Shown: piece by piece, positions 1 through 64,000 of the stretch
How positions within the stretch are numbered: position 1 is the first letter of the stretch
Layout: each line of letters opens with the position of its first letter
From: a virus
Direction: 5' to 3' (one strand)
DNA length: 64,000 bases
IMG/VR virus record: IMGVR_UViG_3300036820_000013
Coordinates: 15,081-79,080 of that record
The notes under the pieces: model-generated
The model's input: only the letters and a program-made list of their open reading frames with translations
Told to the model about the DNA's origin: nothing
Databases searched by the model: none
Program-made: the position numbers and the translations under genes

Positions 1-198
1 GCATGCCAACCGAGCCGTTCAATCTATACTACGCCTTCAATGTCTGGCCTGCGGCCTGTGCGCACTGTGGGATGGCGCCGACGGTTATGCGCCATGTCTG
101 TGAGATGGCTGTAGTCGACTGGGTATGGGCTATTGACTATAGCAGGCGCTATACCATCGGTACGCTAGCCGGTATAGAGGTGCTGGTAGACCAGCTAC

Positions 199-453
199 GT
201 GCGATACAGAAGATGTGATACAGTGATTGTGCGTAAGCGTCGAAACATCGAAGAAGGTTGTCTAGAAGCGGTGGCTACCTACCAAGAGATCTACATAGAC
301 AACCCGCTACCAGACACTATAGTCGGGTACACCCTAGTCTTGGTATACGTTCTGCTGCACGGGCATCGAGTAGCCTACCCCTACTCCGCAGAGCTCTGTG
401 AGCGGGCCGAGATTACGTTTGCGCGGCACCTAACCCCTAAGGAGGCGGCCTAG
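199..453 (+). CDS. Hypothetical protein
   Basis: Short ORF whose stop overlaps the helicase start; start codon uncertain. Confidence 0.45.
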   Translation: MRYRRCDTVIVRKRRNIEEGCLEAVATYQEIYIDNPLPDTIVGYTLVLVYVLLHGHRVAYPYSAELCERAEITFARHLTPKEAA

Positions 454-1949
454 TGCCTCTATATCAGTTCCAGCAAGAGCTGGTCGATAAGCTCGGTAAT
501 CCAAACCTCCCAGGTCGTCTTATTGCGGACGAAATGGGCTGCGGTAAAACGTATGAAGGCATTGCTATTGAGAAGCGGCTCCGGGACGCTCATACCGGAG
601 CTAAGCTCCGTACACTGATCGTTGCTCCTTGGTCCGTGCACATAATGTGGCAGAGGAAGCTCATTGAGTTGCTCGGTGTAGCGCCTCGCGACATTGTCGT
701 CATCGATCGTAAGCACCGAGCGGCATTTCTCCGCTCGGCGCGCATTGGTCAAGCTAAGTATTACATTATCCATTACGAGGCCTTGCGTATCAAGGATATG
801 GAGCCATTGCAGCGCATTCAATGGTTCCATATTATCGCGGACGAGATCCATCGCGTCAAGTCACCTCATGCTCTGCAGACTAAGGCGTTCAAGCGCCTTA
901 GGACGCAGTTCAAGACAGGCATGTCCGGCTCGATGGCTGATGACAAGCCGCAAGATTTCTGGAGCCCATTGCACTGGGTCCGACCTGATTTGTTCCCAAA
1001 CGTGTCCACGAAGGACCCTACCAAGAAGTTCGTCCAGACCTACTGCGTAACTGAAGAGATTCAAGGCCGCGTACTAAAGGATGCTGACGGCGAGCCTAGG
1101 ATCGATCCCGAGACAGGCGAAGAGCTGCATCAGATCCACCACAAGGTCGTCGGCATGAAGCAGGAACGACTAGCAGAGTTCCATCAGCTGATCGCGCCGT
1201 TCTATATGCGTCGGTTGAAGGAAGATGTTCTGGACCTTCCTCCCAAGTACTTCACGCCCATCAACGTTAAATTGCACCCTAGTCAGAAGAAGGTCTATGG
1301 CCAGCTCAAACGAGAGTTCATGGCTTGGATTGGTGAGCATGAGGATGAGCAACTCTCAGTACCGACAGTCCTAGGCCGACTAGTACGTCTGCAACAAGCC
1401 GCGTTGGCATCCTTGATGTTCTACGACACAGGCAAGGTCGACCCTCGCACTAAAGAGCCAATCCTGAAAGTGAAGCTCCGCGAGCCGTCAGCCAAACTGG
1501 ACGCCTTTATGGATTGGGCAGCAGACATCAAAGGACCCGTGGTAGTGTTCAGCCAAAGCCGCGGCATGATCGATCTAGCTGCGGCGCGGCTCGATGCGGC
1601 TGGAGCGCGCATCGGTGTCTACACAGGTTCGACGCCTGACAAGATGCGGCAGCCGATTATCGACAACTTTCAGGCAGGCAAACTTGACTTCTTCCTGGGG
1701 ACTATCAAGGCTGGCGGAGAAGGCATCACGCTGACAACCTCTAGCACCATGGCCTTCTTCGATAGGGCATGGGGGCCATTCAGGAACAAGCAAGCTGAAG
1801 ACCGCGAGCATCGTGAGGGTCAGAAGAACGCTGTCCAGATCGTGGACTTCTTCGCTCCGGGCACGGTTGATGCAAAGGTACGCAATACAAACATCGTCAA
1901 ATGGTCGCACCTGAAGGCGATCTTGGGTGACAACAGAGAGGAAGCGTAG
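453..1949 (+). CDS. SNF2-family (SF2) DNA helicase
   Basis: Motifs ADEMGCGKT (Walker A), IADEIH (DExH), GMSGS, GGEGITLT, QAEDREHREGQ; RBS aaggagg upstream. Confidence 0.92.
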   Translation: MPLYQFQQELVDKLGNPNLPGRLIADEMGCGKTYEGIAIEKRLRDAHTGAKLRTLIVAPWSVHIMWQRKLIELLGVAPRDIVVIDRKHRAAFLRSARIGQAKYYIIHYEALRIKDMEPLQRIQWFHIIADEIHRVKSPHALQTKAFKRLRTQFKTGMSGSMADDKPQDFWSPLHWVRPDLFPNVSTKDPTKKFVQTYCVTEEIQGRVLKDADGEPRIDPETGEELHQIHHKVVGMKQERLAEFHQLIAPFYMRRLKEDVLDLPPKYFTPINVKLHPSQKKVYGQLKREFMAWIGEHEDEQLSVPTVLGRLVRLQQAALASLMFYDTGKVDPRTKEPILKVKLREPSAKLDAFMDWAADIKGPVVVFSQSRGMIDLAAARLDAAGARIGVYTGSTPDKMRQPIIDNFQAGKLDFFLGTIKAGGEGITLTTSSTMAFFDRAWGPFRNKQAEDREHREGQKNAVQIVDFFAPGTVDAKVRNTNIVKWSHLKAILGDNREEA

Positions 1950-2353
1950 TGGAGCATCTCAGGGACCGAATTCTAGCTATGGTCGACAAAGAGTTGCCGA
2001 AGTACTCGCTGGGCCTAGAAGTACTAGGTGCGGATGTCGTCTGGGGGAACTGGCAGGTCGCCACACCTCAAGGCCAGGCTAACATCGCGTCGTTCGCAAT
2101 CGTCACGGCAGTGCGAGCGGCAGGCTCGGGAGGCGAGGTTCTGCTCGGGAACATACCTCCGATCACTAATTCGCACGTCCTAAGCGGTCCTTGGCCTAGC
2201 GAGGCTGAGGTCCGAGCAGGCCTCACAGCCACCTGCGATGCCCTCCGCGCATTCATAACGCAACAGCGTGCGCCGCAGAACGGTCAGGGTATCCCGCGTG
2301 GCCCGATTGCGGACATCATGCGGCGGGGCATCAGGGACAACCCGCAAGCATAA
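1949..2353 (+). CDS. Hypothetical protein
   Basis: Coupled to the helicase stop, RBS gagga. Confidence 0.65.
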   Translation: MEHLRDRILAMVDKELPKYSLGLEVLGADVVWGNWQVATPQGQANIASFAIVTAVRAAGSGGEVLLGNIPPITNSHVLSGPWPSEAEVRAGLTATCDALRAFITQQRAPQNGQGIPRGPIADIMRRGIRDNPQA

Positions 2354-2379
2354 AAATCTCATCGCGAGGGCCTCTGGAG

Positions 2380-2410
2380 TTCCCTTAAGGCCTCGTGATA
2401 TAATTAAAAT
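2380..2410 (+). promoter_or_regulatory. Phage promoter (extended -10 TGnTATAAT followed by TA)
   Basis: gTGaTATAATtaaaat with -10 at 2399-2404 in an AT-rich intergenic gap; resembles the other TATAATTA promoters. Confidence 0.6.
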
Positions 2411-2641
2411 AACAACAAGCCTCAAGCGAAGGCCAGGTAATGGGGCGGCACTACACAACTAAGCATCCGGACAGGGCCATGTCGAAGTACCCGCTTCGGC
2501 TTCAGAAGCGCGGCCTAGCGAAAGCACCCACGATGTCGTCGCTTGAGAGCTTGCGAAAGCGTCAAGCAAGTCGCGCCGCGCCTCAAGACCTACCGTCAGC
2601 GCGATACGCCGGCTGGGACATCGACGAGGAGGAAGCCCAGC

Positions 2642-2917
2642 ATGAAGCCCGTCGAGTGCAAAAAGTGTCAAGAGAAGATCACGCAACTACCAACCGGAAC
2701 GTGGATCGACGGCCTCGGAGTCGTGTTCTGCCTAAGACAGCCTAACGGAACTCCATTGGAAGAGTTCGGGCTGCATGAACCGATCATCGACCCCGAATGG
2801 GCTGATCGCATCCGCTCCCTCGCCAAGTACAGCCCATCGCACTGGACCCCGGGCGAGATCGCCAAGCTAATGCAACTGGCCGAAACCCAGGTCAAGAATA
2901 TCCTCGAGGACACATGA
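2642..2917 (+). CDS. Small Cys-containing protein with possible C-terminal HTH
   Basis: RBS gaggagg before ATG 2642; CKKC motif; C-terminal WTPGEIAKLMQLAETQVKNIL looks HTH-like. Confidence 0.55.
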   Translation: MKPVECKKCQEKITQLPTGTWIDGLGVVFCLRQPNGTPLEEFGLHEPIIDPEWADRIRSLAKYSPSHWTPGEIAKLMQLAETQVKNILEDT

Positions 2918-3696
2918 CTGAGACGCTCCTGGTCAATGAAATCTTTGGGCCCACTATTCAGGGCGAAGGACCCGCAACCGGACGCAAGTGCGCCTTCGTT
3001 CGACTAGCGATCTGCCCGCTTCGTTGTCGCTGGTGCGATACCGCCTACACTTGGGCGTTCACGCCCTCGCTCGCGCTGAGGCACCAGAGTCATATCACGT
3101 ATGACGGGGCAGAAGAAGTGCACAAGATGTCGATTGAGGACATCGTTAAGCACACGCTACACGCGCTAAAAGGCTCGCAGTTGGTCATCCTATCAGGTGG
3201 TGAGCCACTAGCTCAGGTCCCGCCAAGTATGCAGCGTCCTGATGCGGTCACCACCGATAATGCCGACCCTGTGGCGATGCTAATCAAGGAACTCTACATA
3301 CATGGAGTCCTGACACATATCGAGACCGCGGGAGTTCGGCTACCCAGTCCTTATCTACACCAATACGTTAACCGCTACGTCGTGTCCCCGAAGCTAGTCA
3401 CTAGTGGCAATAGCCTAGAGGCGCGCCGAAAGCTTGACGTCCTGGAGTTCTTCGCTCAGACCGCCAAGGCTGACTTCAAGTTCGTTATTACCACGCCTGC
3501 AGACTTCAGTGAAGTCGCCCTGATCGAGAACCTATGTCGCATCCCTCAGGAACGCATCTGGGTGATGCCGGAAGGGACTACGGCAGAAGCGATTCAGCGC
3601 AAACTGCCGATGGTAGCTGAAGGCGCGCTCAAGCATGGCTATAACGTCTCGACCCGACTTCATGTTCACATCTGGGGCGACGAGAGGAAGCGCTAA
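2914..3696 (+). CDS. queE: 7-carboxy-7-deazaguanine synthase (radical SAM)
   Basis: NEIFGPTIQGEG, FVRL, CPLRCRWCDT (CxxxCxxC), LSGGEP, IETAG, VVSPK, DFKFVI, STRLHVHIWG. Confidence 0.95.
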   Translation: MTETLLVNEIFGPTIQGEGPATGRKCAFVRLAICPLRCRWCDTAYTWAFTPSLALRHQSHITYDGAEEVHKMSIEDIVKHTLHALKGSQLVILSGGEPLAQVPPSMQRPDAVTTDNADPVAMLIKELYIHGVLTHIETAGVRLPSPYLHQYVNRYVVSPKLVTSGNSLEARRKLDVLEFFAQTAKADFKFVITTPADFSEVALIENLCRIPQERIWVMPEGTTAEAIQRKLPMVAEGALKHGYNVSTRLHVHIWGDERKR

Positions 3697-3800
3697 TGGA
3701 AAAGCCTCTAGCGGTAGCGGTCCTGATCATTGTCGTTGCCATCATAGCGCTCGGCCTCGCGACCTGGCTTCTCACCGCATTCCAACCTTAGGAGCGGCTC

Positions 3801-4043
3801 ATGATTATCAGCCTGCAGATCCCAGATGAAGACTCAGACCTCATGATCGCGCTCAAGGATGTATTGCCTTTTGTGGCTCGATGTATTCGAGCAGAGGCGC
3901 TCCTAAGCCAAATGACGCGCAGTGAGATGCTCCGTCTAACTAGTAGTCAGGCAAGCCTACAAGGAGTCCAAGAGCTCCAACGTGCTGTCGGCGAGCTACT
4001 GAACCCGAAACGCGAGATCAGGATCGACCCAGATGTCCTATAG
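3801..4043 (+). CDS. Hypothetical protein
   Basis: RBS aggag; overlaps the next gene. Confidence 0.55.
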   Translation: MIISLQIPDEDSDLMIALKDVLPFVARCIRAEALLSQMTRSEMLRLTSSQASLQGVQELQRAVGELLNPKREIRIDPDVL

Positions 4044-4350
4044 TTCCAAAGAACTGCAAAATCAGGCAGGTATCACTGGCCGTCAGATGGATCATTGGTA
4101 CCGGCATGGCTGGCTGGTCTCCTTCGAACGCCATTCAGATGACGGCTCTGGGACGCCGATTGAATGGCCCGAAAGGACCCTGCGCAAGGCTATCCTAATG
4201 GGCATCCTGATCGGCTCCGGCTTCACTCCGATACGCGCTCACGATCTGGCTGAGCGCTACCTGAATCGTCCGACGTTGACCGATCCATTTACAGCCCTCG
4301 CAGGTGTCGGAGTGCAAGTCACGATATCGCTTCGGGAGAGCCTCATATGA
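4033..4350 (+). CDS. MerR-like HTH DNA-binding protein
   Basis: YSSKELQNQAGITGRQMDHWYRHGWL...GSG matches the MerR/excisionase-type winged HTH pattern. Confidence 0.7.
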   Translation: MSYSSKELQNQAGITGRQMDHWYRHGWLVSFERHSDDGSGTPIEWPERTLRKAILMGILIGSGFTPIRAHDLAERYLNRPTLTDPFTALAGVGVQVTISLRESLI

Positions 4351-4532
4351 TCTGCGAGCCTTGCCGCCGCGCTGGCGACATTCTTTCCTCAGTAGAAGAT
4401 CCCGACCCTTTCGATGAGAGCAACATGATCGCGCTACATCGGCGATGCAAGGGCGGAACCTTTTGCGACTGCCAACATAGCATTAACCCCAACATGCTCA
4501 ACCAAGAACGGATCAAGAAAAATGACGGCTAA
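4347..4532 (+). CDS. Small Cys/His-rich protein
   Basis: CEPC...HRRC...CDCQH; translationally coupled on both sides. Confidence 0.6.
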   Translation: MICEPCRRAGDILSSVEDPDPFDESNMIALHRRCKGGTFCDCQHSINPNMLNQERIKKNDG

Positions 4533-5064
4533 AGCGCCCCCAGTCGGCATCAACCTCACTGACGTACCATTCCCAGCAGCCATAGGCGTCTGGGGCGTCT
4601 GTCCTGGCGACGGCATGATCGCAGCAGTCATCCGTCACGCCACCGAGAGCTGGGCAGGCCATGCCGTGATGTACGTAGGCGGCGGGCAGATCGTGGAGGC
4701 TACCTGGCCGAAGGTCGAGATATCGATGGCCCCGACGCAGAACATCATCTGGGCTACCGGTCAGCCGCTCAATGCAGGCGAGCAGCTACTCGCCTCCAAC
4801 AAGGCACGCTCGCTCGTAGGTACTCAGTACGACATCTGGGTCTATCCATTCCTCGCCGCTGCGGTCTTCGACGCTGCGCTCACCAAGGACGTCTCGCACT
4901 TGTTCAACAACGACCGCTGGTGGGACTGCTCCGGTCTTATCGAAGAGTGCGACGTGGTGGCCAACGCTCCGATGTTCCCAGGCAGCTCAGGAAGCGCGCA
5001 CTTCGTTACGCCAGCCATGCTCATGACTCTTGGCGCTCAAGAGGGCTGGTTCACAGGACAGTAA
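4522..5064 (+). CDS. Permuted papain-like NlpC/P60 (YaeF/YiiX-like) amidase/peptidase
   Basis: His before Cys: GHAVMYVGGGQIVEA ... GTQYD ... WDCSGLI ... VTP. Confidence 0.8.
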   Translation: MTAKAPPVGINLTDVPFPAAIGVWGVCPGDGMIAAVIRHATESWAGHAVMYVGGGQIVEATWPKVEISMAPTQNIIWATGQPLNAGEQLLASNKARSLVGTQYDIWVYPFLAAAVFDAALTKDVSHLFNNDRWWDCSGLIEECDVVANAPMFPGSSGSAHFVTPAMLMTLGAQEGWFTGQ

Positions 5065-5090
5065 AGCGGCACTACTAGAAAGGCAAGCCC

Positions 5091-5879
5091 ATGGCAATGT
5101 ATCGCAGGAAGGCCCCCACCGTACAAGCCCATCAGTCACTGCTGAGCAACTGGCTCGTCTGGGAGGGCGGTGTAGAGACCGTTTACGACGACCATACCTT
5201 CAAGGCGCTGTTCGAGCCAGTCGAGCTAGGAATGAACGTAGTCAAGAAGCCTGACTGCGACGTCTTCGGCTTCGACTACAGCTGGTGTCACGAAGAGGTA
5301 GACCGTGCTCTCATCAACGAGCTGCTCGGTCTCGAGGCGATCTCGATCGACAACGCTATCGATGGACAGTCCTGGATGTTCAAGCCGTACCCTCTGAGCA
5401 TCTACGGCAAGCTCCTAGACGCCGTCGTCAAGGACATGCGCTCCCGCGAGGAAGGGCTCGCGACCTTCACGGCAGACGCACCTACGCTCCTCGAGGTTGG
5501 CTGCGGCATCGGAACCAAGCTGGTAGCCGCGAACGAGATCTTCGGCTTCCGAACATGTGGCTTCGACTACAACGAGGAGTACGTAATAGCCGCCAACGAG
5601 CTGCTGCGTGCGCATCAGTGCGAGACGCGGGCGCTCGTCTACGACGCTAGAGATGCCGACTGTGTCGATCTCTACGAGACCAGCGATGTTATCTACATCA
5701 ACCGGCCCTTCGTCCATCTCGATCTAGAGACCAAACTGGAGCATATAATTCTGCACTCCATGCACTCAGGTGCGTACATCGTTATCGCTAACGGCGCAAC
5801 CGACGCTGCCCAGCTAGAACTGGGCTCCTGGTGCAAGGTCGCAGAGGACCAGCAAGCTGTAGTCCTGCGGAAGCCCTAG
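5091..5879 (+). CDS. Class I SAM-dependent methyltransferase
   Basis: LLEVGCGIG SAM-binding motif, GFDYN, DA, DVIYINRPF. Confidence 0.8.
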   Translation: MAMYRRKAPTVQAHQSLLSNWLVWEGGVETVYDDHTFKALFEPVELGMNVVKKPDCDVFGFDYSWCHEEVDRALINELLGLEAISIDNAIDGQSWMFKPYPLSIYGKLLDAVVKDMRSREEGLATFTADAPTLLEVGCGIGTKLVAANEIFGFRTCGFDYNEEYVIAANELLRAHQCETRALVYDARDADCVDLYETSDVIYINRPFVHLDLETKLEHIILHSMHSGAYIVIANGATDAAQLELGSWCKVAEDQQAVVLRKP

Positions 5880-5901
5880 GAGGGGCTGTGGTGATGCGCT
5901 A

Positions 5902-6108
5902 ATGCCGTCCCGTGAGCCTCGACTGAGCGGCATGGAGAAGGCTTATCAGGTCTGGGCTCGGAAGAACAACATCATGGACCAGGACCAGCAGAAGGCGAGC
6001 CGCATGATCTTTGAGGCGGCCTGGAACGCTCGCGGGAATGTTTGGGCGCATACAGTCGCCGTGATATTCTTCCTCGCGTTCCTTGCATACTTCGCGACTA
6101 TCCATTAG
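5902..6108 (+). CDS. Small membrane protein
   Basis: C-terminal hydrophobic helix VAVIFFLAFLAYF. Confidence 0.55.
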   Translation: MPSREPRLSGMEKAYQVWARKNNIMDQDQQKASRMIFEAAWNARGNVWAHTVAVIFFLAFLAYFATIH

Positions 6109-6130
6109 GAGTTCATAGGAAAGGAATTAC

Positions 6131-7240
6131 ATGAACAAGCTACTCAGTATCGGAGCCGCACTGGCCCTACTCACTGGAGCTGGCCTAGGCGTGAATGCTG
6201 CCGCATCAGCAAGTCCGGCCTGGACTGCCAGCTGTGCAGCGGGTGCATCGACTAGCGCCTCAGGCTGCGGGTCGTGGGATGCGGCACCATCCTCAGGGCA
6301 GGCTCCAGGGTTCCTCGCCGGTCAGCAGTCTCAACCCAACCTGATCGACGTCAATCAGGACGGCTGGTCAGGTAGTCAGGGAGCGCAGTCCATCTCTGCG
6401 TCTACCTATCAGAACTGGAGCGTTACTGCAACAGACACGCCCCCACAGGCGAACTCAGCCCAGATCCTCACCTACCCAGACACGAGCTTCAACTACTACC
6501 AGCTCAACGCGGCTCCGAACTATACGGACCCGCCTAGCGGATACGACCTGAACAATATCAGTTCTCTGACCAGCTCGTACAGCGAGACCATGCCGGCGAC
6601 CTCAGACAAGTACACGGCCGAGGCCGCCTACGACATCTGGTTGAACAACTGGGACACCGAGGTCATGGTGTGGACCGACGTTCACTATCAAGGCGTCGAC
6701 TGTGGCGGCCCAGGCTGGACGCCGGAGTGCAGCGGTGACACCCTGCTCGGCAACTATACCTACGACGGCCAGCAGTGGTCTCTATACGACAACGGCGGCG
6801 GCATCAACGGTTACTACATGTGGATTCCGGACAACGGGACAGCCCTAGATGCGGTCAGCCAGCCGAGCGGAACCGTCGACCTGAAGGACATGCTAGCTCA
6901 GACCGCCACCTCCGGCAAGTTCACGGCCGACTCTCCACTGACCTCAATCGACTACGGTTGGGAAATCGCTGACACGGGAGGCAAGCCACTTACCTTCACA
7001 ATGAACAGCCTCAGCGTGAGTATCAACGGCAGTACTACCCCACCGCCGGCACCCACGACCACGCCGACTACGCCTGCACCTACTACGCCGCCGCCAAGTA
7101 CTCCTCCCCCCACGCCTAGTTCGGCAACGATCTACGCCTGTGCCGCCAAGAGCGGTGCGATCAGCAAGCTCAACGATACAACGGCGCCTACATGCGCTAG
7201 CGGCTCCACACCCATCTCATGGTCCGCCCAGGAAGGCTAG
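6131..7240 (+). CDS. Secreted glycoside hydrolase family 12 (endoglucanase-like) with Pro/Thr linker and small C-terminal Cys domain
   Basis: Signal peptide MNKLLSIGAALALLTGAGLGVNAAASA; GH12 motifs NQDGW, TYP, EAAYDIW, EVMVW (nucleophile), YGWEI (acid/base); PT-rich linker; strong RBS aggaaaagga. Confidence 0.85.
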   Translation: MNKLLSIGAALALLTGAGLGVNAAASASPAWTASCAAGASTSASGCGSWDAAPSSGQAPGFLAGQQSQPNLIDVNQDGWSGSQGAQSISASTYQNWSVTATDTPPQANSAQILTYPDTSFNYYQLNAAPNYTDPPSGYDLNNISSLTSSYSETMPATSDKYTAEAAYDIWLNNWDTEVMVWTDVHYQGVDCGGPGWTPECSGDTLLGNYTYDGQQWSLYDNGGGINGYYMWIPDNGTALDAVSQPSGTVDLKDMLAQTATSGKFTADSPLTSIDYGWEIADTGGKPLTFTMNSLSVSINGSTTPPPAPTTTPTTPAPTTPPPSTPPPTPSSATIYACAAKSGAISKLNDTTAPTCASGSTPISWSAQEG

Positions 7241-7248
7241 ACTATCCA

Positions 7249-7464
7249 ATGAAGAGGCTCGCACTAGTAACCATCCAGTCCTACTGGCGCCTCGTACCAA
7301 TGCCCGTGCGCGACGTCCTGAGCGCAGGACAGGGCACCTCCGTTCCCACCTACCTGGCCATCGAGTCCGGGGAGGGAGGCCTAGGGCTCTTCCTGAAGGC
7401 CTCACTCCCGCTCAGGAAGCTAGGCAAGGCCTTCGGCGTTTACGACGGCCCGCACAACTGGTAG
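7249..7464 (+). CDS. Hypothetical protein, paralog of 8118-8438
   Basis: Shares YWRxVPxxVRDxxSAGxGxS...YLxIE with 8118-8438. Confidence 0.7.
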   Translation: MKRLALVTIQSYWRLVPMPVRDVLSAGQGTSVPTYLAIESGEGGLGLFLKASLPLRKLGKAFGVYDGPHNW

Positions 7465-7472
7465 CCCAAGTT

Positions 7473-7526
7473 CCTAGCCGGTTCTCTTTGGCGCCTCCGG
7501 CCGGCTAGGTGCGTGAGGAGGTGCTA
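7473..7526 (+). ncRNA. Candidate H-type RNA pseudoknot
   Basis: Stem 1 cctagccgg (7473-7481)/ccggctagg (7501-7509); loop tggcgcctcc (7489-7498) pairs with ggaggtgcta (7517-7526), 10 bp including G-U pairs. Confidence 0.45.
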
Positions 7527-7559
7527 GGGCCTCTCGGTGCAAGGTCGGCCGAGAGGCCC
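7527..7559 (+). terminator. GC-rich hairpin, probable intrinsic terminator
   Basis: Perfect 11-bp stem gggcctctcgg/ccgagaggccc just upstream of a new promoter. Confidence 0.65.
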
Positions 7560-7603
7560 GTCTAATCCAAGTAAATTTCAAGAGAAATCCAAGGTCAAAA
7601 CGC

Positions 7604-7640
7604 TTGCGTTCCTGAGCGCCTCCGCTATATAATTAAGTAT
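7604..7640 (+). promoter_or_regulatory. Sigma70-type promoter
   Basis: TTGCGT (7604-7609), 18-nt spacer, TATAAT (7628-7633), then TAAG. Confidence 0.7.
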
Positions 7641-7671
7641 ACAAAAGCAAGAACAAAGGCGACACAAAACG

Positions 7672-8121
7672 TTGAATGAAGAGCCAGAACCTGCGCCGTG
7701 CAGTTGCGCTATAGACTGCTTCCCAGCAACAACTTCCATAATTGGCTGCGCCGAGCATGGAATGCCGCAGAACCTTCAGGACACCGAGTTCCCAGGCTCG
7801 ACACCTAAGGTAGCGGCTCTGTTCATAGATCGAGCCCTAGGGCATAACCTAGTAGCTGTCGCACCCTTGTACTCTCACGAGCAAGTCGCTCACGCAATAC
7901 GACGAGGCGAGGAACTAGGCCTGCAATATCAGCAGACGACCACGATCTACTCACTGGCGGACTTGGAACGAGCGGAAGGCAGCCTCCCTCAGCAGCCTGA
8001 CTTCAGCCACGAGCCCGGCTGTATTTATTCCCACACTCGCCATCCCGGCAAGTGCTACATTCCTAGCGAGACTTACCTGCCCAGCCCTGGCGACACCCAT
8101 GACGGAGACCCTGCGTTATGA
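7672..8121 (+). CDS. Hypothetical protein
   Basis: First ORF after the promoter, coupled to the next gene; start uncertain. Confidence 0.5.
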   Translation: MNEEPEPAPCSCAIDCFPATTSIIGCAEHGMPQNLQDTEFPGSTPKVAALFIDRALGHNLVAVAPLYSHEQVAHAIRRGEELGLQYQQTTTIYSLADLERAEGSLPQQPDFSHEPGCIYSHTRHPGKCYIPSETYLPSPGDTHDGDPAL

Positions 8122-8438
8122 GAACAATCTGGACACGTACACTACCCCTAGCTGTCATTCGGCTCTACTGGCGGATCGTTCCGATCACGGTGCGCGACAT
8201 CATGAGCGCAGGTCATGGCAACTCACGCGAGGCATATCTGGTCATCGAGAATGATGGCGGCTGGAAGGCGTTCTGGTTCTACGCGATACCCCGCGTGCGT
8301 GAGTACAGGCGGATCAGCTGGGATGGCACTACGGCATGGATTGTCGGATACGACGGCGTGGCTGACCACCTCACTTGGCTGGGGGACCTGAACTCAGACA
8401 CGCATGGCGGCCCATTCGATTGGGAGCATTACAAGTAA
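8118..8438 (+). CDS. Hypothetical protein, paralog of 7249-7464
   Basis: Shared motif with 7249-7464; ATGA and TAATG coupling. Confidence 0.7.
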   Translation: MRTIWTRTLPLAVIRLYWRIVPITVRDIMSAGHGNSREAYLVIENDGGWKAFWFYAIPRVREYRRISWDGTTAWIVGYDGVADHLTWLGDLNSDTHGGPFDWEHYK

Positions 8439-9604
8439 TGAGCCTCGTCCACGAGATCCATTCATCCCAGCTACGCGGTTACCGGCGCTGCCGACAGCTC
8501 TACCAATGGCGTTACGTTGAAAACTGGGAACCGATTAAGAAGCCAGCCCCTCTCGAGGATGGGACGGTCTGGCATAAGGCTTGCGAGGCTGTATACGACC
8601 CCGTCGGTTGGGAGCAGCCGCTAGCAGAGCTACATGGTCGAGCTAACAATGCCCTAATCTTTGAGGCGGCTAAGCAGAAGAACGAGTACCTCGAGCGCGC
8701 AGGTAAGTACCAGCTCGATGAGCAAGAAGCCCTAGAGTATGCCGAGCGTGTTAACCTACTACGCAGCATGCTCGCAAAGCTCTGCCGCTCGCTAGACCGA
8801 GAGAAGTACCGACCTGTATTCGTTGAGCGTGAATTCTCCTGCCCCATCCTAGGCGAGCTAGGGAGTCAGCTGTACTGCCGCTGCTTGCGATGCCAAGAGC
8901 AAATGCTCCAGTCAGGCCGCGAAGCTCCGAGGTCTACAGTGCAATGTGCTTCAGGGCTGCCGGTAACGTTCAACTGCCGTATCGACGCCGTCTTCGAGGA
9001 CAAAGAAGGTTTTGTCTACGCCGTCGACCATAAGTCAACAGCGGTTCTGCTTAAAGCGGATTCAGTCATTCCGGAGCTAGAGGACCAGCTACCGTCCTAC
9101 CTATGGTGCCTGCAACAGAATGACTATCCGGTAACCGGCCTGATCCTCAACCAATTTCGCAAGGCGTACCCAAAGCCTCCTAGACGCTTGGAGCGCCTGA
9201 CGCAGGGTCGGCTTTACAGTACAAACCGAATGCAGCTAACCGATCATGATACCGCCCGTCAGGTCTTCCGGCACTACGACCCCCGAGCCTTCCAACATGG
9301 CCTGTACAACGACTATCTACGCTGGCTACAAGAGTTCGGGCCACAGTTCTCGCGGCAGTTTGTACATTTCAAGACAGCAGCACAGCTAGACATCGTTGCT
9401 AAGAACGTCCGGCTTCAGACCTTGGAGCTGATCGACGAAGGTCCAATGATCTACCCGAATCCGAGCCAGATGAACTGTAGCGGCTGTTCGTTCCAGTTGC
9501 CTTGCTTTGCAGAGCAATCCGGTCTGGATTACCAATCGGAGCTTGAAGCGAGCTTCGTTAAGTCTAAGCCCTACTATATCCAGAGGCGTGCGCATGAAGT
9601 GTAA
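8438..9604 (+). CDS. PD-(D/E)XK (RecB/Cas4-like) exonuclease
   Basis: N-terminal SQLRGYRRC, GTVWH, VEREF, RIDAV...VDHKS, QLPSY, C-terminal CSGCSFQLPC (Fe-S type Cys cluster). Confidence 0.88.
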   Translation: MSLVHEIHSSQLRGYRRCRQLYQWRYVENWEPIKKPAPLEDGTVWHKACEAVYDPVGWEQPLAELHGRANNALIFEAAKQKNEYLERAGKYQLDEQEALEYAERVNLLRSMLAKLCRSLDREKYRPVFVEREFSCPILGELGSQLYCRCLRCQEQMLQSGREAPRSTVQCASGLPVTFNCRIDAVFEDKEGFVYAVDHKSTAVLLKADSVIPELEDQLPSYLWCLQQNDYPVTGLILNQFRKAYPKPPRRLERLTQGRLYSTNRMQLTDHDTARQVFRHYDPRAFQHGLYNDYLRWLQEFGPQFSRQFVHFKTAAQLDIVAKNVRLQTLELIDEGPMIYPNPSQMNCSGCSFQLPCFAEQSGLDYQSELEASFVKSKPYYIQRRAHEV

Positions 9605-9782
9605 CGGAGCGGTTACGGACAATGATGCTCGCGATTGCAGCTCTCCAGAACCGAAGTACGTTTGGACAGGGTCTCATGGAGGCGAGTACTACCTGTGCGA
9701 CTATCATGTCGCTAAGTGGTGCAGCGAAGTCCAGGGCATTTCAGTGCTAGAACCGATACGGATTAGGACGCTGCAGCCATGA
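9594..9782 (+). CDS. Small Cys-rich protein
   Basis: C...C...LCDYH pattern; overlaps both neighbours. Confidence 0.5.
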   Translation: MKCNGAVTDNDARDCSSPEPKYVWTGSHGGEYYLCDYHVAKWCSEVQGISVLEPIRIRTLQP

Positions 9783-10945
9783 TCATCGATTGGATTTCCG
9801 TTGCGCCTTGGGTACCTTCTGGCTACGGAAGTCAAACAGCTTTGCAAGTGCCGCTCCTTGCCCAAGACCATCAAGTTTTCATCGCCGCTAGCTACGGCTT
9901 GAGGGGTTCGCCTCAAACATGGCAGGCGCCTGATGGAACTGACATTCGTGTTTGGCCTGCAGTTAGCGATGAAGACCTAATTTCTCAATACCGCTTCAAT
10001 GAAGCAGACTTGGCTATAGCGCTCTTCGATGCTTGGGCCGGCCCACTTGACTTCCTAGCGGCTTCTGGCGCGAGCGTCGCGATTTGGCTTCCAGTTGATT
10101 GCACCCCAATGAGCGTTCCAGATATGCATCGTATTCGAAAAAGCACGGGGATTACCCCGATCGCGATGTCACGCCATGGGCGCAGAATGCTCAAGGATGC
10201 TGGATTCGACCCGCTCTATGTACCTCATAGTATCGATACGCAGCTATTCAGGCCTGAGAAGGACAGGCAAGAACTTAAAAAAGCGCTCGGTCTAGATCCA
10301 GACGCCTTCGTGATTGGCATTAATGCTGCCAATGCGGATTCCCTGCGAAAAGGGTTCGCCGAGCAGCTCATGGCCTTCAAGACCTTCCATCAAAACCATC
10401 CGAATTCGATATTGTTGCTACATACCGGCGAGATACCTAGTGAGGGCCAACGAGGCGTCCATCTAGGCCACCTACTACGAAACCTGAAACTAGAAGGCGC
10501 GGCGCACTTTACCGATCAGTTCCGCTACGAGTCAGGCCTAATAAGCCCAACATTCTTGCAGAAGTGGTATAACACCCTGAACCTGCTGTCCGCCTGTAGC
10601 TATGGTGAAGGATTTGGAATCCCGATTATCGAGGCTCAAGCCTGCGGTACTCCTGTGGTTGTGACGGATGTTTCTGCGATGCCGGAACTACTTTTTAATG
10701 GCTGGAAAGTAGACGGACAGCCCCAATGGAACGCCTTTCATAACGCCTGGTGGAAGGTCCCGAACGTTCTGCGAATCTTGAACGCTTATGAGAGCGCTTA
10801 TGAGAATCGCGGCGAGCCTAACGAGGCCGAACTATCACGAGCTGGTCGCGACAACATCGTCAAGAAGTACGACATGCACTTCGTGTATGAAAAGTTCTGG
10901 CGCCCGACACTGCATGCCTTGGAGAGCCGATATGGCAAACACTGA
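9779..10945 (+). CDS. Glycosyltransferase, GT4 (GT-B) family
   Basis: PSGYG, PHSIDTQLF, RKG, and the GT4 signature EGFGIPIIEAQACGTPVV...AMPE. Confidence 0.9.
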   Translation: MIIDWISVAPWVPSGYGSQTALQVPLLAQDHQVFIAASYGLRGSPQTWQAPDGTDIRVWPAVSDEDLISQYRFNEADLAIALFDAWAGPLDFLAASGASVAIWLPVDCTPMSVPDMHRIRKSTGITPIAMSRHGRRMLKDAGFDPLYVPHSIDTQLFRPEKDRQELKKALGLDPDAFVIGINAANADSLRKGFAEQLMAFKTFHQNHPNSILLLHTGEIPSEGQRGVHLGHLLRNLKLEGAAHFTDQFRYESGLISPTFLQKWYNTLNLLSACSYGEGFGIPIIEAQACGTPVVVTDVSAMPELLFNGWKVDGQPQWNAFHNAWWKVPNVLRILNAYESAYENRGEPNEAELSRAGRDNIVKKYDMHFVYEKFWRPTLHALESRYGKH

Positions 10946-11558
10946 TCCCGTAGAAGTGGAAGGCCTGCTCTGGAACGGCTGGCCTGGACGCATAGCCCTC
11001 GATGTCGGAGCTCGCATGGGCGAATCGATCGAGGACATAGTGCGCTGCGGCTTCACTAACATTACCTGCTTCGAACCTTCGCCTCAGGCCTTCCCTATCT
11101 TGGAACCATTTGCAGAGCGGCTGGGTGTGAAGCCTCGGCAGCTAGCTATCTCGGACCATGACGGCCAGGTCCTCCTTGCATCTGTCCCAGGCGCCATGTC
11201 TAAGGGCGAGCTCGTCAGCCCAATCGATGGCATGGAATGGTCTGTCGATGATTGGAGCAAAGCCGACTACGTTGTAGTTCCTTGCCTGACCTTGAATACC
11301 TGGTGCGGAGTTGAGGGCTTTCCGGACTTCGTCAAGGTCGACACCGAAGGTCATGAACTCAAGGTCCTGCAAGGGGCACAAGAACTGATCTGGCACGGCT
11401 GCGGCTGGCTCATCGAATTCCATACGCCGTTGAATCGTGAGCGCTGCTCAGGCCTCTTGCAAACAGCAGGCTACGAAGTCGAGACGATACGCCACCCTCA
11501 CTATGCTCCCGAATCGCCGATGTGGCACCAGCACGGCTGGATCCGGGCGGAAAAATAG
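10932..11558 (+). CDS. FkbM-family methyltransferase
   Basis: LDVGARMG, FEP, AISD, DFVKVDTEGHELKVLQG, LIEFH. Confidence 0.88.
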   Translation: MANTDPVEVEGLLWNGWPGRIALDVGARMGESIEDIVRCGFTNITCFEPSPQAFPILEPFAERLGVKPRQLAISDHDGQVLLASVPGAMSKGELVSPIDGMEWSVDDWSKADYVVVPCLTLNTWCGVEGFPDFVKVDTEGHELKVLQGAQELIWHGCGWLIEFHTPLNRERCSGLLQTAGYEVETIRHPHYAPESPMWHQHGWIRAEK

Positions 11559-11565
11559 GAGAACA

Positions 11566-12414
11566 ATGACAGACACAGATCAAGTCCTAACCGGAGAACT
11601 AGTCCCAGCGATCACTTCATTTGGCGGCGTCCCAGTATCGCCAATCCGCGACAAGCCTCAGTACATGAAGTCCTTGGTCTACGGCAAGCCCGGCGTTGGC
11701 AAGACAACGCTCGTCGCGCAAGCCGCCCGTATCCCAGGCATGGCGCCGGTACTGTTCATGACGCCAGACGCAGCTGAAGCTGACACACTACGGAAGGCAG
11801 CGCCCGAGGCCATCGTAGCATTCATCGATCGGTTTAGCGAGTTCGACAAGATCTACAAAGCCGCAGCCAAGCTCGCAGCCTCCGGCCAGGCTATCCCGTT
11901 CAAGACCTTCGTGATCGACACTGGCACTGAAGCACAGAAGCTCTCCATGAACGACATCATGACGCAGCTACTCATCACAGGCCGCCCTGGCGGTGGAGAC
12001 GTCAACTTCGACGTCCCGAGTGTGCGCGAATGGGGCGAGTCGATCAGCCAGATGCGCACGCTGGTCCGACACTTCCGCGACCTGCCGGCTAACTTCCTCA
12101 TGACCTGTCACGAGGCAGAGGCCAAGGATCCTCGAGGCGGTAACTGGGTCGTCCCTGACCTGCCGGGCAAGCTCAAGAACCAGTTGTGCGGCATGTTCAG
12201 TAACGTGTTCTACATGGCGGTCGAGAGGAAGACCCAAGCTGAGGGTCGCACAAAGATCGTCACCGACGAGCGTCGGCTCCTCCTGACCGGCCTCACTGAA
12301 GGCTTCCAGGCTAAGAGTCGCACAGGCCTCTTCGAGCGGGTCGTTAACGATCCCGACCTCGGAGAGCTGTACCAGTCGATCACAGCTATCGGCGACGGTA
12401 CATCGGCCCAATAG
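11566..12414 (+). CDS. Sak4-like AAA ATPase (single-strand annealing recombinase)
   Basis: LVYGKPGVGKTT, VIDT, TCHE, AKSR; lies between the exonuclease and SSB; RBS aggag. Confidence 0.85.
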   Translation: MTDTDQVLTGELVPAITSFGGVPVSPIRDKPQYMKSLVYGKPGVGKTTLVAQAARIPGMAPVLFMTPDAAEADTLRKAAPEAIVAFIDRFSEFDKIYKAAAKLAASGQAIPFKTFVIDTGTEAQKLSMNDIMTQLLITGRPGGGDVNFDVPSVREWGESISQMRTLVRHFRDLPANFLMTCHEAEAKDPRGGNWVVPDLPGKLKNQLCGMFSNVFYMAVERKTQAEGRTKIVTDERRLLLTGLTEGFQAKSRTGLFERVVNDPDLGELYQSITAIGDGTSAQ

Positions 12415-12444
12415 GGCAAGGCAAACACAGAAAGAGAAACGAAC

Positions 12445-12981
12445 ATGGGCATCAAAGTCAACGTCAGCGAACAAGAAGACACATCCGGCGATCGGGGCTT
12501 CGACCCGATGCCGATCGGGAAGTATCACGTATCGGTCATCGCCGTGACCCTCGATGAGTCGCAGTCTGAAGCTCATCCCGGCGAGCCGATGCTCGGCTTC
12601 GAGTTCGTTGTACAGGACTCTCCCGGGTCGTGGCAGAAGTTCGCCAATCGGCATGACTGGGTCAACGCCTGCCTCTGGGACGGCGCGCTCTACACGATCA
12701 TCGGCATCCTGAAGGCGCTGCCCTCCGACAGCGGCAATAAGAACGCCTACGAGGACCATGTCACCCGGAACCAGAAGGGAGAGGTCATCGACCTCGACAT
12801 CCCGACGGAGCCGGAGTTCTACGAGGGCCGGGAGATGATCATCCGGCGCGGACTGAACAAGAAGCAGAAGGACAAGTTCCCGGACATGCCGGAGCGGTGG
12901 ATCGAGGTCCGCGGCTTCGGAGCATACGACCCCGAGACCGCGCACAAGGGTGCTCCGCAGGCTGAAGAAGCACCGTTCTAG
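12445..12981 (+). CDS. Single-stranded DNA-binding protein (DUF669-like)
   Basis: FDPMPIGKYHV...GEPML N-terminus, acidic C-terminus ending EEAPF; follows the Sak4-like gene. Confidence 0.75.
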   Translation: MGIKVNVSEQEDTSGDRGFDPMPIGKYHVSVIAVTLDESQSEAHPGEPMLGFEFVVQDSPGSWQKFANRHDWVNACLWDGALYTIIGILKALPSDSGNKNAYEDHVTRNQKGEVIDLDIPTEPEFYEGREMIIRRGLNKKQKDKFPDMPERWIEVRGFGAYDPETAHKGAPQAEEAPF

Positions 12982-12989
12982 ACCGGCTA

Positions 12990-13114
12990 TGAAGATTGCG
13001 GGTCGAGTCGCTGGGAAATGCAGGTATACTCGGTTTAGCGGACAGGAAGCAATGCGACCCGAAAGGGTGTCCGTGAGAGAAGTCGACTGGACCGGCCTGC
13101 CACCCGCATCTTCA
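12990..13114 (+). ncRNA. Candidate structured RNA (about 125 nt)
   Basis: Nested helices: 13-bp closing stem with one bulge, gcaggt/gcctgc, cggtttag/ctggaccg, cggac/gtccg, accc-GAAA-gggt tetraloop. Confidence 0.55.
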
Positions 13115-13128
13115 GAAAGGACCTAAGG

Positions 13129-13494
13129 GTGAAAAATCAGCAGCATAGTCAATCGGCGTTCTCTGACGACAGCCTAGGACTCAATCCTGACTTCGTGGTC
13201 TGTGGTGGACCGACAGCTAACGGTTGGGTTCGTCTCTTCGCTAGCAAAGACCTAACGCGAGCTGAGCTCGACGTCGTCGAAGACTACGAAGACATCGACA
13301 TCAGCTGGTATAGGGTTGAGATGCTTCCTCGAAGGACTCACCGAACCATCACGCTATCGACAGTCCTGAAGCACCTCATTATCATCGAGGCGCCTGACTA
13401 CAAAACTGCCTGGGAATCTCTATTCAAGGATTGGTCGCCCGAGCGTGCCGCCAAACCTGCGATCACCAAAGGGCAGCCCCAGCTGGAGGCATGA
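13129..13494 (+). CDS. Hypothetical protein
   Basis: RBS gaaagga; coupled to queD. Confidence 0.6.
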   Translation: MKNQQHSQSAFSDDSLGLNPDFVVCGGPTANGWVRLFASKDLTRAELDVVEDYEDIDISWYRVEMLPRRTHRTITLSTVLKHLIIIEAPDYKTAWESLFKDWSPERAAKPAITKGQPQLEA

Positions 13495-13979
13495 TGTTTC
13501 GCATTTCCAAGACCTTCGAGTTCTCAGCGGCTCATCGCCTGAACGGTCTCGATCAAGGCCATCCCTGCGGTCGAATGCACGGTCACAACTACGTCATCGA
13601 GCTGTTCCTAGAAGCCCCTAGCCTAGACCCAGTAGGCTTCGTGCGCGACTACCGCGAGCTAGATCACTTCAAGGAGTGGCTAGACGCGACGTTCGACCAT
13701 CACCTCGTCAACGAGACTGTTACGCAGCCAACTGCTGAACTGATGGCGATGGCGATCTACCACCGCGCCGTAGCAATGTATCATGAGGTCGTTGCAGTGT
13801 CGGTCAAAGAGACCGGCAAGACGACCGCAGTGTATGCGCCGCATTCACTCCCGCCGCTCGATACGGTGCTCAACGTGCTCGAAACCCTAGCTGAGGAGCC
13901 GCCTGGTAGCGCCGATCGCGTGCGCCTCCAAACGGCGCTGCATCTCTTGGGCTTCCAACCCGAAGGGCTAGGTGCTTGA
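13491..13979 (+). CDS. queD: 6-carboxy-5,6,7,8-tetrahydropterin synthase with a C-terminal extension
   Basis: ISKTFEFSAAHRL...HPCGRMHGHNY...FDHH...PTAE...VKET. Confidence 0.95.
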   Translation: MMFRISKTFEFSAAHRLNGLDQGHPCGRMHGHNYVIELFLEAPSLDPVGFVRDYRELDHFKEWLDATFDHHLVNETVTQPTAELMAMAIYHRAVAMYHEVVAVSVKETGKTTAVYAPHSLPPLDTVLNVLETLAEEPPGSADRVRLQTALHLLGFQPEGLGA

Positions 13980-14566
13980 TGATCGAGCGTAACGACGAAG
14001 GCCGCCTCGAAATGGATGACGCGACCCCCGAAGAGCTCATGGCCGTGATTCTTAATCAAGTGATGCCAGACTTCGACTGGGAGAACGACGACGTCAGGGA
14101 AACGCCTCGGCGGTTCATTAAGATGCTCCGTGAGCTGACCGATGCGAGCGAGAACTGGAAGTTCACGACCTTCAAGTCCGACTCGAAGGAAATGGTCATC
14201 GTGAAGAACATCCGCTTCGTGAGCCTCTGCTCACACCACCTAGCGCCTTATACAGGCGTCTGCCACGTCGGCTACATTCCTGACGGCGAAATCGCAGGCT
14301 TGTCCAAGCTGGCTCGCCAGGTGCAAACAGCTGCGAAGATGCCGTCCGTACAGGAAGAGATGACGACCGCGATCGCGGACGCCCTCAACGACATTCTCGA
14401 TCCGTCCGGCGTGATTGTCGTCATGCGGGCGCATCACTCATGCATGAGCCTCCGCGGAGCGCTCGCTCACGAAGCCGAAACGATCACGTCGGCTGTCCGC
14501 GGAGTGTTCTACAGCAACGAACGAGGAATCAAAGAAGAATTCCTGCGCTTGATCGGACTGCCATGA
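13976..14566 (+). CDS. folE: GTP cyclohydrolase I
   Basis: ETPRR, SLCSHHLAPY, GLSKLAR, VQE, HSCMSLRG, TSAVRG. Confidence 0.96.
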   Translation: MMIERNDEGRLEMDDATPEELMAVILNQVMPDFDWENDDVRETPRRFIKMLRELTDASENWKFTTFKSDSKEMVIVKNIRFVSLCSHHLAPYTGVCHVGYIPDGEIAGLSKLARQVQTAAKMPSVQEEMTTAIADALNDILDPSGVIVVMRAHHSCMSLRGALAHEAETITSAVRGVFYSNERGIKEEFLRLIGLP

Positions 14567-14724
14567 CTTGGAGAGACATTGCGCAGCGCTACCCTGAATT
14601 CGCGCAATGGATAGTAGCCAAATATGGACCGCTACCTGACGGAGAAGTAACTCAAACAGACTACGAGCGCTTCGCGGACGCTGATCGAGAGAGGCTCTTG
14701 ACGATCGAGAGGCTAAATAAATGA
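14563..14724 (+). CDS. Small hypothetical protein (53 aa)
   Basis: Overlaps folE stop and the start of the TGT-like gene. Confidence 0.55.
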   Translation: MTWRDIAQRYPEFAQWIVAKYGPLPDGEVTQTDYERFADADRERLLTIERLNK

Positions 14725-15527
14725 GCAGCATCGATATCGCGCTCATCGCTCCTGGAGCACTAACTGAGCGGTACGGCGAAGGCCGCCGATTCCAAATGGC
14801 GCTAGCCGGAAACCTGGCCGACGTCAGTCAAGTCGCCTACCACGAGTTCTACAACCAAGCATGGAAGCCATGGGGCGCTGAATGGCTACTCGACAACGGC
14901 GCCTGGGAAGGCAAGCTTCTAGGCGACGATGAGCTCATCCAGATTGCTAGGCGTTACCGCGCAACAGAAGTCATGGCTCCAGATGTCATCAACGATGCTG
15001 CGGCGACCCTCGGCAAGACCTTGGAGTTCCTAGACCAATGGCGAGAGCAGCGAGACCGTCACGTAGTTATGCCGCGTGTCGCAGCTGTCGCGCATGGCAG
15101 CACTACACGCGAGGCCATGGCCTTTGTTTACGAGATTGAGAAGGCTCCCGAGGTCAAGACCATCGCAATCGGGCGCGCCTACTCCCGCAAGGTCGGCAAC
15201 CCAACCGCGCGGTACGAACTAGCCATGGAGATCAAGAAGCGATTCGGACAACGGTTCCAGATCCACTTGCTCGGGTTTAGCGATGAGTGGCCCACTGAGC
15301 TTCAGCACTGTAATGGGGTCCCAGGGCTGATTCGCAGCTGCGACACAGTCGCTCCCTTCACGTATGCCTATTACGGCTACCCGCTCGAGGCTGCTGGAGT
15401 TGCCAAGGCTCCTAGGCCGGATAACTACTTCGACCTGACCCTGAACGACATCAACCGGTCGCTGCTTGAACGGAACATAGCAGAAATCGACAAGATGGCC
15501 CAATCCGAGAATTGGAGGCGTTCCTAG
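14721..15527 (+). CDS. TGT/DpdA-like deazapurine transglycosylase (TIM barrel)
   Basis: LLDNGAWE (compare TGT DSG), APDV, VAHG, IHLLG, RSCDT; directly downstream of queD-folE. Confidence 0.7.
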   Translation: MSSIDIALIAPGALTERYGEGRRFQMALAGNLADVSQVAYHEFYNQAWKPWGAEWLLDNGAWEGKLLGDDELIQIARRYRATEVMAPDVINDAAATLGKTLEFLDQWREQRDRHVVMPRVAAVAHGSTTREAMAFVYEIEKAPEVKTIAIGRAYSRKVGNPTARYELAMEIKKRFGQRFQIHLLGFSDEWPTELQHCNGVPGLIRSCDTVAPFTYAYYGYPLEAAGVAKAPRPDNYFDLTLNDINRSLLERNIAEIDKMAQSENWRRS

Positions 15528-16105
15528 TGTCAGAGAAGATCATAAACGCGACCGTCGATCAGAACATAGACATTCCTGATGGCTGGCATGTAAAGCGAAT
15601 CCTCAGTACTTCAATCTGGGGCAAGCCTACCTCGGTCCTCATCACGGATGACCAGCCGCTCATCCCTGACCCTGCTCAGGCCGAGGGCGATTGCTACATC
15701 GAGGGGCCCAAGGGTAGCCTCCACATCATCTGCGGCGAGCCTAATGGCAATATGCTCTGCAGCTTTGGGCCAGAGCATGAAGGGCGTCATTCCTGGGAAC
15801 CAGACCTCGACGGTTTCCCTGCCGCTCCCGCTGAGTACCATCCGGAATACTATCAGACCGAGAACGGCTTGGATCCTTGGTCAGTAATCAAGGCGTTCCA
15901 GCTTGACTACTGGCGCGGGTCAATGGTAGCGTACCTACTACGTATGGGCGATAAGCCCGGCGACTCTGAGCTTGAGGACATGCGTAAGGTCTACACGTTC
16001 GCAGCCGAGCGCCTCCGGCAGCTAGAAAACGAGGCGTATCCGGTTCGGCACATCGTAGGGAGCGAGGATGAGCAGATCCATCGAGGACCTACTGATCTGG
16101 GGTGA
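15527..16105 (+). CDS. DUF3310-domain protein (T7 gp1.7-like nucleotide kinase candidate)
   Basis: C-terminal HPEYY...DPWSVI...YWRGSMVAYLLRMGDK...EDMRK resembles the HPxHY...GNxxKYxxRxGxK...EDLxK pattern. Confidence 0.7.
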   Translation: MSEKIINATVDQNIDIPDGWHVKRILSTSIWGKPTSVLITDDQPLIPDPAQAEGDCYIEGPKGSLHIICGEPNGNMLCSFGPEHEGRHSWEPDLDGFPAAPAEYHPEYYQTENGLDPWSVIKAFQLDYWRGSMVAYLLRMGDKPGDSELEDMRKVYTFAAERLRQLENEAYPVRHIVGSEDEQIHRGPTDLG

Positions 16106-16194
16106 GCTATGCAACGTTCGCTACAAGAGCACCGACATGACTTGCGTACGCAACGAGCATCAGGAAGACACTTCACACAGAGCGGAGAACGGAT

Positions 16195-16407
16195 TTGAGT
16201 GGCCTAGACTGCAAGGGTCTACCGACGAATGCAGACAAGTATGACAGTCGCAGGTATGCGACCGAAGCGCTAGCCTTCCAGCGTGTCGAGACGCTCAGGA
16301 GTTTCGGGATCTGGCCTGGTGTCGTCCGTTACCGCGATGGCAAGTTCGGCCTGACCTACGACCCAATCCGTGCTAGCGTCACACTCTACCGTATGGGTAA
16401 CGAATGA
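16195..16407 (+). CDS. Hypothetical protein
   Basis: RBS ggaga; TTG start. Confidence 0.5.
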   Translation: MSGLDCKGLPTNADKYDSRRYATEALAFQRVETLRSFGIWPGVVRYRDGKFGLTYDPIRASVTLYRMGNE

Positions 16408-16549
16408 CTAAAGCACTCTGGTGCGTGGGCTGCGCCCTGCTGCTAGACCCTGGAGGGCTGACAGTTCATATTCAGGATCATGTCGCCGACGGCCTTAGTC
16501 CGTATCCGCCTCTATACGTAGTAACGATCGATGGAGATGGCCTCCCCAA

Positions 16550-19126
16550 ATGACTGCTGAACTAGTTCAGCCGAGCAGCCAGCGTCGTCACCCCTTGGCA
16601 CAATGCGAGAACTGCCCCCTCAATACCGACGATTATGGCTACGTCCCTAGCTATGGTCCGGACCGAGCGCTCATAGGACTAGTTGGGCAGAACCCTGGCA
16701 GGGCCGAGATCAGGTCCGGCCGGCCATTCATTGGTCCATCAGGGAGGCTCCTAGACAAAACGCTACAAGCGTTTCACTTGGACCGTAGCAAAATGTTCAT
16801 CACGAATGCTTGTCTCTGCACAGATAAGCGCAACCCCAGTTTCACTCCACCGCCTGGAGCGATCCAAGCCTGCAGGCCTAGATTGCTAACCGAGCTGAAG
16901 CAACGAGGCGTCGAGCAGATCGTTGCGATGGGGAACTCGGCCGCACAGTCCTTGCTCAGGACTAAGACAGGCATTACCACGCTGCGCGTCGGGCCATATC
17001 GCGAAACGCCTGAGCTACCCGGTGTCAAGATCATCCCGACCTTCCACCCTGCTGCGTGCCTTCGCTCATCCTCGTCATTTCCTTCCATGGCTAATGACTT
17101 TCAGAAGCTAGTTAGTCATGCCCCACCTTGGCAGGAGCCGACGGTTCGTGTCCTCGACTCCGAACGTGGAGCACTGCTAGCAATCAAGGTACTGCGCCGT
17201 AGGTTCCATAAGACCGTAGTCGACATCGAAGTAGCCATTGATAAAGAGAAGTCCTTTGACCACCCAAATAGGTTCGGCATCCTTTGTATCGGCGTCTGCG
17301 TCCAAAAGGGCATAGGCATCGTCTTTGGCGAGAAAGCTTGCCAATCTAAAGCGGTCCTAGCCGACCTGGCAGCTTGGTTTAAAGAGTCGGAGCTGATCCT
17401 CCAGAATGGTAAGTTCGACCTCGGAGGCCTGCACCCGATTGGGTTCCTGGACCTAAGGATCGGCCAGGACACGATGTTCAAGAGCTACGTGCTCGACGAG
17501 CGCTCTGGAGTTCATGGACTGAAGTACAACGCCGTCGAGAAACTAGGAGCGCCCCGTTATGACGAGGAGCTAAGTCACTACATTCCTAAGGGCGGCAACT
17601 ATGGACATATACCGCGACGCATACTCTATATCTATAATGGCTACGATGTCGTCTGCACATGGGACCTCAATGAGTTCTTTGACTCCGAAATCGATCGTGA
17701 GGACGCTCTTCATCTTGAACCTATCCGCCCTCGTGCCGATGGAGAGTGGTGGGGACTGGGTCGTCTACATGACTTCCTCTGCGATGCCGCGACCAACTTT
17801 ATCTACACCGAGCTAAACGGCTTCGCCGTCGACCTGCCCTACAACAAGGTGCTGCAGAAAGAGTATAAGGCCGAACTCGCCAGCTACGAAAAGACCATGA
17901 CGAGCATCGTCGGACCGTTCAACCCTCGGTCTCCGATGCAAGTCAAGGACGTACTAAGGGACCTCCAAGTTCCAATCCCGAAGAAGAAAAACGCCAAGGG
18001 CCTCATGGCGGAGACAACTGACGCTGAAGCCCTAACCTTGATGTTCGAAGCCTCCAAAGAACGTCGAGCGCGCCGCAAGGACCCTTGGTCCGAAGACGAC
18101 GATGCCGTAATATTTCTTGGCACGATGCTCAAGCATCGCAAGGCCAGCAAAATGGACGGGACCTATGTATCAGGGCTACGCAAGTACGTCTGGCGCGGTC
18201 GTGTTTATCCAACCATCATGCTCCACAGTACAAATACCGGTCGGCTATCACAAAAGAAGCCCAGCCTACAGGTCATTCCTCGTGGCGACAAGCTGCGTCG
18301 TCAATATAAAGTGTCCAAGCCTGACCATGTGCTGATTGAGGCTGACTACGGACAGCTAGAGCTCCGCGTTCTGACCTGGTTGGCTCAGGATGAGTACTTC
18401 GCCGAGATCTTCAGGGACCCGACGCGCGACCTGTTCGACGAGCTCATTCCAGTCATCAGGCCAGAGAGGTCCTACAGACAACAGTTGTCCAAGAAGGATC
18501 GCCGCAACGTCATCAAGTGCTTCGTTTACGGATTGGCTTACGGCCGCGAGGCTAAGTCCATCGCTGAGGAGCTGGACATCCCGTTGCGGGAAGCTCAAGC
18601 GATGCTGCGGGACTTCTTTAGCGTCATTCCAGACATCGTCTCGTTCCGCGAAAAAGCAAAAATGATGGCCCTGCATGGCAACGACCTCATTACGCCGTTT
18701 GGGCGTCGTCGCAGGTTCAACCTAATCACGGATGAGAACACCAAGGAGATCCAGAACGAGGCCTGCGCATTCTTCCCGCAGTCGATCGGATCGGATATCT
18801 GTGTCAGTGCCTTCACTGTGCTCCGGCCAGAGCTCAAGGGCGTAGCGTGGTGTCGTAATACGATTCACGACGCGCTATACTTCGAGACCCACCAGGACAA
18901 TGTCGCATACGTAGGCAACCTCATGAGACAGCGTATGATCGAATCAGCCGTCAGGATCGTCGGTGACTACGTTCCGTTCAAGATCGACGTCGAAGTTGGT
19001 CGAGATTGGGGCACTATGATTAAATTGGAAGAGTGGCTCGACGGTAAGCGTCCTTATTCATGTGCTGTAGAGCTCTGGAAGCCTCCGATGTTTCAGGACG
19101 TAGCGAATGTCTCAGCCAGCGCTTGA
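16550..19126 (+). CDS. polA: DNA polymerase I (family A) with N-terminal uracil-DNA glycosylase-like domain and 3'-5' exonuclease
   Basis: UDG-like: CENCPL, GQNPG, PFIGPSG, ITNACLC, HPAA. Exonuclease: DIE, NGKFD, YNGYD. Polymerase: TGRLS, ADYGQLELR, KCFVYGLAYG, TIHDA. Confidence 0.95.
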   Translation: MTAELVQPSSQRRHPLAQCENCPLNTDDYGYVPSYGPDRALIGLVGQNPGRAEIRSGRPFIGPSGRLLDKTLQAFHLDRSKMFITNACLCTDKRNPSFTPPPGAIQACRPRLLTELKQRGVEQIVAMGNSAAQSLLRTKTGITTLRVGPYRETPELPGVKIIPTFHPAACLRSSSSFPSMANDFQKLVSHAPPWQEPTVRVLDSERGALLAIKVLRRRFHKTVVDIEVAIDKEKSFDHPNRFGILCIGVCVQKGIGIVFGEKACQSKAVLADLAAWFKESELILQNGKFDLGGLHPIGFLDLRIGQDTMFKSYVLDERSGVHGLKYNAVEKLGAPRYDEELSHYIPKGGNYGHIPRRILYIYNGYDVVCTWDLNEFFDSEIDREDALHLEPIRPRADGEWWGLGRLHDFLCDAATNFIYTELNGFAVDLPYNKVLQKEYKAELASYEKTMTSIVGPFNPRSPMQVKDVLRDLQVPIPKKKNAKGLMAETTDAEALTLMFEASKERRARRKDPWSEDDDAVIFLGTMLKHRKASKMDGTYVSGLRKYVWRGRVYPTIMLHSTNTGRLSQKKPSLQVIPRGDKLRRQYKVSKPDHVLIEADYGQLELRVLTWLAQDEYFAEIFRDPTRDLFDELIPVIRPERSYRQQLSKKDRRNVIKCFVYGLAYGREAKSIAEELDIPLREAQAMLRDFFSVIPDIVSFREKAKMMALHGNDLITPFGRRRRFNLITDENTKEIQNEACAFFPQSIGSDICVSAFTVLRPELKGVAWCRNTIHDALYFETHQDNVAYVGNLMRQRMIESAVRIVGDYVPFKIDVEVGRDWGTMIKLEEWLDGKRPYSCAVELWKPPMFQDVANVSASA

Positions 19127-19268
19127 ACAGTGCATCGATATTGCTTGGCACAATATTGAAAACGTCCTAATGGAGGACTCTCCCGACCCATGGAAATGGA
19201 ATTGGCGCTGGGGGCTAGCCGAAGCTTGGCTCCGGCAGGCCGAGAACCTTATGCGCAAAGGCGCTTAA
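19107..19268 (+). CDS. Small Trp-rich hypothetical protein (53 aa, below the ORF-track cutoff)
   Basis: Manual translation MSQPALEQCIDIAWHNIENVLMEDSPDPWKWNWRWGLAEAWLRQAENLMRKGA, overlapping the polA end. Confidence 0.45.
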   Translation: MSQPALEQCIDIAWHNIENVLMEDSPDPWKWNWRWGLAEAWLRQAENLMRKGA

Positions 19269-19429
19269 AGATCTTGAAATTCTCAACTCTTATCAATCAG
19301 CTAGAGGGGTGGAAAACCCACGCTAAAATCCTCTATACCCGATGGAACTTTAGATCTAGCTATCTAGTGTTGAGAAAAATTATCCCCCTTTAAAAGGGGG
19401 TGTACGAAGCACATGAAAGGAATAGACCA

Positions 19430-19669
19430 ATGCCAGAAGACAAGATCCGCTACGCCAAGAACCAGGGTCCGGATTCGGTCAAGTTTGAAAGTACACTGAT
19501 CAATACATACGAATTCGCGCTAGCAGACGTCGTGAAGGCGCTAGGCCTCCCGACCGGCCCTGAATGGACTATCGTTGTTCAGGCTGGAGCTAGCTGGGAC
19601 ATCGTACGCGTTACCGCACGTCGTGATTACGATAGAGCAGCGCCACCCAAGCCGGTGACCGAGGATTAG
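19430..19669 (+). CDS. Hypothetical protein
   Basis: RBS gaaagga before ATG 19430; last plus-strand gene before the convergence point. Confidence 0.65.
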   Translation: MPEDKIRYAKNQGPDSVKFESTLINTYEFALADVVKALGLPTGPEWTIVVQAGASWDIVRVTARRDYDRAAPPKPVTED

Positions 19670-19696
19670 CTGCTGCTACATCCCCAAGGTTACTGG

Positions 19697-19738
19697 GCCC
19701 GACCCTCCTCTCGGCGGACAGTAAGAGGAGGGCCGGGC
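19697..19738. terminator. Hairpin between the convergent arms (probably bidirectional terminator)
   Basis: gcccgaccctcctct / agaggagggccgggc, 15-bp stem with one mismatch. Confidence 0.75.
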
Positions 19739-19749
19739 GTCTGCTTGGG

Positions 19750-20730
19750 TTAAGGACAAGTGAATGTCAACTTAACCCACGGCGAGGAGTGACTGCCGTC
19801 CGCTAGCGAGGCCCGGAGGCCTAGCGTGTAGGTCTTGCCAGAAGTCAGAGAGCCGACCTGCCAGCTCTCCGGATTGGTTCCCTTTGAGCGGAATCGCGGA
19901 TACTTCGAGACCTGTGCCCCGAGACTGCCACCTTCCGACATAGCTAGTTCATACTGACCGATACCCGGCGCCGGCGAGGGGGAGTCGCCTATGAACCCCG
20001 CTGAGGCATCAAACTGCACCTTAACAGAGGTCGGACCGATGTTCTCGATTACAGCATTCTGCACTGGACTGAACGTCCAGTTGCTTGAAGGAGCCGGCGC
20101 GTTCCCATAGGCCATCGCGGCCAGCTGAGTAACGGTCCCATGGTAGACTGAACAGTCTGCAGAACCGACGCCTGGGACGTTGTAATCGTCCGTGAACTGC
20201 CAGAGCGTGTGCGGCGAGCTTGGTTCGGTGTTCTGGTACGCCGCGAGCCATTGGACTGGAAGCGCCCCTTGCGCCTCCCCGAAGTCGAGACCGCTGTAGG
20301 TCCAGAGGTACGACGCGATGCCAGTCCCATACAGGGACAGCATCTCGTTGTACCAATCAGTGAGCATCGAGTGCTCACCTTCCTCGAAGTCAGCGACGAA
20401 CACCTCTCCAGGCTCGATCGCGCCGACTAGATTGTGGAAGGCCTGAGCCTGCGCTGCACCTGACTGTCCGGAGACCAGATACTGATAGATCATCAGGAAC
20501 TTGACACCGCCGGCGTGAAGGTCAGCTCGGCGCTGTCCGCCATACCAAGCTCCATCATCATGCGCGTCCCCATAGAGAGCCCGAACGGCGATTGCATGGC
20601 TCCAGGCCAGGTAGGTCGCGTCGGCGACATTCGGATCGAACTCTGAGACGTCCGACATCAGCGTATAGGTTCCGGAGAAGGTTGCGACCCTCCAGGAGAT
20701 GCCGCCCGCGCGTAGTGTCTTGCGTATCAT
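19750..20730 (-). CDS. Endolysin, GH25 muramidase with C-terminal FN3-like domain
   Basis: DVSEF, AAQAQAF, ADFEE, WLAAY, LWQFTD...PGVG..DCS; beta-rich C-terminus (LTSGKTYTLGLRA). Confidence 0.88.
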   Translation of the reverse strand: MIRKTLRAGGISWRVATFSGTYTLMSDVSEFDPNVADATYLAWSHAIAVRALYGDAHDDGAWYGGQRRADLHAGGVKFLMIYQYLVSGQSGAAQAQAFHNLVGAIEPGEVFVADFEEGEHSMLTDWYNEMLSLYGTGIASYLWTYSGLDFGEAQGALPVQWLAAYQNTEPSSPHTLWQFTDDYNVPGVGSADCSVYHGTVTQLAAMAYGNAPAPSSNWTFSPVQNAVIENIGPTSVKVQFDASAGFIGDSPSPAPGIGQYELAMSEGGSLGAQVSKYPRFRSKGTNPESWQVGSLTSGKTYTLGLRASLADGSHSSPWVKLTFTCP

Positions 20731-20748
20731 GGCTGTCCGCCTTTCATA

Positions 20749-20970
20749 CTAGTTAGATACTGGCGGCGACATAGTCCCGTCAGCAGGATGGACGACTACC
20801 GCTGGCGCCGGCTTGTTCGGCACCAGGTAGACACTGATGGCCGAGATCGCGCTGAGGAGCGTAGCGATCCACGGCTGGCCATGGCCGAAGGTCGAGAGCC
20901 CAACGGCAACTGCGCCGAGGATCGCGACCGTGAACTTGTTGTATTGTGCGAGTCTCGTAAGTAGACTCAT
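20749..20970 (-). CDS. Holin
   Basis: Two TM helices, YNKFTVAILGA...VYLVPN; adjacent to the endolysin. Confidence 0.8.
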   Translation of the reverse strand: MSLLTRLAQYNKFTVAILGAVAVGLSTFGHGQPWIATLLSAISAISVYLVPNKPAPAVVVHPADGTMSPPVSN

Positions 20971-20980
20971 TTCCTGCCTC

Positions 20981-21316
20981 CTAGTGTTCCGAGCCTGTTT
21001 GGCTCGTCACGTGTTCCTTCATCTCGTCGTGCTTCTTATCGATATGGTCCGCAGTCAGTCCGGCTGTGATGAAGGAGAACACAGCACCCCAAAGCGGAAT
21101 CATTGTAACCATCGATAGCTCACCGAGCGTATACGATTGCCAGCCTTGAAAGACTAGCGGGCAACCGTCCGTAGTAGCTAGGCCGGTCGCGCAGTACATG
21201 CCAAGCGCCGGCCCCGCATGCGTAGTCACGCCTAGCAGCAATCCCAGAACGACTATCAGGAGCGCCGTCAGCCCAAGCAGGCCTGCTGCACGCCGATGAT
21301 GCTTATTGAGGCTCAC
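20981..21316 (-). CDS. KcsA-like two-TM pore-domain protein with non-canonical filter
   Basis: TM1 (HHRRAAGLLGL...), pore helix plus ATTDGC, TM2 (MVTMIPLWGAV); aligns by eye to KcsA HWRAAG...ATTVGYG...MVAGITSFGLV. Confidence 0.6.
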   Translation of the reverse strand: MSLNKHHRRAAGLLGLTALLIVVLGLLLGVTTHAGPALGMYCATGLATTDGCPLVFQGWQSYTLGELSMVTMIPLWGAVFSFITAGLTADHIDKKHDEMKEHVTSQTGSEH

Positions 21317-21674
21317 TGAGCTGTCCTTCTAGCAGCGTAACGATCCGCTCCAGCAGCTCGATCTCGGTCTTTGCTGGCCTGGCTTCCTCATGATGAAGAT
21401 TGCACCACGGCGTACCTGCGATCGTGTGCCGCCCGATACGCAAGCAACCCGTATGGTGACAATTGTACTTATGCCATGCACCCGATACGACACTGACTAG
21501 CGTCAGCGCAGTCAGGGCCGGCAAGAAGCCTGACAGGAGCTGATACGTCCATGGTGTGCCGTTCGGCGCTGGGTAGACTCCGATTCCGAAGGAGTCCGCC
21601 AACGGATGCAGCGCCATTTCGATGCCGAGCCAGATGACCAGCCCGGCTAGGATAGTCAGAATTGCTCGCTTCAC
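21303..21674 (-). CDS. Membrane protein with C-terminal Cys/His motif
   Basis: Two hydrophobic segments, then NCHHTGCLRIGRH...CNLHH. Confidence 0.7.
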   Translation of the reverse strand: MKRAILTILAGLVIWLGIEMALHPLADSFGIGVYPAPNGTPWTYQLLSGFLPALTALTLVSVVSGAWHKYNCHHTGCLRIGRHTIAGTPWCNLHHEEARPAKTEIELLERIVTLLEGQLSEPQ

Positions 21675-22273
21675 TTGTCCGCCTTCTTTGCATACTCATG
21701 AACGAATCGCCCGTCGGGCCCCAGCCTCGTAGTGAGTCGTCCTCTAGCCTCTTGTGGCCTCCAGTCCTCCCCTGGCGGAACCTTGCGATGTCCCACTGTC
21801 GGCGAATGGATATGCGGATGGAACCCTAGCCGCTCAGCTGCCTCACGAATTCGCGTATCCAAATGCCGCCAGCAAGGACGCTTCTTGCAGCATGGTTGTC
21901 CGTAAAGCGCACTCCAGTATGGCAGGTACATGATGTCTGGAGGCGTAACAGCGTCTTGGAAGTCCGCACTGAACCGAGTACAGCCTAGAGCGCTCTCCAG
22001 CCACCCATCCAGCCTCAATGGATGCCTGTATGGGAACACGCACCAAGAGTCGACACAGCCTGCTAGTTGTGGTAGAACCTTGGCATGGATAGTAATATCG
22101 TGCTCGACAATCAAAAGATCGTCCGTTGCATCCCAACGCGTCGCTACAGCCTGCCAGTAAGCGTATGAGTCGCCAGCAGCTACGCTCACGATCTCAGCTT
22201 GCGGAGCGTACCGCTCGAGCGCTGCCTTCGCTGCAGGCCATGGCTCGCCAGTGGCGACGCATAGGATGCGCAT
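21671..22273 (-). CDS. GT-A-like glycosyltransferase (paralog of 44070-44660)
   Basis: DLLIVEHDI (DxD-like), LGCTRFSA, WRHLD, C-terminal His. Confidence 0.6.
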   Translation of the reverse strand: MRILCVATGEPWPAAKAALERYAPQAEIVSVAAGDSYAYWQAVATRWDATDDLLIVEHDITIHAKVLPQLAGCVDSWCVFPYRHPLRLDGWLESALGCTRFSADFQDAVTPPDIMYLPYWSALYGQPCCKKRPCWRHLDTRIREAAERLGFHPHIHSPTVGHRKVPPGEDWRPQEARGRLTTRLGPDGRFVHEYAKKADK

Positions 22274-22275
22274 TA

Positions 22276-22500
22276 CTAAGCCGCTACCTCCTTCTTACCG
22301 TTCGCGGAAGCCTTGGGCTGGTCTGCAGCAGCTGCCATCTTCGCGACCTGACTGAGCAGCGCCCGCTCACGCTCCTGCGACTCTTGCAGCGCAGCTTCCA
22401 TGATTGCAGACTTGGTCTGCTCCTCGGCTAGCCGAGCCTTAAGAATATTGATCACGCGCTCGGGTTGGACACGTAGTTCGGATACTGCCTGGTCCGCCAT
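22276..22500 (-). CDS. Small coiled-coil protein
   Basis: Heptad-like helix; RBS ggaagg. Confidence 0.6.
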   Translation of the reverse strand: MADQAVSELRVQPERVINILKARLAEEQTKSAIMEAALQESQERERALLSQVAKMAAAADQPKASANGKKEVAA

Positions 22501-22522
22501 GATGCCTGCCTTCCTGCTTATG

Positions 22523-22873
22523 CTACTGGCCATTCCATAGACTAGCTAGAGCACTATCGAAGTCGAATGTAGCAGCGCCTGTCCCGCCGCTCCCTCCCTG
22601 CTGCACCGTACCGTAGTAGCATCCGGCGACCGTGTTGAAGTATGCGATGACCTCCAGCGCCCAGGCAGCATCAGACTGGTCGCCTGGATTAGAGTCGTTA
22701 GCAGCCGACGCGTACCCCATCTCTTCTAGATACGCCAGCCCCTGTCCGGTACCGTTGACTTGTGTAGATAGGTTAGCAGCCTGCTGCATGAGGTTGCGCA
22801 TCTGCACGGCGATGCTGGTCAGTTGGTTGTTGATGGTTGCGTTAGTAGGTTGAGTGCCTACGCCTGATGTCAT
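22523..22873 (-). CDS. Hypothetical tail-region protein
   Basis: Coupled to the tail fibre stop; RBS gaaagga. Confidence 0.65.
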   Translation of the reverse strand: MTSGVGTQPTNATINNQLTSIAVQMRNLMQQAANLSTQVNGTGQGLAYLEEMGYASAANDSNPGDQSDAAWALEVIAYFNTVAGCYYGTVQQGGSGGTGAATFDFDSALASLWNGQ

Positions 22874-25437
22874 GGCCCGATCCTTTCGAAGATTGCCGCC
22901 TGCCCGACTATCGTACAAGTGCCTGCGACAGCGGCAGTGATGGACATAGTGGTTGACGCGGTCGTGTTAACGCTGATCGCTGTGCTACTCACGCCCATTA
23001 CAGTAGAAGGTGTGGCTCCCGACGTACCGGAAGCCTCACCGATATGGACGACCGTTGTGTACCACGCCGTACCGCTGCTACCAATCGTCTCGACGGTAAT
23101 CAGCGCCACCGCATACCAGGTGAACACGCTAGGGAGCGAAGCGGCTGCCGCCTCAGCCTCCGTGTTCCCGTACGCCAAAGTGTTCCAGTTCAGGTTGCTT
23201 GAGCTGTACGAGCCGGTACCGAACGCCGTAATGCGGTATGTGGTACCTGGCGCAGCGTCGTTCGCCGGAATGGAGAACGACGGAGTAACCGCGGTCTGAG
23301 AGCCGGTACTGGCCGAGTGCGAAGCCGGGACCGCGCCTATCGTGTTCGTGAGTTGCCCATTGAATCCATTAGCACTCTTGAAAGCGGCATTTCCGTCCGC
23401 GTCTGCATAAAAAAGCGCATACTGATTAGCAGGCGTACCAGACTGCGTAACCATTTCCAGGCCGCCGCCGCCAGCTGAGCCTGTTCCCAGTACTAGGTTC
23501 CCAGCCGTACTAGCCGCTAGCGTTGTATACTTCGTATTGCTATTATACAGCCCAAGGCCAGCTGGATAGGTGTTGCTATACCCATCCGTTCCTGAGACCG
23601 GCGAAACGCTGACTACTAGATTAGACGTAGCCGGAGTTCCGCTGTAGGCTAGGAACTCACCCGACGAGCCGTCGACAACAATACTCGTACCGGTAATCGT
23701 GCCAGCCTGGATCACGGCGCTCACTAGCGTCGCTGTCTCAATTGTCGTGCTATTGACAATTCCAGCAACGACTATGTCCGCGACCAGATTGCTAGCTGCG
23801 ATTGTGCCAGCCGCGATCAACGAACCCGTAATCGTGCTAGCAGCAATCAGATCTGCAGTAATAGTAGCGGCTGCGATTTCCGTAGCGGTAATCGTGCCCG
23901 CCGCGATCAACGAGCCTGTAATGGTACTCGCAGCGATCTGCGAGGCAGTGATCGTATTGGCTGCGATGTTACTAGCTACGATCGTACCAGCAGCGATCTG
24001 CACAGCAGTAATAGCACCGGCTGCGATCTGCGTAGCCGTGATCGTATTAGCTACGATGTTAGCGGCAGTAATCGTCCCCGCCGCAATCAAGCTGCCAGTG
24101 ATTGTAGCAGCCTCAATTAGGCTGCCAGTAATCGTGCCTGCAGCGATCTGCGCGGCAGTAATTGTGTTGGCCGCAATTTGACTAGCAGTGACCGCTCCTG
24201 CTGCAATCAGCGATGTCGTGATCGCTTGCGCCTCGATCAAGCCGCTCGTGATAGTCCCGGCGGTGATCACATCGCTGGCTGTAAAGCTAACAGCCGTCCA
24301 AGCTGAGCCGCTGTACTGCTGCAGCTGGTAGCCGTTAGCCGAGTCGATCCAGATATCGCCTGCGATCGGGCTGCCTGGAGCCGAGCCTGCGATCGTTGTT
24401 GTTATCCCGCCGAGGGTCCGAGCAGTCACCGAACCTGACAGAAGCGATGCAGTAACTGATCCTGCCGTTAGAACGTCAGAGGCCGTAAACGAAACCGCTA
24501 CCCAAGCAGATCCGGAATATTGATTGATCTGATAGCCGCTAGCTGAGTTGATCCAGATATCTCCAGCAACAGGTGAACCTGGAGCAGAGCCTGCAATCGT
24601 AGTAGTAATGCCGCCTAGACTACGAGCTGTAATGCTGCCGCTCAGCAACGTAGCGCCCACGGAACCTGCCGCGAGGACATCAGCTGCGTTCCAGCTAATA
24701 GCCGTCCAGGCAGATCCGGAATACTGTTCTAGCTGGAAGCCTGACGAGCTGTTAACCCATAGGTCGCCTGCCGCCGGCGAGCCTGGCGCAGACGATGCAA
24801 TCGTCGTCGTAATACCGCCAAGCGCCCTAGCCGTAACCGCGCTGTTCAATGCTGCCAGACCAACAGCAGCACTAGCTATAGCTGCTGACCCAACAGCGTC
24901 ATCCGCTATCTGAGCCGCTCCGACAGCTCCATCAATCAGCTGCGGCTGGCCGACAGCATCATCAGCCAGCTGGGACTGCCCTACGGAAGCATCAATTAGT
25001 TGTGCAGTCCCAACAGCATTATCAGACAGCAAGGCTTGAATGATCGAGTTGTCCGCAATTGCGCTCGTGCCGTACTGATAGACAACCCATTCGGAAGTAC
25101 CTTCATCGTACACTTCCATAACGGCTGTGCCGCTGCTCGTATTGAACCAGAACTCTCCGCCGGTCGGATCAGACGGCTCAGTCGGCCCAAGGACTACAGT
25201 TGTACCGTTAGCACCTACGATGGTAATGTCAGAAGTTAGCTCACCCGTGCCGTCAGCGTTTAGGACAAACCCTGACGTCCCCGGTACATAGTTAGACGAG
25301 CCTAGCGCGGTCCGGTTCAGTGTAGTGCCTAGTGCCACTGGGTCAGTAGCCAATACCTCAAGATTAGTAATGCGTCGACTGAGACTAGCAATCGTGCTAA
25401 CAAGCCGTTGCTCGATAGTTATCGGACGCCCAGTCAA
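22870..25437 (-). CDS. Tail fibre / receptor-binding protein with internal repeats
   Basis: TTG start overlapping the upstream stop; three long repeats (ARxLGGITTTIAxSAPGSPxAGDxW...) and a long A[GA]TITxxxIA decapeptide run. Confidence 0.8.
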   Translation of the reverse strand: MTGRPITIEQRLVSTIASLSRRITNLEVLATDPVALGTTLNRTALGSSNYVPGTSGFVLNADGTGELTSDITIVGANGTTVVLGPTEPSDPTGGEFWFNTSSGTAVMEVYDEGTSEWVVYQYGTSAIADNSIIQALLSDNAVGTAQLIDASVGQSQLADDAVGQPQLIDGAVGAAQIADDAVGSAAIASAAVGLAALNSAVTARALGGITTTIASSAPGSPAAGDLWVNSSSGFQLEQYSGSAWTAISWNAADVLAAGSVGATLLSGSITARSLGGITTTIAGSAPGSPVAGDIWINSASGYQINQYSGSAWVAVSFTASDVLTAGSVTASLLSGSVTARTLGGITTTIAGSAPGSPIAGDIWIDSANGYQLQQYSGSAWTAVSFTASDVITAGTITSGLIEAQAITTSLIAAGAVTASQIAANTITAAQIAAGTITGSLIEAATITGSLIAAGTITAANIVANTITATQIAAGAITAVQIAAGTIVASNIAANTITASQIAASTITGSLIAAGTITATEIAAATITADLIAASTITGSLIAAGTIAASNLVADIVVAGIVNSTTIETATLVSAVIQAGTITGTSIVVDGSSGEFLAYSGTPATSNLVVSVSPVSGTDGYSNTYPAGLGLYNSNTKYTTLAASTAGNLVLGTGSAGGGGLEMVTQSGTPANQYALFYADADGNAAFKSANGFNGQLTNTIGAVPASHSASTGSQTAVTPSFSIPANDAAPGTTYRITAFGTGSYSSSNLNWNTLAYGNTEAEAAAASLPSVFTWYAVALITVETIGSSGTAWYTTVVHIGEASGTSGATPSTVMGVSSTAISVNTTASTTMSITAAVAGTCTIVGQAAIFERIGP

Positions 25438-26681
25438 TCTGATGTCTCCGGTCCTGCGATCGCGGTAATGCTGCCTAGCTGCGTTGGTCCTAGCCCGAGC
25501 TGCCAAGCGATCTGTTCCGCTTGCTGTCCTGTTGGGAAGGTTAGTGTCCAGCCTGTGATCTGGAACAGTTGCGTGATGCCCGGTGCTCCATAAGGGCCTG
25601 CTGGATGCAAATCAGAAGTGCCGGCGAACATCGCCTCGTCGCCCAGAATAACTTGGTTCACGAATGGCAACGACCCATCGCCGCCATAGACAACTGGAGT
25701 CAAGCCGGCCGTGATCATCAATGGATACAACGAGCCGATCGCAAACTGGTTCAGCTGGTCTTGACCAGTCACTGTCCCGAAGTAGGAGGTGTTACCTTCC
25801 AGGAGGGGGTAACCGTTAGCCAGCTCAGTGTTTGCGGTCGCTATCGAGATGTAGTTCTCCGACGCTCCATAGCCTGATACAACCAAACGGTTCGCAGGAT
25901 TCTGCGGTACCCACTGCCAACCATAGTCCTGCATATGATAGGCCGGAATGACTAGCTGGAACCCTGTCTCAGCGTAAGTCCGCCCCATCTGGGGGATGCC
26001 CATCTGAGTAATGGTGTACAGAGATCCATCGCTCGTCATCGCAGGCGTTAGTGCAAACTCGAGCAGGTACATATCGACCAGGTCGCCCCAGGCGCTGTAG
26101 ATCGACTTGTACGAGGCCTGCTCCGTGATCGATCCAGTGATACCTGAGTACTGCAACGTATCAACGACGCCTGCTTGGTTCTGGAACGTCCCCGAACCGG
26201 AGATCATACCATTAGGCGTCTTGCTAAGTGCATACTGCAGTTCCTGCCTAAAGATCTCAAAGACATCCGTGTTCGTATAGGTCAGGTCATCCGTGATCTG
26301 CCGATAGTTGAAGAACTGCTCCATTGTCGCTGCCTGAACGGGCAAGTTTCCACCAGACAAGCTATCGTGCGGTAGGCCTGTTACAGGGCCATTCCAAATA
26401 GGCACACCATTTTGCAAGATCCACAGAATAGACTTGTATGGGAGCATCGAGTTGATCCAGTACGAACGCTGCGCTGGCGTAACATTCTGAGCCAGCGTAA
26501 GCGAGCCGCTGAACTGCCCAATGTTGTTGATCTGCCGCGAGGCTGACTGGCCTACCAACGGCAAATCGTCACACAGTACTTGCCCAGTTAGCGTGTCGGT
26601 CGAGACAAAGCGGTACCCGGACAGTCGCTGCGCCAGCTGCCGATCGGCGAGGCTGGCTGCTGCGCTAACTGTGCTGGCCAC
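25434..26681 (-). CDS. Minor tail protein (baseplate hub-like)
   Basis: Position after Dit-like genes; SRQINNIGQFSG...NGVPIWNGP pattern typical of actinophage minor tail proteins. Confidence 0.75.
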   Translation of the reverse strand: MASTVSAAASLADRQLAQRLSGYRFVSTDTLTGQVLCDDLPLVGQSASRQINNIGQFSGSLTLAQNVTPAQRSYWINSMLPYKSILWILQNGVPIWNGPVTGLPHDSLSGGNLPVQAATMEQFFNYRQITDDLTYTNTDVFEIFRQELQYALSKTPNGMISGSGTFQNQAGVVDTLQYSGITGSITEQASYKSIYSAWGDLVDMYLLEFALTPAMTSDGSLYTITQMGIPQMGRTYAETGFQLVIPAYHMQDYGWQWVPQNPANRLVVSGYGASENYISIATANTELANGYPLLEGNTSYFGTVTGQDQLNQFAIGSLYPLMITAGLTPVVYGGDGSLPFVNQVILGDEAMFAGTSDLHPAGPYGAPGITQLFQITGWTLTFPTGQQAEQIAWQLGLGPTQLGSITAIAGPETSD

Positions 26682-27775
26682 TATAGCGTCACCGGCTGTA
26701 CGCGTAGGTAGGCTAGGTGGCCGGAGTTAGCCACTACGCTGACATTCTCAGACGTAGGCGTCTGCTGAAATGCTAGCGCCTTCCAAGTAATCGTGTGGTT
26801 GCCTGCTGATGGAGTATCGCCGGCAGCTGCCGAAGTCGTGTAAATGCTCGTTCCGCCGTTGTAAGCCCAAGTGATACCACTGACCATACCGGCAGAGGTC
26901 TCGATCATGTCAAGCTGAGTACTATCAATGTAGATCGCGAACTGCACTTCAGTTGGTGTAGGCGTCACCATCGACAAGCCCAACCAGTGGATCGTGATCT
27001 CAATATCGGTAGTGCCATCAGTTGTGATCGACGCCGACATCGAAGTCGCTCCGAACGTGACCGTCACTAGTGAGCCGCTGCTACCGACAACGCCTGTTAG
27101 TGTAGCCGCTGAGCTACCAACAACCTGCGTCGGAGTCCACCCCATAACCTTGAATGGCTTCGCACCAGCTGCCGTCAGCATAAAGTAGCGGTTGTTAACA
27201 ACGTCGTACCCAACAGTCCCAGCATCGCCAGTCGGCAGGCTACTCATGTTTGGGCAAACGATAACTCCGCCAGCCAGAGCGGTCCAGACGCGCTCGTCTG
27301 TAATGTTACTCTGCAGAATAGTCGTCACGCCAGAACCGACGGCGACTTGCGCTAGCGCGACTGAGTCAGATGGGGTCGCAGGAGCCGCCGGACTGCTGCT
27401 AGCAGTGCCCTCAACGAGTTGCACCTCACAATATGACGTGCTGTTGCCGTTGTCAACTACCGTTGCACAGATTAGGTCAATGCGGGAGTTTGGGCTTGAC
27501 GGAGCTGTCGGAACGACGAGTGTAGCAGTCGTCGGGTTGAAGACGCGGTACTGACCGCTGCCTGCAGCGTTCGGGACTACAGCAGTCCCAACTAGCACCT
27601 GAATACTCATGCCGCTATATGAGACAACCTCGAGGTCGCCAGTGCCAGTAGCCAGCACCCCACCCATAGTCTGAGTGCCGTAGGTTGTTGCATCGATATC
27701 TGCGCGTCCGATAGCATCCGTAAACGTCGAACCGGCCAACCAGGGGCAGTACCCGAGGTTTACGCTAGTCGCCAT
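26681..27775 (-). CDS. Minor tail protein
   Basis: PNSRIDLIC...VEGTASSSPAAPATP...LAQVAV...ITDER motif seen in actinophage minor tail proteins. Confidence 0.75.
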   Translation of the reverse strand: MATSVNLGYCPWLAGSTFTDAIGRADIDATTYGTQTMGGVLATGTGDLEVVSYSGMSIQVLVGTAVVPNAAGSGQYRVFNPTTATLVVPTAPSSPNSRIDLICATVVDNGNSTSYCEVQLVEGTASSSPAAPATPSDSVALAQVAVGSGVTTILQSNITDERVWTALAGGVIVCPNMSSLPTGDAGTVGYDVVNNRYFMLTAAGAKPFKVMGWTPTQVVGSSAATLTGVVGSSGSLVTVTFGATSMSASITTDGTTDIEITIHWLGLSMVTPTPTEVQFAIYIDSTQLDMIETSAGMVSGITWAYNGGTSIYTTSAAAGDTPSAGNHTITWKALAFQQTPTSENVSVVANSGHLAYLRVQPVTL

Positions 27776-27784
27776 CCCAACCTC

Positions 27785-28681
27785 CTATATCCATGCCGCC
27801 TGATAGGCTACTAGTAGTTGACCGCCGCTATTACCTGCAGCGGAAATAAGCGATATCGGATTTTGTCCAGGCCATAGCGTGAACCAGCCCGACGTGATAT
27901 CAGCCGGTACATAGACGCCATTCAGGAAGGCCTGCCGCGCATCAAAGTCGATCAGCATCTGATCGCCAGTCCGAAGCGTTACTAGCGGATTCCACCACGA
28001 AACAGTCTGACCAGTAGTGATTAGCGTAATTGCCGGTCCTGCAATCGGACCGTACAGGACCATATCGGGCCTGGTCTCATAAGTCCCAGGATTGTAACAC
28101 TGCACGATGCCTGGAGCGACACCCGTAGACAGCGTGATCGGGATGGTGGCCGGGATCGTGATCTCTGTTGGAGCCGTAGCAGTGGCCGACGCTGAGGCAT
28201 ACACAGTCTGCGAATACTTACGAGGATCGGGAGCCACCATGACGACCGAGAACACAGCCTCGAGAAGATTATCATACTGCTCTGTAATCTGGCCAGAGCG
28301 GCGAATATACGCTACCTTAGGAATCGGCTCGTTGTAAGTGAATGCGCAAAGGTCATTGACCGGAACGACCTGCTGCAGCAGCGCCCTAGCTAGATCACGG
28401 AGCGCTTGCGTAGGAGCCGAAGCCCTCAATGTAAGCGTCATTGTCCGCGCACCGTAATACTGCGCCGCCGGATAGGTACCTTGATCAGCCGCTCGCTGGA
28501 TGACCTGGCCCGATACCTGTGGACTATCCCAACCCTCGAGCTTCTGAATGATCCAGGCGATTCCGTTTGAGTCCGGACCGGTTCCCATACTGATCACCAA
28601 CGGCGACGTCATATACGGAGCCTGGTAGGAGAACGATCCAGTCCAGTATCCTGTATCAACGGACAGCGTTGGCGTAGTCAT
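27785..28681 (-). CDS. Distal tail (Dit-like) protein
   Basis: Directly after the tape measure; LEGWDSP...YGARTMTL...APDPRKYS...WFTLWPGQN...AWI. Confidence 0.82.
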   Translation of the reverse strand: MTTPTLSVDTGYWTGSFSYQAPYMTSPLVISMGTGPDSNGIAWIIQKLEGWDSPQVSGQVIQRAADQGTYPAAQYYGARTMTLTLRASAPTQALRDLARALLQQVVPVNDLCAFTYNEPIPKVAYIRRSGQITEQYDNLLEAVFSVVMVAPDPRKYSQTVYASASATATAPTEITIPATIPITLSTGVAPGIVQCYNPGTYETRPDMVLYGPIAGPAITLITTGQTVSWWNPLVTLRTGDQMLIDFDARQAFLNGVYVPADITSGWFTLWPGQNPISLISAAGNSGGQLLVAYQAAWI

Positions 28682-31600
28682 TAGGGAGCCACTCCTAGAG
28701 CAAGGGCCAAGTTAACCTTTTGCTGTGCCATCATCTCTGGCGTCGGGTACTGCGTGCCATAGTACTGCTGGTACACTGTAACGCTCTTTCCACCGCCAGG
28801 TCCAACTGGCGTGATGTCGACACCGCCCCCTGGACGCGCGTAAGCAGCCTCCATGCCTTGCTCTCCGACCCACGCATTCTGCCCTGGAGGAAGGAACCCG
28901 CCCGCGGCCAAAGATCCATACACCTGGTTCGCAATCCCAGGACGTGTGTCCGAGAATAGCACTGCAGGCCGCTCAAAGTATTCCGAGTAAATCTGGCCAG
29001 CGGCTGTTGCCGTAGCTGCCGAGTTCAGCAATGGAATAAACTCAGACCAGGTCTTGTTATACTCCAACAAGTCCGCCATCTGAATTGCTAGGTCGTGACT
29101 AGCATTGCCTGTGACAATTGGTTGATATGGCCTAGCAGAACTAGGCGGAGTCCAACCAATCAGGCCCGCGCCTCCGGACCCGACAGACTCAGGGTTGCCG
29201 CCCGACTCACCATAGATGTCACCCGCGATGCCAGCCGCTGCGGTCCGCGTATAGCCGTTCGCCATCAAGTACCTTGCTACAGTGACTAGGTTCGTTAGCG
29301 AATCGCCAGCTGAAATGCCGCCTGGGACGCCTGCACCTGCAGTTACAGCACCCTTAAATGTCGTAGTCAAAGCGCGTATCAGGTCTGTCACGATAGTCTT
29401 TGGGATCTGAACGATCATGCCGGCTAGGTCTCCCGTAGCCCCACCCGATCCGCCCGTGAACTTCATCATGTCGTTCAATAGCGCGGTTGTGTTACCTGTA
29501 GCCAATGCGGCGACCAGAGAACCGATATCCTTGATTCCACTGAACACATCAGAAGCCGCACCACTAACAGCTCCTGTAATGTCACTAATCACTCCACCGC
29601 CCGGAATACCTCCGGAAGCATACCCAGGAACGCCGAGCGCCTTAAACACGCTCGCCAGCTTAGAGCTGTGCTCCTTGCTCACGACCGTCTCGCCTGGCTC
29701 GATCATGGCCGGAACGATGTCGCCGCCGCCCCAACCTGGCACTCGCATGCTCCGATCAGCCTTGCCTCCAGCTGCGAAGTTGAACGTCGGCAGGGAAGGC
29801 ACGCCTGGAATCTTTGCAGCCACATCATTCCACAGACGAGCAATGCCGCCGTCATAAACTGTGTTGACTAGGAACTTGACTGGTGACTCGAAAATGCCTT
29901 CTAGTGAGCTCCACGTACTCTTAATCCCGCTCACAGCTCCAGAGAAGCCGCTCTTCATATCGCTCCAGACATTCTGGAGCATGCTCATGATCGAGTTCCA
30001 GACGCTCTTTGTTGTGCTCTCGATGTCATCCCACGTGCTAGTTAGGAACGACCTGAAGGCATTGAAGATGCTCTCGCCAAAGCTCTTGAAGTTGTTCCAC
30101 TCACTATCGAAGAACGAGCTAATCGCGTTCCAGGTCGACTTCATGAACGACGAAATATTGTTCCAGGTCTGCTCTAGGAAGTCCTTGAAGTCATTGAAGA
30201 TGTTCTCGCCATACTCTTCCCAGGCCTTCCATGCATCCTGGAAAAACTCATCTATAGCGTTCCAGATCTGTTCACCATAAGTCTTGATGTCGTCCCAGGC
30301 CTGACTCCAGTGCCCCGAGAGCAAGTCGATCATAACGCTAAACAGGGCGACCAGGGTGTCCCAACCGACCTTCTCGATGAGCTGAATCGCCGCCCAAGCG
30401 GTCTCAGCAACCGCCTGAACAGTATCCCAAAGTATCTTCCAGGCCAGCTCAATAACCGAGACGCCTTCGTTCCAGACCAGCTGAATAGCAGCCCAAACTA
30501 CCTTAAAGAGCGTCTCGAGTACAGCGCCCGCAGTCTCTCCGACCAGCTCCAACGTGTCCCAGAGCATCCTCCAGGTCAGCTCAACAAAGTTGGCGCCTTC
30601 GCTCCAAGCACCCTCAACAATGTCCCAGAGGACCTTGACGATACCCTCAAGCTGGTCCGCACCGATATCAAAGGTGCTCTCGAGCACGCTCCAAAGAGTC
30701 TTGACGAGCGGCATCAGGATGTCGTAGAACTCCTCAAAGGTCCCGCTAATCGTCCCCCAGACCTGCTGCCAAATCGCCTCTAGCGCCGACCCGTGAGTCT
30801 TCCACCAGGTATCGAAACTGGTCTCGAAGAACGTGATCAGGCGAGCTGCTCCATGGACTACCGGGTCATAAATGTCGTTGCCAATATCGTTCCAGATACC
30901 AGCAGCGTCATCCACCGTATCCTTCCAGACCTGCTCTAGCGCGGCAGTACTATCCCGCCAGCTATTGACCAGGTTCTGACCGGTCTGCTTCGCAGCATTC
31001 TCAAAGTCGCCCCAGAGCTGCTCAACAATCAGGATGCCGTTATCCCAACCCTTGATCATCAACTGCAGAGGCGCATCGAAGTAGTCTGACTCAATATAAT
31101 GACCGATTGCGGTAAAGAAGTTCTTGATGTCTTCCAGGACGCTATTGTTCGCGATCTTGCTCGGGTCGACAGCCGTATCCATTTTCTGGCCAGCCTTCGT
31201 AGCAGAATCGCCTGCAGCGGTGAAGCTCTGGACCAGTTCAGCATTGTACGTATTGATCTGCTGCGTACTCCAGCCGAGCTTAGTGCGCAAGAAGTCATCT
31301 AGCTGTGCTAGGTCATTCTTGTAGGCCGAGCTGCCCTCGCCACTATTCTTCAGAGCCTGTGTCGTAGCGTCAAGCAACCCATTGAAGCCGCCCTGCGCTA
31401 TCACAGCCTTGTCCGTTGCCTGAATAACATCTGTCTGCAGCGTACCGGTGAAGTCCGTTGCAATGCTATTCAGGTTGCCCAACTTCTGCGTAGCCTGATC
31501 AACAGCGGTATTCAGATCATCCTGAGCACTCTTAGTATTACCAACCCATTGAGTCAGCTGCTTGTAACTGCTGATGTTCGGGTCGATCTGCTGAGCAACG

Positions 31601-34029
31601 CCTATCAGCTCCGCTTGTGCAGTCTGGCTAGAAGCTGCAAACGGTAGCATCTGCGCGACTAGTCCCTTGACCGCATCCTGATACTGCCCCGCCGACAATG
31701 CTCCAGACGCCAAGGCGTCGCGCAACCAGTCTGACGTCTGACCCGCCTGTACCACAGCACTATTAAAACTCGTCCAAGCAGACGCCGACCCCTCGATGTT
31801 ATCCGTAACCTTAGATAGTCCGGCTACATCAGTCCCGAAGGATGCTAGAGCACTAGTACCGCCCGTGAGTGTTTGGAAGTACGAGTCCCAAGCCTCGTCC
31901 AACTTGTTAACCTGCGTGTCCTGGAATGATGCCTGGTAGCTCACAGCGTTCATCGAAGCGCCCAGTGCGCCCCCAACCTGACCGATCGCTTCGTAGCCAG
32001 TTACGAGGCCTTCGATTTCTTGCCGCGCTACCTGAGCCGCATGACTGTTCCCGATCAAGGTCTGCGAAAGGTTAACGCCGGCAGCCTGCGCAACACCTAG
32101 CGACTCCGCGAACGTGAATCCGTAGGTCGACGAAATGAGACCGACGTTCTTAGTCTCAGTGACCAGTTGCTGATTCAGCACATCATGCTCTTGCGTCAGC
32201 GCACTGACGGCTCCTTGAGCACCGGAAGCGATAGCCTGGAACGCACTCGTCTTAGTGTTCAGGTTAGCTTGAGCCGCTGCCAAGTCCTGATTCGTAGCAA
32301 CTAGCGTGCTGACCGTATCGTTGATGACCTTATAATCAGTCGCGGTTGAGATCAACTTGTTCTGAGTGTCGATCCAGTTCGTCGTGCCGCTATCAGCTCG
32401 TGCGATCACGATTGTGAGCGCAGTGATAGCCGCTGCTGCGTCGATCGCCCAACCGACAGGGTTCGTAGCAAGGAAGGTCAGCAAGGTTTGCGCGTAGGCT
32501 ATCATACCTAGCCTAGCGCCTTCCTCATCGCGCGTCAGGGCCAACATGCCTTCGCCGAGGTCACCAATCATCGGCGTAATGCCCTCAACGATGTCTAGGC
32601 TACCTAGAGCAAGCACTAGTCGACCAACAGTATCGAGGAGCAGCCCACCCCATCGCAGGAACTCTTCAAAGCCCATCGCAACCGTGATGATCCACCCAGG
32701 GATCTCGGTCAGCTTAAGGATTAGTTGCGTGAATGCATCTAGGACCTTCAGTAGGACCTCAGCCAGACCGGGCATATCACCGGCAAGGTTCAAGATCGCG
32801 TGCCCCAGGTTGCCAAGGACCTGCCCAAACTCGACTAGGTCTTCAACGCCCTTTGAGACCATTTGAGTCAGTTCAGTACCAAAGGCCCCATTCAAGTCGA
32901 CTGCAATCTCAGCCGAAAACTTCTGAATGACCTGAGCGACCGCTCCACCCATGGTAACAAAGTCGCCTAGGTGCTGACGCGCTATATCGATCGCGTCACC
33001 AAGCATGCTCCAAGCCACAGGATTCATCTTGTCCTGCATCGCTTGCAACGCATCGCCAGTACCGAGGATATCGCCTGACGTCGTATTAAACGCGGGACCT
33101 AGGGCCTCAGTCGTTGTATAGAGCGACTCCATTCGATAAGCGACGCGCTCCATTACGCCCTGGTACAGAACCGCGGCTCCAGCAGCCGCCGCAATAATGG
33201 CAGGAATGCCTACGGCAGCCAATTCGGAGCCACCAGCTACCACCCAGTGGATAACGGTGCCCCAGTTTTGGAAGAACGTCATGATCAGACCGGACTGCAC
33301 TATCATGCGGTCTTCATCATCACTAACCGCGCGCAACGCTCCTGCGAACGCAGTCAACTCCGCTAGAGCTGTTGGAAGACCTGTAATCTCGAGGTTGACA
33401 CCTGCCAGATGTGCAAATGCACGCAACTTAGCCTGCAGGACTGCCAACTGAGCATCGATAGTGGCCTGATCGATCGTCGGATCGATAGCCATCATGCGCA
33501 GCGTGTCAAACTTTAGCTGAATCTCCGCAATAGCCGCGTCTAGCCGAGCCTCGTCAACACTAGGTTCAATGTTCAGCGTAAATTCGCGGATCGCATCAAG
33601 ACGAGCCGCAATATTCGCGATCTGCACGTCAAGCGAAGCCTCATCAACGTCCGGCTCGAGAGCAAAGTCTCGAATCGCGGCCAGCCGAGCCTGTATCAGC
33701 GCAATCGCCGCATTCAGGTCAGCCTCATCGACACCGGCCTGCAGCGCAATACCGCGGACCGCATCGATCTTAGCTTCAACCTCAGCCAATTGAGCATCTA
33801 GCGCGGCCTGATCGACATTAGGCTGCATCGCAAAGGTCTTGATCGCAGCTAGCTTCGCCTCGATGTCCGTGATCGCTGCATCCAGCGCAGCCTCATCGAC
33901 ATCGACTGAAACAACGGCGTTCTTAATTGCCTGGAGGCGTGATTCAACTCCGGCAATACCCTTATCCAAGGTAGCGTAGTCTACATCAACTTCGAGGTAG
34001 CCTTCCGCAACCTTGAATCCGTCAGCCAT
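28681..34029 (-). CDS. Tape measure protein with C-terminal tail-lysozyme-like domain
   Basis: 1782 aa, Ala-rich helical, Trp-periodic repeats; N-terminal VDEAxLDA repeats; C-terminal AAAGIAGDIYGESG...GLIGWT...FERP. Confidence 0.93.
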   Translation of the reverse strand: MADGFKVAEGYLEVDVDYATLDKGIAGVESRLQAIKNAVVSVDVDEAALDAAITDIEAKLAAIKTFAMQPNVDQAALDAQLAEVEAKIDAVRGIALQAGVDEADLNAAIALIQARLAAIRDFALEPDVDEASLDVQIANIAARLDAIREFTLNIEPSVDEARLDAAIAEIQLKFDTLRMMAIDPTIDQATIDAQLAVLQAKLRAFAHLAGVNLEITGLPTALAELTAFAGALRAVSDDEDRMIVQSGLIMTFFQNWGTVIHWVVAGGSELAAVGIPAIIAAAAGAAVLYQGVMERVAYRMESLYTTTEALGPAFNTTSGDILGTGDALQAMQDKMNPVAWSMLGDAIDIARQHLGDFVTMGGAVAQVIQKFSAEIAVDLNGAFGTELTQMVSKGVEDLVEFGQVLGNLGHAILNLAGDMPGLAEVLLKVLDAFTQLILKLTEIPGWIITVAMGFEEFLRWGGLLLDTVGRLVLALGSLDIVEGITPMIGDLGEGMLALTRDEEGARLGMIAYAQTLLTFLATNPVGWAIDAAAAITALTIVIARADSGTTNWIDTQNKLISTATDYKVINDTVSTLVATNQDLAAAQANLNTKTSAFQAIASGAQGAVSALTQEHDVLNQQLVTETKNVGLISSTYGFTFAESLGVAQAAGVNLSQTLIGNSHAAQVARQEIEGLVTGYEAIGQVGGALGASMNAVSYQASFQDTQVNKLDEAWDSYFQTLTGGTSALASFGTDVAGLSKVTDNIEGSASAWTSFNSAVVQAGQTSDWLRDALASGALSAGQYQDAVKGLVAQMLPFAASSQTAQAELIGVAQQIDPNISSYKQLTQWVGNTKSAQDDLNTAVDQATQKLGNLNSIATDFTGTLQTDVIQATDKAVIAQGGFNGLLDATTQALKNSGEGSSAYKNDLAQLDDFLRTKLGWSTQQINTYNAELVQSFTAAGDSATKAGQKMDTAVDPSKIANNSVLEDIKNFFTAIGHYIESDYFDAPLQLMIKGWDNGILIVEQLWGDFENAAKQTGQNLVNSWRDSTAALEQVWKDTVDDAAGIWNDIGNDIYDPVVHGAARLITFFETSFDTWWKTHGSALEAIWQQVWGTISGTFEEFYDILMPLVKTLWSVLESTFDIGADQLEGIVKVLWDIVEGAWSEGANFVELTWRMLWDTLELVGETAGAVLETLFKVVWAAIQLVWNEGVSVIELAWKILWDTVQAVAETAWAAIQLIEKVGWDTLVALFSVMIDLLSGHWSQAWDDIKTYGEQIWNAIDEFFQDAWKAWEEYGENIFNDFKDFLEQTWNNISSFMKSTWNAISSFFDSEWNNFKSFGESIFNAFRSFLTSTWDDIESTTKSVWNSIMSMLQNVWSDMKSGFSGAVSGIKSTWSSLEGIFESPVKFLVNTVYDGGIARLWNDVAAKIPGVPSLPTFNFAAGGKADRSMRVPGWGGGDIVPAMIEPGETVVSKEHSSKLASVFKALGVPGYASGGIPGGGVISDITGAVSGAASDVFSGIKDIGSLVAALATGNTTALLNDMMKFTGGSGGATGDLAGMIVQIPKTIVTDLIRALTTTFKGAVTAGAGVPGGISAGDSLTNLVTVARYLMANGYTRTAAAGIAGDIYGESGGNPESVGSGGAGLIGWTPPSSARPYQPIVTGNASHDLAIQMADLLEYNKTWSEFIPLLNSAATATAAGQIYSEYFERPAVLFSDTRPGIANQVYGSLAAGGFLPPGQNAWVGEQGMEAAYARPGGGVDITPVGPGGGKSVTVYQQYYGTQYPTPEMMAQQKVNLALALGVAP

Positions 34030-34030
34030 G

Positions 34031-34459
34031 CTAATCCTCTAGTTTCGTGACTTGGAACATCGGCACAAGCTCTCCGAGCTGAGGTGCTGCAGGCCCTGCG
34101 GCCATTAGCTCCTCGGCCGTCAGCGTACGTTCTGCTTGAGGCTCTCGCACCCGACCCTCCTTATCACGCATATCTGCCACGTGACCTGCTTCATACAGTG
34201 GCGGCATAGCGTTAATCCGCTCTTGCTGCTCCGCCTCACTAACGTCCTCCAGCCACCCCTCTAGATCATGACGCGCCGCTCCCTCATAGGCCGGCAGTCG
34301 ATACGCAATCTTGAAGAACGCCGGTCCTTCTAGCTTCCGGACGTCCTTGATGTGGTGCAACGCGCTCATGTCGCTGCATACGCTGTCGAGACAATCGACG
34401 ATCCATATCAGTTGCGCCGCCCTGACGAGCCAGCCCGGCGGTTCCTGGTCCCTTTTGGG
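34031..34459 (-). CDS. Tail assembly chaperone, -1 frameshift extension
   Basis: The -1 frame from the slippery site is open (PKRDQEPPGWLVRAAQLIWIVDCLDSVCSDMSALHH...) and continuous with ORF 34031-34369. Confidence 0.85.
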   Translation of the reverse strand, partial: PKRDQEPPGWLVRAAQLIWIVDCLDSVCSDMSALHHIKDVRKLEGPAFFKIAYRLPAYEGAARHDLEGWLEDVSEAEQQERINAMPPLYEAGHVADMRDKEGRVREPQAERTLTAEELMAAGPAAPQLGELVPMFQVTKLED

Positions 34460-34806
34460 CGCTCGGTCTTGCCTGTCGCAATACGCAGCGCCGCCGACAG
34501 AACAAAGTTGTACTGGTCGTCCGTCAACTTGTCGTAGTTCATGAGCGCGTCGTAACCAGCTTCGCCGAGCATGCTCGTGAGCATGAAGTACGCTGCGTTC
34601 TGAGGACCTTCCGTCTTCATGATCTTCAGGTACTTCAGCCCAACCGTCGGCGATGGGTTCTTCGGGACCTGAAACTCTGCTTCATCGATCGTGAAGAGGG
34701 TCAGGAACTCAACCTTCTCACCCTCATCCTTGGTCGAGAGATGAAGGATTTCCAGCTCGTCGGAGGCCGGAGCCTCCGACTTCGCAGGCTGCGAGGTGTC
34801 CGCCAT
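34408..34806 (-). CDS. Tail assembly chaperone
   Basis: Between major tail and tape measure genes; carries the slippery site. Confidence 0.88.
   Translation of the reverse strand: MADTSQPAKSEAPASDELEILHLSTKDEGEKVEFLTLFTIDEAEFQVPKNPSPTVGLKYLKIMKTEGPQNAAYFMLTSMLGEAGYDALMNYDKLTDDQYNFVLSAALRIATGKTERPKGTRNRRAGSSGRRN
34453..34459 (-). other. Programmed -1 frameshift slippery heptamer C CCA AAA
   Basis: X XXY YYZ heptamer near the end of the chaperone ORF, in the correct frame. Confidence 0.85.
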
Positions 34807-34818
34807 AGCAGTCCCTTT

Positions 34819-35463
34819 CTAGGAGGTCTGGTCGTAGATGTAGAACGGGGGGACCGTCGCGCTCACGTAGTAGCACGTGAACGTGCAGGCCCAGACCGAC
34901 TGGTTGGTCAGGTCGTACTTCGCCGTCGCCTTAACCGAGTTCAGAACCTTGTTCAGGACGAAGCGACGCCTCATGACCGCGCCCGTGGTGAGCGCCGGCG
35001 CCCAACCATCGATGATCAAGACGCTGTACGTCGGCTGCGTGATCGTCGGCGTGCTCGTTCCGGGAGCCGCCGTAGATGACAGCGGCGTGAAGGTGTTGAT
35101 GCCCGACCCGACCCCGATCTGCGACTGCGCAGGGTCGTTCATCGCCTCGGCCAGGTTCTGCATCGTCGCCTCAAGCAACGACGTAGTCACCGTGATCATG
35201 CGACCGGTCAGGCGCGCGCCGATCGGGTCGACGACCTGGTCTGCCTTGATCTGCCCGTACGTGTAGTCCACGTCCCAGTTGACTCCGCCGGTTGTCGCGC
35301 CGAAGTCGGTGAACCCTGTAGACCCGCCGCTACCTGGGTCGGTCTTGACCGTGGTGTTCGTCTGAGACGCGACCGAGACAACGCCGAACTGGCCCCAGTA
35401 AACCTCGGCGGGGCCCTGAACGACGTTAGTCGGAGTAGCGCCGACGTAAGATGCTGACGTCAT
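34819..35463 (-). CDS. Major tail protein
   Basis: NVVQGPAEVY...DFGATTGGV...DQVVDP...LLEATMQNL; strongly GC3-biased codons. Confidence 0.88.
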   Translation of the reverse strand: MTSASYVGATPTNVVQGPAEVYWGQFGVVSVASQTNTTVKTDPGSGGSTGFTDFGATTGGVNWDVDYTYGQIKADQVVDPIGARLTGRMITVTTSLLEATMQNLAEAMNDPAQSQIGVGSGINTFTPLSSTAAPGTSTPTITQPTYSVLIIDGWAPALTTGAVMRRRFVLNKVLNSVKATAKYDLTNQSVWACTFTCYYVSATVPPFYIYDQTS

Positions 35464-35479
35464 ATCCTATACCTTCCTG

Positions 35480-35857
35480 TTAGACTCCGCCGGATTGAAT
35501 AATGCAGATCCCAGACACGTCTGCTCCGGTTGTGAAATCGATCTCGACCAGGCCGGCAGCATTCACATCGAGCGCATAGAACGGCCCGAGCAAGTACAGG
35601 TCGCCAGCGGTGGCCGCGGCAAACGTAATCGGGCTAATCTGCTGCCCAAGGATCGTGGCCCCCGGCGTGATCTTGGCTCCAGGATCGGCAGTGACCGTCT
35701 TCAGGAGGATCAGGGTCAGCCCTGGGACGTTCGGGAAGGTAACACCAGTTGCGCCCCCGAGCGTTGCGAGCGTCTGTGTCGTCAGATTGATAACGCCGTT
35801 CCCGACGAGTTGCTGATACCCAGGCGAGACACCCGGGCCCAGCGCGAGGATCGTCAC
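35480..35857 (-). CDS. Virion-associated protein, paralog of 49859-50251
   Basis: Shares GVxFxNxPG...GxF...VxIDF with 49859-50251. Confidence 0.7.
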   Translation of the reverse strand: MTILALGPGVSPGYQQLVGNGVINLTTQTLATLGGATGVTFPNVPGLTLILLKTVTADPGAKITPGATILGQQISPITFAAATAGDLYLLGPFYALDVNAAGLVEIDFTTGADVSGICIIQSGGV

Positions 35858-36081
35858 TTCCGCCTCCTACGCGTTGTCCTAGCCTTAGACGCGCCCTTGT
35901 GGTTCCAGGTCGCGGCAACCTTCGCGAAGTTCGCCTGCCTACGCGTCTGGGCTGTATAGCGACCCTTCGGAGCCGCCATAACCTTGTTAGCGAACGCTCG
36001 AGGAGACATCCCGGAGGCCTTCGCCTTACGTGTTAGCGCTCCTGGATGCTTGATCGTGATCTTCAGCTTCTTGCGTGCCAT
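35854..36081 (-). CDS. Small highly basic protein
   Basis: IKHPGAL motif, Lys/Arg-rich, RBS aggaggagg. Confidence 0.75.
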   Translation of the reverse strand: MARKKLKITIKHPGALTRKAKASGMSPRAFANKVMAAPKGRYTAQTRRQANFAKVAATWNHKGASKARTTRRRRK

Positions 36082-36127
36082 TGTTAACCTCCTCCTGCTC
36101 CTTCTGCGTCCGCCGCACTAGGATTTA

Positions 36128-36625
36128 CTACTGAACCACTAGCCCCGCCTCCCGCCAAGCTAGCGTCATGTCCATTTGGTAGGCTGCCCAGTTCCGCTGA
36201 TCACTATAGATTCGTCTCGGCTCTGTGTGTACGATTGCTTCGGTGCAACTAGCGGAGTTGTACTCAACGCCGTTCGAAACGATCGTCAGCACCCGACCGA
36301 ACACTCCAGGCAGCTTACTATAGGTAGCAGTCCAGATTCCCTGCAGCAAATCGTTGGCCTTAAACCAAGGTGGCTTATTAGATCCAGGCTTAGTCGCATA
36401 GGCCTTAACCTCGATCACTGGTTGCGAGATCGGCATATACTGCATAGGCGTGCCACCTACGACCAGCACCGTAATGAAACGGCCAATACCATCAGAATCC
36501 TGCGGCCAGTTTTGCTCAGCGGGCGGCTGCGTCGCTACCATATCGGTCGTGTATGTACCGAATGTGTCCGGGATGCTCGCAATCCAGGCCATAGCCACTA
36601 GCTCTGAGTTCGGATGGTTAGGCAT
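36128..36625 (-). CDS. Tail terminator-like protein
   Basis: ELVAMAWI...KPPWFKAN...EPRRI; position upstream of the major tail gene. Confidence 0.78.
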   Translation of the reverse strand: MPNHPNSELVAMAWIASIPDTFGTYTTDMVATQPPAEQNWPQDSDGIGRFITVLVVGGTPMQYMPISQPVIEVKAYATKPGSNKPPWFKANDLLQGIWTATYSKLPGVFGRVLTIVSNGVEYNSASCTEAIVHTEPRRIYSDQRNWAAYQMDMTLAWREAGLVVQ

Positions 36626-37095
36626 CAGTACATGCCCTTAAGCTTAGGGTGCTTCCGCTCCCAGGCAAGCAACCGACCAGGCGCTCCAGCAGCCCGACGA
36701 GCTATCCAGGCGTCAAGCGTTCGTGGCTGGCCAAGCCGCTGAATCCCAGGCGCGACTAGCGGCGGAGTGCCTTCAGGATCAGTTGGTGAACGATACTTAT
36801 ACAGCGCAGGTCGCAGGAACGGCTGTTCAATAACCATCTCCGGACCGACTTGGCCGGTGAAACGATGGTAGACACGGTGACCGAACTCGACATCGAGGGA
36901 ATACGGTGCGGTCGAGTAAACGATGAGCTTTTCCGTATCCGCGTAGTACTCAATGCCAGCCGCTAGGCGGCCAGAGCGCTTCGGAGCATAACGAATGGCA
37001 TCCGCGGTGATCAAGGGCCCGAGGCGCGTATCGAGAAGTTCCGCTACGCCAGCCTCTATGTGCCCGATCGCGTCGGGGTCCATATAGACCTTCAC
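36625..37095 (-). CDS. HK97 gp10-like neck protein
   Basis: APKRSGRLAAGI...YSLDVEFG...QPFLRPAL; GTG start with RBS agagga. Confidence 0.8.
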   Translation of the reverse strand: MKVYMDPDAIGHIEAGVAELLDTRLGPLITADAIRYAPKRSGRLAAGIEYYADTEKLIVYSTAPYSLDVEFGHRVYHRFTGQVGPEMVIEQPFLRPALYKYRSPTDPEGTPPLVAPGIQRLGQPRTLDAWIARRAAGAPGRLLAWERKHPKLKGMY

Positions 37096-37159
37096 TCGCC
37101 ACGTTCCTCTACAGTCAGTGGCACAATCCGGCTCCTGGTGTCTACCACCGTCAAACCTT

Positions 37160-37206
37160 CTTGCTCTTATCTTAAGTGTATAACAGACCACCTAGTAAAA
37201 GCTAGG
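37160..37206 (-). promoter_or_regulatory. Probable internal promoter for the tail genes
   Basis: AT-rich gap; minus-strand TACACT-TAAG-ATAAGAGCAAG resembles the other promoters; small palindrome cctag-taaaag-ctagg at 37191-37206. Confidence 0.45.
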
Positions 37207-37235
37207 CTCTCGCACTAAATACTGAACGATACTAA

Positions 37236-38312
37236 TCATTCTCCCTTCGGCGGTAGTCCTGCGATTAGTGCCCAAGCTACGAGGGCGCTATTGATCGTGG
37301 TGTAGTAACCGTACCGCTGATAGATCTTGTCTGCCTGAGCCGCGCTAGCCTTCGATGCGTCAGGCATCACAGGGTCAGATGCATTCCGAGCAGATATCAC
37401 CGGAACCTTGATAGCGGCTGCAGCTACCGCGACCGCGGCGTCGTCCATTTCGACAGCACGAATCAGCGGATCGTAGGCGCGGAGGCCGTAATGGTCGTCA
37501 GTAGTATCGAACGCGAAGAAGTCCGTAGACACTACATCGCCATACCAGAGCTGCGGCTTCGCAGCGCCTTCTAGCGCACCGCTACCGATCGGGTAGCCGG
37601 GGGTCGGAGCCAGGTTAGGCACCATATCGATAAACTGTCGCTGCTGCCCCGCAAGCGCCGCTGACGGCCACTCTTGTTGGCTGAACGGCTGCCCCTTCAG
37701 CTCACGCGTGAAGTCAGCATGGATCCAGAGTGACACATTGACGTCACCGAGTCGAGTCCCATTTCCAGCTCCGCCAGCGGTACCAGTCGTGATAATGTAG
37801 CGCACGCCGGCCTCTCGAGCTATCTGCTCGATCAGCTGCGCCGTGGGCAATGACGGTCCGTCAGTCGCAGGATGCAGCTCAGACTTGAGCACCACTACCT
37901 TGACCGGGCCGATCTTGACCGTTGCCCAAGAGCCTAGGCGGCCGGAAGCCTTCGCAGGAGACCGACCAGTCAGCTGCGGCACGTATGCAGCGTAGTTGGT
38001 CTTGTAGTACACCCACTCCGTCGACTGGATACCTGGAGTCAGAACATCAGCAAGAGCACGAGCCTCAGCTTCTGTCCAAGTGATAACGAGGACGTCAGAC
38101 TCCGGAATGGCGCTCGCGTTCTCCGGAGCCGCCGGACCCGAAGGTGCAAGACCTTCGGGCCAGGCGATCTGGGGAGCCGCTTGCCTACCAGGATCGTACA
38201 TGATGCGCGAGAGCGACGCATCTTGAGGCGGGAAGATGGCTTCCCAGATCGGATAGATGAACTGGTCGAATACCCAGTCAACTATCTCGCTTACCAGATT
38301 CATGTCAGACAA
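37236..38312 (-). CDS. Nucleoside phosphorylase / nucleosidase (PNP_UDP_1 superfamily)
   Basis: VLVITWTEAE, ITTGTAGG...LGDV, GDVVSTD, AVEMDDAAVA, SARNASD. Confidence 0.78.
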   Translation of the reverse strand: MSDMNLVSEIVDWVFDQFIYPIWEAIFPPQDASLSRIMYDPGRQAAPQIAWPEGLAPSGPAAPENASAIPESDVLVITWTEAEARALADVLTPGIQSTEWVYYKTNYAAYVPQLTGRSPAKASGRLGSWATVKIGPVKVVVLKSELHPATDGPSLPTAQLIEQIAREAGVRYIITTGTAGGAGNGTRLGDVNVSLWIHADFTRELKGQPFSQQEWPSAALAGQQRQFIDMVPNLAPTPGYPIGSGALEGAAKPQLWYGDVVSTDFFAFDTTDDHYGLRAYDPLIRAVEMDDAAVAVAAAAIKVPVISARNASDPVMPDASKASAAQADKIYQRYGYYTTINSALVAWALIAGLPPKGE

Positions 38313-39174
38313 CCATCTGCTTGTAGTCCACGTAGTGGCCCAGAAGGTCGAGGGTCGAGGCGTGCATCAGGTAGTCGCCGTCGAGGCCTGAAGCAGCGTT
38401 GAACTGCGCGCTCCACGAGTTGCGAATCTTGACGTAGGTGTTCGCGAGATCGATGGCGCCGAGCTTGGTCTGCGCCAGTTGGGCGATTGCACGCTGGCAC
38501 GTCTCATGCCCACCCGCGACGCCTGACTTGACTGCCGCCTCGAGAGCCTCCACTGACCCATCGCCATCGACGAAGCCTAGAGAGTCCGGCGTCATCCACG
38601 CGTTGAACCAGGGCGCGCCCTGAATCACTGTTCCCGACTGCAGAGCCAGAAGCGCACCCTGGATGTTCTGCGGAGCGATGTAGTCCTTGGCCAGACCGGA
38701 CTTAACCGCCTGCTCGCAGCACGCCTGGCCGGTCGAGCCACAGTCCGTAGGAGGCCACTCCTCTGACGGAACGCCAGTCTGGGCGGTATCGACATGGTAG
38801 AAGACGATCGCCCACTCCTCATTGGTCGCCGCCGAGTTCAGCGCTGAAGCTGGAGCCATGCGCCAGACCTTGCCACCGAAGCCGATCTCCAGCGTCTCGA
38901 GCGCCTTGCCTGCAGCCGCCGAGAGCTGCGCGATGTGCTCCGTCGACGCATTCGCCGTGCAGGAGCCCAGAGCGTCTACTGCAACGGCCCCTGGAATCAT
39001 CGCTCCGGTATTGATGTCCTGCTCGAGGAGGTCCTCCTGGTCTAGCACTGGGATCGGAATGTCCCAGCTGACCTCCTTCAGAACTTCGCTCGCATGGTAC
39101 AGAGCCCGATCCGGGTCCAGCTTCGCCGGAACGTGGATTCGGCCGAACTTGGTGGGAGTTGCGCCTTCGTACAT
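38305..39174 (-). CDS. Papain-like (C1) cysteine protease
   Basis: VLDQ...GSCTANA (Cys), GGHE (His), IRNSW (Asn). Confidence 0.85.
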   Translation of the reverse strand: MYEGATPTKFGRIHVPAKLDPDRALYHASEVLKEVSWDIPIPVLDQEDLLEQDINTGAMIPGAVAVDALGSCTANASTEHIAQLSAAAGKALETLEIGFGGKVWRMAPASALNSAATNEEWAIVFYHVDTAQTGVPSEEWPPTDCGSTGQACCEQAVKSGLAKDYIAPQNIQGALLALQSGTVIQGAPWFNAWMTPDSLGFVDGDGSVEALEAAVKSGVAGGHETCQRAIAQLAQTKLGAIDLANTYVKIRNSWSAQFNAASGLDGDYLMHASTLDLLGHYVDYKQMVV

Positions 39175-39197
39175 GATTTGTCCGCTTTCTCTAGTGC

Positions 39198-39311
39198 TTA
39201 CAGGAGGACGCCGTATGCCTGCTGGATCAGCCAGGCACCGAACAGGAGACCGAGACCGACGCCGAGAGCGACGCCTACCACGGTAACGAGAATGGCCTTG
39301 AGATCAACCAC
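39198..39311 (-). CDS. Small single-TM protein (37 aa)
   Basis: Manual translation MVDLKAILVTVVGVALGVGLGLLFGAWLIQQAYGVLL; RBS aaggag. Confidence 0.55.
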   Translation of the reverse strand: MVDLKAILVTVVGVALGVGLGLLFGAWLIQQAYGVLL

Positions 39312-39681
39312 AGCTAAACTCCTTCTTGAGAGACACGAAGTCCATGTATAGCTTGTAACTAGCTACACGTGACGGATTGGCCGCCGGATCTGCTGGATAG
39401 GCCACTGGAGTCAGTGTAAACAAGTCTACAGTCGCGCACCACCTCTTATCATCTTTCTGGACCGCCTGCGCCACGATACTGTCTGTGTTTTGCGTTGCAT
39501 GCGCTTGCGCTACTAGTAGGTACACGACTGCACCAAGCAGCGCTATCACGACTAGAGTCTCGATCCCGATCAAGATCCAGAATGTTTGCATGCCGCGGCG
39601 CGCACTATGAGCTAGCATGGCCTTGATCTTCTGATCCTCTAGCGGATCAGGCCGCGCAGGAGGCGGCAGGTTATCAGACAT
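39304..39681 (-). CDS. Membrane protein
   Basis: One TM helix, then a domain with two Cys (RWC...FSCG). Confidence 0.7.
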   Translation of the reverse strand: MSDNLPPPARPDPLEDQKIKAMLAHSARRGMQTFWILIGIETLVVIALLGAVVYLLVAQAHATQNTDSIVAQAVQKDDKRWCATVDLFTLTPVAYPADPAANPSRVASYKLYMDFVSLKKEFSCG

Positions 39682-40009
39682 GAGGCCTTCCTTCCAGGAG
39701 GGTCTGAATTCGATCGACCTTCTCGAGCAATTGCCCGATTGTCTGCCGGCCAGTAGCCATGTCCTTCAGCATACTGACCTGGCCCTGCAGGTCCGCGATC
39801 TTAGTAGCTTGCTCCTGGTTCTGGGACTGCAGTTCCTTAATTTGGTCCGCGTAAGCCGCTGCCCGCTCCTGCCAAGCATTAGCCGTACCCTGGTAGACCT
39901 GAATCAGCTGTGTATTCTTGGAGGTCTTGAACGCAAAGTATGCTCCCGCAGCGGTCGCTACCGCCAAAGCAATGCCTAGGACCGCTGTTAGAACATAGAC
40001 TGTATTCAC
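39674..40009 (-). CDS. Membrane-anchored coiled-coil protein
   Basis: N-terminal TM and coiled coil; GTG start with RBS ggag. Confidence 0.7.
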   Translation of the reverse strand: MNTVYVLTAVLGIALAVATAAGAYFAFKTSKNTQLIQVYQGTANAWQERAAAYADQIKELQSQNQEQATKIADLQGQVSMLKDMATGRQTIGQLLEKVDRIQTLLEGRPHV

Positions 40010-40020
40010 AGCTGCACTCC

Positions 40021-40395
40021 CTAGGCTTGCTCGGTAGTCGTTACTCGCTTCAAGGTCAAGACCAGATCCGGTGTAGCTCCCGCCACCCCCAGCTCCGTTA
40101 CCTGATAAATCTGCCAAGTCAAGTTCGTCTTCTCGTCAAGGATCTGATCCGAGTTGGTCACGTCAGTCCCTGACGGCAAGGTGCACGCGGCCATTCGAGT
40201 AGTAGCTGGCTCGGGCGTAGCAGGCTCGTAAACAGTAGACCCGAGGACGATCGGGCGAAGTGGGCTCATTGTGGGATAGCTGATGAACGCGATGATGCCG
40301 GTATAGACCGCTACCGGATCATCAATAATATCACCGAGACTGTCTGTCGTCGTCCCGCGAAGAATACTGACCGTCGTATTCGCGATCGCGTACAT
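40021..40395 (-). CDS. Head closure / head-tail connector protein
   Basis: TTVSILRGTTTDSLGD...GTDV...QILDE...YQV; follows the adaptor. Confidence 0.72.
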   Translation of the reverse strand: MYAIANTTVSILRGTTTDSLGDIIDDPVAVYTGIIAFISYPTMSPLRPIVLGSTVYEPATPEPATTRMAACTLPSGTDVTNSDQILDEKTNLTWQIYQVTELGVAGATPDLVLTLKRVTTTEQA

Positions 40396-40413
40396 GTGCA
40401 GCCTCCTCTCGGC

Positions 40414-40932
40414 CTAGTAGTCCGGGCCACCCGGCGCACCTCCATATCCAGAGATGGGACTCCATGGGAAGATCCACTCGCCGAAGTTGACACTGTTCGC
40501 TGCATACAGGTCCTCGAACGGCGACCTGACGTGCAGCGCACGGCTACGCAGCCACGAGACACGCGCTAGCGACTTGCGAGCTAGTGGCCCGATCATCAGA
40601 GCATTGCCGCTGTTCAGCTTGATCGGAGCACGCATAGTCTGGATCGAGTCTAGGTCAAGCCTCGTATACAGGTCAGGCTGTTGCGTCATCCAGACCGTCT
40701 GAAACACGACCGCGAGGTTCAGGTAGTACGAGTCCGTCGCGCCAACGTTCTCATACCAGTCATATGTAATCGTATTACCCGTACTAGGTTCCACCCAGCT
40801 GAACGAATACGGTCGACCGGTGAAAATGTCGATGATCGAGCCCGCTATCGTCACCTGAGCATCAGTCACAGTCTGACCGGTGATGTTCAAGACGTCTGCG
40901 GCGACCGCCCAGGTATTCGTGTCGTTGCCCAT
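40414..40932 (-). CDS. Head-to-tail adaptor
   Basis: WAVAADVLNITG...LAVVFQ...PLARKSLARVSW. Confidence 0.72.
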   Translation of the reverse strand: MGNDTNTWAVAADVLNITGQTVTDAQVTIAGSIIDIFTGRPYSFSWVEPSTGNTITYDWYENVGATDSYYLNLAVVFQTVWMTQQPDLYTRLDLDSIQTMRAPIKLNSGNALMIGPLARKSLARVSWLRSRALHVRSPFEDLYAANSVNFGEWIFPWSPISGYGGAPGGPDY

Positions 40933-43900
40933 TACTCTTCTTCTCCCTGCCTAGGCGGCTTACTCTGCTGAGCTTGCCGACGGGCAGCTCGCAGCTGATG
41001 ATGACGATCCGATCGCGTCCGCTTAGCTCGTAGCCAAGCCGAGAGGTGCTGTCCAGAAGGCTTATGCACGACCCTACCAGTCAGCTCAACACGAGGAACC
41101 GGTAGCACTCCGGTTAGCTCACCAATAGATTCGCAACCGAACATTTCATAGCGCGTCAGCATCATGTCCTGAACACCCAAGTAGATGCTCAGCACACCAA
41201 CGTGCGTGATAAGACCGTTCAACGAAACGTCAGCAACCGGCAGCGCAAGGACTAGCGGGCCGCTAATGATCGCCGGAACGTGCGCGACTAGCTCAGTGCT
41301 CGGCCCAGGCAAGACGATTGCAAAGGAACCCGTAATCGTCTGCTGAGCTGTCCCTGTCAAGCTCACCGACAAGGTCGGCAAGCTCACTTCGAACGATCCG
41401 CTCTCGCCTACACGAGCCTGCAACGAGGTCGTTAGCGACGGCAGCACAATCGCAAGCTCGCCCGCTTCAATCTGGTTCCGCTGCCCTGGAGGCAAGACAA
41501 TAACGAACGCCGCGGTAATAGTCTGAGGTAGGGTCCCAGCCAGCGAGGTCTGCGGAACCGGCAAGGTAATCGCAAAGGAGCCGAATACTGTGGTAATGCC
41601 AGTTAGGCTCGTCGTCGGAACCGGCAAAGCAATATTGAATGGTCCGCTCTCAGTATGTTGAGCAGCTCCTGCCAAGCTCGTCTTCAGCACCGGCAGCGTA
41701 ATCGCAAAGCTACCAAAGACCGTTGTCGATCCAGTAAGACTTGTTGACGGAACCGGCAAAGCAATATTGAACGGGCCGCTTTCAGTATGCTGCGCAGTCC
41801 CACTCAGACTCGTCGTCGGGACTGGCAAGGTAATCGCAAACGGCCCCGACTCGCCGCTACCGACACTTCCGGTTAGCTCCGTCGTCGGGACGGGCAGTAC
41901 AATATTGAAGCCGCCAAAGACTGTCGTCGACCCTATTAGGCTCGTCGTTGGAACCGGCAGTACAATATTGAAGCCGCCGAAAACGGTCGTTGCCCCCTGG
42001 AGCGCTGTCGTCAGGGTTGGCAAGGTAATCGCGAAGGACCCGAAGACCGTCGTCGCGCCTGCTAGGCTCGTAGACAGCGTTGGCAGCGTAATATTAAAGC
42101 CACCAAAAACTGTCGTTACGCCTGTCAGGCTCGTAGACAGTGTCGGCAGCGCAATCACAAAGGGGCCAAATACGGTCGTCGATCCCGCGAGGCTCGTCGT
42201 AAGCGTCGGCAAGGTAATATTGAAGCTGCCGAACACTGTCGTCGACCCAGCCAGCGTCGTGCGCAGTGTCGGCAAGGTAATGTTGAACGCGCCCGACTCG
42301 GTATGCTGCGCAGTACCTGCTAGGCTCGTCGTCAGGGTGGGCAGAACAATATTGAAGCTGCCAAAGACCGTTGTAGAACCCGTTAGGCTCGTCGTTAGAG
42401 TCGGCAATGTGATATTGAAGCTGCCAGACTCCGTATTAGTAGTCGAGGGTATCAAGCCAGGAGTAACTAGTCCAGGAATAGCTAGCCCAGGCCGCGCAGG
42501 CGAGTAGGCCAAAGCTGGGACCGCTGCTAGCGTTAGTGACTGCGTATCTGTATTACCGTGAGCGTCAGTGACCTCAACAGTAAACGTGCTAGCAGCGACA
42601 CTTGAAGGCGTCCCGGAGATGATGCCGGTCGAACTAGCCAAGCTCGCCCAACTCGGAAGCGAGCCACTAGAGACGCTCCAAGTATACGGCGACGTGCCAC
42701 TAGTCGCGCCTAGAGCTACAGCGTACGCTTCTCCTACACTAGCATTAGACAGGCTCGTTGTCTCAATAACCGGGGGCGTGCCACCGCTCGGCGCCAAGAT
42801 TTCGACAGCGACGGCCCCGTAGTCATCAACACTCTGCGTCCAGGTCAAGGTAACCGTGCCGCCGGTAGCCGCGGAGTCAGCTGCCGCAGCGTTGCCCGAA
42901 GCGGTCGAGGTGTCGCCAGTATAGGTCATACGCGAGGTTCCAGCGGTCCACGTAGTGCCGCCCGAGCCGTTACACAGTCCGGCCGCTACCAGGCCCGCAA
43001 CGTCTACTGTAGATACCGCAATACTACCGGAGGTCTCACTCTCTGCTTGAGCTGTAGCAGGCGTGCCAAACGCACTACCGCCAACGTACGACTCCGACCA
43101 TCCAATCAGCTTGTCGCTCGGCGTAACAGAGCACGTAGCGCTAACCGTGTTCGCTCCGCTAGCCGCGCCGGTGATACCATAACAGAAGATGCCGCCTGCA
43201 TCCACGCCGGAGGCACCCGATGCCTCCGACCCTAGTAGGGTCATAGGCGCGCCGCCGTAGGTTACCGTAGTAAAGTCGAAGGTGAACGCTGCATTAGTAG
43301 ACACGACCAGCCAAACAAGTACCGTCCCACCGCCAGTTCCAGCTGTATGCGTCCAGGTAATCGTAGCGGTAGTGCTAGTCTCCGGCGTGGAAGACGGACC
43401 TAGGGCATCGAACGTGACAGCATCAACAGGCATAAACGTCGCTACGACACCCGCATTGATCTCCGACGCGCTAATAGTGGCCGCTAGCGTCGGAGTACCT
43501 ACAGACGTCGCGATCTGATAAAAGCCAGTATTAGTATTGTTGCTTGTAAATACCGCGCTGTCGCCCGTAGTCCAACCAGATGTAATACTGGATAGTGTCT
43601 GCCCACTATTCGTCCAAGACAAGACTCCGTACCATAGCTCGGACGCTTGAGTCGTAGTATCCGGTGAGCCGCAATTCACTGCCGCTGACCCGGCCGAACT
43701 GTTTGCGCCTGCGGAACTATCTATTGGGCCGCTCTGCCAACCGGTAGAACTGTGCCACTCGTCAATCGTCCAGCCAAAGGAGTGCGAGCCAGTCCAACTC
43801 CACGTCCAGCTCGTCTCCCCTGCCATGCCTGACGTAACGATCAAGTAGTAGATCTGCGACTGCAAGTCCCCAGTGACGGTCTCGGCAGGCCCTGCCTGTA

Positions 43901-44063
43901 TCCATCCGCTAGGAACGGTCAAAGTTATATTAGTGCCTATCGTGACAGTGACTACCAACAGGTTACCTGTAGTAACACCACTGCCCAACGTCGCAGCGAA
44001 GCTGGCTGCTGTAGTACTCGTGGTAGTCATACTATCGTGCTGAACGCGCGTTAGCGTAGCCAT
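40932..44063 (-). CDS. Large Ser/Thr-rich virion appendage protein with Ig-like domain and about 20 tandem repeats
   Basis: Putative Ig domain (ETTSLSNASVGEAY...GTSPYTWSV..GSLP...GIISGTP...FTVEVTD) followed by 21-23 aa repeats. Confidence 0.75.
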   Translation of the reverse strand: MATLTRVQHDSMTTTSTTAASFAATLGSGVTTGNLLVVTVTIGTNITLTVPSGWIQAGPAETVTGDLQSQIYYLIVTSGMAGETSWTWSWTGSHSFGWTIDEWHSSTGWQSGPIDSSAGANSSAGSAAVNCGSPDTTTQASELWYGVLSWTNSGQTLSSITSGWTTGDSAVFTSNNTNTGFYQIATSVGTPTLAATISASEINAGVVATFMPVDAVTFDALGPSSTPETSTTATITWTHTAGTGGGTVLVWLVVSTNAAFTFDFTTVTYGGAPMTLLGSEASGASGVDAGGIFCYGITGAASGANTVSATCSVTPSDKLIGWSESYVGGSAFGTPATAQAESETSGSIAVSTVDVAGLVAAGLCNGSGGTTWTAGTSRMTYTGDTSTASGNAAAADSAATGGTVTLTWTQSVDDYGAVAVEILAPSGGTPPVIETTSLSNASVGEAYAVALGATSGTSPYTWSVSSGSLPSWASLASSTGIISGTPSSVAASTFTVEVTDAHGNTDTQSLTLAAVPALAYSPARPGLAIPGLVTPGLIPSTTNTESGSFNITLPTLTTSLTGSTTVFGSFNIVLPTLTTSLAGTAQHTESGAFNITLPTLRTTLAGSTTVFGSFNITLPTLTTSLAGSTTVFGPFVIALPTLSTSLTGVTTVFGGFNITLPTLSTSLAGATTVFGSFAITLPTLTTALQGATTVFGGFNIVLPVPTTSLIGSTTVFGGFNIVLPVPTTELTGSVGSGESGPFAITLPVPTTSLSGTAQHTESGPFNIALPVPSTSLTGSTTVFGSFAITLPVLKTSLAGAAQHTESGPFNIALPVPTTSLTGITTVFGSFAITLPVPQTSLAGTLPQTITAAFVIVLPPGQRNQIEAGELAIVLPSLTTSLQARVGESGSFEVSLPTLSVSLTGTAQQTITGSFAIVLPGPSTELVAHVPAIISGPLVLALPVADVSLNGLITHVGVLSIYLGVQDMMLTRYEMFGCESIGELTGVLPVPRVELTGRVVHKPSGQHLSAWLRAKRTRSDRHHQLRAARRQAQQSKPPRQGEEE
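41215..42432 (-). repeat. Coding tandem repeat (63-69 bp unit, [VF/ES]GxFxIxLPxxxTSLxG)
   Basis: About 19 imperfect copies counted in the translation; boundaries approximate. Confidence 0.85.
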
Positions 44064-44069
44064 AGTACG

Positions 44070-44660
44070 TCAGCCTGACAATCGATAACTGCCGGGCAGC
44101 AGTCCAGGGTCTGAGACAGCAGGAGCCTGAGCGGGGCCTATGACGCCTTGCGCGCGCAGTATCGCTATGTAACGGTGCAGAACCGCAGGACGAGGCTCAT
44201 AGACGTGGTGATGCGTTACCTGTCCATGTAGATGACAGACAGTTCCAAGGTGCTGCAACAGGTAGTCGTAAAACCGACGGTCAATACCATGCCAGTCAGG
44301 GCCAGCAAATTTGCTGACCGGCACCAATTGCTGCACTTCAGCGGAGAACTTAGTAACCCCAAATCCTCCAAGAGCCAATGCCGTATGCGGGGCCGGACCG
44401 ACCCAGTAGGCGTAACCACACCATAGCCAGCCGCAGCTCATAAGAGACGGCAGAGTATCGGAGTAGATCTCCTTGTCATGCTCAACAACAATCAGGTCCT
44501 CCCCGCCGCCCCAGCGCTTCTCCAGCTCAGCACCGTACGCCTGCGGCGATCCTGATGTAGTTACCCACTCAACCTCCAGTCCAGAGGCAGGAGCGAACCT
44601 CTTCAGGGATGTCTCAGTGCGAGGGTCCAGCTCATTGTATACGCACATGAGCCGCGTCAT
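44070..44660 (-). CDS. GT-A-like glycosyltransferase (paralog of 21671-22273)
   Basis: DLIVVEHDK, FGVTKFSA, WHGID, VTHHH. Confidence 0.6.
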   Translation of the reverse strand: MTRLMCVYNELDPRTETSLKRFAPASGLEVEWVTTSGSPQAYGAELEKRWGGGEDLIVVEHDKEIYSDTLPSLMSCGWLWCGYAYWVGPAPHTALALGGFGVTKFSAEVQQLVPVSKFAGPDWHGIDRRFYDYLLQHLGTVCHLHGQVTHHHVYEPRPAVLHRYIAILRAQGVIGPAQAPAVSDPGLLPGSYRLSG

Positions 44661-44661
44661 C

Positions 44662-45603
44662 TCAGGCCGCCCTGTAGATAACCGGAGCCGTAGCAACAAT
44701 AGTACTACTGGCCGACCCAAGTTTGCAAGTCAGAACAAGAGGGCCGCTGCCAGACACGGATACGGCGGTGTTGCTTGCCTGCCCATTAGTACCGGTATTG
44801 ACAGTAGATGCGTTGTTGGCAGTAGTTGTCAGGCTAGCACCCGTATACCACATGTTCAGGTTAGCCGTAATACTGGTAACGGCTCCGCCAGAGACAACCA
44901 AGAACGTCAGCGTGCCGTTCACGTCAAAGCTCGATCCGGCAGCCACTGTGGTAATCGTCGCTGCAGCATTAGCAGTCAAGGTAGGAGCTGACGCTATAGT
45001 TCCCGTAGCCAAATAGGCCAACAACGTACCAGGGCTGCTCGATGACACCCATCCCCACCGCAGCGCCCAGCTCATCCCACGAACAGCACTCGTCCCAGTC
45101 GGAGTAGTGAACGTGCCAAACGCGATGGCCTCGAAGGTAGCACCCGCTTCGATCTCTACCGCAGCCGGCGTATAGGTAGCAACGACAGTTTCAGTAGTCG
45201 TATTCACAGTCACTGGGCTAGTTACCGCATTAGACGCCTGCTTAAAGTTCCCAAGCGTAAACGGCCCAATCACTTGCTCCCAAGTCGCTCCGGCCGCATG
45301 CGTCGCCGTCGACCCATTCATTCCACGCTGCACCGACCAGCTAGTGCTACCTCCGCCGCCGACATAGACCAGCACTATCTCGTTGCTAGTATCAGCCGGA
45401 TCGCGTATGTAAAAATAGTTGTTCGGCGTAACCGAAGTGCTAGCTGTCTGAAACGATGTGTAGCCTGTGCTCATCGTCCAGGACTCAGTAGTACCTGCAG
45501 CTGGAGCGTCCGCAGTAGCACTACCTGCATAGCCATTCGTCCCGATAACGCAAGACGAGCAGTTACCGAAGACCTCTACACCGCTTGGGAACACAACGGC
45601 CAT
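44662..45603 (-). CDS. Ser/Thr-rich virion structural protein
   Basis: EIVLV...WSVQRGMNGSTATHAAGA motif; beta-rich. Confidence 0.65.
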   Translation of the reverse strand: MAVVFPSGVEVFGNCSSCVIGTNGYAGSATADAPAAGTTESWTMSTGYTSFQTASTSVTPNNYFYIRDPADTSNEIVLVYVGGGGSTSWSVQRGMNGSTATHAAGATWEQVIGPFTLGNFKQASNAVTSPVTVNTTTETVVATYTPAAVEIEAGATFEAIAFGTFTTPTGTSAVRGMSWALRWGWVSSSSPGTLLAYLATGTIASAPTLTANAAATITTVAAGSSFDVNGTLTFLVVSGGAVTSITANLNMWYTGASLTTTANNASTVNTGTNGQASNTAVSVSGSGPLVLTCKLGSASSTIVATAPVIYRAA

Positions 45604-45623
45604 GTCACCATGCTCCTAACGAG

Positions 45624-46052
45624 TCAGGCAACCGGCCAGGCGATCGAAGGCGTACCGGTGATCGAGACGTTGTCGCCAGACGTAACCGTAGTACTCGACA
45701 AGTTCCAGTCCGAAGACAAAGTCCCGACCAAGCCTTGGATGAGCGCTGCTGCCCCCGAGTTCAAGACACGGAAGTAGTCCGCCGTTCCAGTCGCTACAGC
45801 CGTGACACTTACAGTACCGCCGAAGTCCAACAACAGGATGCCGCCTGTCGGTGCTGTAAATGCGGAAGCGGCCGCGAACGTCCAAGTGGCCAAAAGCGTC
45901 CCGATGATCGACTCGTTCGCACCTACTGGAGGAGCAGAGCCACTAGCATAGAGCTTAAGGGTGCCTGCCCCGATTGCATCTGCCAGCGAGACGCCGCTAT
46001 GCTCCAGCAGATCATCGACAAAGGTCGTACTGAGAGTGATGCCCATAGGCAT
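45624..46052 (-). CDS. Virion structural protein
   Basis: GTLKLY...P...LLAT...ATGTADYFR...IQGLVG; RBS aaggag. Confidence 0.7.
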   Translation of the reverse strand: MPMGITLSTTFVDDLLEHSGVSLADAIGAGTLKLYASGSAPPVGANESIIGTLLATWTFAAASAFTAPTGGILLLDFGGTVSVTAVATGTADYFRVLNSGAAALIQGLVGTLSSDWNLSSTTVTSGDNVSITGTPSIAWPVA

Positions 46053-46053
46053 G

Positions 46054-46353
46054 TTAGGACTCCTTAGCTGAAGCCTTCTTGACACGGCCCGTAACGGTGA
46101 CGTAGGTGATGCCGCCCTCACCCTTGACCTTGGTGTACGCTGTCTTACTCGGCACGAGACCTGCGGTGCGAGCGTCTTCCTGCCAGTTCTCAACAGCCTT
46201 CACCAGCTGCTCATCACTCGGTGTCGGCGGCCAACAGACGAGCCGATACGTCTGAGAGAACTCCGCCGTGGCAGCAGGCTTAGCTGCTGTCTTCGGATAC
46301 TGCGTACCCTTACCGACGAGGCCCGCCTTTGCCTCTTCTTCTTCAGCCATCAT
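46054..46353 (-). CDS. Hypothetical protein after the capsid gene
   Basis: RBS gaggagg. Confidence 0.7.
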   Translation of the reverse strand: MMAEEEEAKAGLVGKGTQYPKTAAKPAATAEFSQTYRLVCWPPTPSDEQLVKAVENWQEDARTAGLVPSKTAYTKVKGEGGITYVTVTGRVKKASAKES

Positions 46354-46373
46354 TCGCCTCCTCAGGCGGTAAG

Positions 46374-46406
46374 GCGGAGCGGCCTGCCGAAATCAGGCCG
46401 CTCCGC
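46374..46406 (-). terminator. Hairpin after the major capsid gene
   Basis: Perfect 13-bp stem gcggagcggcctg/caggccgctccgc. Confidence 0.75.
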
Positions 46407-46412
46407 ACCGCT

Positions 46413-47516
46413 CTAGTTGGTCGTCTCGACCATCGAGAAGGCGAACTCCGTGCCCATCGAGAACGCGCGCCTCATGCGCCCGCGGAGGATGGTCGTGTCG
46501 GTGCCGCTGTACATTGGCGGCACGATCTGGAACTCGGGAGTCCCGGCAGGGTTGTTCGGGTTCGTGGTCCTCTTGCCGGCCAGGAGGTACAGCCGGTTGC
46601 AGAACGTGAGAAGCCTGTTGCCCACCGTTCCCGCAGGCACCGCAGCCGTACCACTGGCTCCTGTGAATGCCGCCGGCGAGCTAGTCGGAGCGGTCGTCAC
46701 GACCGAACCGAGGCTCCAGAACACTGGAACCCGGAAGATCAGGTCCGGGGTTGCGCCCTGGCCGCCACCTGGGAACCCGTTCGAGGACTCCTGGAAGATC
46801 GGCCGGTTGTTACCATCCACGATCCCGCGCAGCGCCTGCCTGAAGAACGGATGAGCGATGCAGATGATGTCCTCTTCGTTGAAGTAGTCGCCCTGCTCGA
46901 CCGCTCCCAAAGCCTGCGACAGGACAGCATACGTCGGCTGCCCGTTCGTGGATAGCGTTCCAGCCCCACCGGTACCGGCTGAGGTAGCGAACAGGTTTGC
47001 GCCTGCCACGTAGCCAGTCCCGGAAGTCGCCGCTGTGGTCGCAGGCTCGTACGGGTCGCCGTTCTTCAGCCCGTAGTATACCGACGTGGTCTGCGCGTTC
47101 GAAGCCCCAGGGCCCGTCTTGATCCCGATCGACGCGTTGTCGTAGACCTTCGCGAGGGCGGTGCCGATCGCGTTGGACTTCGAGTTGATGATGTCGGCCA
47201 GAGAGTCCATGATGTCCTCTTCGGCGATGTCGATCTCAGTGCCCCACTTGCCGGCGGTCAGCAGCACGGCGTCTTCAACGTTGTCGTTGGAGGTAACATC
47301 GTTCTGGCCCGCACCGAAGGGACCGTAGGTGCCGCCCTTGGCCACTAGTCCGGCCACGACGCCCTGGTCTCGCGACACGTACCGCGAGTTCGAGGTCATC
47401 ATGATCTCCTGGCCAAAGGTCTCCACCGCGCTGTGCTGGGTGACCTTCTGGATAACCTGAGCCCCATACTCAACTGGGATCCAGTTACTGAAAGTTGACT
47501 GCGGCGCAACTGCCAC
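46413..47516 (-). CDS. Major capsid protein (HK97 fold)
   Basis: WIPVEYGAQVIQ...LTAGKW...EEDI...ALAKVYD...DGNNRPIF...RMRRAF; follows the scaffold; strong codon bias. Confidence 0.92.
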   Translation of the reverse strand: MAVAPQSTFSNWIPVEYGAQVIQKVTQHSAVETFGQEIMMTSNSRYVSRDQGVVAGLVAKGGTYGPFGAGQNDVTSNDNVEDAVLLTAGKWGTEIDIAEEDIMDSLADIINSKSNAIGTALAKVYDNASIGIKTGPGASNAQTTSVYYGLKNGDPYEPATTAATSGTGYVAGANLFATSAGTGGAGTLSTNGQPTYAVLSQALGAVEQGDYFNEEDIICIAHPFFRQALRGIVDGNNRPIFQESSNGFPGGGQGATPDLIFRVPVFWSLGSVVTTAPTSSPAAFTGASGTAAVPAGTVGNRLLTFCNRLYLLAGKRTTNPNNPAGTPEFQIVPPMYSGTDTTILRGRMRRAFSMGTEFAFSMVETTN

Positions 47517-47561
47517 TGTGCCACCTTCTCTCTCATGGTCGTCACCCTAACGGTAGCCGAC

Positions 47562-48302
47562 CTATCTTAGTACCATACCCTGGCCTGGAGGCGCAGCCCC
47601 CATGACCTGATCGGCCAGCTGCTGTGCAAAGCCCTTCGGCTTCTGATCGCCGCCGTCCTTGTCCTTCCTACGGCCGTTACCCGACCCGCCATTCACGTTG
47701 GGCACGCGAGTACCAGTCGCAGCAGCGAAGAGATTCGGGAACTCCTCCTTCATCTCTTCAATCTGCTCATCCAGACCGACGAGCTCACCTTCATCGTCCA
47801 ACTCAACCTTGGCCAGATCGAGCAGACCAACCAGCTTAGCAGTGCCTTGCTGGACACCTGCGGCTCGTAGCTCGGAAGCCGCCAGAGCCTTAATCAGAGG
47901 CGCCTTCACACGCGCCTCCGCTTCGGCTGCTGCCGTCTCCTTAGCCTCGATGAGCTGCCGCTCCTCAGCTGAAGCGTGCTTCAACCGAAGTTCCTTCAGC
48001 TCCTTGTCAGCTGCCCTTCGCGCCACCCGCTCCGACGCGAGCGCCTTCTTCAGGCCTGCGTTCGGATCGTCGTCGTCGGTCTTCGACTGCTGACTCTTCG
48101 CGGCTGACTTCCTAGGCTTCCCGCCCTGGCCGCTATCCTTCTTGTCGTCAGTAGCGTCGTCCGCGGCGTCGCCCGTTGCGTCGTCTTCGGTCGCATCGCT
48201 CGTGTCGTCCTCGGTCGCGTCGTCAGTGACGTCATCCTGCACGTCATCGGTCGCGTCGTCAGTGACATCGTCGGTAACAGTGTCCCTAGCAGTGCCAGCC
48301 AT
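47562..48302 (-). CDS. Capsid scaffolding protein
   Basis: Acidic TDD-repeat N-terminus, LKKALASER coiled coil, EEFPNLF. Confidence 0.85.
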   Translation of the reverse strand: MAGTARDTVTDDVTDDATDDVQDDVTDDATEDDTSDATEDDATGDAADDATDDKKDSGQGGKPRKSAAKSQQSKTDDDDPNAGLKKALASERVARRAADKELKELRLKHASAEERQLIEAKETAAAEAEARVKAPLIKALAASELRAAGVQQGTAKLVGLLDLAKVELDDEGELVGLDEQIEEMKEEFPNLFAAATGTRVPNVNGGSGNGRRKDKDGGDQKPKGFAQQLADQVMGAAPPGQGMVLR

Positions 48303-48335
48303 CTCGGCCTCCTTCTGAGAGCCTAGTCATCTCGT

Positions 48336-49859
48336 CTAGACCTCCTCACTAGTCCCCGGCTCACCGGAACCGTCTCCTGTATCGAAGCCCTGTCCGGATT
48401 TCGAGGTTCTGAACTGGATCGTGACTCCCCACGTATCCAGCTGCTCTGGCGTGTAACCCTGCTCCTCTAGGAGCTGCCGCGGCGGCACGCCGAGCTGATC
48501 CTTAATTGCCTGCCCTTGCAGAGTAGCCAGGTCGTTGACAGTCGCTGCCGGAACCCAATGCACCTGCACCTTGGCAGGCTTCGCTTGGCCCTTTAGCTTC
48601 AGAACAAACCTGAATATGTCCCGCCAGGTCGCACCAAACGACATTTGGCGGTTGCGCACCTTCTTCGCAAAGGGCGCTTCGATTACTCGCAAGGACTCAC
48701 CCGACACATTTGACACGATTGGATCGAGGAAATGCATCGGAGTCTGTGTGATCACTGCCATCGAGTGTACGTACTGCGTGAATGGCGTCAGGAACGCGGT
48801 CGGGTCGCCGACTGGGAACTGCCCATAGGACGTAATGCCCTTCATGAACCAGACCGAAGCAGGGTCGGCTGTCAGCTGCGACTTGGGGTCCATGCCCTGG
48901 TCGAGCGTAGCTCCAGTATCGATCGAGAACGCATAGTCGCCCTCGTCGCCCATAGCGGCTTCAGAGGTGTCATAGTCCGGATCCATGATCGCCCAACGCT
49001 GCGGGAACGCGTTGTAATCGACCGAGGCCATATGGCTCACGACAAGCTTATGGATAGCATCCTGCGGCCCATAAGCATTGCCATGCTCTGGGACTCCATA
49101 AGGATACTCATTCCGGAAATGAAACACCGGAACTTCACCGAACGGATTGGGAAGCGGCCACTGATCGTCGTCGCCCGAGTCGAGACGCTTCTCCCACTTC
49201 GGCTTTTCGCCCGACTGCGGCTCTGGCGCGAGCATATACTTCTCGATCCGGTCCGGGTAGTACAAGTTCGCGAAGGTGTATCCCGTGCCGGCGTCCTGCC
49301 AACGCTTGATGGCGTAGCTCTTCTTGTTCTCGTTCTGCTCATCGTAGAACACGCGCATGACCCGCGGCGACTGATAAAAAATGTCGATCTTCGGTTGACC
49401 ATTCTCGTCCAGCTCGCCATTTGGCGCTGGCCAGACGAACAGATACGCATCCCCGAGCTTGCACGCCTTCTTCATAACGTCTGGCGCATTCAAGTCCAGA
49501 CTATTGTCTTCCCAGGCCTGCTGAATAATGTCCTTAGAGGCTGCATCAGCAGTGAAGATGGATGCGATCTCAAGGCGCTCAGCAACAGCATCAACCGGCA
49601 ACTTAGCAAAGTTGAAATTGAACACAACACCTGTCGCGCCCATTGCGATCCTGAGCCGCAGTGATGCAAAGAACTCCGGCATCGTACCGTTGTAGTACTG
49701 AATCGCCTTAACGTAGTCCGACTGTGCCTCATCAAGACTCAAGATACCGTTAGCCAGATCAGCGCCCGGGTTGTCGTAAGGCTCCGGCGCCGGCCGCGGG
49801 ATTGCCATACCAAGGAACGTGTTCCCTGGCATGAAGCCGCCCTCAAGCATAGTAGCCAT
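48336..49859 (-). CDS. Portal protein (SPP1 gp6-like)
   Basis: YYNG, FNFAKLPVD, NPFGEVPVFHF, AFPQRW, SGESLR. Confidence 0.92.
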   Translation of the reverse strand: MATMLEGGFMPGNTFLGMAIPRPAPEPYDNPGADLANGILSLDEAQSDYVKAIQYYNGTMPEFFASLRLRIAMGATGVVFNFNFAKLPVDAVAERLEIASIFTADAASKDIIQQAWEDNSLDLNAPDVMKKACKLGDAYLFVWPAPNGELDENGQPKIDIFYQSPRVMRVFYDEQNENKKSYAIKRWQDAGTGYTFANLYYPDRIEKYMLAPEPQSGEKPKWEKRLDSGDDDQWPLPNPFGEVPVFHFRNEYPYGVPEHGNAYGPQDAIHKLVVSHMASVDYNAFPQRWAIMDPDYDTSEAAMGDEGDYAFSIDTGATLDQGMDPKSQLTADPASVWFMKGITSYGQFPVGDPTAFLTPFTQYVHSMAVITQTPMHFLDPIVSNVSGESLRVIEAPFAKKVRNRQMSFGATWRDIFRFVLKLKGQAKPAKVQVHWVPAATVNDLATLQGQAIKDQLGVPPRQLLEEQGYTPEQLDTWGVTIQFRTSKSGQGFDTGDGSGEPGTSEEV

Positions 49860-50251
49860 CAATACACCGCCGGCTCTTGGAATAGTGCCACTACCAAAGC
49901 GGTAGCTGAGCTAAAGTCGATCGCGACAATCTGTGTGCCAGCCTGACTCAGGATCGAGTGGAACCCGCCAATAAAGGATAGCGAGCTCACCGGAAGTGTA
50001 ATCGAGTACGTCGTTGTACTTAGCCCTGGTAGGCCCGCCATACCGACCTGCACCGTTGCGGTACAGGCCGTTGACCCGAGGCTAAACCCGATCTGAGTCT
50101 GACCTGGAATGTTCGTAAACTGAACACCATTGCCGCTACCAGTCGCAGGCACAAGAGCATTAGCATTGCCCGCTGTCGTCAACAAAGTAGTCAGGTTGGA
50201 GACCGCGTTGTCAGCCGCAAGTATAGTTGGCGTGAGATTAGTTCTAGCCAT
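49859..50251 (-). CDS. Virion-associated protein, paralog of 35480-35857
   Basis: Shared motif; located between terminase and portal. Confidence 0.7.
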   Translation of the reverse strand: MARTNLTPTILAADNAVSNLTTLLTTAGNANALVPATGSGNGVQFTNIPGQTQIGFSLGSTACTATVQVGMAGLPGLSTTTYSITLPVSSLSFIGGFHSILSQAGTQIVAIDFSSATALVVALFQEPAVY

Positions 50252-51965
50252 CGTCGCCCACTCCTACAGGACTCCGTCGAGCATACGAATAGGTACCACC
50301 GCTCATCCGCTTCGGGACAGTCAAGAAATGCCGAGCTCCGATCTCAACAGCATCGATAATGTCCGGCTCGTCAGAGTTAGTACCGTCATACGCACACTGC
50401 TCTTGTTCCAACCGCGAAATCGGTCGTGAGTGCACCACTCGGCCTCGCTGGTACAAGTTCAGCAGTTTCGTCAGCCGAATCGGCTTTGGCAAAGCGCTCC
50501 AGGACTGAATCACTCGCACCGGCATGTGGTGGAGAACCATCGTCCAAGTATCGCGGCCCTGGTTCGTCTCGATCACAATCGCGCCGATCTCAGGCCACTG
50601 CTCGAGATACCACAGGACCGACTCGCGAAGCTGCTTCGGCCCGAGACGAACACGTGTCGCGAACTTCACAGCAATCTTCGGCTCGAGCGTGCCCCTCAGC
50701 CGCTCGATCACGCGCTCATCGTCCGGCAGAGGCAACCCAGCTCGCGGGTGCCACAAGCCCACGATCGCAATACCGGTATCGTGGGAGGTCGCATGAGCAG
50801 TTACCGCAGGGTCAAGTGCAAGTACCGTTCGAACCGTCGGCAGGTCCGCATAAATGAAGTCCTCCGAAGACCAGAACGTGCCGTTCATTGAGACCGGCTG
50901 GTTCAGGAACTCCTTCTTGTACTCCTTCGTATGTGCATGCTTCTTGAGGTACTCTAGCGACCACTTGCCTGGCCAGCAAGACCGTTCCGTACCGTCATCA
51001 TTCAGAAGAATCGGCTCATAGTAGTGAACCTCAATCTCCTGGTCCTCGATCCACTCTTCCTCAGTGTCTCCAGGATGCAGCTCAGATTCGATCAGCTGGT
51101 GCATAATCGAGCCTGGAGCAGTAACCGTTCCGACGACAATCACGCGCGCGAACTCATTCAGGTGAAACACAGTCTCGAGCATCCAGCGCAAGCGGTGACG
51201 CATAATCGTTGGACTGTAGTTCTCCTCACCCGGCTCAATGTCATCGAGGACAATCAGGTCAGGGCGCGTCTTGCCAACCTTGAGACCGCGAGCGGCGGTG
51301 CCCGAACCCTTCGCCACCATTACAAAGCCGTTACGCTGCTCAATCATGTCGGTACGACTAGCTACCAGCTTCTTGCCGACCGGGCCTCCCGGCCTACGCA
51401 CTCGAGGCTCACAGAGATCCGCAAAGTCCTGCTGAAGCAAGTCGTTCGTGTCAAACTCACCGCGGATCGTCGCGAGGTGGTTCTTGGCCTGATCAGCCGA
51501 GTCAGAGAATGCGACGATGAACTTGACGTGCTTATGAGCTGCAGCCCACACAGGCAGAAGCAGAAATAGCCAAGTGCTCTTCCCAACTCCACGAGGCGCG
51601 ACATAAGCATCGCGATGCTCCCGCGGCTTAGTCCCCTTCTCAGTCCATTCCTTAGCATGCTCCAAGAGATCAAGATGAAACTCCGCAAACGACAGCTTGT
51701 CACCCGTCTCAGGCGAGTGCAAATGCTGCGGTAGATACGTTAGTGCAAAGAGAAGCGGATCGTTCTTCGACAGCGACGCTCGCGCTGCCGGCTCGTCTCC
51801 GGCTAGTACTGCCCTATTCAAGGACCGAAGGTAGTCCTGAAACCATTTCGGCCCCTGAGGATGATCGATCAAGTTGAGCAAGAAGTCAGGGTACTCGAAC
51901 TCGTCCGGTTCGACTTCCACGCCGAACCCCGGACCGCCCTCGAAAAAGTACCCTTGACGTTCCAC
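50244..51965 (-). CDS. terL: Terminase large subunit
   Basis: APRGVGKST (Walker A), LIVLDDIE (Walker B), GT, nuclease LDPA, ETNQG, DIIDA. Confidence 0.95.
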   Translation of the reverse strand: MERQGYFFEGGPGFGVEVEPDEFEYPDFLLNLIDHPQGPKWFQDYLRSLNRAVLAGDEPAARASLSKNDPLLFALTYLPQHLHSPETGDKLSFAEFHLDLLEHAKEWTEKGTKPREHRDAYVAPRGVGKSTWLFLLLPVWAAAHKHVKFIVAFSDSADQAKNHLATIRGEFDTNDLLQQDFADLCEPRVRRPGGPVGKKLVASRTDMIEQRNGFVMVAKGSGTAARGLKVGKTRPDLIVLDDIEPGEENYSPTIMRHRLRWMLETVFHLNEFARVIVVGTVTAPGSIMHQLIESELHPGDTEEEWIEDQEIEVHYYEPILLNDDGTERSCWPGKWSLEYLKKHAHTKEYKKEFLNQPVSMNGTFWSSEDFIYADLPTVRTVLALDPAVTAHATSHDTGIAIVGLWHPRAGLPLPDDERVIERLRGTLEPKIAVKFATRVRLGPKQLRESVLWYLEQWPEIGAIVIETNQGRDTWTMVLHHMPVRVIQSWSALPKPIRLTKLLNLYQRGRVVHSRPISRLEQEQCAYDGTNSDEPDIIDAVEIGARHFLTVPKRMSGGTYSYARRSPVGVGDDG

Positions 51966-52153
51966 TACTCGCTCTTGGCCTCGAATTGTGCTCGCTGCTC
52001 GGCTTCCAGCTCATCGAGCACGGCACCGAGCTGCTGCTGAAAACTCCGAGCATGCCCAATGTGCTCGTCCACCTGAATGCTAATCGGGCCGTAGGTCGTG
52101 TGGACCTCTACCGTCGACGGCTTGGTTTCGCTACGCTTGACAAAGAAGGTCAC
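51965..52153 (-). CDS. Small hypothetical protein
   Basis: Coupled to the terminase start. Confidence 0.6.
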   Translation of the reverse strand: MTFFVKRSETKPSTVEVHTTYGPISIQVDEHIGHARSFQQQLGAVLDELEAEQRAQFEAKSE

Positions 52154-52155
52154 GA

Positions 52156-52422
52156 TCAGCTCCAGCCTCCACCGCTGTCGTAGCCCCGCTGCGGATCCGT
52201 CAGGAAGCCTCCGCCGCGGCCGGCGTTCTCTGTCGGCCTCGGGATTGGCGAGTAGGTACCGAGGTCGTCACTATCGTTGTCACCGTCAGGGCGCGATTCC
52301 GGCGGGCAGGTGTCCATTCCGCCATAGCCGCCATAATCCTCAGGGTCCTGCCACGGCAGGTTGCCGCACTGCTCGTTGACCTCCGGCGAGCGGTTATATG
52401 CCGCCCCATGACTGTCAGCCAT
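52156..52422 (-). CDS. Small acidic/Gly/Pro-rich peptide 3
   Basis: RBS aggagagg; N-terminus MADSHGAAY. Confidence 0.7.
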   Translation of the reverse strand: MADSHGAAYNRSPEVNEQCGNLPWQDPEDYGGYGGMDTCPPESRPDGDNDSDDLGTYSPIPRPTENAGRGGGFLTDPQRGYDSGGGWS

Positions 52423-52431
52423 CGCCCTCTC

Positions 52432-52677
52432 CTAAATCGTTGGAATGACGCTAGGCGTCGGCGGAATCGGCCCGTTGCCCGAATTGACAATGTCGTTCGG
52501 CTCCGTCTCAGACAAGCCGGCGAAGTTGCAAGCGTTCGTCCCCATACCGCCACTGCCTGTAAGCGGCCCGGAAATTGTATCAGCGGGGATATGCCAAGCC
52601 TCTACAGCCCCTACCTGCGTAGCTACATCTGGACCGCCAGCAGGAGCGTAGTAATCCTGAGCGTGCTGATCAGTCAC
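52432..52677 (-). CDS. Small acidic/Gly/Pro-rich peptide 2
   Basis: N-terminus MTDQHAQDYYA; coupled to peptide 1. Confidence 0.7.
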   Translation of the reverse strand: MTDQHAQDYYAPAGGPDVATQVGAVEAWHIPADTISGPLTGSGGMGTNACNFAGLSETEPNDIVNSGNGPIPPTPSVIPTI

Positions 52678-52868
52678 GAAGAGCCTCGGTGCTTGTCTCG
52701 AGCGATTGGCGCAGCGAGGCCTGGCTGGGGCGTTGTGAAGTCCGCGGGCGTATCGGACAACGCCTCCGGTGTGGTCTCGTCCGCATCGTAAGTACCGATG
52801 GGCCCAGAGTTCACAGCGGTCTCAGAACCCTGACCGGCGTAATACTGCTGAGCGTGCGCGTTGGACAT
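52674..52868 (-). CDS. Small acidic/Pro-rich peptide 1 (first gene of the late arm)
   Basis: N-terminus MSNAHAQQYYA; RBS gaaggga. Confidence 0.7.
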   Translation of the reverse strand: MSNAHAQQYYAGQGSETAVNSGPIGTYDADETTPEALSDTPADFTTPQPGLAAPIARDKHRGSS

Positions 52869-52881
52869 CTGATCGCTTCCC

Positions 52882-53001
52882 TTCGCCCTATAGCTAATTA
52901 TATCCCGATAGGCTTAAGGACGTTCTACGAAATTTCAAAAAACTCGATAAAAGCCTATTGATTAAGCGTTAGTATCTATGATATAATTAGATATAGGCGA
53001 A
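52882..53001. promoter_or_regulatory. Divergent promoter pair forming an imperfect inverted repeat
   Basis: Minus strand GATATAATTAGCTATAGGGCGAA (52904-52882); plus strand GATATAATTAGATATAGGCGAA (52980-53001) with TTGATT -35 at 52958. Confidence 0.75.
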
Positions 53002-53026
53002 ATCCGCTCGATAGAGAGGCCGATAG

Positions 53027-53362
53027 ATGGCAGAACGTGTCCAGGGGGCTGAAGGACCGCGGAGGCGGCGCTGGTACCCTTGGGATAAATGGACTGACGG
53101 GAGCGTCTGGCGTGCAACACAGACTGAAGACTTCACCTGCTCGCCTTCCAGCTTCCAGACAGCCCTCCATCAGCGTGCCAGGCAGCAGGGCCTCGACGTT
53201 ACTACAGGCAGCCCAGAGCCTGGTATCGTCGAATTCCAGTTCGTAGAAAAGGCTTCTAAACTAAACAGCCCTCTAATCATCGACCAAGACGCTCTCGAAG
53301 CTGGCTACCCGATCGATATGGACCCAGAACCTCTAGGCGGCAATGACCTCGAGGTTCAGTAA
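53027..53362 (+). CDS. Small putative DNA-binding protein (paralog of 54490-54723)
   Basis: YPWDKWTDGSVWRA.Q.EDF...F...L...AR..G. Confidence 0.7.
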   Translation: MAERVQGAEGPRRRRWYPWDKWTDGSVWRATQTEDFTCSPSSFQTALHQRARQQGLDVTTGSPEPGIVEFQFVEKASKLNSPLIIDQDALEAGYPIDMDPEPLGGNDLEVQ

Positions 53363-54294
53363 TGCCTGAACTGGACCTAGATCACCTCACGATACCACCC
53401 CCCAACATAAAGGCTATCCAAACCCGAGCAAAGATGTATCTAGAACAAAGACTAGGCGACGATCGAGGACAGCACCAGCTCCTCGAAATGATCGCAGATG
53501 CAGAATATTCGCTCCCGGATCCGCAGCTGTATCCAGACTTCCTGTCCATCGAGTTCAATGCGCCTCGATATCGTATCGACAGGCTCTGGCCATACGGCGG
53601 TACCGTGCTGCTTGCCGCTCGCTACAAGTCCGGCAAGAGCACCCTGAAGCTGAACCTCATCCGATGCCTCACTACAGGTGAGGACTTCCTAGGTCAGCCA
53701 GTCATACCAATCTCGGGCAGCGAACTTGTCCTCGACGTTAATCTCGAGGTCGACGAACGCACTCAGCAGCACTACGCGCGCCCCTTCGGCTTGCCTGCTA
53801 ACGCGGCCGTGCTAAACCTGCGCGGGCAAGCAAAGTCGTTCAATATCATTAGCGACACGATTCGCGCCCGGATCGCTTCCATGCTACGTGACATGAACGT
53901 CAAGATCCTAGTCATCGACCCACTCGGTCCGCTAATCCGAGTTTTCAACCTCACGGAGAACGCCAATGACTCAACCGGAGGAGGAGCCCTCGTTGAGGCC
54001 TTCAATCAACTCGCCCATGAAGCCGGAGATATTGACACCTTTCTCATACACCACACAGGACACAGCGCTCAACGTCGAGCTCGAGGTGGCTCGGTATTTG
54101 GCGACGCAGCCGATGCCCTATGGAGTTACCGAATCGGAGGACAAGGCGGACAGAGCGACGAGGAATTCGATCAAGATGAAAAGGGTACTCGATACTTTTC
54201 GGCGACCGGTCGACTAGAGTCTGACATGGAAGAATTCCCGGTCTTCTTCGATCAGCGCTCGCATCGCCTATCGCGCACTCCGAGCGTACTATGA
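53362..54294 (+). CDS. RecA/RepA-like AAA helicase
   Basis: LLAARYKSGKST (Walker A), NLE, LVIDP (Walker B), EN, IHHTG, RARGGS. Confidence 0.85.
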   Translation: MPELDLDHLTIPPPNIKAIQTRAKMYLEQRLGDDRGQHQLLEMIADAEYSLPDPQLYPDFLSIEFNAPRYRIDRLWPYGGTVLLAARYKSGKSTLKLNLIRCLTTGEDFLGQPVIPISGSELVLDVNLEVDERTQQHYARPFGLPANAAVLNLRGQAKSFNIISDTIRARIASMLRDMNVKILVIDPLGPLIRVFNLTENANDSTGGGALVEAFNQLAHEAGDIDTFLIHHTGHSAQRRARGGSVFGDAADALWSYRIGGQGGQSDEEFDQDEKGTRYFSATGRLESDMEEFPVFFDQRSHRLSRTPSVL

Positions 54295-54488
54295 AATTCC
54301 CAGTCTACATCCGACATAAGGTCGGCTGGTGCCCCGTCTGCGGAGCGCCGATCCTCGACGCAGGCTGGACCGACGACCCTAACGGCTGGGTACACGCTAT
54401 GCCCCTATATGAGGTCCTGCCAATAACACCAGCGGCGGGCATCCAATCGTCTACAGTCCCTCCCTGCGCTATGGCTCTATCGATATGA
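54291..54488 (+). CDS. Small CxxC protein
   Basis: WCPVCGAP; ATGA coupling. Confidence 0.55.
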   Translation: MKFPVYIRHKVGWCPVCGAPILDAGWTDDPNGWVHAMPLYEVLPITPAAGIQSSTVPPCAMALSI

Positions 54489-54489
54489 C

Positions 54490-54723
54490 ATGGCCCCGCG
54501 AATCGGACGGCCAGAGAAATACGACTGGAACGAACTAACTGACGGCACGGTCTGGAAAGCGATACAAGACGAAGACTTCAACTCAACCCTAGACGGCTTC
54601 CGCTCGCTGCTACAATATCATGCACGTAAACTAGGTACCTCAGTAGAAATTCACACTAGAGGCCAGGCAGTCTGGTTTCAGTTCCACAAGGGCGGACAGG
54701 CGGAGAGTGAGCGTAATCATTGA
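54490..54723 (+). CDS. Small putative DNA-binding protein (paralog of 53027-53362)
   Basis: GRPEKYDWNELTDGTVWKAIQDEDF. Confidence 0.7.
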   Translation: MAPRIGRPEKYDWNELTDGTVWKAIQDEDFNSTLDGFRSLLQYHARKLGTSVEIHTRGQAVWFQFHKGGQAESERNH

Positions 54724-54789
54724 AGAATGGCGTCCATTTCCTAACCAGGAAGGGCGCTACGAAAGTAAAACCTGGCAGTATATAAGGGG

Positions 54790-55227
54790 ATGAGTTGGCT
54801 GACGGTAAGTAGTCCCGATTGGGAAGCCCTAAAGGCACGATTCGAAGGCCTACGTGGTGGACGCGTCGACGAGCGCGGCCGCAGGGTCACCCGTTCCGAA
54901 GCAGAAATGCGCCGACTGTTCAATATAGGCTTGCCTAGTAGTCCAGTTGCCGAAGTCGAGCGCACACGCGCACGCACAATCGTTCGCGAGCGTGTACGCG
55001 AAGTAGACGGCGACACAAAGTACAACGATCCCTACTTCGAGCTCGAATGGATGCGCGTTACGCGCGAGAATCCTGAACTCCTCAATAACGCTGCCGAGAA
55101 CCGCAATATTCTATGGAGTGCATACTACGCTCGAGGCACTCCAAATCGCGACCGCTGGAGGCGTCGATGGACGCGCCATATGGGTCGGGAGCTATCCTCG
55201 AACGAAGTCGAGTTCGGAGACACTTAA
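54790..55227 (+). CDS. Arg-rich hypothetical protein, candidate terminal/primer protein
   Basis: 145 aa, Arg-rich and helical, just upstream of the pPolB-like gene; function inferred from context only. Confidence 0.55.
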   Translation: MSWLTVSSPDWEALKARFEGLRGGRVDERGRRVTRSEAEMRRLFNIGLPSSPVAEVERTRARTIVRERVREVDGDTKYNDPYFELEWMRVTRENPELLNNAAENRNILWSAYYARGTPNRDRWRRRWTRHMGRELSSNEVEFGDT

Positions 55228-55228
55228 G

Positions 55229-55405
55229 ATGAGTACGGTCTACTTCTGCTGGATATGCGAGTGCCCTATAGAGGGCCCATTCGGCATAGATTCGACCGTA
55301 CAGTCACTGGTCTCCTATACCGACACTCATTACGAGTCAGGCCAGCAGATCTTCTTCTGCGGAGCCATCCATTGGCTCGAGTACCGCAAGCTAAAGGACC
55401 TGTAA
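55229..55405 (+). CDS. Small Cys-rich protein
   Basis: FCWIC...FC...H; fills the gap between neighbours. Confidence 0.55.
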   Translation: MSTVYFCWICECPIEGPFGIDSTVQSLVSYTDTHYESGQQIFFCGAIHWLEYRKLKDL

Positions 55406-55407
55406 CG

Positions 55408-56712
55408 ATGCAGCAATTCAACAGCTGGTCAGATAGCGACCTCATTAAGCACGAAGTCGCAACGAGAAAGCCGCGGGAAGAAGCGCTTAGCCATGAAGAG
55501 AAGCTCAAGCGCGACCGAGATCGCGCGGCCGCTCGTAGGCAGCAAGAGTTTCTACCGATGTCGGCTCACTTTCAGGACGCCTATGGCACCCAAGTCTGTT
55601 ACGGTCAGCTACGCTGGATCGCGGAACGCCTCCTAGCCACCCTTCCGACCGCCGATCATCGCATGTTGCTTAGCGAAGGCATCCCGATATTGACCCCATG
55701 GGGCAAGGTATGCCTAAGGGTCTACAAGGAAGGCTCCCAAGTAACAGGCGGGGAGCTATGGTACCAGCTAACTTCCAATCCAAAAAGGACCAATCACATC
55801 TTTGATGTACGGCCATTCTTCATGCAGTCGCGCGAGAAGACCGCTACGCTCTACGGAACAGACAACGCTTCAGCGATCATGAAACAGGCACGCCTCGAAC
55901 TCGCCGACGTTGGCCTCCGAGCCTATCAAAACCGCTGGTTCCGCAACTCTTCGATAGCCGACTTCCTGTTCCACGAGATGAAAATCGACCTAGACCGCAT
56001 TCCGATTGTGAATCATAACCTCTATCCGGCAACCGAAGCCTCATCTGTCGCTTGCGGCTACCTCCCGGGTCCGATTCATGAGTTCGACATGGTCAGCGCT
56101 TACGCATCATCGATGCTCGAATTTCCACAACTCGGCGACTTCGCGCAGGCGCTCGATGCCGCTCGTAAGAGCCTAGAAGGCAAACCTACCGCTAGAGTCC
56201 TGAAGGTGACCCAGAGTGTCCTGCCTGGAAAGTTTCTATCGCCCAAGCTACCAACGTTCCGTCCAGATCTGGGAACTTACATTCGAGGAAATACTCGCGC
56301 TCTACTCATCCAAGCCATGGAGCGGGCCGTTGCCGCCTACGGTACCGTGTATCGTTGGAATACCGACGGCTTCTTCACCAACGTGGATATATCAAGACAA
56401 CTCGATATCGGAGACAACCTTGGCCAATGGAAACATACGGTACACGATTATCTACTCATAGCACAGACTAACGTCTTCAAGACAAACCTGAAGTCGCGCG
56501 ACTGCGGCTATAATATCGACTGGGACGCGGTCCGCGAGAACCCGCTCCTCATCCATACATCTATGCCAACAACAGACTGGACTACGTTCACGGAGCACAA
56601 CGCACCACGAGTCCTAAAGTTCGACGGCGGGTATCATAATTGTGAACACGACGGCTATGGATGCCACGGAGAGTATCACTATAAGCGGGAGGCCTGGGAT
56701 CAACTGTGGTAA
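55408..56712 (+). CDS. Divergent, shortened family-B (protein-primed type) DNA polymerase-like protein
   Basis: Motif A FDMVSAYASSM, motif B-like LKVTQSVLPGKF, IRGNTRALL, motif C WNTDG, LGQWK, KSRDCG. Confidence 0.72.
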   Translation: MQQFNSWSDSDLIKHEVATRKPREEALSHEEKLKRDRDRAAARRQQEFLPMSAHFQDAYGTQVCYGQLRWIAERLLATLPTADHRMLLSEGIPILTPWGKVCLRVYKEGSQVTGGELWYQLTSNPKRTNHIFDVRPFFMQSREKTATLYGTDNASAIMKQARLELADVGLRAYQNRWFRNSSIADFLFHEMKIDLDRIPIVNHNLYPATEASSVACGYLPGPIHEFDMVSAYASSMLEFPQLGDFAQALDAARKSLEGKPTARVLKVTQSVLPGKFLSPKLPTFRPDLGTYIRGNTRALLIQAMERAVAAYGTVYRWNTDGFFTNVDISRQLDIGDNLGQWKHTVHDYLLIAQTNVFKTNLKSRDCGYNIDWDAVRENPLLIHTSMPTTDWTTFTEHNAPRVLKFDGGYHNCEHDGYGCHGEYHYKREAWDQLW

Positions 56713-56768
56713 TGAGCGCACAGCACTCTATCCCTGAAGATTCGCTTGATCTTTACCCTCCGTCGCTC

Positions 56769-56803
56769 TTGAAAATACGTTGGGATCTATGATAAAATTA
56801 GAT
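56769..56803 (+). promoter_or_regulatory. Sigma70-type promoter
   Basis: TTGAAA, 18-nt spacer, TGaTAAAAT; atctatgataaaattagat matches 52974-52992 at 18 of 19 positions. Confidence 0.7.
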
Positions 56804-56979
56804 TAACCGGGAAGGAGAAAAGCGATGATAGTCGACTATATTCAAAAGCCGGCCGGAGCCGTCAGCCTTCCCAGAGTATCGCACCGCCAGCGATATCAAA
56901 CGGCTGATTTTAGCCGCAAAGATCGCACCGTTTCATTTCTTACGTGGAGACCCGAAGACGGGTGTAAGAAGGTGCAGGA

Positions 56980-57141
56980 TTGTGTATCCAGCCAACTGAA
57001 TGCGAACACTATTGTTACAATTGCGGTCATTGGGGCCGCCTTATGGACCGAGTGTTCTGTATATATTGCCTAAAATGGTTCTACGAAAACGGTGCACTAC
57101 CGACCGGTCAAGAGCGGAGCCATAATGTCCAGCCGATCTAG
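56980..57141 (+). CDS. Small zinc-finger-like protein (53 aa)
   Basis: Manual translation from TTG: MCIQPTECEHYCYNCGHWGRLMDRVFCIYCLKWFYENG...; two CxxC motifs. Confidence 0.5.
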   Translation: MCIQPTECEHYCYNCGHWGRLMDRVFCIYCLKWFYENGALPTGQERSHNVQPI

Positions 57142-57403
57142 CAAGCTTCGCCGCGGTTCTACCGGCTGGCTCTGTGTAGCCATCGGCACCATCCTCTGGG
57201 ACGCGCTCGCTGAAGAAGACGAGCAACTAACATACGCATTCCGCAGAGGCTTCAAGACCCGTAAGATCCTAGTCAGCGCCGCCTGGGGTTACCTAACCTG
57301 CCACCTCTTCGGCGCGATCCCGGATCGATATGACATAATCCACTACATCGGTACTGCATATCGAAGGAGGCTCCATGGCTACCAAGGCTCAAGTCCAGCA
57401 TGA
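57125..57403 (+). CDS. Small membrane-associated protein
   Basis: GWLCVAIGTILWD...EQLT...AWGYLTCHL; RBS ggag. Confidence 0.65.
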   Translation: MSSRSSKLRRGSTGWLCVAIGTILWDALAEEDEQLTYAFRRGFKTRKILVSAAWGYLTCHLFGAIPDRYDIIHYIGTAYRRRLHGYQGSSPA

Positions 57404-57605
57404 AGAGCGGGAGATGCGCCAAGAAGCGCGCGCCACTGCTCACCGGACCGGCAACTACCGTCTCGATCCCTTCAAGGACAGCGAGACCGTCACACAACGT
57501 CCCACGAACTGCTATGGCTGCTCCTGGGAAATCCAACCAGACAAGACCTACCGCCTCAAGTTCAGACACAAGCTCTGCTATCCCGGTCACGAGCAAACCT
57601 CATGA
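57375..57605 (+). CDS. Hypothetical Cys-containing protein
   Basis: RBS aaggagg; CYGC. Confidence 0.6.
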   Translation: MATKAQVQHEEREMRQEARATAHRTGNYRLDPFKDSETVTQRPTNCYGCSWEIQPDKTYRLKFRHKLCYPGHEQTS

Positions 57606-57835
57606 CTAAGGATGCCATGAAGGAGCTACAGAAGGTCACGGAGGCCTTCCGTGACGCACCAAGTCCAGAGGCCGCGACCAACCTCCTGCTCGTCCTAGGG
57701 CCGCGGCGTAAGGAGAGCCCAAGCGTCCAAGAGATGATCGACTACGCTCTCGAATACCTATACCTTGTCGGTACCGTATCTAGCAAGAAGGAGGCTGCCG
57801 ATAACCAAGTCGACCTAAGTTTCCCACCTTGTTAG
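57602..57835 (+). CDS. Hypothetical protein
   Basis: ATGA coupling. Confidence 0.6.
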   Translation: MTKDAMKELQKVTEAFRDAPSPEAATNLLLVLGPRRKESPSVQEMIDYALEYLYLVGTVSSKKEAADNQVDLSFPPC

Positions 57836-57848
57836 GAGAACTTGACCA

Positions 57849-58466
57849 ATGCGGCCTTTTACCGCACTGTCGAATCACGTTTTCGACCGAATCGTCAACA
57901 AGGATCAACACCGAAAGCGAACCCTCCGAATAGCAGCAGCCGGCGTCGGTATAGCACTGACAGCCGGCATCGTGCACTACGTCACCGTGCAGCCTGGTGA
58001 TACCCTCTCAGGGATCGCCGCTAGCGCTTGTGGGAACGCAAGCGACTGGTCCGGAATCTACAACCAGAACCAATCGGTCGTCGGTTCCAATCCAAACCTG
58101 ATTTATGCCGGTGAGCACCTGCAGTTCCAGTGCAACGCTGGCACCGTCCTCACTGCGGTATCCGATCCACCCTCCAGAGCCACGTCTGCAACCTCGGCCC
58201 CAACAACGTCTTACACAGCTTCTCCGGGGTCCTTTCAAGCATGCGTGATCAGTCGAGAGTCGGGCGGCGATCCTGAGATCGTCAACGGATCCAGCGGCGC
58301 CGGCGGGCTCTATCAGTTCATGCCAGCTACGTGGGCAGAACTAGGCTACGCGGCCGAGTATCCAGGGGGGGCCCAAACGGCTCCTGTCAGTGTCCAGAAC
58401 GCAGCGTTCGAGCAGCTCTACGCCGAAGATGGCGCGAGCCCTTGGGCGCCCTCTGATGGCTGCTGA
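57849..58466 (+). CDS. LysM plus Rpf-like lytic transglycosylase, exported
   Basis: TM/signal; LysM VTVQPGDTLSGIA...NPNLIYAG; CVISRESGG...GGLYQFMPATW...Q...L...GASPW. Confidence 0.88.
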   Translation: MRPFTALSNHVFDRIVNKDQHRKRTLRIAAAGVGIALTAGIVHYVTVQPGDTLSGIAASACGNASDWSGIYNQNQSVVGSNPNLIYAGEHLQFQCNAGTVLTAVSDPPSRATSATSAPTTSYTASPGSFQACVISRESGGDPEIVNGSSGAGGLYQFMPATWAELGYAAEYPGGAQTAPVSVQNAAFEQLYAEDGASPWAPSDGC

Positions 58467-59217
58467 CAAGTCCTACACCAGACGCGGAAGGCGCCGACCG
58501 TGCGAGCATTGCCGCCGGCGTCATCGCCGCATGCTCATGGCTGCGGCTGCAACGCTCTCCCTAACAGGAGGCGTTGCGGCCGCGGTCGCATTCCTTCCCA
58601 CCAGCCACGCCCAGCTGGCTGACGTAACAATTAGCCGACCAAGCATCCAAGCCGTTCCATCTACACCAATAGCGCTATACCTACAACATTACAAGGCAAA
58701 AGCTCATGCACCTACTCCTAGCACTAGCCCCAGCCCTAGCTATGGCACTAGTCGACCTCCTATTCAGAATCCGGCGCCGACACCAACAAGCATTCCGACG
58801 CCGACGCCAACACCAACTGCAATAGTTACGTCCAGCAGCTCTGCAGTCAGCGGCAACCTAAGCGCGCAAGTGCTAGCTGAAGCCGAGACAAGGCAGGGAG
58901 ACCCCTACGTTTATGGTGCTGATGGCCCTGAAGCATTTGACTGTTCAGGTCTAATCTACTGGGCCGCACAGCAACTAGGCATTAATATGCCACGAGATAC
59001 TTACGAAATGCTCAGCACAGGCGTCGCAGATGGAATTCTCATTCCAACTAGTCACCCACAACCGGGAGACCTCGCATTCTTCGGGACCGGTCACGTGGAG
59101 CTTGTCACTTCAATCCCAGACACGACCTTCGGAGCCCAGCAGCCCGGCACCGTCGTCGGATTCAACAAGTACTACCCGCCCAGCTACGAGCCGACAGCCT
59201 ACTACAGCATCAGTTAG
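58456..59217 (+). CDS. Exported NlpC/P60 peptidoglycan endopeptidase
   Basis: Basic N-terminus plus TM, PT linker, GDPYVYGADGPEAFDCSGL...QPGDLAFF...GHV. Confidence 0.9.
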   Translation: MAADKSYTRRGRRRPCEHCRRRHRRMLMAAAATLSLTGGVAAAVAFLPTSHAQLADVTISRPSIQAVPSTPIALYLQHYKAKAHAPTPSTSPSPSYGTSRPPIQNPAPTPTSIPTPTPTPTAIVTSSSSAVSGNLSAQVLAEAETRQGDPYVYGADGPEAFDCSGLIYWAAQQLGINMPRDTYEMLSTGVADGILIPTSHPQPGDLAFFGTGHVELVTSIPDTTFGAQQPGTVVGFNKYYPPSYEPTAYYSIS

Positions 59218-59230
59218 GCAGCAGGACGCG

Positions 59231-59584
59231 ATGGAGCCTTCCCAGCTAGCTAACATCCAAGTGCCGCGCCTAGTAGAGCTAGGAACCATCTGCGGCCTCA
59301 TTATCATCACCGCACTCATCAATTTCGGCAAATGGATCGAGCGTCAGCTGCGTGAAGCCGAATTCCGCAACTGGAAGCGCGTATGGGATGAGGAATGCTC
59401 GCTTCATATTGCAAAGCCGCAACATGACTGGCCGCAGGCAGGTAAGGCTACGAGGACCTTCTTCAATACCAATACTGGAGACCTGCCGCTCTACGACCCA
59501 GCAGCCGACGCAGCCAACTATATCGAGAAGCTAGACCGAGACACTCAGGACTATCTCGAAGAAATGCAGCACCGTGAACATTGA
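59231..59584 (+). CDS. Membrane protein
   Basis: One TM helix; RBS cagga. Confidence 0.55.
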   Translation: MEPSQLANIQVPRLVELGTICGLIIITALINFGKWIERQLREAEFRNWKRVWDEECSLHIAKPQHDWPQAGKATRTFFNTNTGDLPLYDPAADAANYIEKLDRDTQDYLEEMQHREH

Positions 59585-59825
59585 CGAGCTCTTCGAGCAA
59601 ATGCACGCAGACGACATAGCCGACCTCCAATACTGCACCCCAGTCCAATACTCCAAGATCCGCCCAGTCAGCAGTCCGCAACTGTACCAATGGATGCGGA
59701 CCGGCAAGCTCACTTGGAAGCACTGCGACTGCGGTCGCCGAGTCATCGAGGTCGCCGCAGCAGACGACCTACTACGTAGCAAGGGCAAACTACCACCCAG
59801 CACGAAAGACAACAATGAAGACTAA
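59574..59825 (+). CDS. Small HTH (excisionase-like) DNA-binding protein
   Basis: TPVQYSK...SPQLYQWMRTGKL...GRRVI. Confidence 0.65.
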   Translation: MNIDELFEQMHADDIADLQYCTPVQYSKIRPVSSPQLYQWMRTGKLTWKHCDCGRRVIEVAAADDLLRSKGKLPPSTKDNNED

Positions 59826-60261
59826 ATGGAAGAATGGCGGCATGCCACTATGGGGCATCAATTACAATCACTGGTCTAGAGTTGGCGACGAGCCGTTCCT
59901 GGACCGCAAAATCTTCGGCATCTGCCCCTGGTTTGGCCTCTTCCTAACCGAGATTCACAAGCCAGACGCAGCTGACCGCCCTCCTCACGATCACTCCCGA
60001 ACATTCATATCCTGGATCGTATCTGGCGGGTACACCGAACAGACCTATCGGGACATCGCCGACGTCGTGCTGAAGACGCATCGAGTACGGCGTCACCAGC
60101 GCTGGTCAGTACACGTCATGCCGCGCGCTAAGGCGCATGCGATCACCGAAGTCCGAGGCCGCCTCATCGCACTAGTGCTCGCCGGGAAGAGTCACGGTTC
60201 CTGGTCGTTCTGGACACCGAGAGGCAAGGTCGACAGGGAGGCGTACAATGAAGCAGCCTAA
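59815..60261 (+). CDS. Cupin-like protein
   Basis: PHDHS...SWIVSGGYTE...AHAI...LVL...WSF. Confidence 0.7.
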   Translation: MKTKWKNGGMPLWGINYNHWSRVGDEPFLDRKIFGICPWFGLFLTEIHKPDAADRPPHDHSRTFISWIVSGGYTEQTYRDIADVVLKTHRVRRHQRWSVHVMPRAKAHAITEVRGRLIALVLAGKSHGSWSFWTPRGKVDREAYNEAA

Positions 60262-60490
60262 GCCGAAGAAAGAACGCACCAAAGTCGAGGGCGACGGCGC
60301 GCCTGTCGTCCCCTCAGACATCTATTACGTCAAGGTCTGGCGCAAGGTTCCGAACAGCAACATAGTCTGGATACCGATGATCGACCAGAAGACCTCTGCG
60401 CAATCGCCGCTCGGGGCCATGAGAGGCATCCTCGAGGCAGAAACAGCCAAGGAAATGCTACGGAACCAGAAGGCCATCGATGAAGCGTAA
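60248..60490 (+). CDS. Hypothetical protein
   Basis: RBS gggagg. Confidence 0.55.
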   Translation: MKQPKPKKERTKVEGDGAPVVPSDIYYVKVWRKVPNSNIVWIPMIDQKTSAQSPLGAMRGILEAETAKEMLRNQKAIDEA

Positions 60491-60642
60491 GGCACTAGTC
60501 ATTCCTATGCCGGACGGCCGCCCTGAGTACCACTACTTCTCATGGAGCCGCGAGGAGCCTGGCCTTGCAGTCATCAAGGTGCCTGTCGAGCAAGTGTTCA
60601 GCGTCGAGATCGACGATGAGGTCCTAACCCAGGCGGCCATCG

Positions 60643-60921
60643 ATGGCCAAGATTAGAGTCCTACGCCTACTCGAGTATGTCTACGACAACCAAGCGCGCG
60701 CCGATGAGGATCAAGCCCGCTGGCAGACACCTGCCGCAGGGTCGTTCATCGCCTCGGGCATGATGATTCGCTCAGCGATCATAACCGACCTGAACTTCGG
60801 CGGGGACGAGGCCGAGAACCAGGACGAGTATAATCGCAGAATACGACGTGGCAAAGCTCGCTGTCCATGCTCGCTCGGCCCCGAGCCGCATTCCTACGGC
60901 TGGCACGATGTCGAGGACTAA
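60643..60921 (+). CDS. Hypothetical protein
   Basis: IRVLRLLEY N-terminus. Confidence 0.55.
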   Translation: MAKIRVLRLLEYVYDNQARADEDQARWQTPAAGSFIASGMMIRSAIITDLNFGGDEAENQDEYNRRIRRGKARCPCSLGPEPHSYGWHDVED

Positions 60922-61405
60922 GACAGGCATGCCTTGGGCTGAGATTTGGCAGCCTGTCTGTAACGGTTGCTACGAGGTCTCGGCTAACGCCGAAGTCCGT
61001 AACGCGAAGACCAAGCGGCTGCGAAAGATCCAAACCGGAACAGGTCGCGGCATTGTCAAGCTGCAAGACGCTATAGGCCAGCCAGCTAAGTGGCACCGAG
61101 TAGCAGTCCTAGTCCTAGAAGCCTTCGTTAAACCCCGACCGCCAGGAATGATTGCCTGCCACGGCCCAAACGGAATCCTCGACGATTCGCTCCTCAATGT
61201 CTACTGGGGCCTATACCATACTAATAATGGGGTCGATCGCATGCGAGACGACACAAGCCTCGCGAAACTAAGTCCCGCCCAAGTACTCGAGATCAAGGAG
61301 CGGCTCCCTAGCGAGACCGATTACCAGATCGCAAAGGACTATCCAGTAGGAGCAGCTGCCATTCGCCATATTCGACGTGGCCTTACATGGGAGTATCTAG
61401 CATGA
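60908..61405 (+). CDS. NUMOD4/HNH homing endonuclease-like protein
   Basis: EIWQPV...YEVSANAEVR, LVLEAF..PRP...CH..NG...D...N, C-terminal HTH (AKLS...IAKDY...TW); some HNH residues look degenerate. Confidence 0.78.
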   Translation: MSRTKTGMPWAEIWQPVCNGCYEVSANAEVRNAKTKRLRKIQTGTGRGIVKLQDAIGQPAKWHRVAVLVLEAFVKPRPPGMIACHGPNGILDDSLLNVYWGLYHTNNGVDRMRDDTSLAKLSPAQVLEIKERLPSETDYQIAKDYPVGAAAIRHIRRGLTWEYLA

Positions 61406-61641
61406 CTCGACCTACTACCTGGAGGCCCTACCGAGATTATCTTAACGCCCGAGTCAGCCAGCACAAGCGAGCCCTTCCAAAGACAAGCGGCATCTACTGC
61501 GCAGACTGTCGCATGGCACACTCATACAACGGCCCAAGCCGACTAGGCATCGACTACTCATACCACGGCGACCAACTAGCCATCCTATGGCTCTGTCCTT
61601 ATACCGGCGAGACAATTAGCGAGGTGTCCTATGGACGATAG
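61402..61641 (+). CDS. Small Cys-rich protein
   Basis: CADC...LCP. Confidence 0.55.
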   Translation: MTRPTTWRPYRDYLNARVSQHKRALPKTSGIYCADCRMAHSYNGPSRLGIDYSYHGDQLAILWLCPYTGETISEVSYGR

Positions 61642-61864
61642 CGATCCAGAACGCAATGCAATACACGACGCGATTGCAGCAAGCGGCCCTCCTGGAGCCG
61701 TCCTAACAGGCTGGGCGCTCGTGGCCGAGTGGATGGACGACGAAGGCAATCGCCTCCTCGGTAAGGCTCGAGCGGCCGAGACAACGCCTTGGAACGCTAA
61801 AGGCATGCTGCATACAATGCTCTTTGAGAACACCCCATGGGGAGAACCTAATGGCCCCGACTAG
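61631..61864 (+). CDS. Hypothetical protein
   Basis: RBS gaggtg; VLTGWALVAEW...PW...GML. Confidence 0.65.
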   Translation: MDDSDPERNAIHDAIAASGPPGAVLTGWALVAEWMDDEGNRLLGKARAAETTPWNAKGMLHTMLFENTPWGEPNGPD

Positions 61865-62053
61865 CATCGCCATCAGCACTACGCATCTCACGCTCCGAAT
61901 CACCTTCGACATGATCCTACAGGCCGCCAACGCTTACCTCGCACTAAGCGCCTACTCGCATCGCGACTATCCCTGGATGGTCATCAGCGGGCTTACCTCC
62001 GCACTCTTCACCGCCCTTCTATACCACGATCTGAACCGCTGGAGGACCTAATC

Positions 62054-62383
62054 ATGTGGTTCGATATACTCAACGGCATCGTTTCTTACATCAAGCTCGC
62101 AGTTGCAAGCCTGTTCCTCCTAGCACTAGGAGTATTCCTAGTCTACGAGATCGGCATCCTGCCGACGGCCTACATCTACGTCAGCGGCTATCTCCTATAC
62201 CTCGTCTACGATATCTACCAGCACGTAAAGCATCGAGGCGGCGGGACCATGCGCACGGTGATTCAATACGACCCCAATGCCGCTGACGAGGCCGGCTCAA
62301 CAGCCCGCTACGGAACCCCACACGACCCTCTTTCAGTCATTCCTCGATGGCCAAGTGGTCGTCGGCCTCCGGCCGGAGAATAA
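62054..62383 (+). CDS. Membrane protein
   Basis: Two TM helices; RBS ggagga. Confidence 0.6.
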   Translation: MWFDILNGIVSYIKLAVASLFLLALGVFLVYEIGILPTAYIYVSGYLLYLVYDIYQHVKHRGGGTMRTVIQYDPNAADEAGSTARYGTPHDPLSVIPRWPSGRRPPAGE

Positions 62384-62385
62384 TC

Positions 62386-62700
62386 ATGGGCTACAACGAG
62401 ACTAGCTGGCCGCCCGGCGAGGACAACCCAAATGCTACTATGACCAATGCCGAAGCCCGAGCAGCTCGATACTTGCGTCGTGACTTCGAAATGACCCTCG
62501 ACGAACTAGCGCGTATGTACGGCGTCGCTCGCTCCACGATGAGCATCCTCCTGCGCGGCATAACCTTCAAGCATGCCGGCGGACCGATCGATCCCGGCCG
62601 AAAACCTCCTGACAGAAGTAAGCCTGGCCCCCGCTCTCAGTATTACCGGAGGCCTACAAACTTGGGGAGCGGGATTCCCAAGAGGAAAGGAACCACATGA
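62386..62700 (+). CDS. HTH DNA-binding protein resembling an HNH endonuclease C-terminal domain
   Basis: GEDNPNATMT...ELARMYGVARSTMSILLRG.TF. Confidence 0.7.
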   Translation: MGYNETSWPPGEDNPNATMTNAEARAARYLRRDFEMTLDELARMYGVARSTMSILLRGITFKHAGGPIDPGRKPPDRSKPGPRSQYYRRPTNLGSGIPKRKGTT

Positions 62701-63539
62701 GGTCAAGATGGATTAGGCTTCTCGGAGCCGTCCTTCTATTCCTCGGACTCGGCATTGCCGCGTTCACGACCAGCGGCGGCGTAGCACACGCCTCCAACCC
62801 TGTGCCGTATCCATCGGCACTAAGCAACCATCCGTACGGGACCGGCTGGACCGGAGCCCAACTCAAGTCTGACTGGAGCGATGACGCAAGCAACAGTCCT
62901 GGTAACTGCACCAGTCCTAATACTGGAGAGATCAGCACCAGCGGCAACGACATCAGCCTGACAACCAGCGGCGACAGCGGCGACTGCGTATACGAACAGT
63001 CCCCGCATACCTACCCCACCGCCGACGGCTACGTCTATGAAGTCTACGCCGACTTCAGTAACTGGACACAGTGGGACAGCTTCTGGGGCTACGGCAACAA
63101 CTGGCCGGGGGACGGCGAGATCGATGCAGTCGAAGGCGGACCAGGGACCAACTACGTATCCTGGCACGACTCGACCACACCGCCTGACGGCTACAGCAAC
63201 TGCAACAGCAACAATGGCTGCGACAGCTCAATGGCTGCCATCACCACTCCGAGCAACACAAACACGCTGACGGACATCAGTCCTGGATGGCACTACATCG
63301 ACTTCGCCTTCGGCACCGACGGTGCAGGCAAGGGCGCAGTGTCCGTCTGGTACGACGGGACCGAAGTCGCATACGTGGCAGGCACAAACGTGCTGGCCGG
63401 CGGCAGTCAGGATGACCCGTTCTGGATCGTTCTGGACACAGGCTCCTGCGACAGCGCGAACAACGGCAGCGTGTGCAACGCTCAGCAACCACCAGACCCA
63501 GGCAGCGTAACGGCTGCGTACCTGAGGGTCTTCACCTAA
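62697..63539 (+). CDS. Secreted glycoside hydrolase family 16
   Basis: Signal peptide ending AHA; WDSFW...NWPGDGEIDAVEG (ExDxxE), GWH, WYDG, PFWIVL. Confidence 0.85.
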   Translation: MRSRWIRLLGAVLLFLGLGIAAFTTSGGVAHASNPVPYPSALSNHPYGTGWTGAQLKSDWSDDASNSPGNCTSPNTGEISTSGNDISLTTSGDSGDCVYEQSPHTYPTADGYVYEVYADFSNWTQWDSFWGYGNNWPGDGEIDAVEGGPGTNYVSWHDSTTPPDGYSNCNSNNGCDSSMAAITTPSNTNTLTDISPGWHYIDFAFGTDGAGKGAVSVWYDGTEVAYVAGTNVLAGGSQDDPFWIVLDTGSCDSANNGSVCNAQQPPDPGSVTAAYLRVFT

Positions 63540-63556
63540 GGGAGGCTAGCTCAACC

Positions 63557-63600
63557 GACGCCCGTCTCGACCCGCCCGAGGCGGGCGTCTCTATTTCTTC
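63557..63600 (+). terminator. Intrinsic terminator
   Basis: 13-bp stem gacgcccgtctcg/cgaggcgggcgtc followed by a T-rich tract. Confidence 0.8.
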
Positions 63601-63612
63601 TAAAGTTACCTC

Positions 63613-63645
63613 TTGACAAATCAAAAGCTATAACTTATACTTAGA
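63613..63645 (+). promoter_or_regulatory. Near-consensus sigma70 promoter
   Basis: TTGACA (63613-63618), 17-nt spacer, TATACT (63636-63641), then TAG. Confidence 0.85.
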
Positions 63646-63681
63646 AGTAGAAGTAAGACTTCAAACAACAAGGGATCTATC

Positions 63682-64000
63682 ATGGTAAAGTTCCACAAGG
63701 TCAACCCAGACGACATCCCTAACTTCCGAGCCGCTCATCGCGGGCGCGTCAGCTACCCGATCCTCAAGGGGTTCCTGGAGACCGGCGACGCAATATCGAT
63801 GCTCGACCGCGAAGGTGTCCAGCAGAGCCTACAAGGCCTGAACTCCTGCCTCAACTCGTACATCCGTAGCCACCGCCTTCCCATCGCGGTCTTCAACCGT
63901 GGCGGTGAGGTCTACCTGGCACGAACGGATACCGACGACGACGGCACGCCCAACGCGGCCAACAACAACATCGACACCATCGATCAGAAGAGGCCTACGG
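63682..64000 (+). CDS. Small putative DNA-binding protein (truncated by the window end)
   Basis: Manual translation MVKFHKVNPDDIPNFRAAHRGRVSYPILKGF...SLQGLNSCLNSYIRSHRLPIAVFNRGGEVYL; weakly resembles 54490-54723. Confidence 0.65.
   Translation, partial: MVKFHKVNPDDIPNFRAAHRGRVSYPILKGFLETGDAISMLDREGVQQSLQGLNSCLNSYIRSHRLPIAVFNRGGEVYLARTDTDDDGTPNAANNNIDTIDQKRPT

What the first reader, a model, noticed from the sequence alone, without database searches (positions are those of the whole stretch)
54790..56712. Minimal protein-primed-type PolB with remodelled active site beside a candidate primer protein, in a phage that already has PolA
Seen: a 434-aa protein keeps the catalytic aspartates of motifs A (FDMVSAY) and C (NTDG) and LGQWK, but motif B KxxxNSxYG has become KVTQSVLPG, the YxGG motif is lost, there is no room for the TPR1 insertion after motif A, and no exonuclease carboxylate motifs are evident. 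Upstream is an Arg-rich 145-aa protein (WSAYY, C-terminal FGDT) in the position terminal-protein genes often occupy. Established: motif B Asn/Tyr shape the templating pocket, and a terminase-packaged siphovirus does not need protein priming. Inference: a repurposed, possibly template-independent nucleotidyltransferase that makes protein-linked DNA (decoy, end cap or anti-defence signal) or nucleotidylates a protein. This is my best candidate for an undescribed system.
Basis: partly seen in the sequence, partly recalled or inferred. Interest (0 to 1): 0.85.

Follow-up and report, generated by a model that had tools for sequence, protein, structure and literature searches.

The report
Shrunken phage PolB with partner protein
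An uncultured actinophage-like virus that already has a normal DNA polymerase I also keeps, under strong selection, a stripped-down tectivirus-type family-B polymerase. It is always paired with a small arginine-rich protein and usually a helicase, and it most likely starts DNA chains rather than copying the genome.

Summary
The gene at 55408-56712 encodes a real family-B polymerase of the protein-primed lineage: profile-profile probability is 99.95%, the AlphaFold model has pLDDT 88.5, and its best structural match is phi29 polymerase at Z 13.9. All three exonuclease motifs, YxGG, TPR1 and TPR2 are gone. Motif B keeps only Lys and Gly. The catalytic Asp227 and Asp320, the steric-gate Tyr232, Lys266 and Arg297 are conserved, and a C-terminal His/Cys knuckle is present. 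It is not decaying (dN/dS 0.02). The short forms fall on one side of a single tree branch.

The 145-aa upstream protein sits directly upstream in all 10 loci with context, including one with a full-length 638-aa relative. An AAA_25 helicase shares the operon in 8 of 10. The near-complete genomes carry PolA but no recognisable primase.

My best reading (about 0.4) is a polymerase-derived priming enzyme with a small partner and a helicase, a B-family parallel to the SCCmec CcPol-MP primase and to piPolB. Protein priming on the 145-aa protein (about 0.17) is not excluded. I found no evidence for template-independent synthesis.

This scan noted the same module earlier on other DNA (e1-6035062).

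The parts
52955..52992 (+). Promoter-like site P1 (TTGATT-18-TG-TATAAT), first copy of a 38-nt repeat
   Evidence: 10/12 match with extended -10. The 19-nt core occurs only twice in the window (expected 0.01).
53027..53362 (+). 111-aa small protein, paralogue of the 77-aa gene; no known family
   Evidence: (D1 repeat), 95: conserved in L001-L006, L011, L032, L034
53362..54294 (+). AAA_25 (RepA/DnaB-like) P-loop helicase, 310 aa
   Evidence: PF13481, E 1.4e-21; 36% identity to 'DnaB-like helicase' of Mycobacterium prophages; present in L001-L006 and L011.
54291..54488 (+). 65-aa Cys-containing small protein
   Evidence: conserved in L001-L003; a paralogue elsewhere in L006
54490..54723 (+). 77-aa small protein, paralogue of the 111-aa gene
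54790..55227 (+). 145-aa Arg-rich partner protein (P0002) with an acidic C-terminal tail
   Evidence: 33 homologues; directly upstream of the PolB gene in 10/10 loci; dN/dS 0.07
55229..55405 (+). 58-aa Cys-rich ORF, an insertion specific to this phage
   Evidence: no family and no homologue in related loci
55408..56712 (+). Reduced family-B DNA polymerase (434 aa): dead exo-like domain, palm, short fingers, hairpin thumb and a C-terminal His/Cys knuckle
56766..56803 (+). Promoter-like site P2 (TTGAAA-18-TG-TAAAAT), second copy of the repeat, start of the next unit

Best explanation
The 434-aa protein is a catalytically active, strongly reduced descendant of a tectivirus-type (protein-primed lineage) family-B DNA polymerase. 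It has given up proofreading, processivity and strand displacement. With the 145-aa Arg-rich partner, and usually the AAA_25 helicase of the same early operon, it acts as an initiating enzyme. It makes short DNA chains de novo on unwound template, and the phage's PolA then extends them. In effect it would be a two-subunit polymerase-derived primase attached to a helicase.

Shown: homology, fold, which parts are lost and kept, purifying selection, gene linkage, and the lack of a recognisable primase.

Inferred: de novo synthesis, complex formation, ssDNA binding by the partner, and hand-off to PolA.
For: 1. It is a true PolB.
- hhalign against PF03175-bearing full-length relatives gives 99.95% probability, E 8e-38.
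- The model has pLDDT 88.5.
- Best structural matches: phi29 polymerase at Z 13.9, rmsd 4.1 over 337 residues, with other PolBs at Z 8-11. Foldseek hits are all PolBs. The Toil and WheeHeim polymerases top the viral library.

2. The catalytic core is kept over deep divergence.
- K266, G274, D320, G339 and G367 are invariant, and D227 is nearly invariant, in 43 sequences down to about 21% identity.
- These map on phi29 D249, K383 and D458. Y232 maps on the steric gate Y254.

3. Selection is strongly purifying.
- dN/dS is 0.019 in the only unsaturated pair. Elsewhere pN is 0.14-0.41 against saturated pS.
- The short forms are one side of a branch with 100% support and have long internal branches.

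4. What is lost is what a replicase needs and a primase does not: Exo I-III, TPR1, TPR2, YxGG, motif B Asn/Tyr and the KxY Lys.

5. A C-terminal H-x-C...C...H knuckle is added (H410, C412, H424 invariant, C419 at 90% or more). From my own knowledge, zinc modules are typical of DnaG, T7 and UL52/PrimPol primases.

6. Context.
- A discrete early operon lies between two near-identical promoters.
- The partner gene is directly upstream in 10/10 loci, often with TAATG stop-start overlap.
- AAA_25 is in the operon in 8/10 loci.
- In L011 the same cassette carries a full-length 638-aa PolB in a phage with terminase and portal.

7. No recognisable primase.
- No Prim-Pol, Toprim, Toprim_2, Toprim_3 or DnaG zinc ribbon in this record or in 5 related records, one of them 95% complete.
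- All three 77-87 kb relatives have PolA.
- The nearest cultured phage by terminase, KimJongPhill, has an 802-aa 'primase/helicase' with an AAA_25 domain. It has no homologue here.

8. Precedents.
- piPolB is a B-family enzyme that primes de novo and shares the xTDG motif C (PMC5695915).
- CcPol-MP is a truncated A-family polymerase plus a small ssDNA-binding partner in a helicase operon, shown to be a primase (PMC10061031).
Against: - No biochemistry exists for any member.
- AAA_25 is missing from the cassette in L032 and L034. These contigs are short (8-12 kb), so it may lie elsewhere, but the helicase link is weaker than the partner link.
- Absence of a primase rests on Pfam models. The primase domain of KimJongPhill gp70 is itself invisible to Pfam, so a divergent primase among the unannotated ORFs cannot be excluded (for example 6131-7240, 369 aa). 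The record is also only about 85% complete.
- Many phages simply borrow the host primase.
- The fold of the partner is unknown, and no ssDNA binding has been shown.
- Loss of the KxY Lys and of motif B Asn/Tyr could equally mean a sloppy primer-dependent polymerase.
Confidence: 0.4

Rival explanations
1. Protein-primed synthesis. The 145-aa protein is a miniature terminal protein whose hydroxyl residue near the acidic C-terminus primes DNA synthesis by the mini-PolB. This would give protein-linked DNA for replication initiation at an internal origin or end, or for another purpose.
For: - The lineage is the protein-primed one.
- The gene order, small basic protein directly upstream of the polymerase, matches phi29 gp3-gp2 and holds in 10/10 loci, including the full-length relative.
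- A Ser or Thr lies within the last two residues in every homologue seen...GDT...EDT...EET...WDS...VSD...VSE.
Against: - TPR1, which contacts the terminal protein in phi29 (PMC5695915 introduction), is deleted while the pairing persists.
- The terminal Thr is not conserved in L032 and L034.
- At 125-148 aa the protein is far smaller than known terminal proteins (my own knowledge).
- The P0002 profile finds nothing among ORFs of 20-odd tectivirus-like loci.
- There are no inverted terminal repeats at the record ends, and the phage packages with a terminase.
- An acidic tail ending in a hydrophobic residue plus acidic residues also fits an SSB-like interaction tail.
Confidence: 0.17
2. A primer-dependent specialised DNA polymerase. 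It would be a low-fidelity, distributive second polymerase, for example for gap filling, lesion bypass or recombination-dependent restart, with the 145-aa protein as an accessory or targeting factor.
For: - The catalytic core and the steric-gate Tyr are kept.
- Proofreading and the fidelity residues of motif B are lost.
- Second, exo-dead and thumb-reduced PolA variants beside a regular replicase are described in phages and are thought to be non-replicative (divPolA1/2, PMC11348598).
Against: - It is placed at the head of the early operon with a replicative-type helicase, not with repair genes.
- The added zinc knuckle and the obligatory small partner are not features of known bypass polymerases.
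- This reading does not explain how a primase-less genome starts its chains.
Confidence: 0.2
3. A catalytically inert structural subunit of a helicase complex, as herpesvirus UL8 is in the helicase-primase, or an exapted PolB such as poxvirus F12.
For: - Exapted and inactivated PolBs associated with helicases exist (PMC5499653, PMC4304020).
- The HHV-1 helicase-primase entry and UL8-type proteins appear among the structural matches (rank 13; ranks 32, 39, 43).
Against: The metal-binding Asp residues, the motif B Lys and R297 are invariant or nearly so across sequences of 21-25% identity. Inactivated PolBs lose exactly these residues.
Confidence: 0.06
4. An anti-defence or signalling nucleotidyltransferase that makes template-independent DNA or nucleotidylates a protein.
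For: - It is in the first early operon, where counter-defence genes often sit.
- The templating-pocket residues are relaxed.
Against: - There are no PADLOC matches for any cassette protein.
- It is linked to a replicative-type helicase.
- The same cassette carries a complete, exo-proficient PolB in L011.
- The steric gate and R297 are kept.
Confidence: 0.07

Closest known systems
Protein-primed family-B polymerases of actinobacterial tectiviruses (Rhodococcus phage Toil, Streptomyces phage WheeHeim, Microbacterium phage Badulia group); structural prototype phi29 gp2
   Same: - Homologous over exo-like domain, palm, fingers and thumb.
- Shares motif A D..SAY, motif C xTDG with the first Asp missing, LGQW and the Tx2GR Arg.
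- The closest full-length relatives hit these phages at 25-28% identity.
   Different: - About 200 residues shorter.
- Exo I/II/III carboxylates, YxGG, TPR1 and TPR2 are gone, and motif B Asn/Ser/Tyr are replaced.
- A C-terminal His/Cys knuckle is added.
- It sits in 77-87 kb terminase-packaged phages beside PolA, not in 15-18 kb tectiviruses.
piPolB of pipolins (Redrejo-Rodriguez et al. 2017, PMC5695915)
   Same: - B-family enzyme of the TPR-bearing lineage with motif C lacking the first Asp (SxTTDG versus NTDG).
- KxY is altered.
- Proven ability of a PolB to prime de novo, which is the function proposed here.
   Different: - piPolBs keep an active exonuclease, TPR1 and TPR2, are about 800 aa, and live in integrative pipolins.
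- No sequence match to plasmids.
- The KTRG equivalent is only K362-x-R364-x-x-G367 here.
CcPol-MP primase with Cch2 helicase of SCCmec and the PolA-SSB pairs (Bebel 2020, summarised in Rice 2023, PMC10061031)
   Same: The same logic: a truncated replicative-type polymerase with intact catalytic site, plus a small partner of no known family encoded next to it, plus a helicase in one operon of a mobile element that lacks a canonical primase.
   Different: - That polymerase is A-family, not B-family.
- Its partner is an OB-fold protein. The partner here is Arg-rich with an unknown fold.
- The hosts are Bacillota MGEs, not an actinophage-like virus.
divPolA1/divPolA2, second divergent polymerases in Caudoviricetes (Yutin et al. 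2024, PMC11348598)
   Same: An exo-dead polymerase with reduced accessory domains, encoded in addition to a regular replicase.
   Different: Those are family A. No B-family counterpart is described in that survey.
Inactivated PolB derivatives (herpesvirus UL8, poxvirus F12, PLV helicase-PolB fusions; PMC4304020, PMC5499653)
   Same: A reduced PolB fold recruited beside a helicase or primase.
   Different: Those have lost the catalytic residues. This family keeps them invariant.

Membership tests
Family-B DNA polymerase, protein-primed lineage (Pfam PF03175 DNA_pol_B_2) | Match to the Pfam model above its gathering score | tested here: not met
   No Pfam hit at E<=1 and none for PF03175 at E<=10 on the record. 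Only PHROG 11768 'DNA polymerase' at E 0.0019.
Family-B DNA polymerase, protein-primed lineage (Pfam PF03175 DNA_pol_B_2) | Homology to members by profile comparison, and a PolB fold | tested here: met
   hhalign 99.95%, E 8e-38, to proteins with PF03175 hits. phi29 polymerase at Z 13.9 over 337 residues. Foldseek PDB and BFVD top hits are all PolBs.
Family-B DNA polymerase, protein-primed lineage (Pfam PF03175 DNA_pol_B_2) | Catalytic Asp of motif A and motif C | tested here: met
   D227 = phi29 D249 and D320 = phi29 D458. D320 is invariant and D227 nearly invariant in 43 sequences.
Family-B DNA polymerase, protein-primed lineage (Pfam PF03175 DNA_pol_B_2) | Motif B KxxxNSxYG | tested here: not met
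   Only K266 and G274 are kept. N387->S270 and Y390->P273.
Family-B DNA polymerase, protein-primed lineage (Pfam PF03175 DNA_pol_B_2) | 3'-5' exonuclease motifs Exo I, II, III | tested here: not met
   D12/E14 -> gap/L33; N62/D66 -> G66/W70; Y165/D169 -> gap/G150. The full-length relatives keep D66 and Y165/E.
Family-B DNA polymerase, protein-primed lineage (Pfam PF03175 DNA_pol_B_2) | TPR1 and TPR2 insertions | tested here: not met
   phi29 259-355 and 399-423 have no counterpart. There is a gap of about 95 columns after motif A against the full-length relatives.
Family-B DNA polymerase, protein-primed lineage (Pfam PF03175 DNA_pol_B_2) | A terminal protein and inverted terminal repeats | tested here: inconclusive
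   A small basic protein is encoded upstream, but it has no similarity to ORFs in tectivirus-like loci. There is no ITR at the ends of the record, which is incomplete.
piPolB | Motif C SxTTDG (first Asp replaced) | tested here: met
   RWNTDGF, shared with the whole tectivirus-type clade. Motif definition from PMC5695915.
piPolB | KH-X8-KTRG in place of KxY | tested here: inconclusive
   KxY is NxF here. K342-H343 and K362-x-R364-x-x-G367 exist but with different spacing. No piPolB sequence was at hand to align.
piPolB | Active exonuclease, TPR1 and TPR2 present; located in a pipolin | tested here: not met
   The context is a tailed phage. No plasmid match.
piPolB | Primer-independent DNA synthesis | not testable with these tools
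   Needs biochemistry.
Polymerase-derived two-subunit primase (CcPol-MP type) | Truncated polymerase with an intact catalytic site | tested here: met
Polymerase-derived two-subunit primase (CcPol-MP type) | Small partner gene adjacent and co-inherited | tested here: met
   10/10 loci. Nine shared contigs by length. TAATG overlaps.
Polymerase-derived two-subunit primase (CcPol-MP type) | Helicase in the same operon | tested here: inconclusive
   AAA_25 is present in 8/10 loci. It is absent from the cassette in L032 and L034.
Polymerase-derived two-subunit primase (CcPol-MP type) | A-family polymerase and OB-fold partner | tested here: not met
   The polymerase is B-family.
Inactivated PolB (UL8/F12 type) | Loss of the catalytic carboxylates | tested here: not met
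   D227 and D320 are conserved.

The most novel reading that the evidence does not exclude
The mini-PolB uses a hydroxyl residue in the acidic C-terminal tail of the 145-aa protein as primer. It would then make protein-linked DNA inside a 79-kb terminase-packaged phage.
Probability: 0.15. Interest if true: 0.88.

Novelty: new variant of a known kind. Interest (0 to 1): 0.62.

Why it matters
Almost all known primases are DnaG or AEP enzymes. The only exceptions established so far are piPolB and the A-family CcPol-MP pair. A minimal B-family polymerase with a dedicated partner that primes for a PolA replicase would be a third independent route from polymerase to primase.

It would also show how far a PolB can be pared down (434 aa, with no exonuclease, TPR1 or TPR2) and stay functional. 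It would explain how a whole clade of soil phages with deazaguanine-modified DNA starts replication without a recognisable primase.

The chain from tectivirus PolB, to full-length PolB in a tailed-phage cassette (L011), to the reduced form also documents capture of a polymerase across viral realms, followed by a change of job. Such a small enzyme could be useful for primer-free amplification.

Tried and rejected
**Searches that gave nothing**
- Pfam, NCBIfam and PADLOC for the 434-aa and 145-aa proteins.
- tblastn against cultured phages and plasmids.
- Profile searches against PDB sequences.
- The ESM Atlas for the partner.

**Structure**
- The first AlphaFold run, on 17 close homologues, was unusable (pLDDT 44). 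It worked only after adding the distant and full-length relatives.

**Context of the most distant short forms (P0030-P0041)**
- Single-protein scans of the viral and metagenome collections found nothing.
- The genome-contig scan found no prophage copy.

**Complex prediction**

**Readings rejected**
- A decaying remnant: dN/dS is 0.02-0.18.
- An inactive pseudo-enzyme: the catalytic residues are invariant.
- A mobile module bounded by direct repeats: the 19/38-nt repeats are two copies of an early promoter.
- The 145-aa protein as a split-off piece of the polymerase: the full-length P0037 has the same partner.
- The ORF start at 55255: homologues start at the Met of 55408.

**Other negative checks**
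- No terminal repeats at the record ends.
- No canonical SSB (PF00436) in the record.
Full report
**What is there**

The window is bases 15081-79080 of a 79,080-bp uncultured virus record, estimated about 85% complete. It is a tailed phage. The large terminase, portal, scaffold, major head, tape measure and tail genes lie on the minus strand. On the plus strand is an early/middle arm with a helicase, exonuclease, Sak4-like annealase, QueE and a family-A polymerase at 16550-19126. Its terminase is nearest (about 40-43% identity) to Streptomyces phages such as KimJongPhill and Zuko, so the host is probably an actinobacterium.

The finding lies at the very start of the plus-strand arm, just after the divergence from the terminase operon. 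The 434-aa protein starts at 55408, the Met at which all homologues start. The 145-aa protein occupies 54790-55227. A 58-aa Cys-rich ORF (55229-55405), private to this phage, fills the space between them.

**It is a real family-B polymerase**

Curated libraries do not see it. There are no Pfam or NCBIfam hits and only a marginal PHROG hit.

An exhaustive HMMER search found 29 cluster representatives. About 20 are short forms of 386-489 aa. The rest are 600-720 aa proteins that carry PF03175. A profile of 19 short forms against a profile of 11 long forms gives 99.95% probability (E 8e-38) over residues 42-377.

With a 43-sequence alignment AlphaFold gives pLDDT 88.5 and pTM 0.81. The best match among 48,161 PDB representatives is phi29 polymerase (Z 13.9, rmsd 4.1 A, 337 residues, model 42-404 on chain 5-575). 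Only other PolBs follow, at Z 8-11. Foldseek agrees. Among viral models the top hits are the polymerases of Rhodococcus phage Toil and Streptomyces phage WheeHeim. tblastn of the long relatives also points to these actinobacterial tectiviruses.

**What is kept and what is lost**

I added phi29 gp2 to the alignment (canonical numbering).

Kept:
- D249->D227 (motif A)
- Y254->Y232 (steric gate)
- K383->K266 and G391->G274 (motif B)
- R438->R297
- D458->D320 (motif C)
- LGYW->LGQW

Lost or changed:
- Exo I (gap/L33), Exo II (G66/W70) and Exo III (gap/G150)
- YxGG (deleted)
- N387->S270 and Y390->P273
- D456->N318
- K498/Y500->N355/F357
- phi29 259-355 (TPR1) and 399-423 (TPR2) have no counterpart.

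K266, G274, D320, G339 and G367 are invariant, and D227 nearly so, in all 43 sequences, which fall to about 21% identity.

A C-terminal H-x-C...C...H knuckle (H410, C412, C419, H424) is conserved in nearly all short forms and in the two nearest full-length forms. It is absent from most tectivirus-type enzymes.

The 'NTDG' motif is not a special remodelling. The whole clade has xTDG, as do piPolBs (SxTTDG).

**It is maintained, old and of single origin**

In the only pair with unsaturated synonymous sites (L002/L003), dN/dS is 0.019 for the polymerase, 0.067 for the 145-aa gene and 0.035 for the helicase. In the other pairs pS is saturated while pN stays at 0.14-0.41.

In a quick maximum-likelihood tree all 21 short forms fall on one side of a branch (SH-aLRT 100), with long internal branches. 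The full-length P0037/P0042 pair sits next to that split. The tree was a quick search only and is unrooted.

**The gene neighbourhood**

The cassette (53027-56712) lies between two copies of a 38-nt repeat. Each copy is a good sigma-70-type promoter with an extended -10. They mark one transcription unit, not the ends of a mobile element.

The gene order is:
1. 111-aa protein
2. AAA_25 helicase (PF13481, E 1e-21; 36% identical to the 'DnaB-like helicase' of Mycobacterium prophages)
3. 65-aa protein
4. 77-aa paralogue of the first gene
5. 145-aa protein
6. (58-aa ORF)
7. mini-PolB

Six related viral contigs keep this order, at 42-78% identity of the polymerase.

Three further loci are more telling:
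- L032 and L034 carry distant short forms (35% identity). They have the two small paralogues and the 145-aa homologue directly upstream, but no AAA_25 in the cassette.
- L011 carries the full-length 638-aa P0037, which still has Exo motifs and TPR1. It is preceded by the same small protein, AAA_25 and a 125-aa homologue of the 145-aa protein, joined by TAATG overlaps, and followed by terminase and portal genes.

So the partner protein accompanies this polymerase lineage in 10 of 10 loci, and the helicase in 8 of 10. The pairing predates the reduction of the polymerase. Contig-length matches link nine more partner/polymerase pairs.

**The partner protein**

It is 125-148 aa, with pI about 10 and 26 Arg. 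It has invariant blocks (GLxGGRxDERG, IVRERVR, DPYFELE, LWxAYYxR) and an acidic tail.

The terminal Thr, which is striking in the close family, becomes ...WDS...VSD and ...VSE in distant members. What is conserved is an acidic tail with a hydrophobic residue and a nearby hydroxyl.

It has no family, no PDB relative, and no similarity to ORFs of tectivirus-like loci.

**No primase in sight**

This record and five related records, one of them 95% complete, contain no Prim-Pol, Toprim, Toprim_2, Toprim_3 or DnaG zinc ribbon. The three long relatives all have PolA.

KimJongPhill encodes an 802-aa 'primase/helicase' whose C-terminal half is an AAA_25 domain. Nothing here resembles its N-terminal half.

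One caveat applies. That N-terminal primase domain is itself invisible to Pfam, so absence by Pfam is weak evidence, and unannotated ORFs remain.

**Interpretation**

The enzyme has shed everything that makes phi29-type polymerases accurate, processive replicases. It has kept the chemistry and the dNTP steric gate, gained a zinc-type knuckle, and stayed welded to a small basic partner and, usually, a replicative helicase in an early operon of a phage that has its own PolA and no visible primase.

The closest functional models are piPolB, a PolB that primes de novo (PMC5695915), and CcPol-MP-Cch2, a truncated PolA plus a small ssDNA-binding partner plus a helicase, shown to be a primase (summarised in PMC10061031). 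I therefore favour a polymerase-derived priming enzyme (about 0.4).

The rivals are:
- Protein priming on the partner (0.17). The lineage and gene order fit this. The loss of TPR1, the non-conserved terminal residue and the terminase-packaged 79-kb genome argue against it.
- A distributive primer-dependent repair polymerase (0.2), by analogy with divPolA1/2 (PMC11348598).
- An inert scaffold of the UL8 type (0.06). The invariant catalytic residues contradict this.
- An anti-defence transferase (0.07). Nothing supports this.

**Novelty**

Three full-text searches and the Caudoviricetes polymerase survey turned up no description of a reduced protein-primed-type PolB with this partner. The family has no Pfam or NCBIfam model and no member among 50,697 cultured-phage records.

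This scan had already noted the same module on another genome and reached a similar reading (e1-6035062). That is not independent evidence.

I class it as a new variant of a known kind. It is a member of the PolB superfamily that fails several defining features of its parent subgroup and probably works like a primase.

Noticed in passing
L011:264-8983 (viral contig of 10,765 bp): A full-length 638-aa tectivirus-type PolB (Exo motifs and TPR1 present, motif B already degenerate, same C-terminal His/Cys knuckle) sits in the same small-protein/AAA_25/partner cassette. It is next to large terminase and portal genes. This places a protein-primed-type polymerase in a terminase-packaged tailed phage.
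   Followed up: partly
alignment A5: P0046, P0047, P0048, P0050, P0052: Several full-length tectivirus-type relatives carry a literal KTRG motif downstream of a K-less KxY, together with xTDG in motif C. These are the two signature variants reported for primer-independent piPolBs. Whether these 'protein-primed' enzymes are closer to piPolB than assumed was not resolved.
   Followed up: no
window 55229-55405; L004:7381-8001: The short spacer between the partner gene and the polymerase gene accepts insertions. This phage has a 58-aa Cys-rich ORF there, and L004 has an HNH endonuclease homologous to window 60848-61405.
   Followed up: partly
window 53027-53362 and 54490-54723: Two paralogous small proteins (shared W..TDG..W....EDF...F...LH..AR..G core) of no known family are conserved in every cassette, including L011, L032 and L034. 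They could be origin-binding or regulatory proteins.
   Followed up: partly
records of L002 and L005 (G001:34599-35864, G003:46536-47774): The PolA ORFs of two related phages are 1133-1153 aa, against 858 aa here. Their Pfam match is split between model positions 69/70 and 74, which suggests an insertion (intein or other domain) in the polymerase.
   Followed up: no
window 2914-3696; record 3203-4369 (L008): There is a QueE-like radical-SAM gene (7-deazaguanine pathway) and a 388-aa DUF3631 protein. DUF3631 is common in actinobacterial primase/helicase-like proteins, and the N-terminal 220 residues of this one are unassigned.
   Followed up: no
window 57092-57403: A 103-aa protein of family DUF7427 (E 5e-16) is the second gene of the next early unit. 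It is conserved in L001-L003.
   Followed up: no
BFVD hits: Other short PolB-like proteins exist in tailed phages: Bifidobacterium phage BadAztec1 (469 aa), Enterococcus phage vB_EfaS_785CS 'DNA polymerase B-like' (428 aa) and Klebsiella phage PMBT1 (291 aa). Reduction of PolB may have happened more than once.
   Followed up: no
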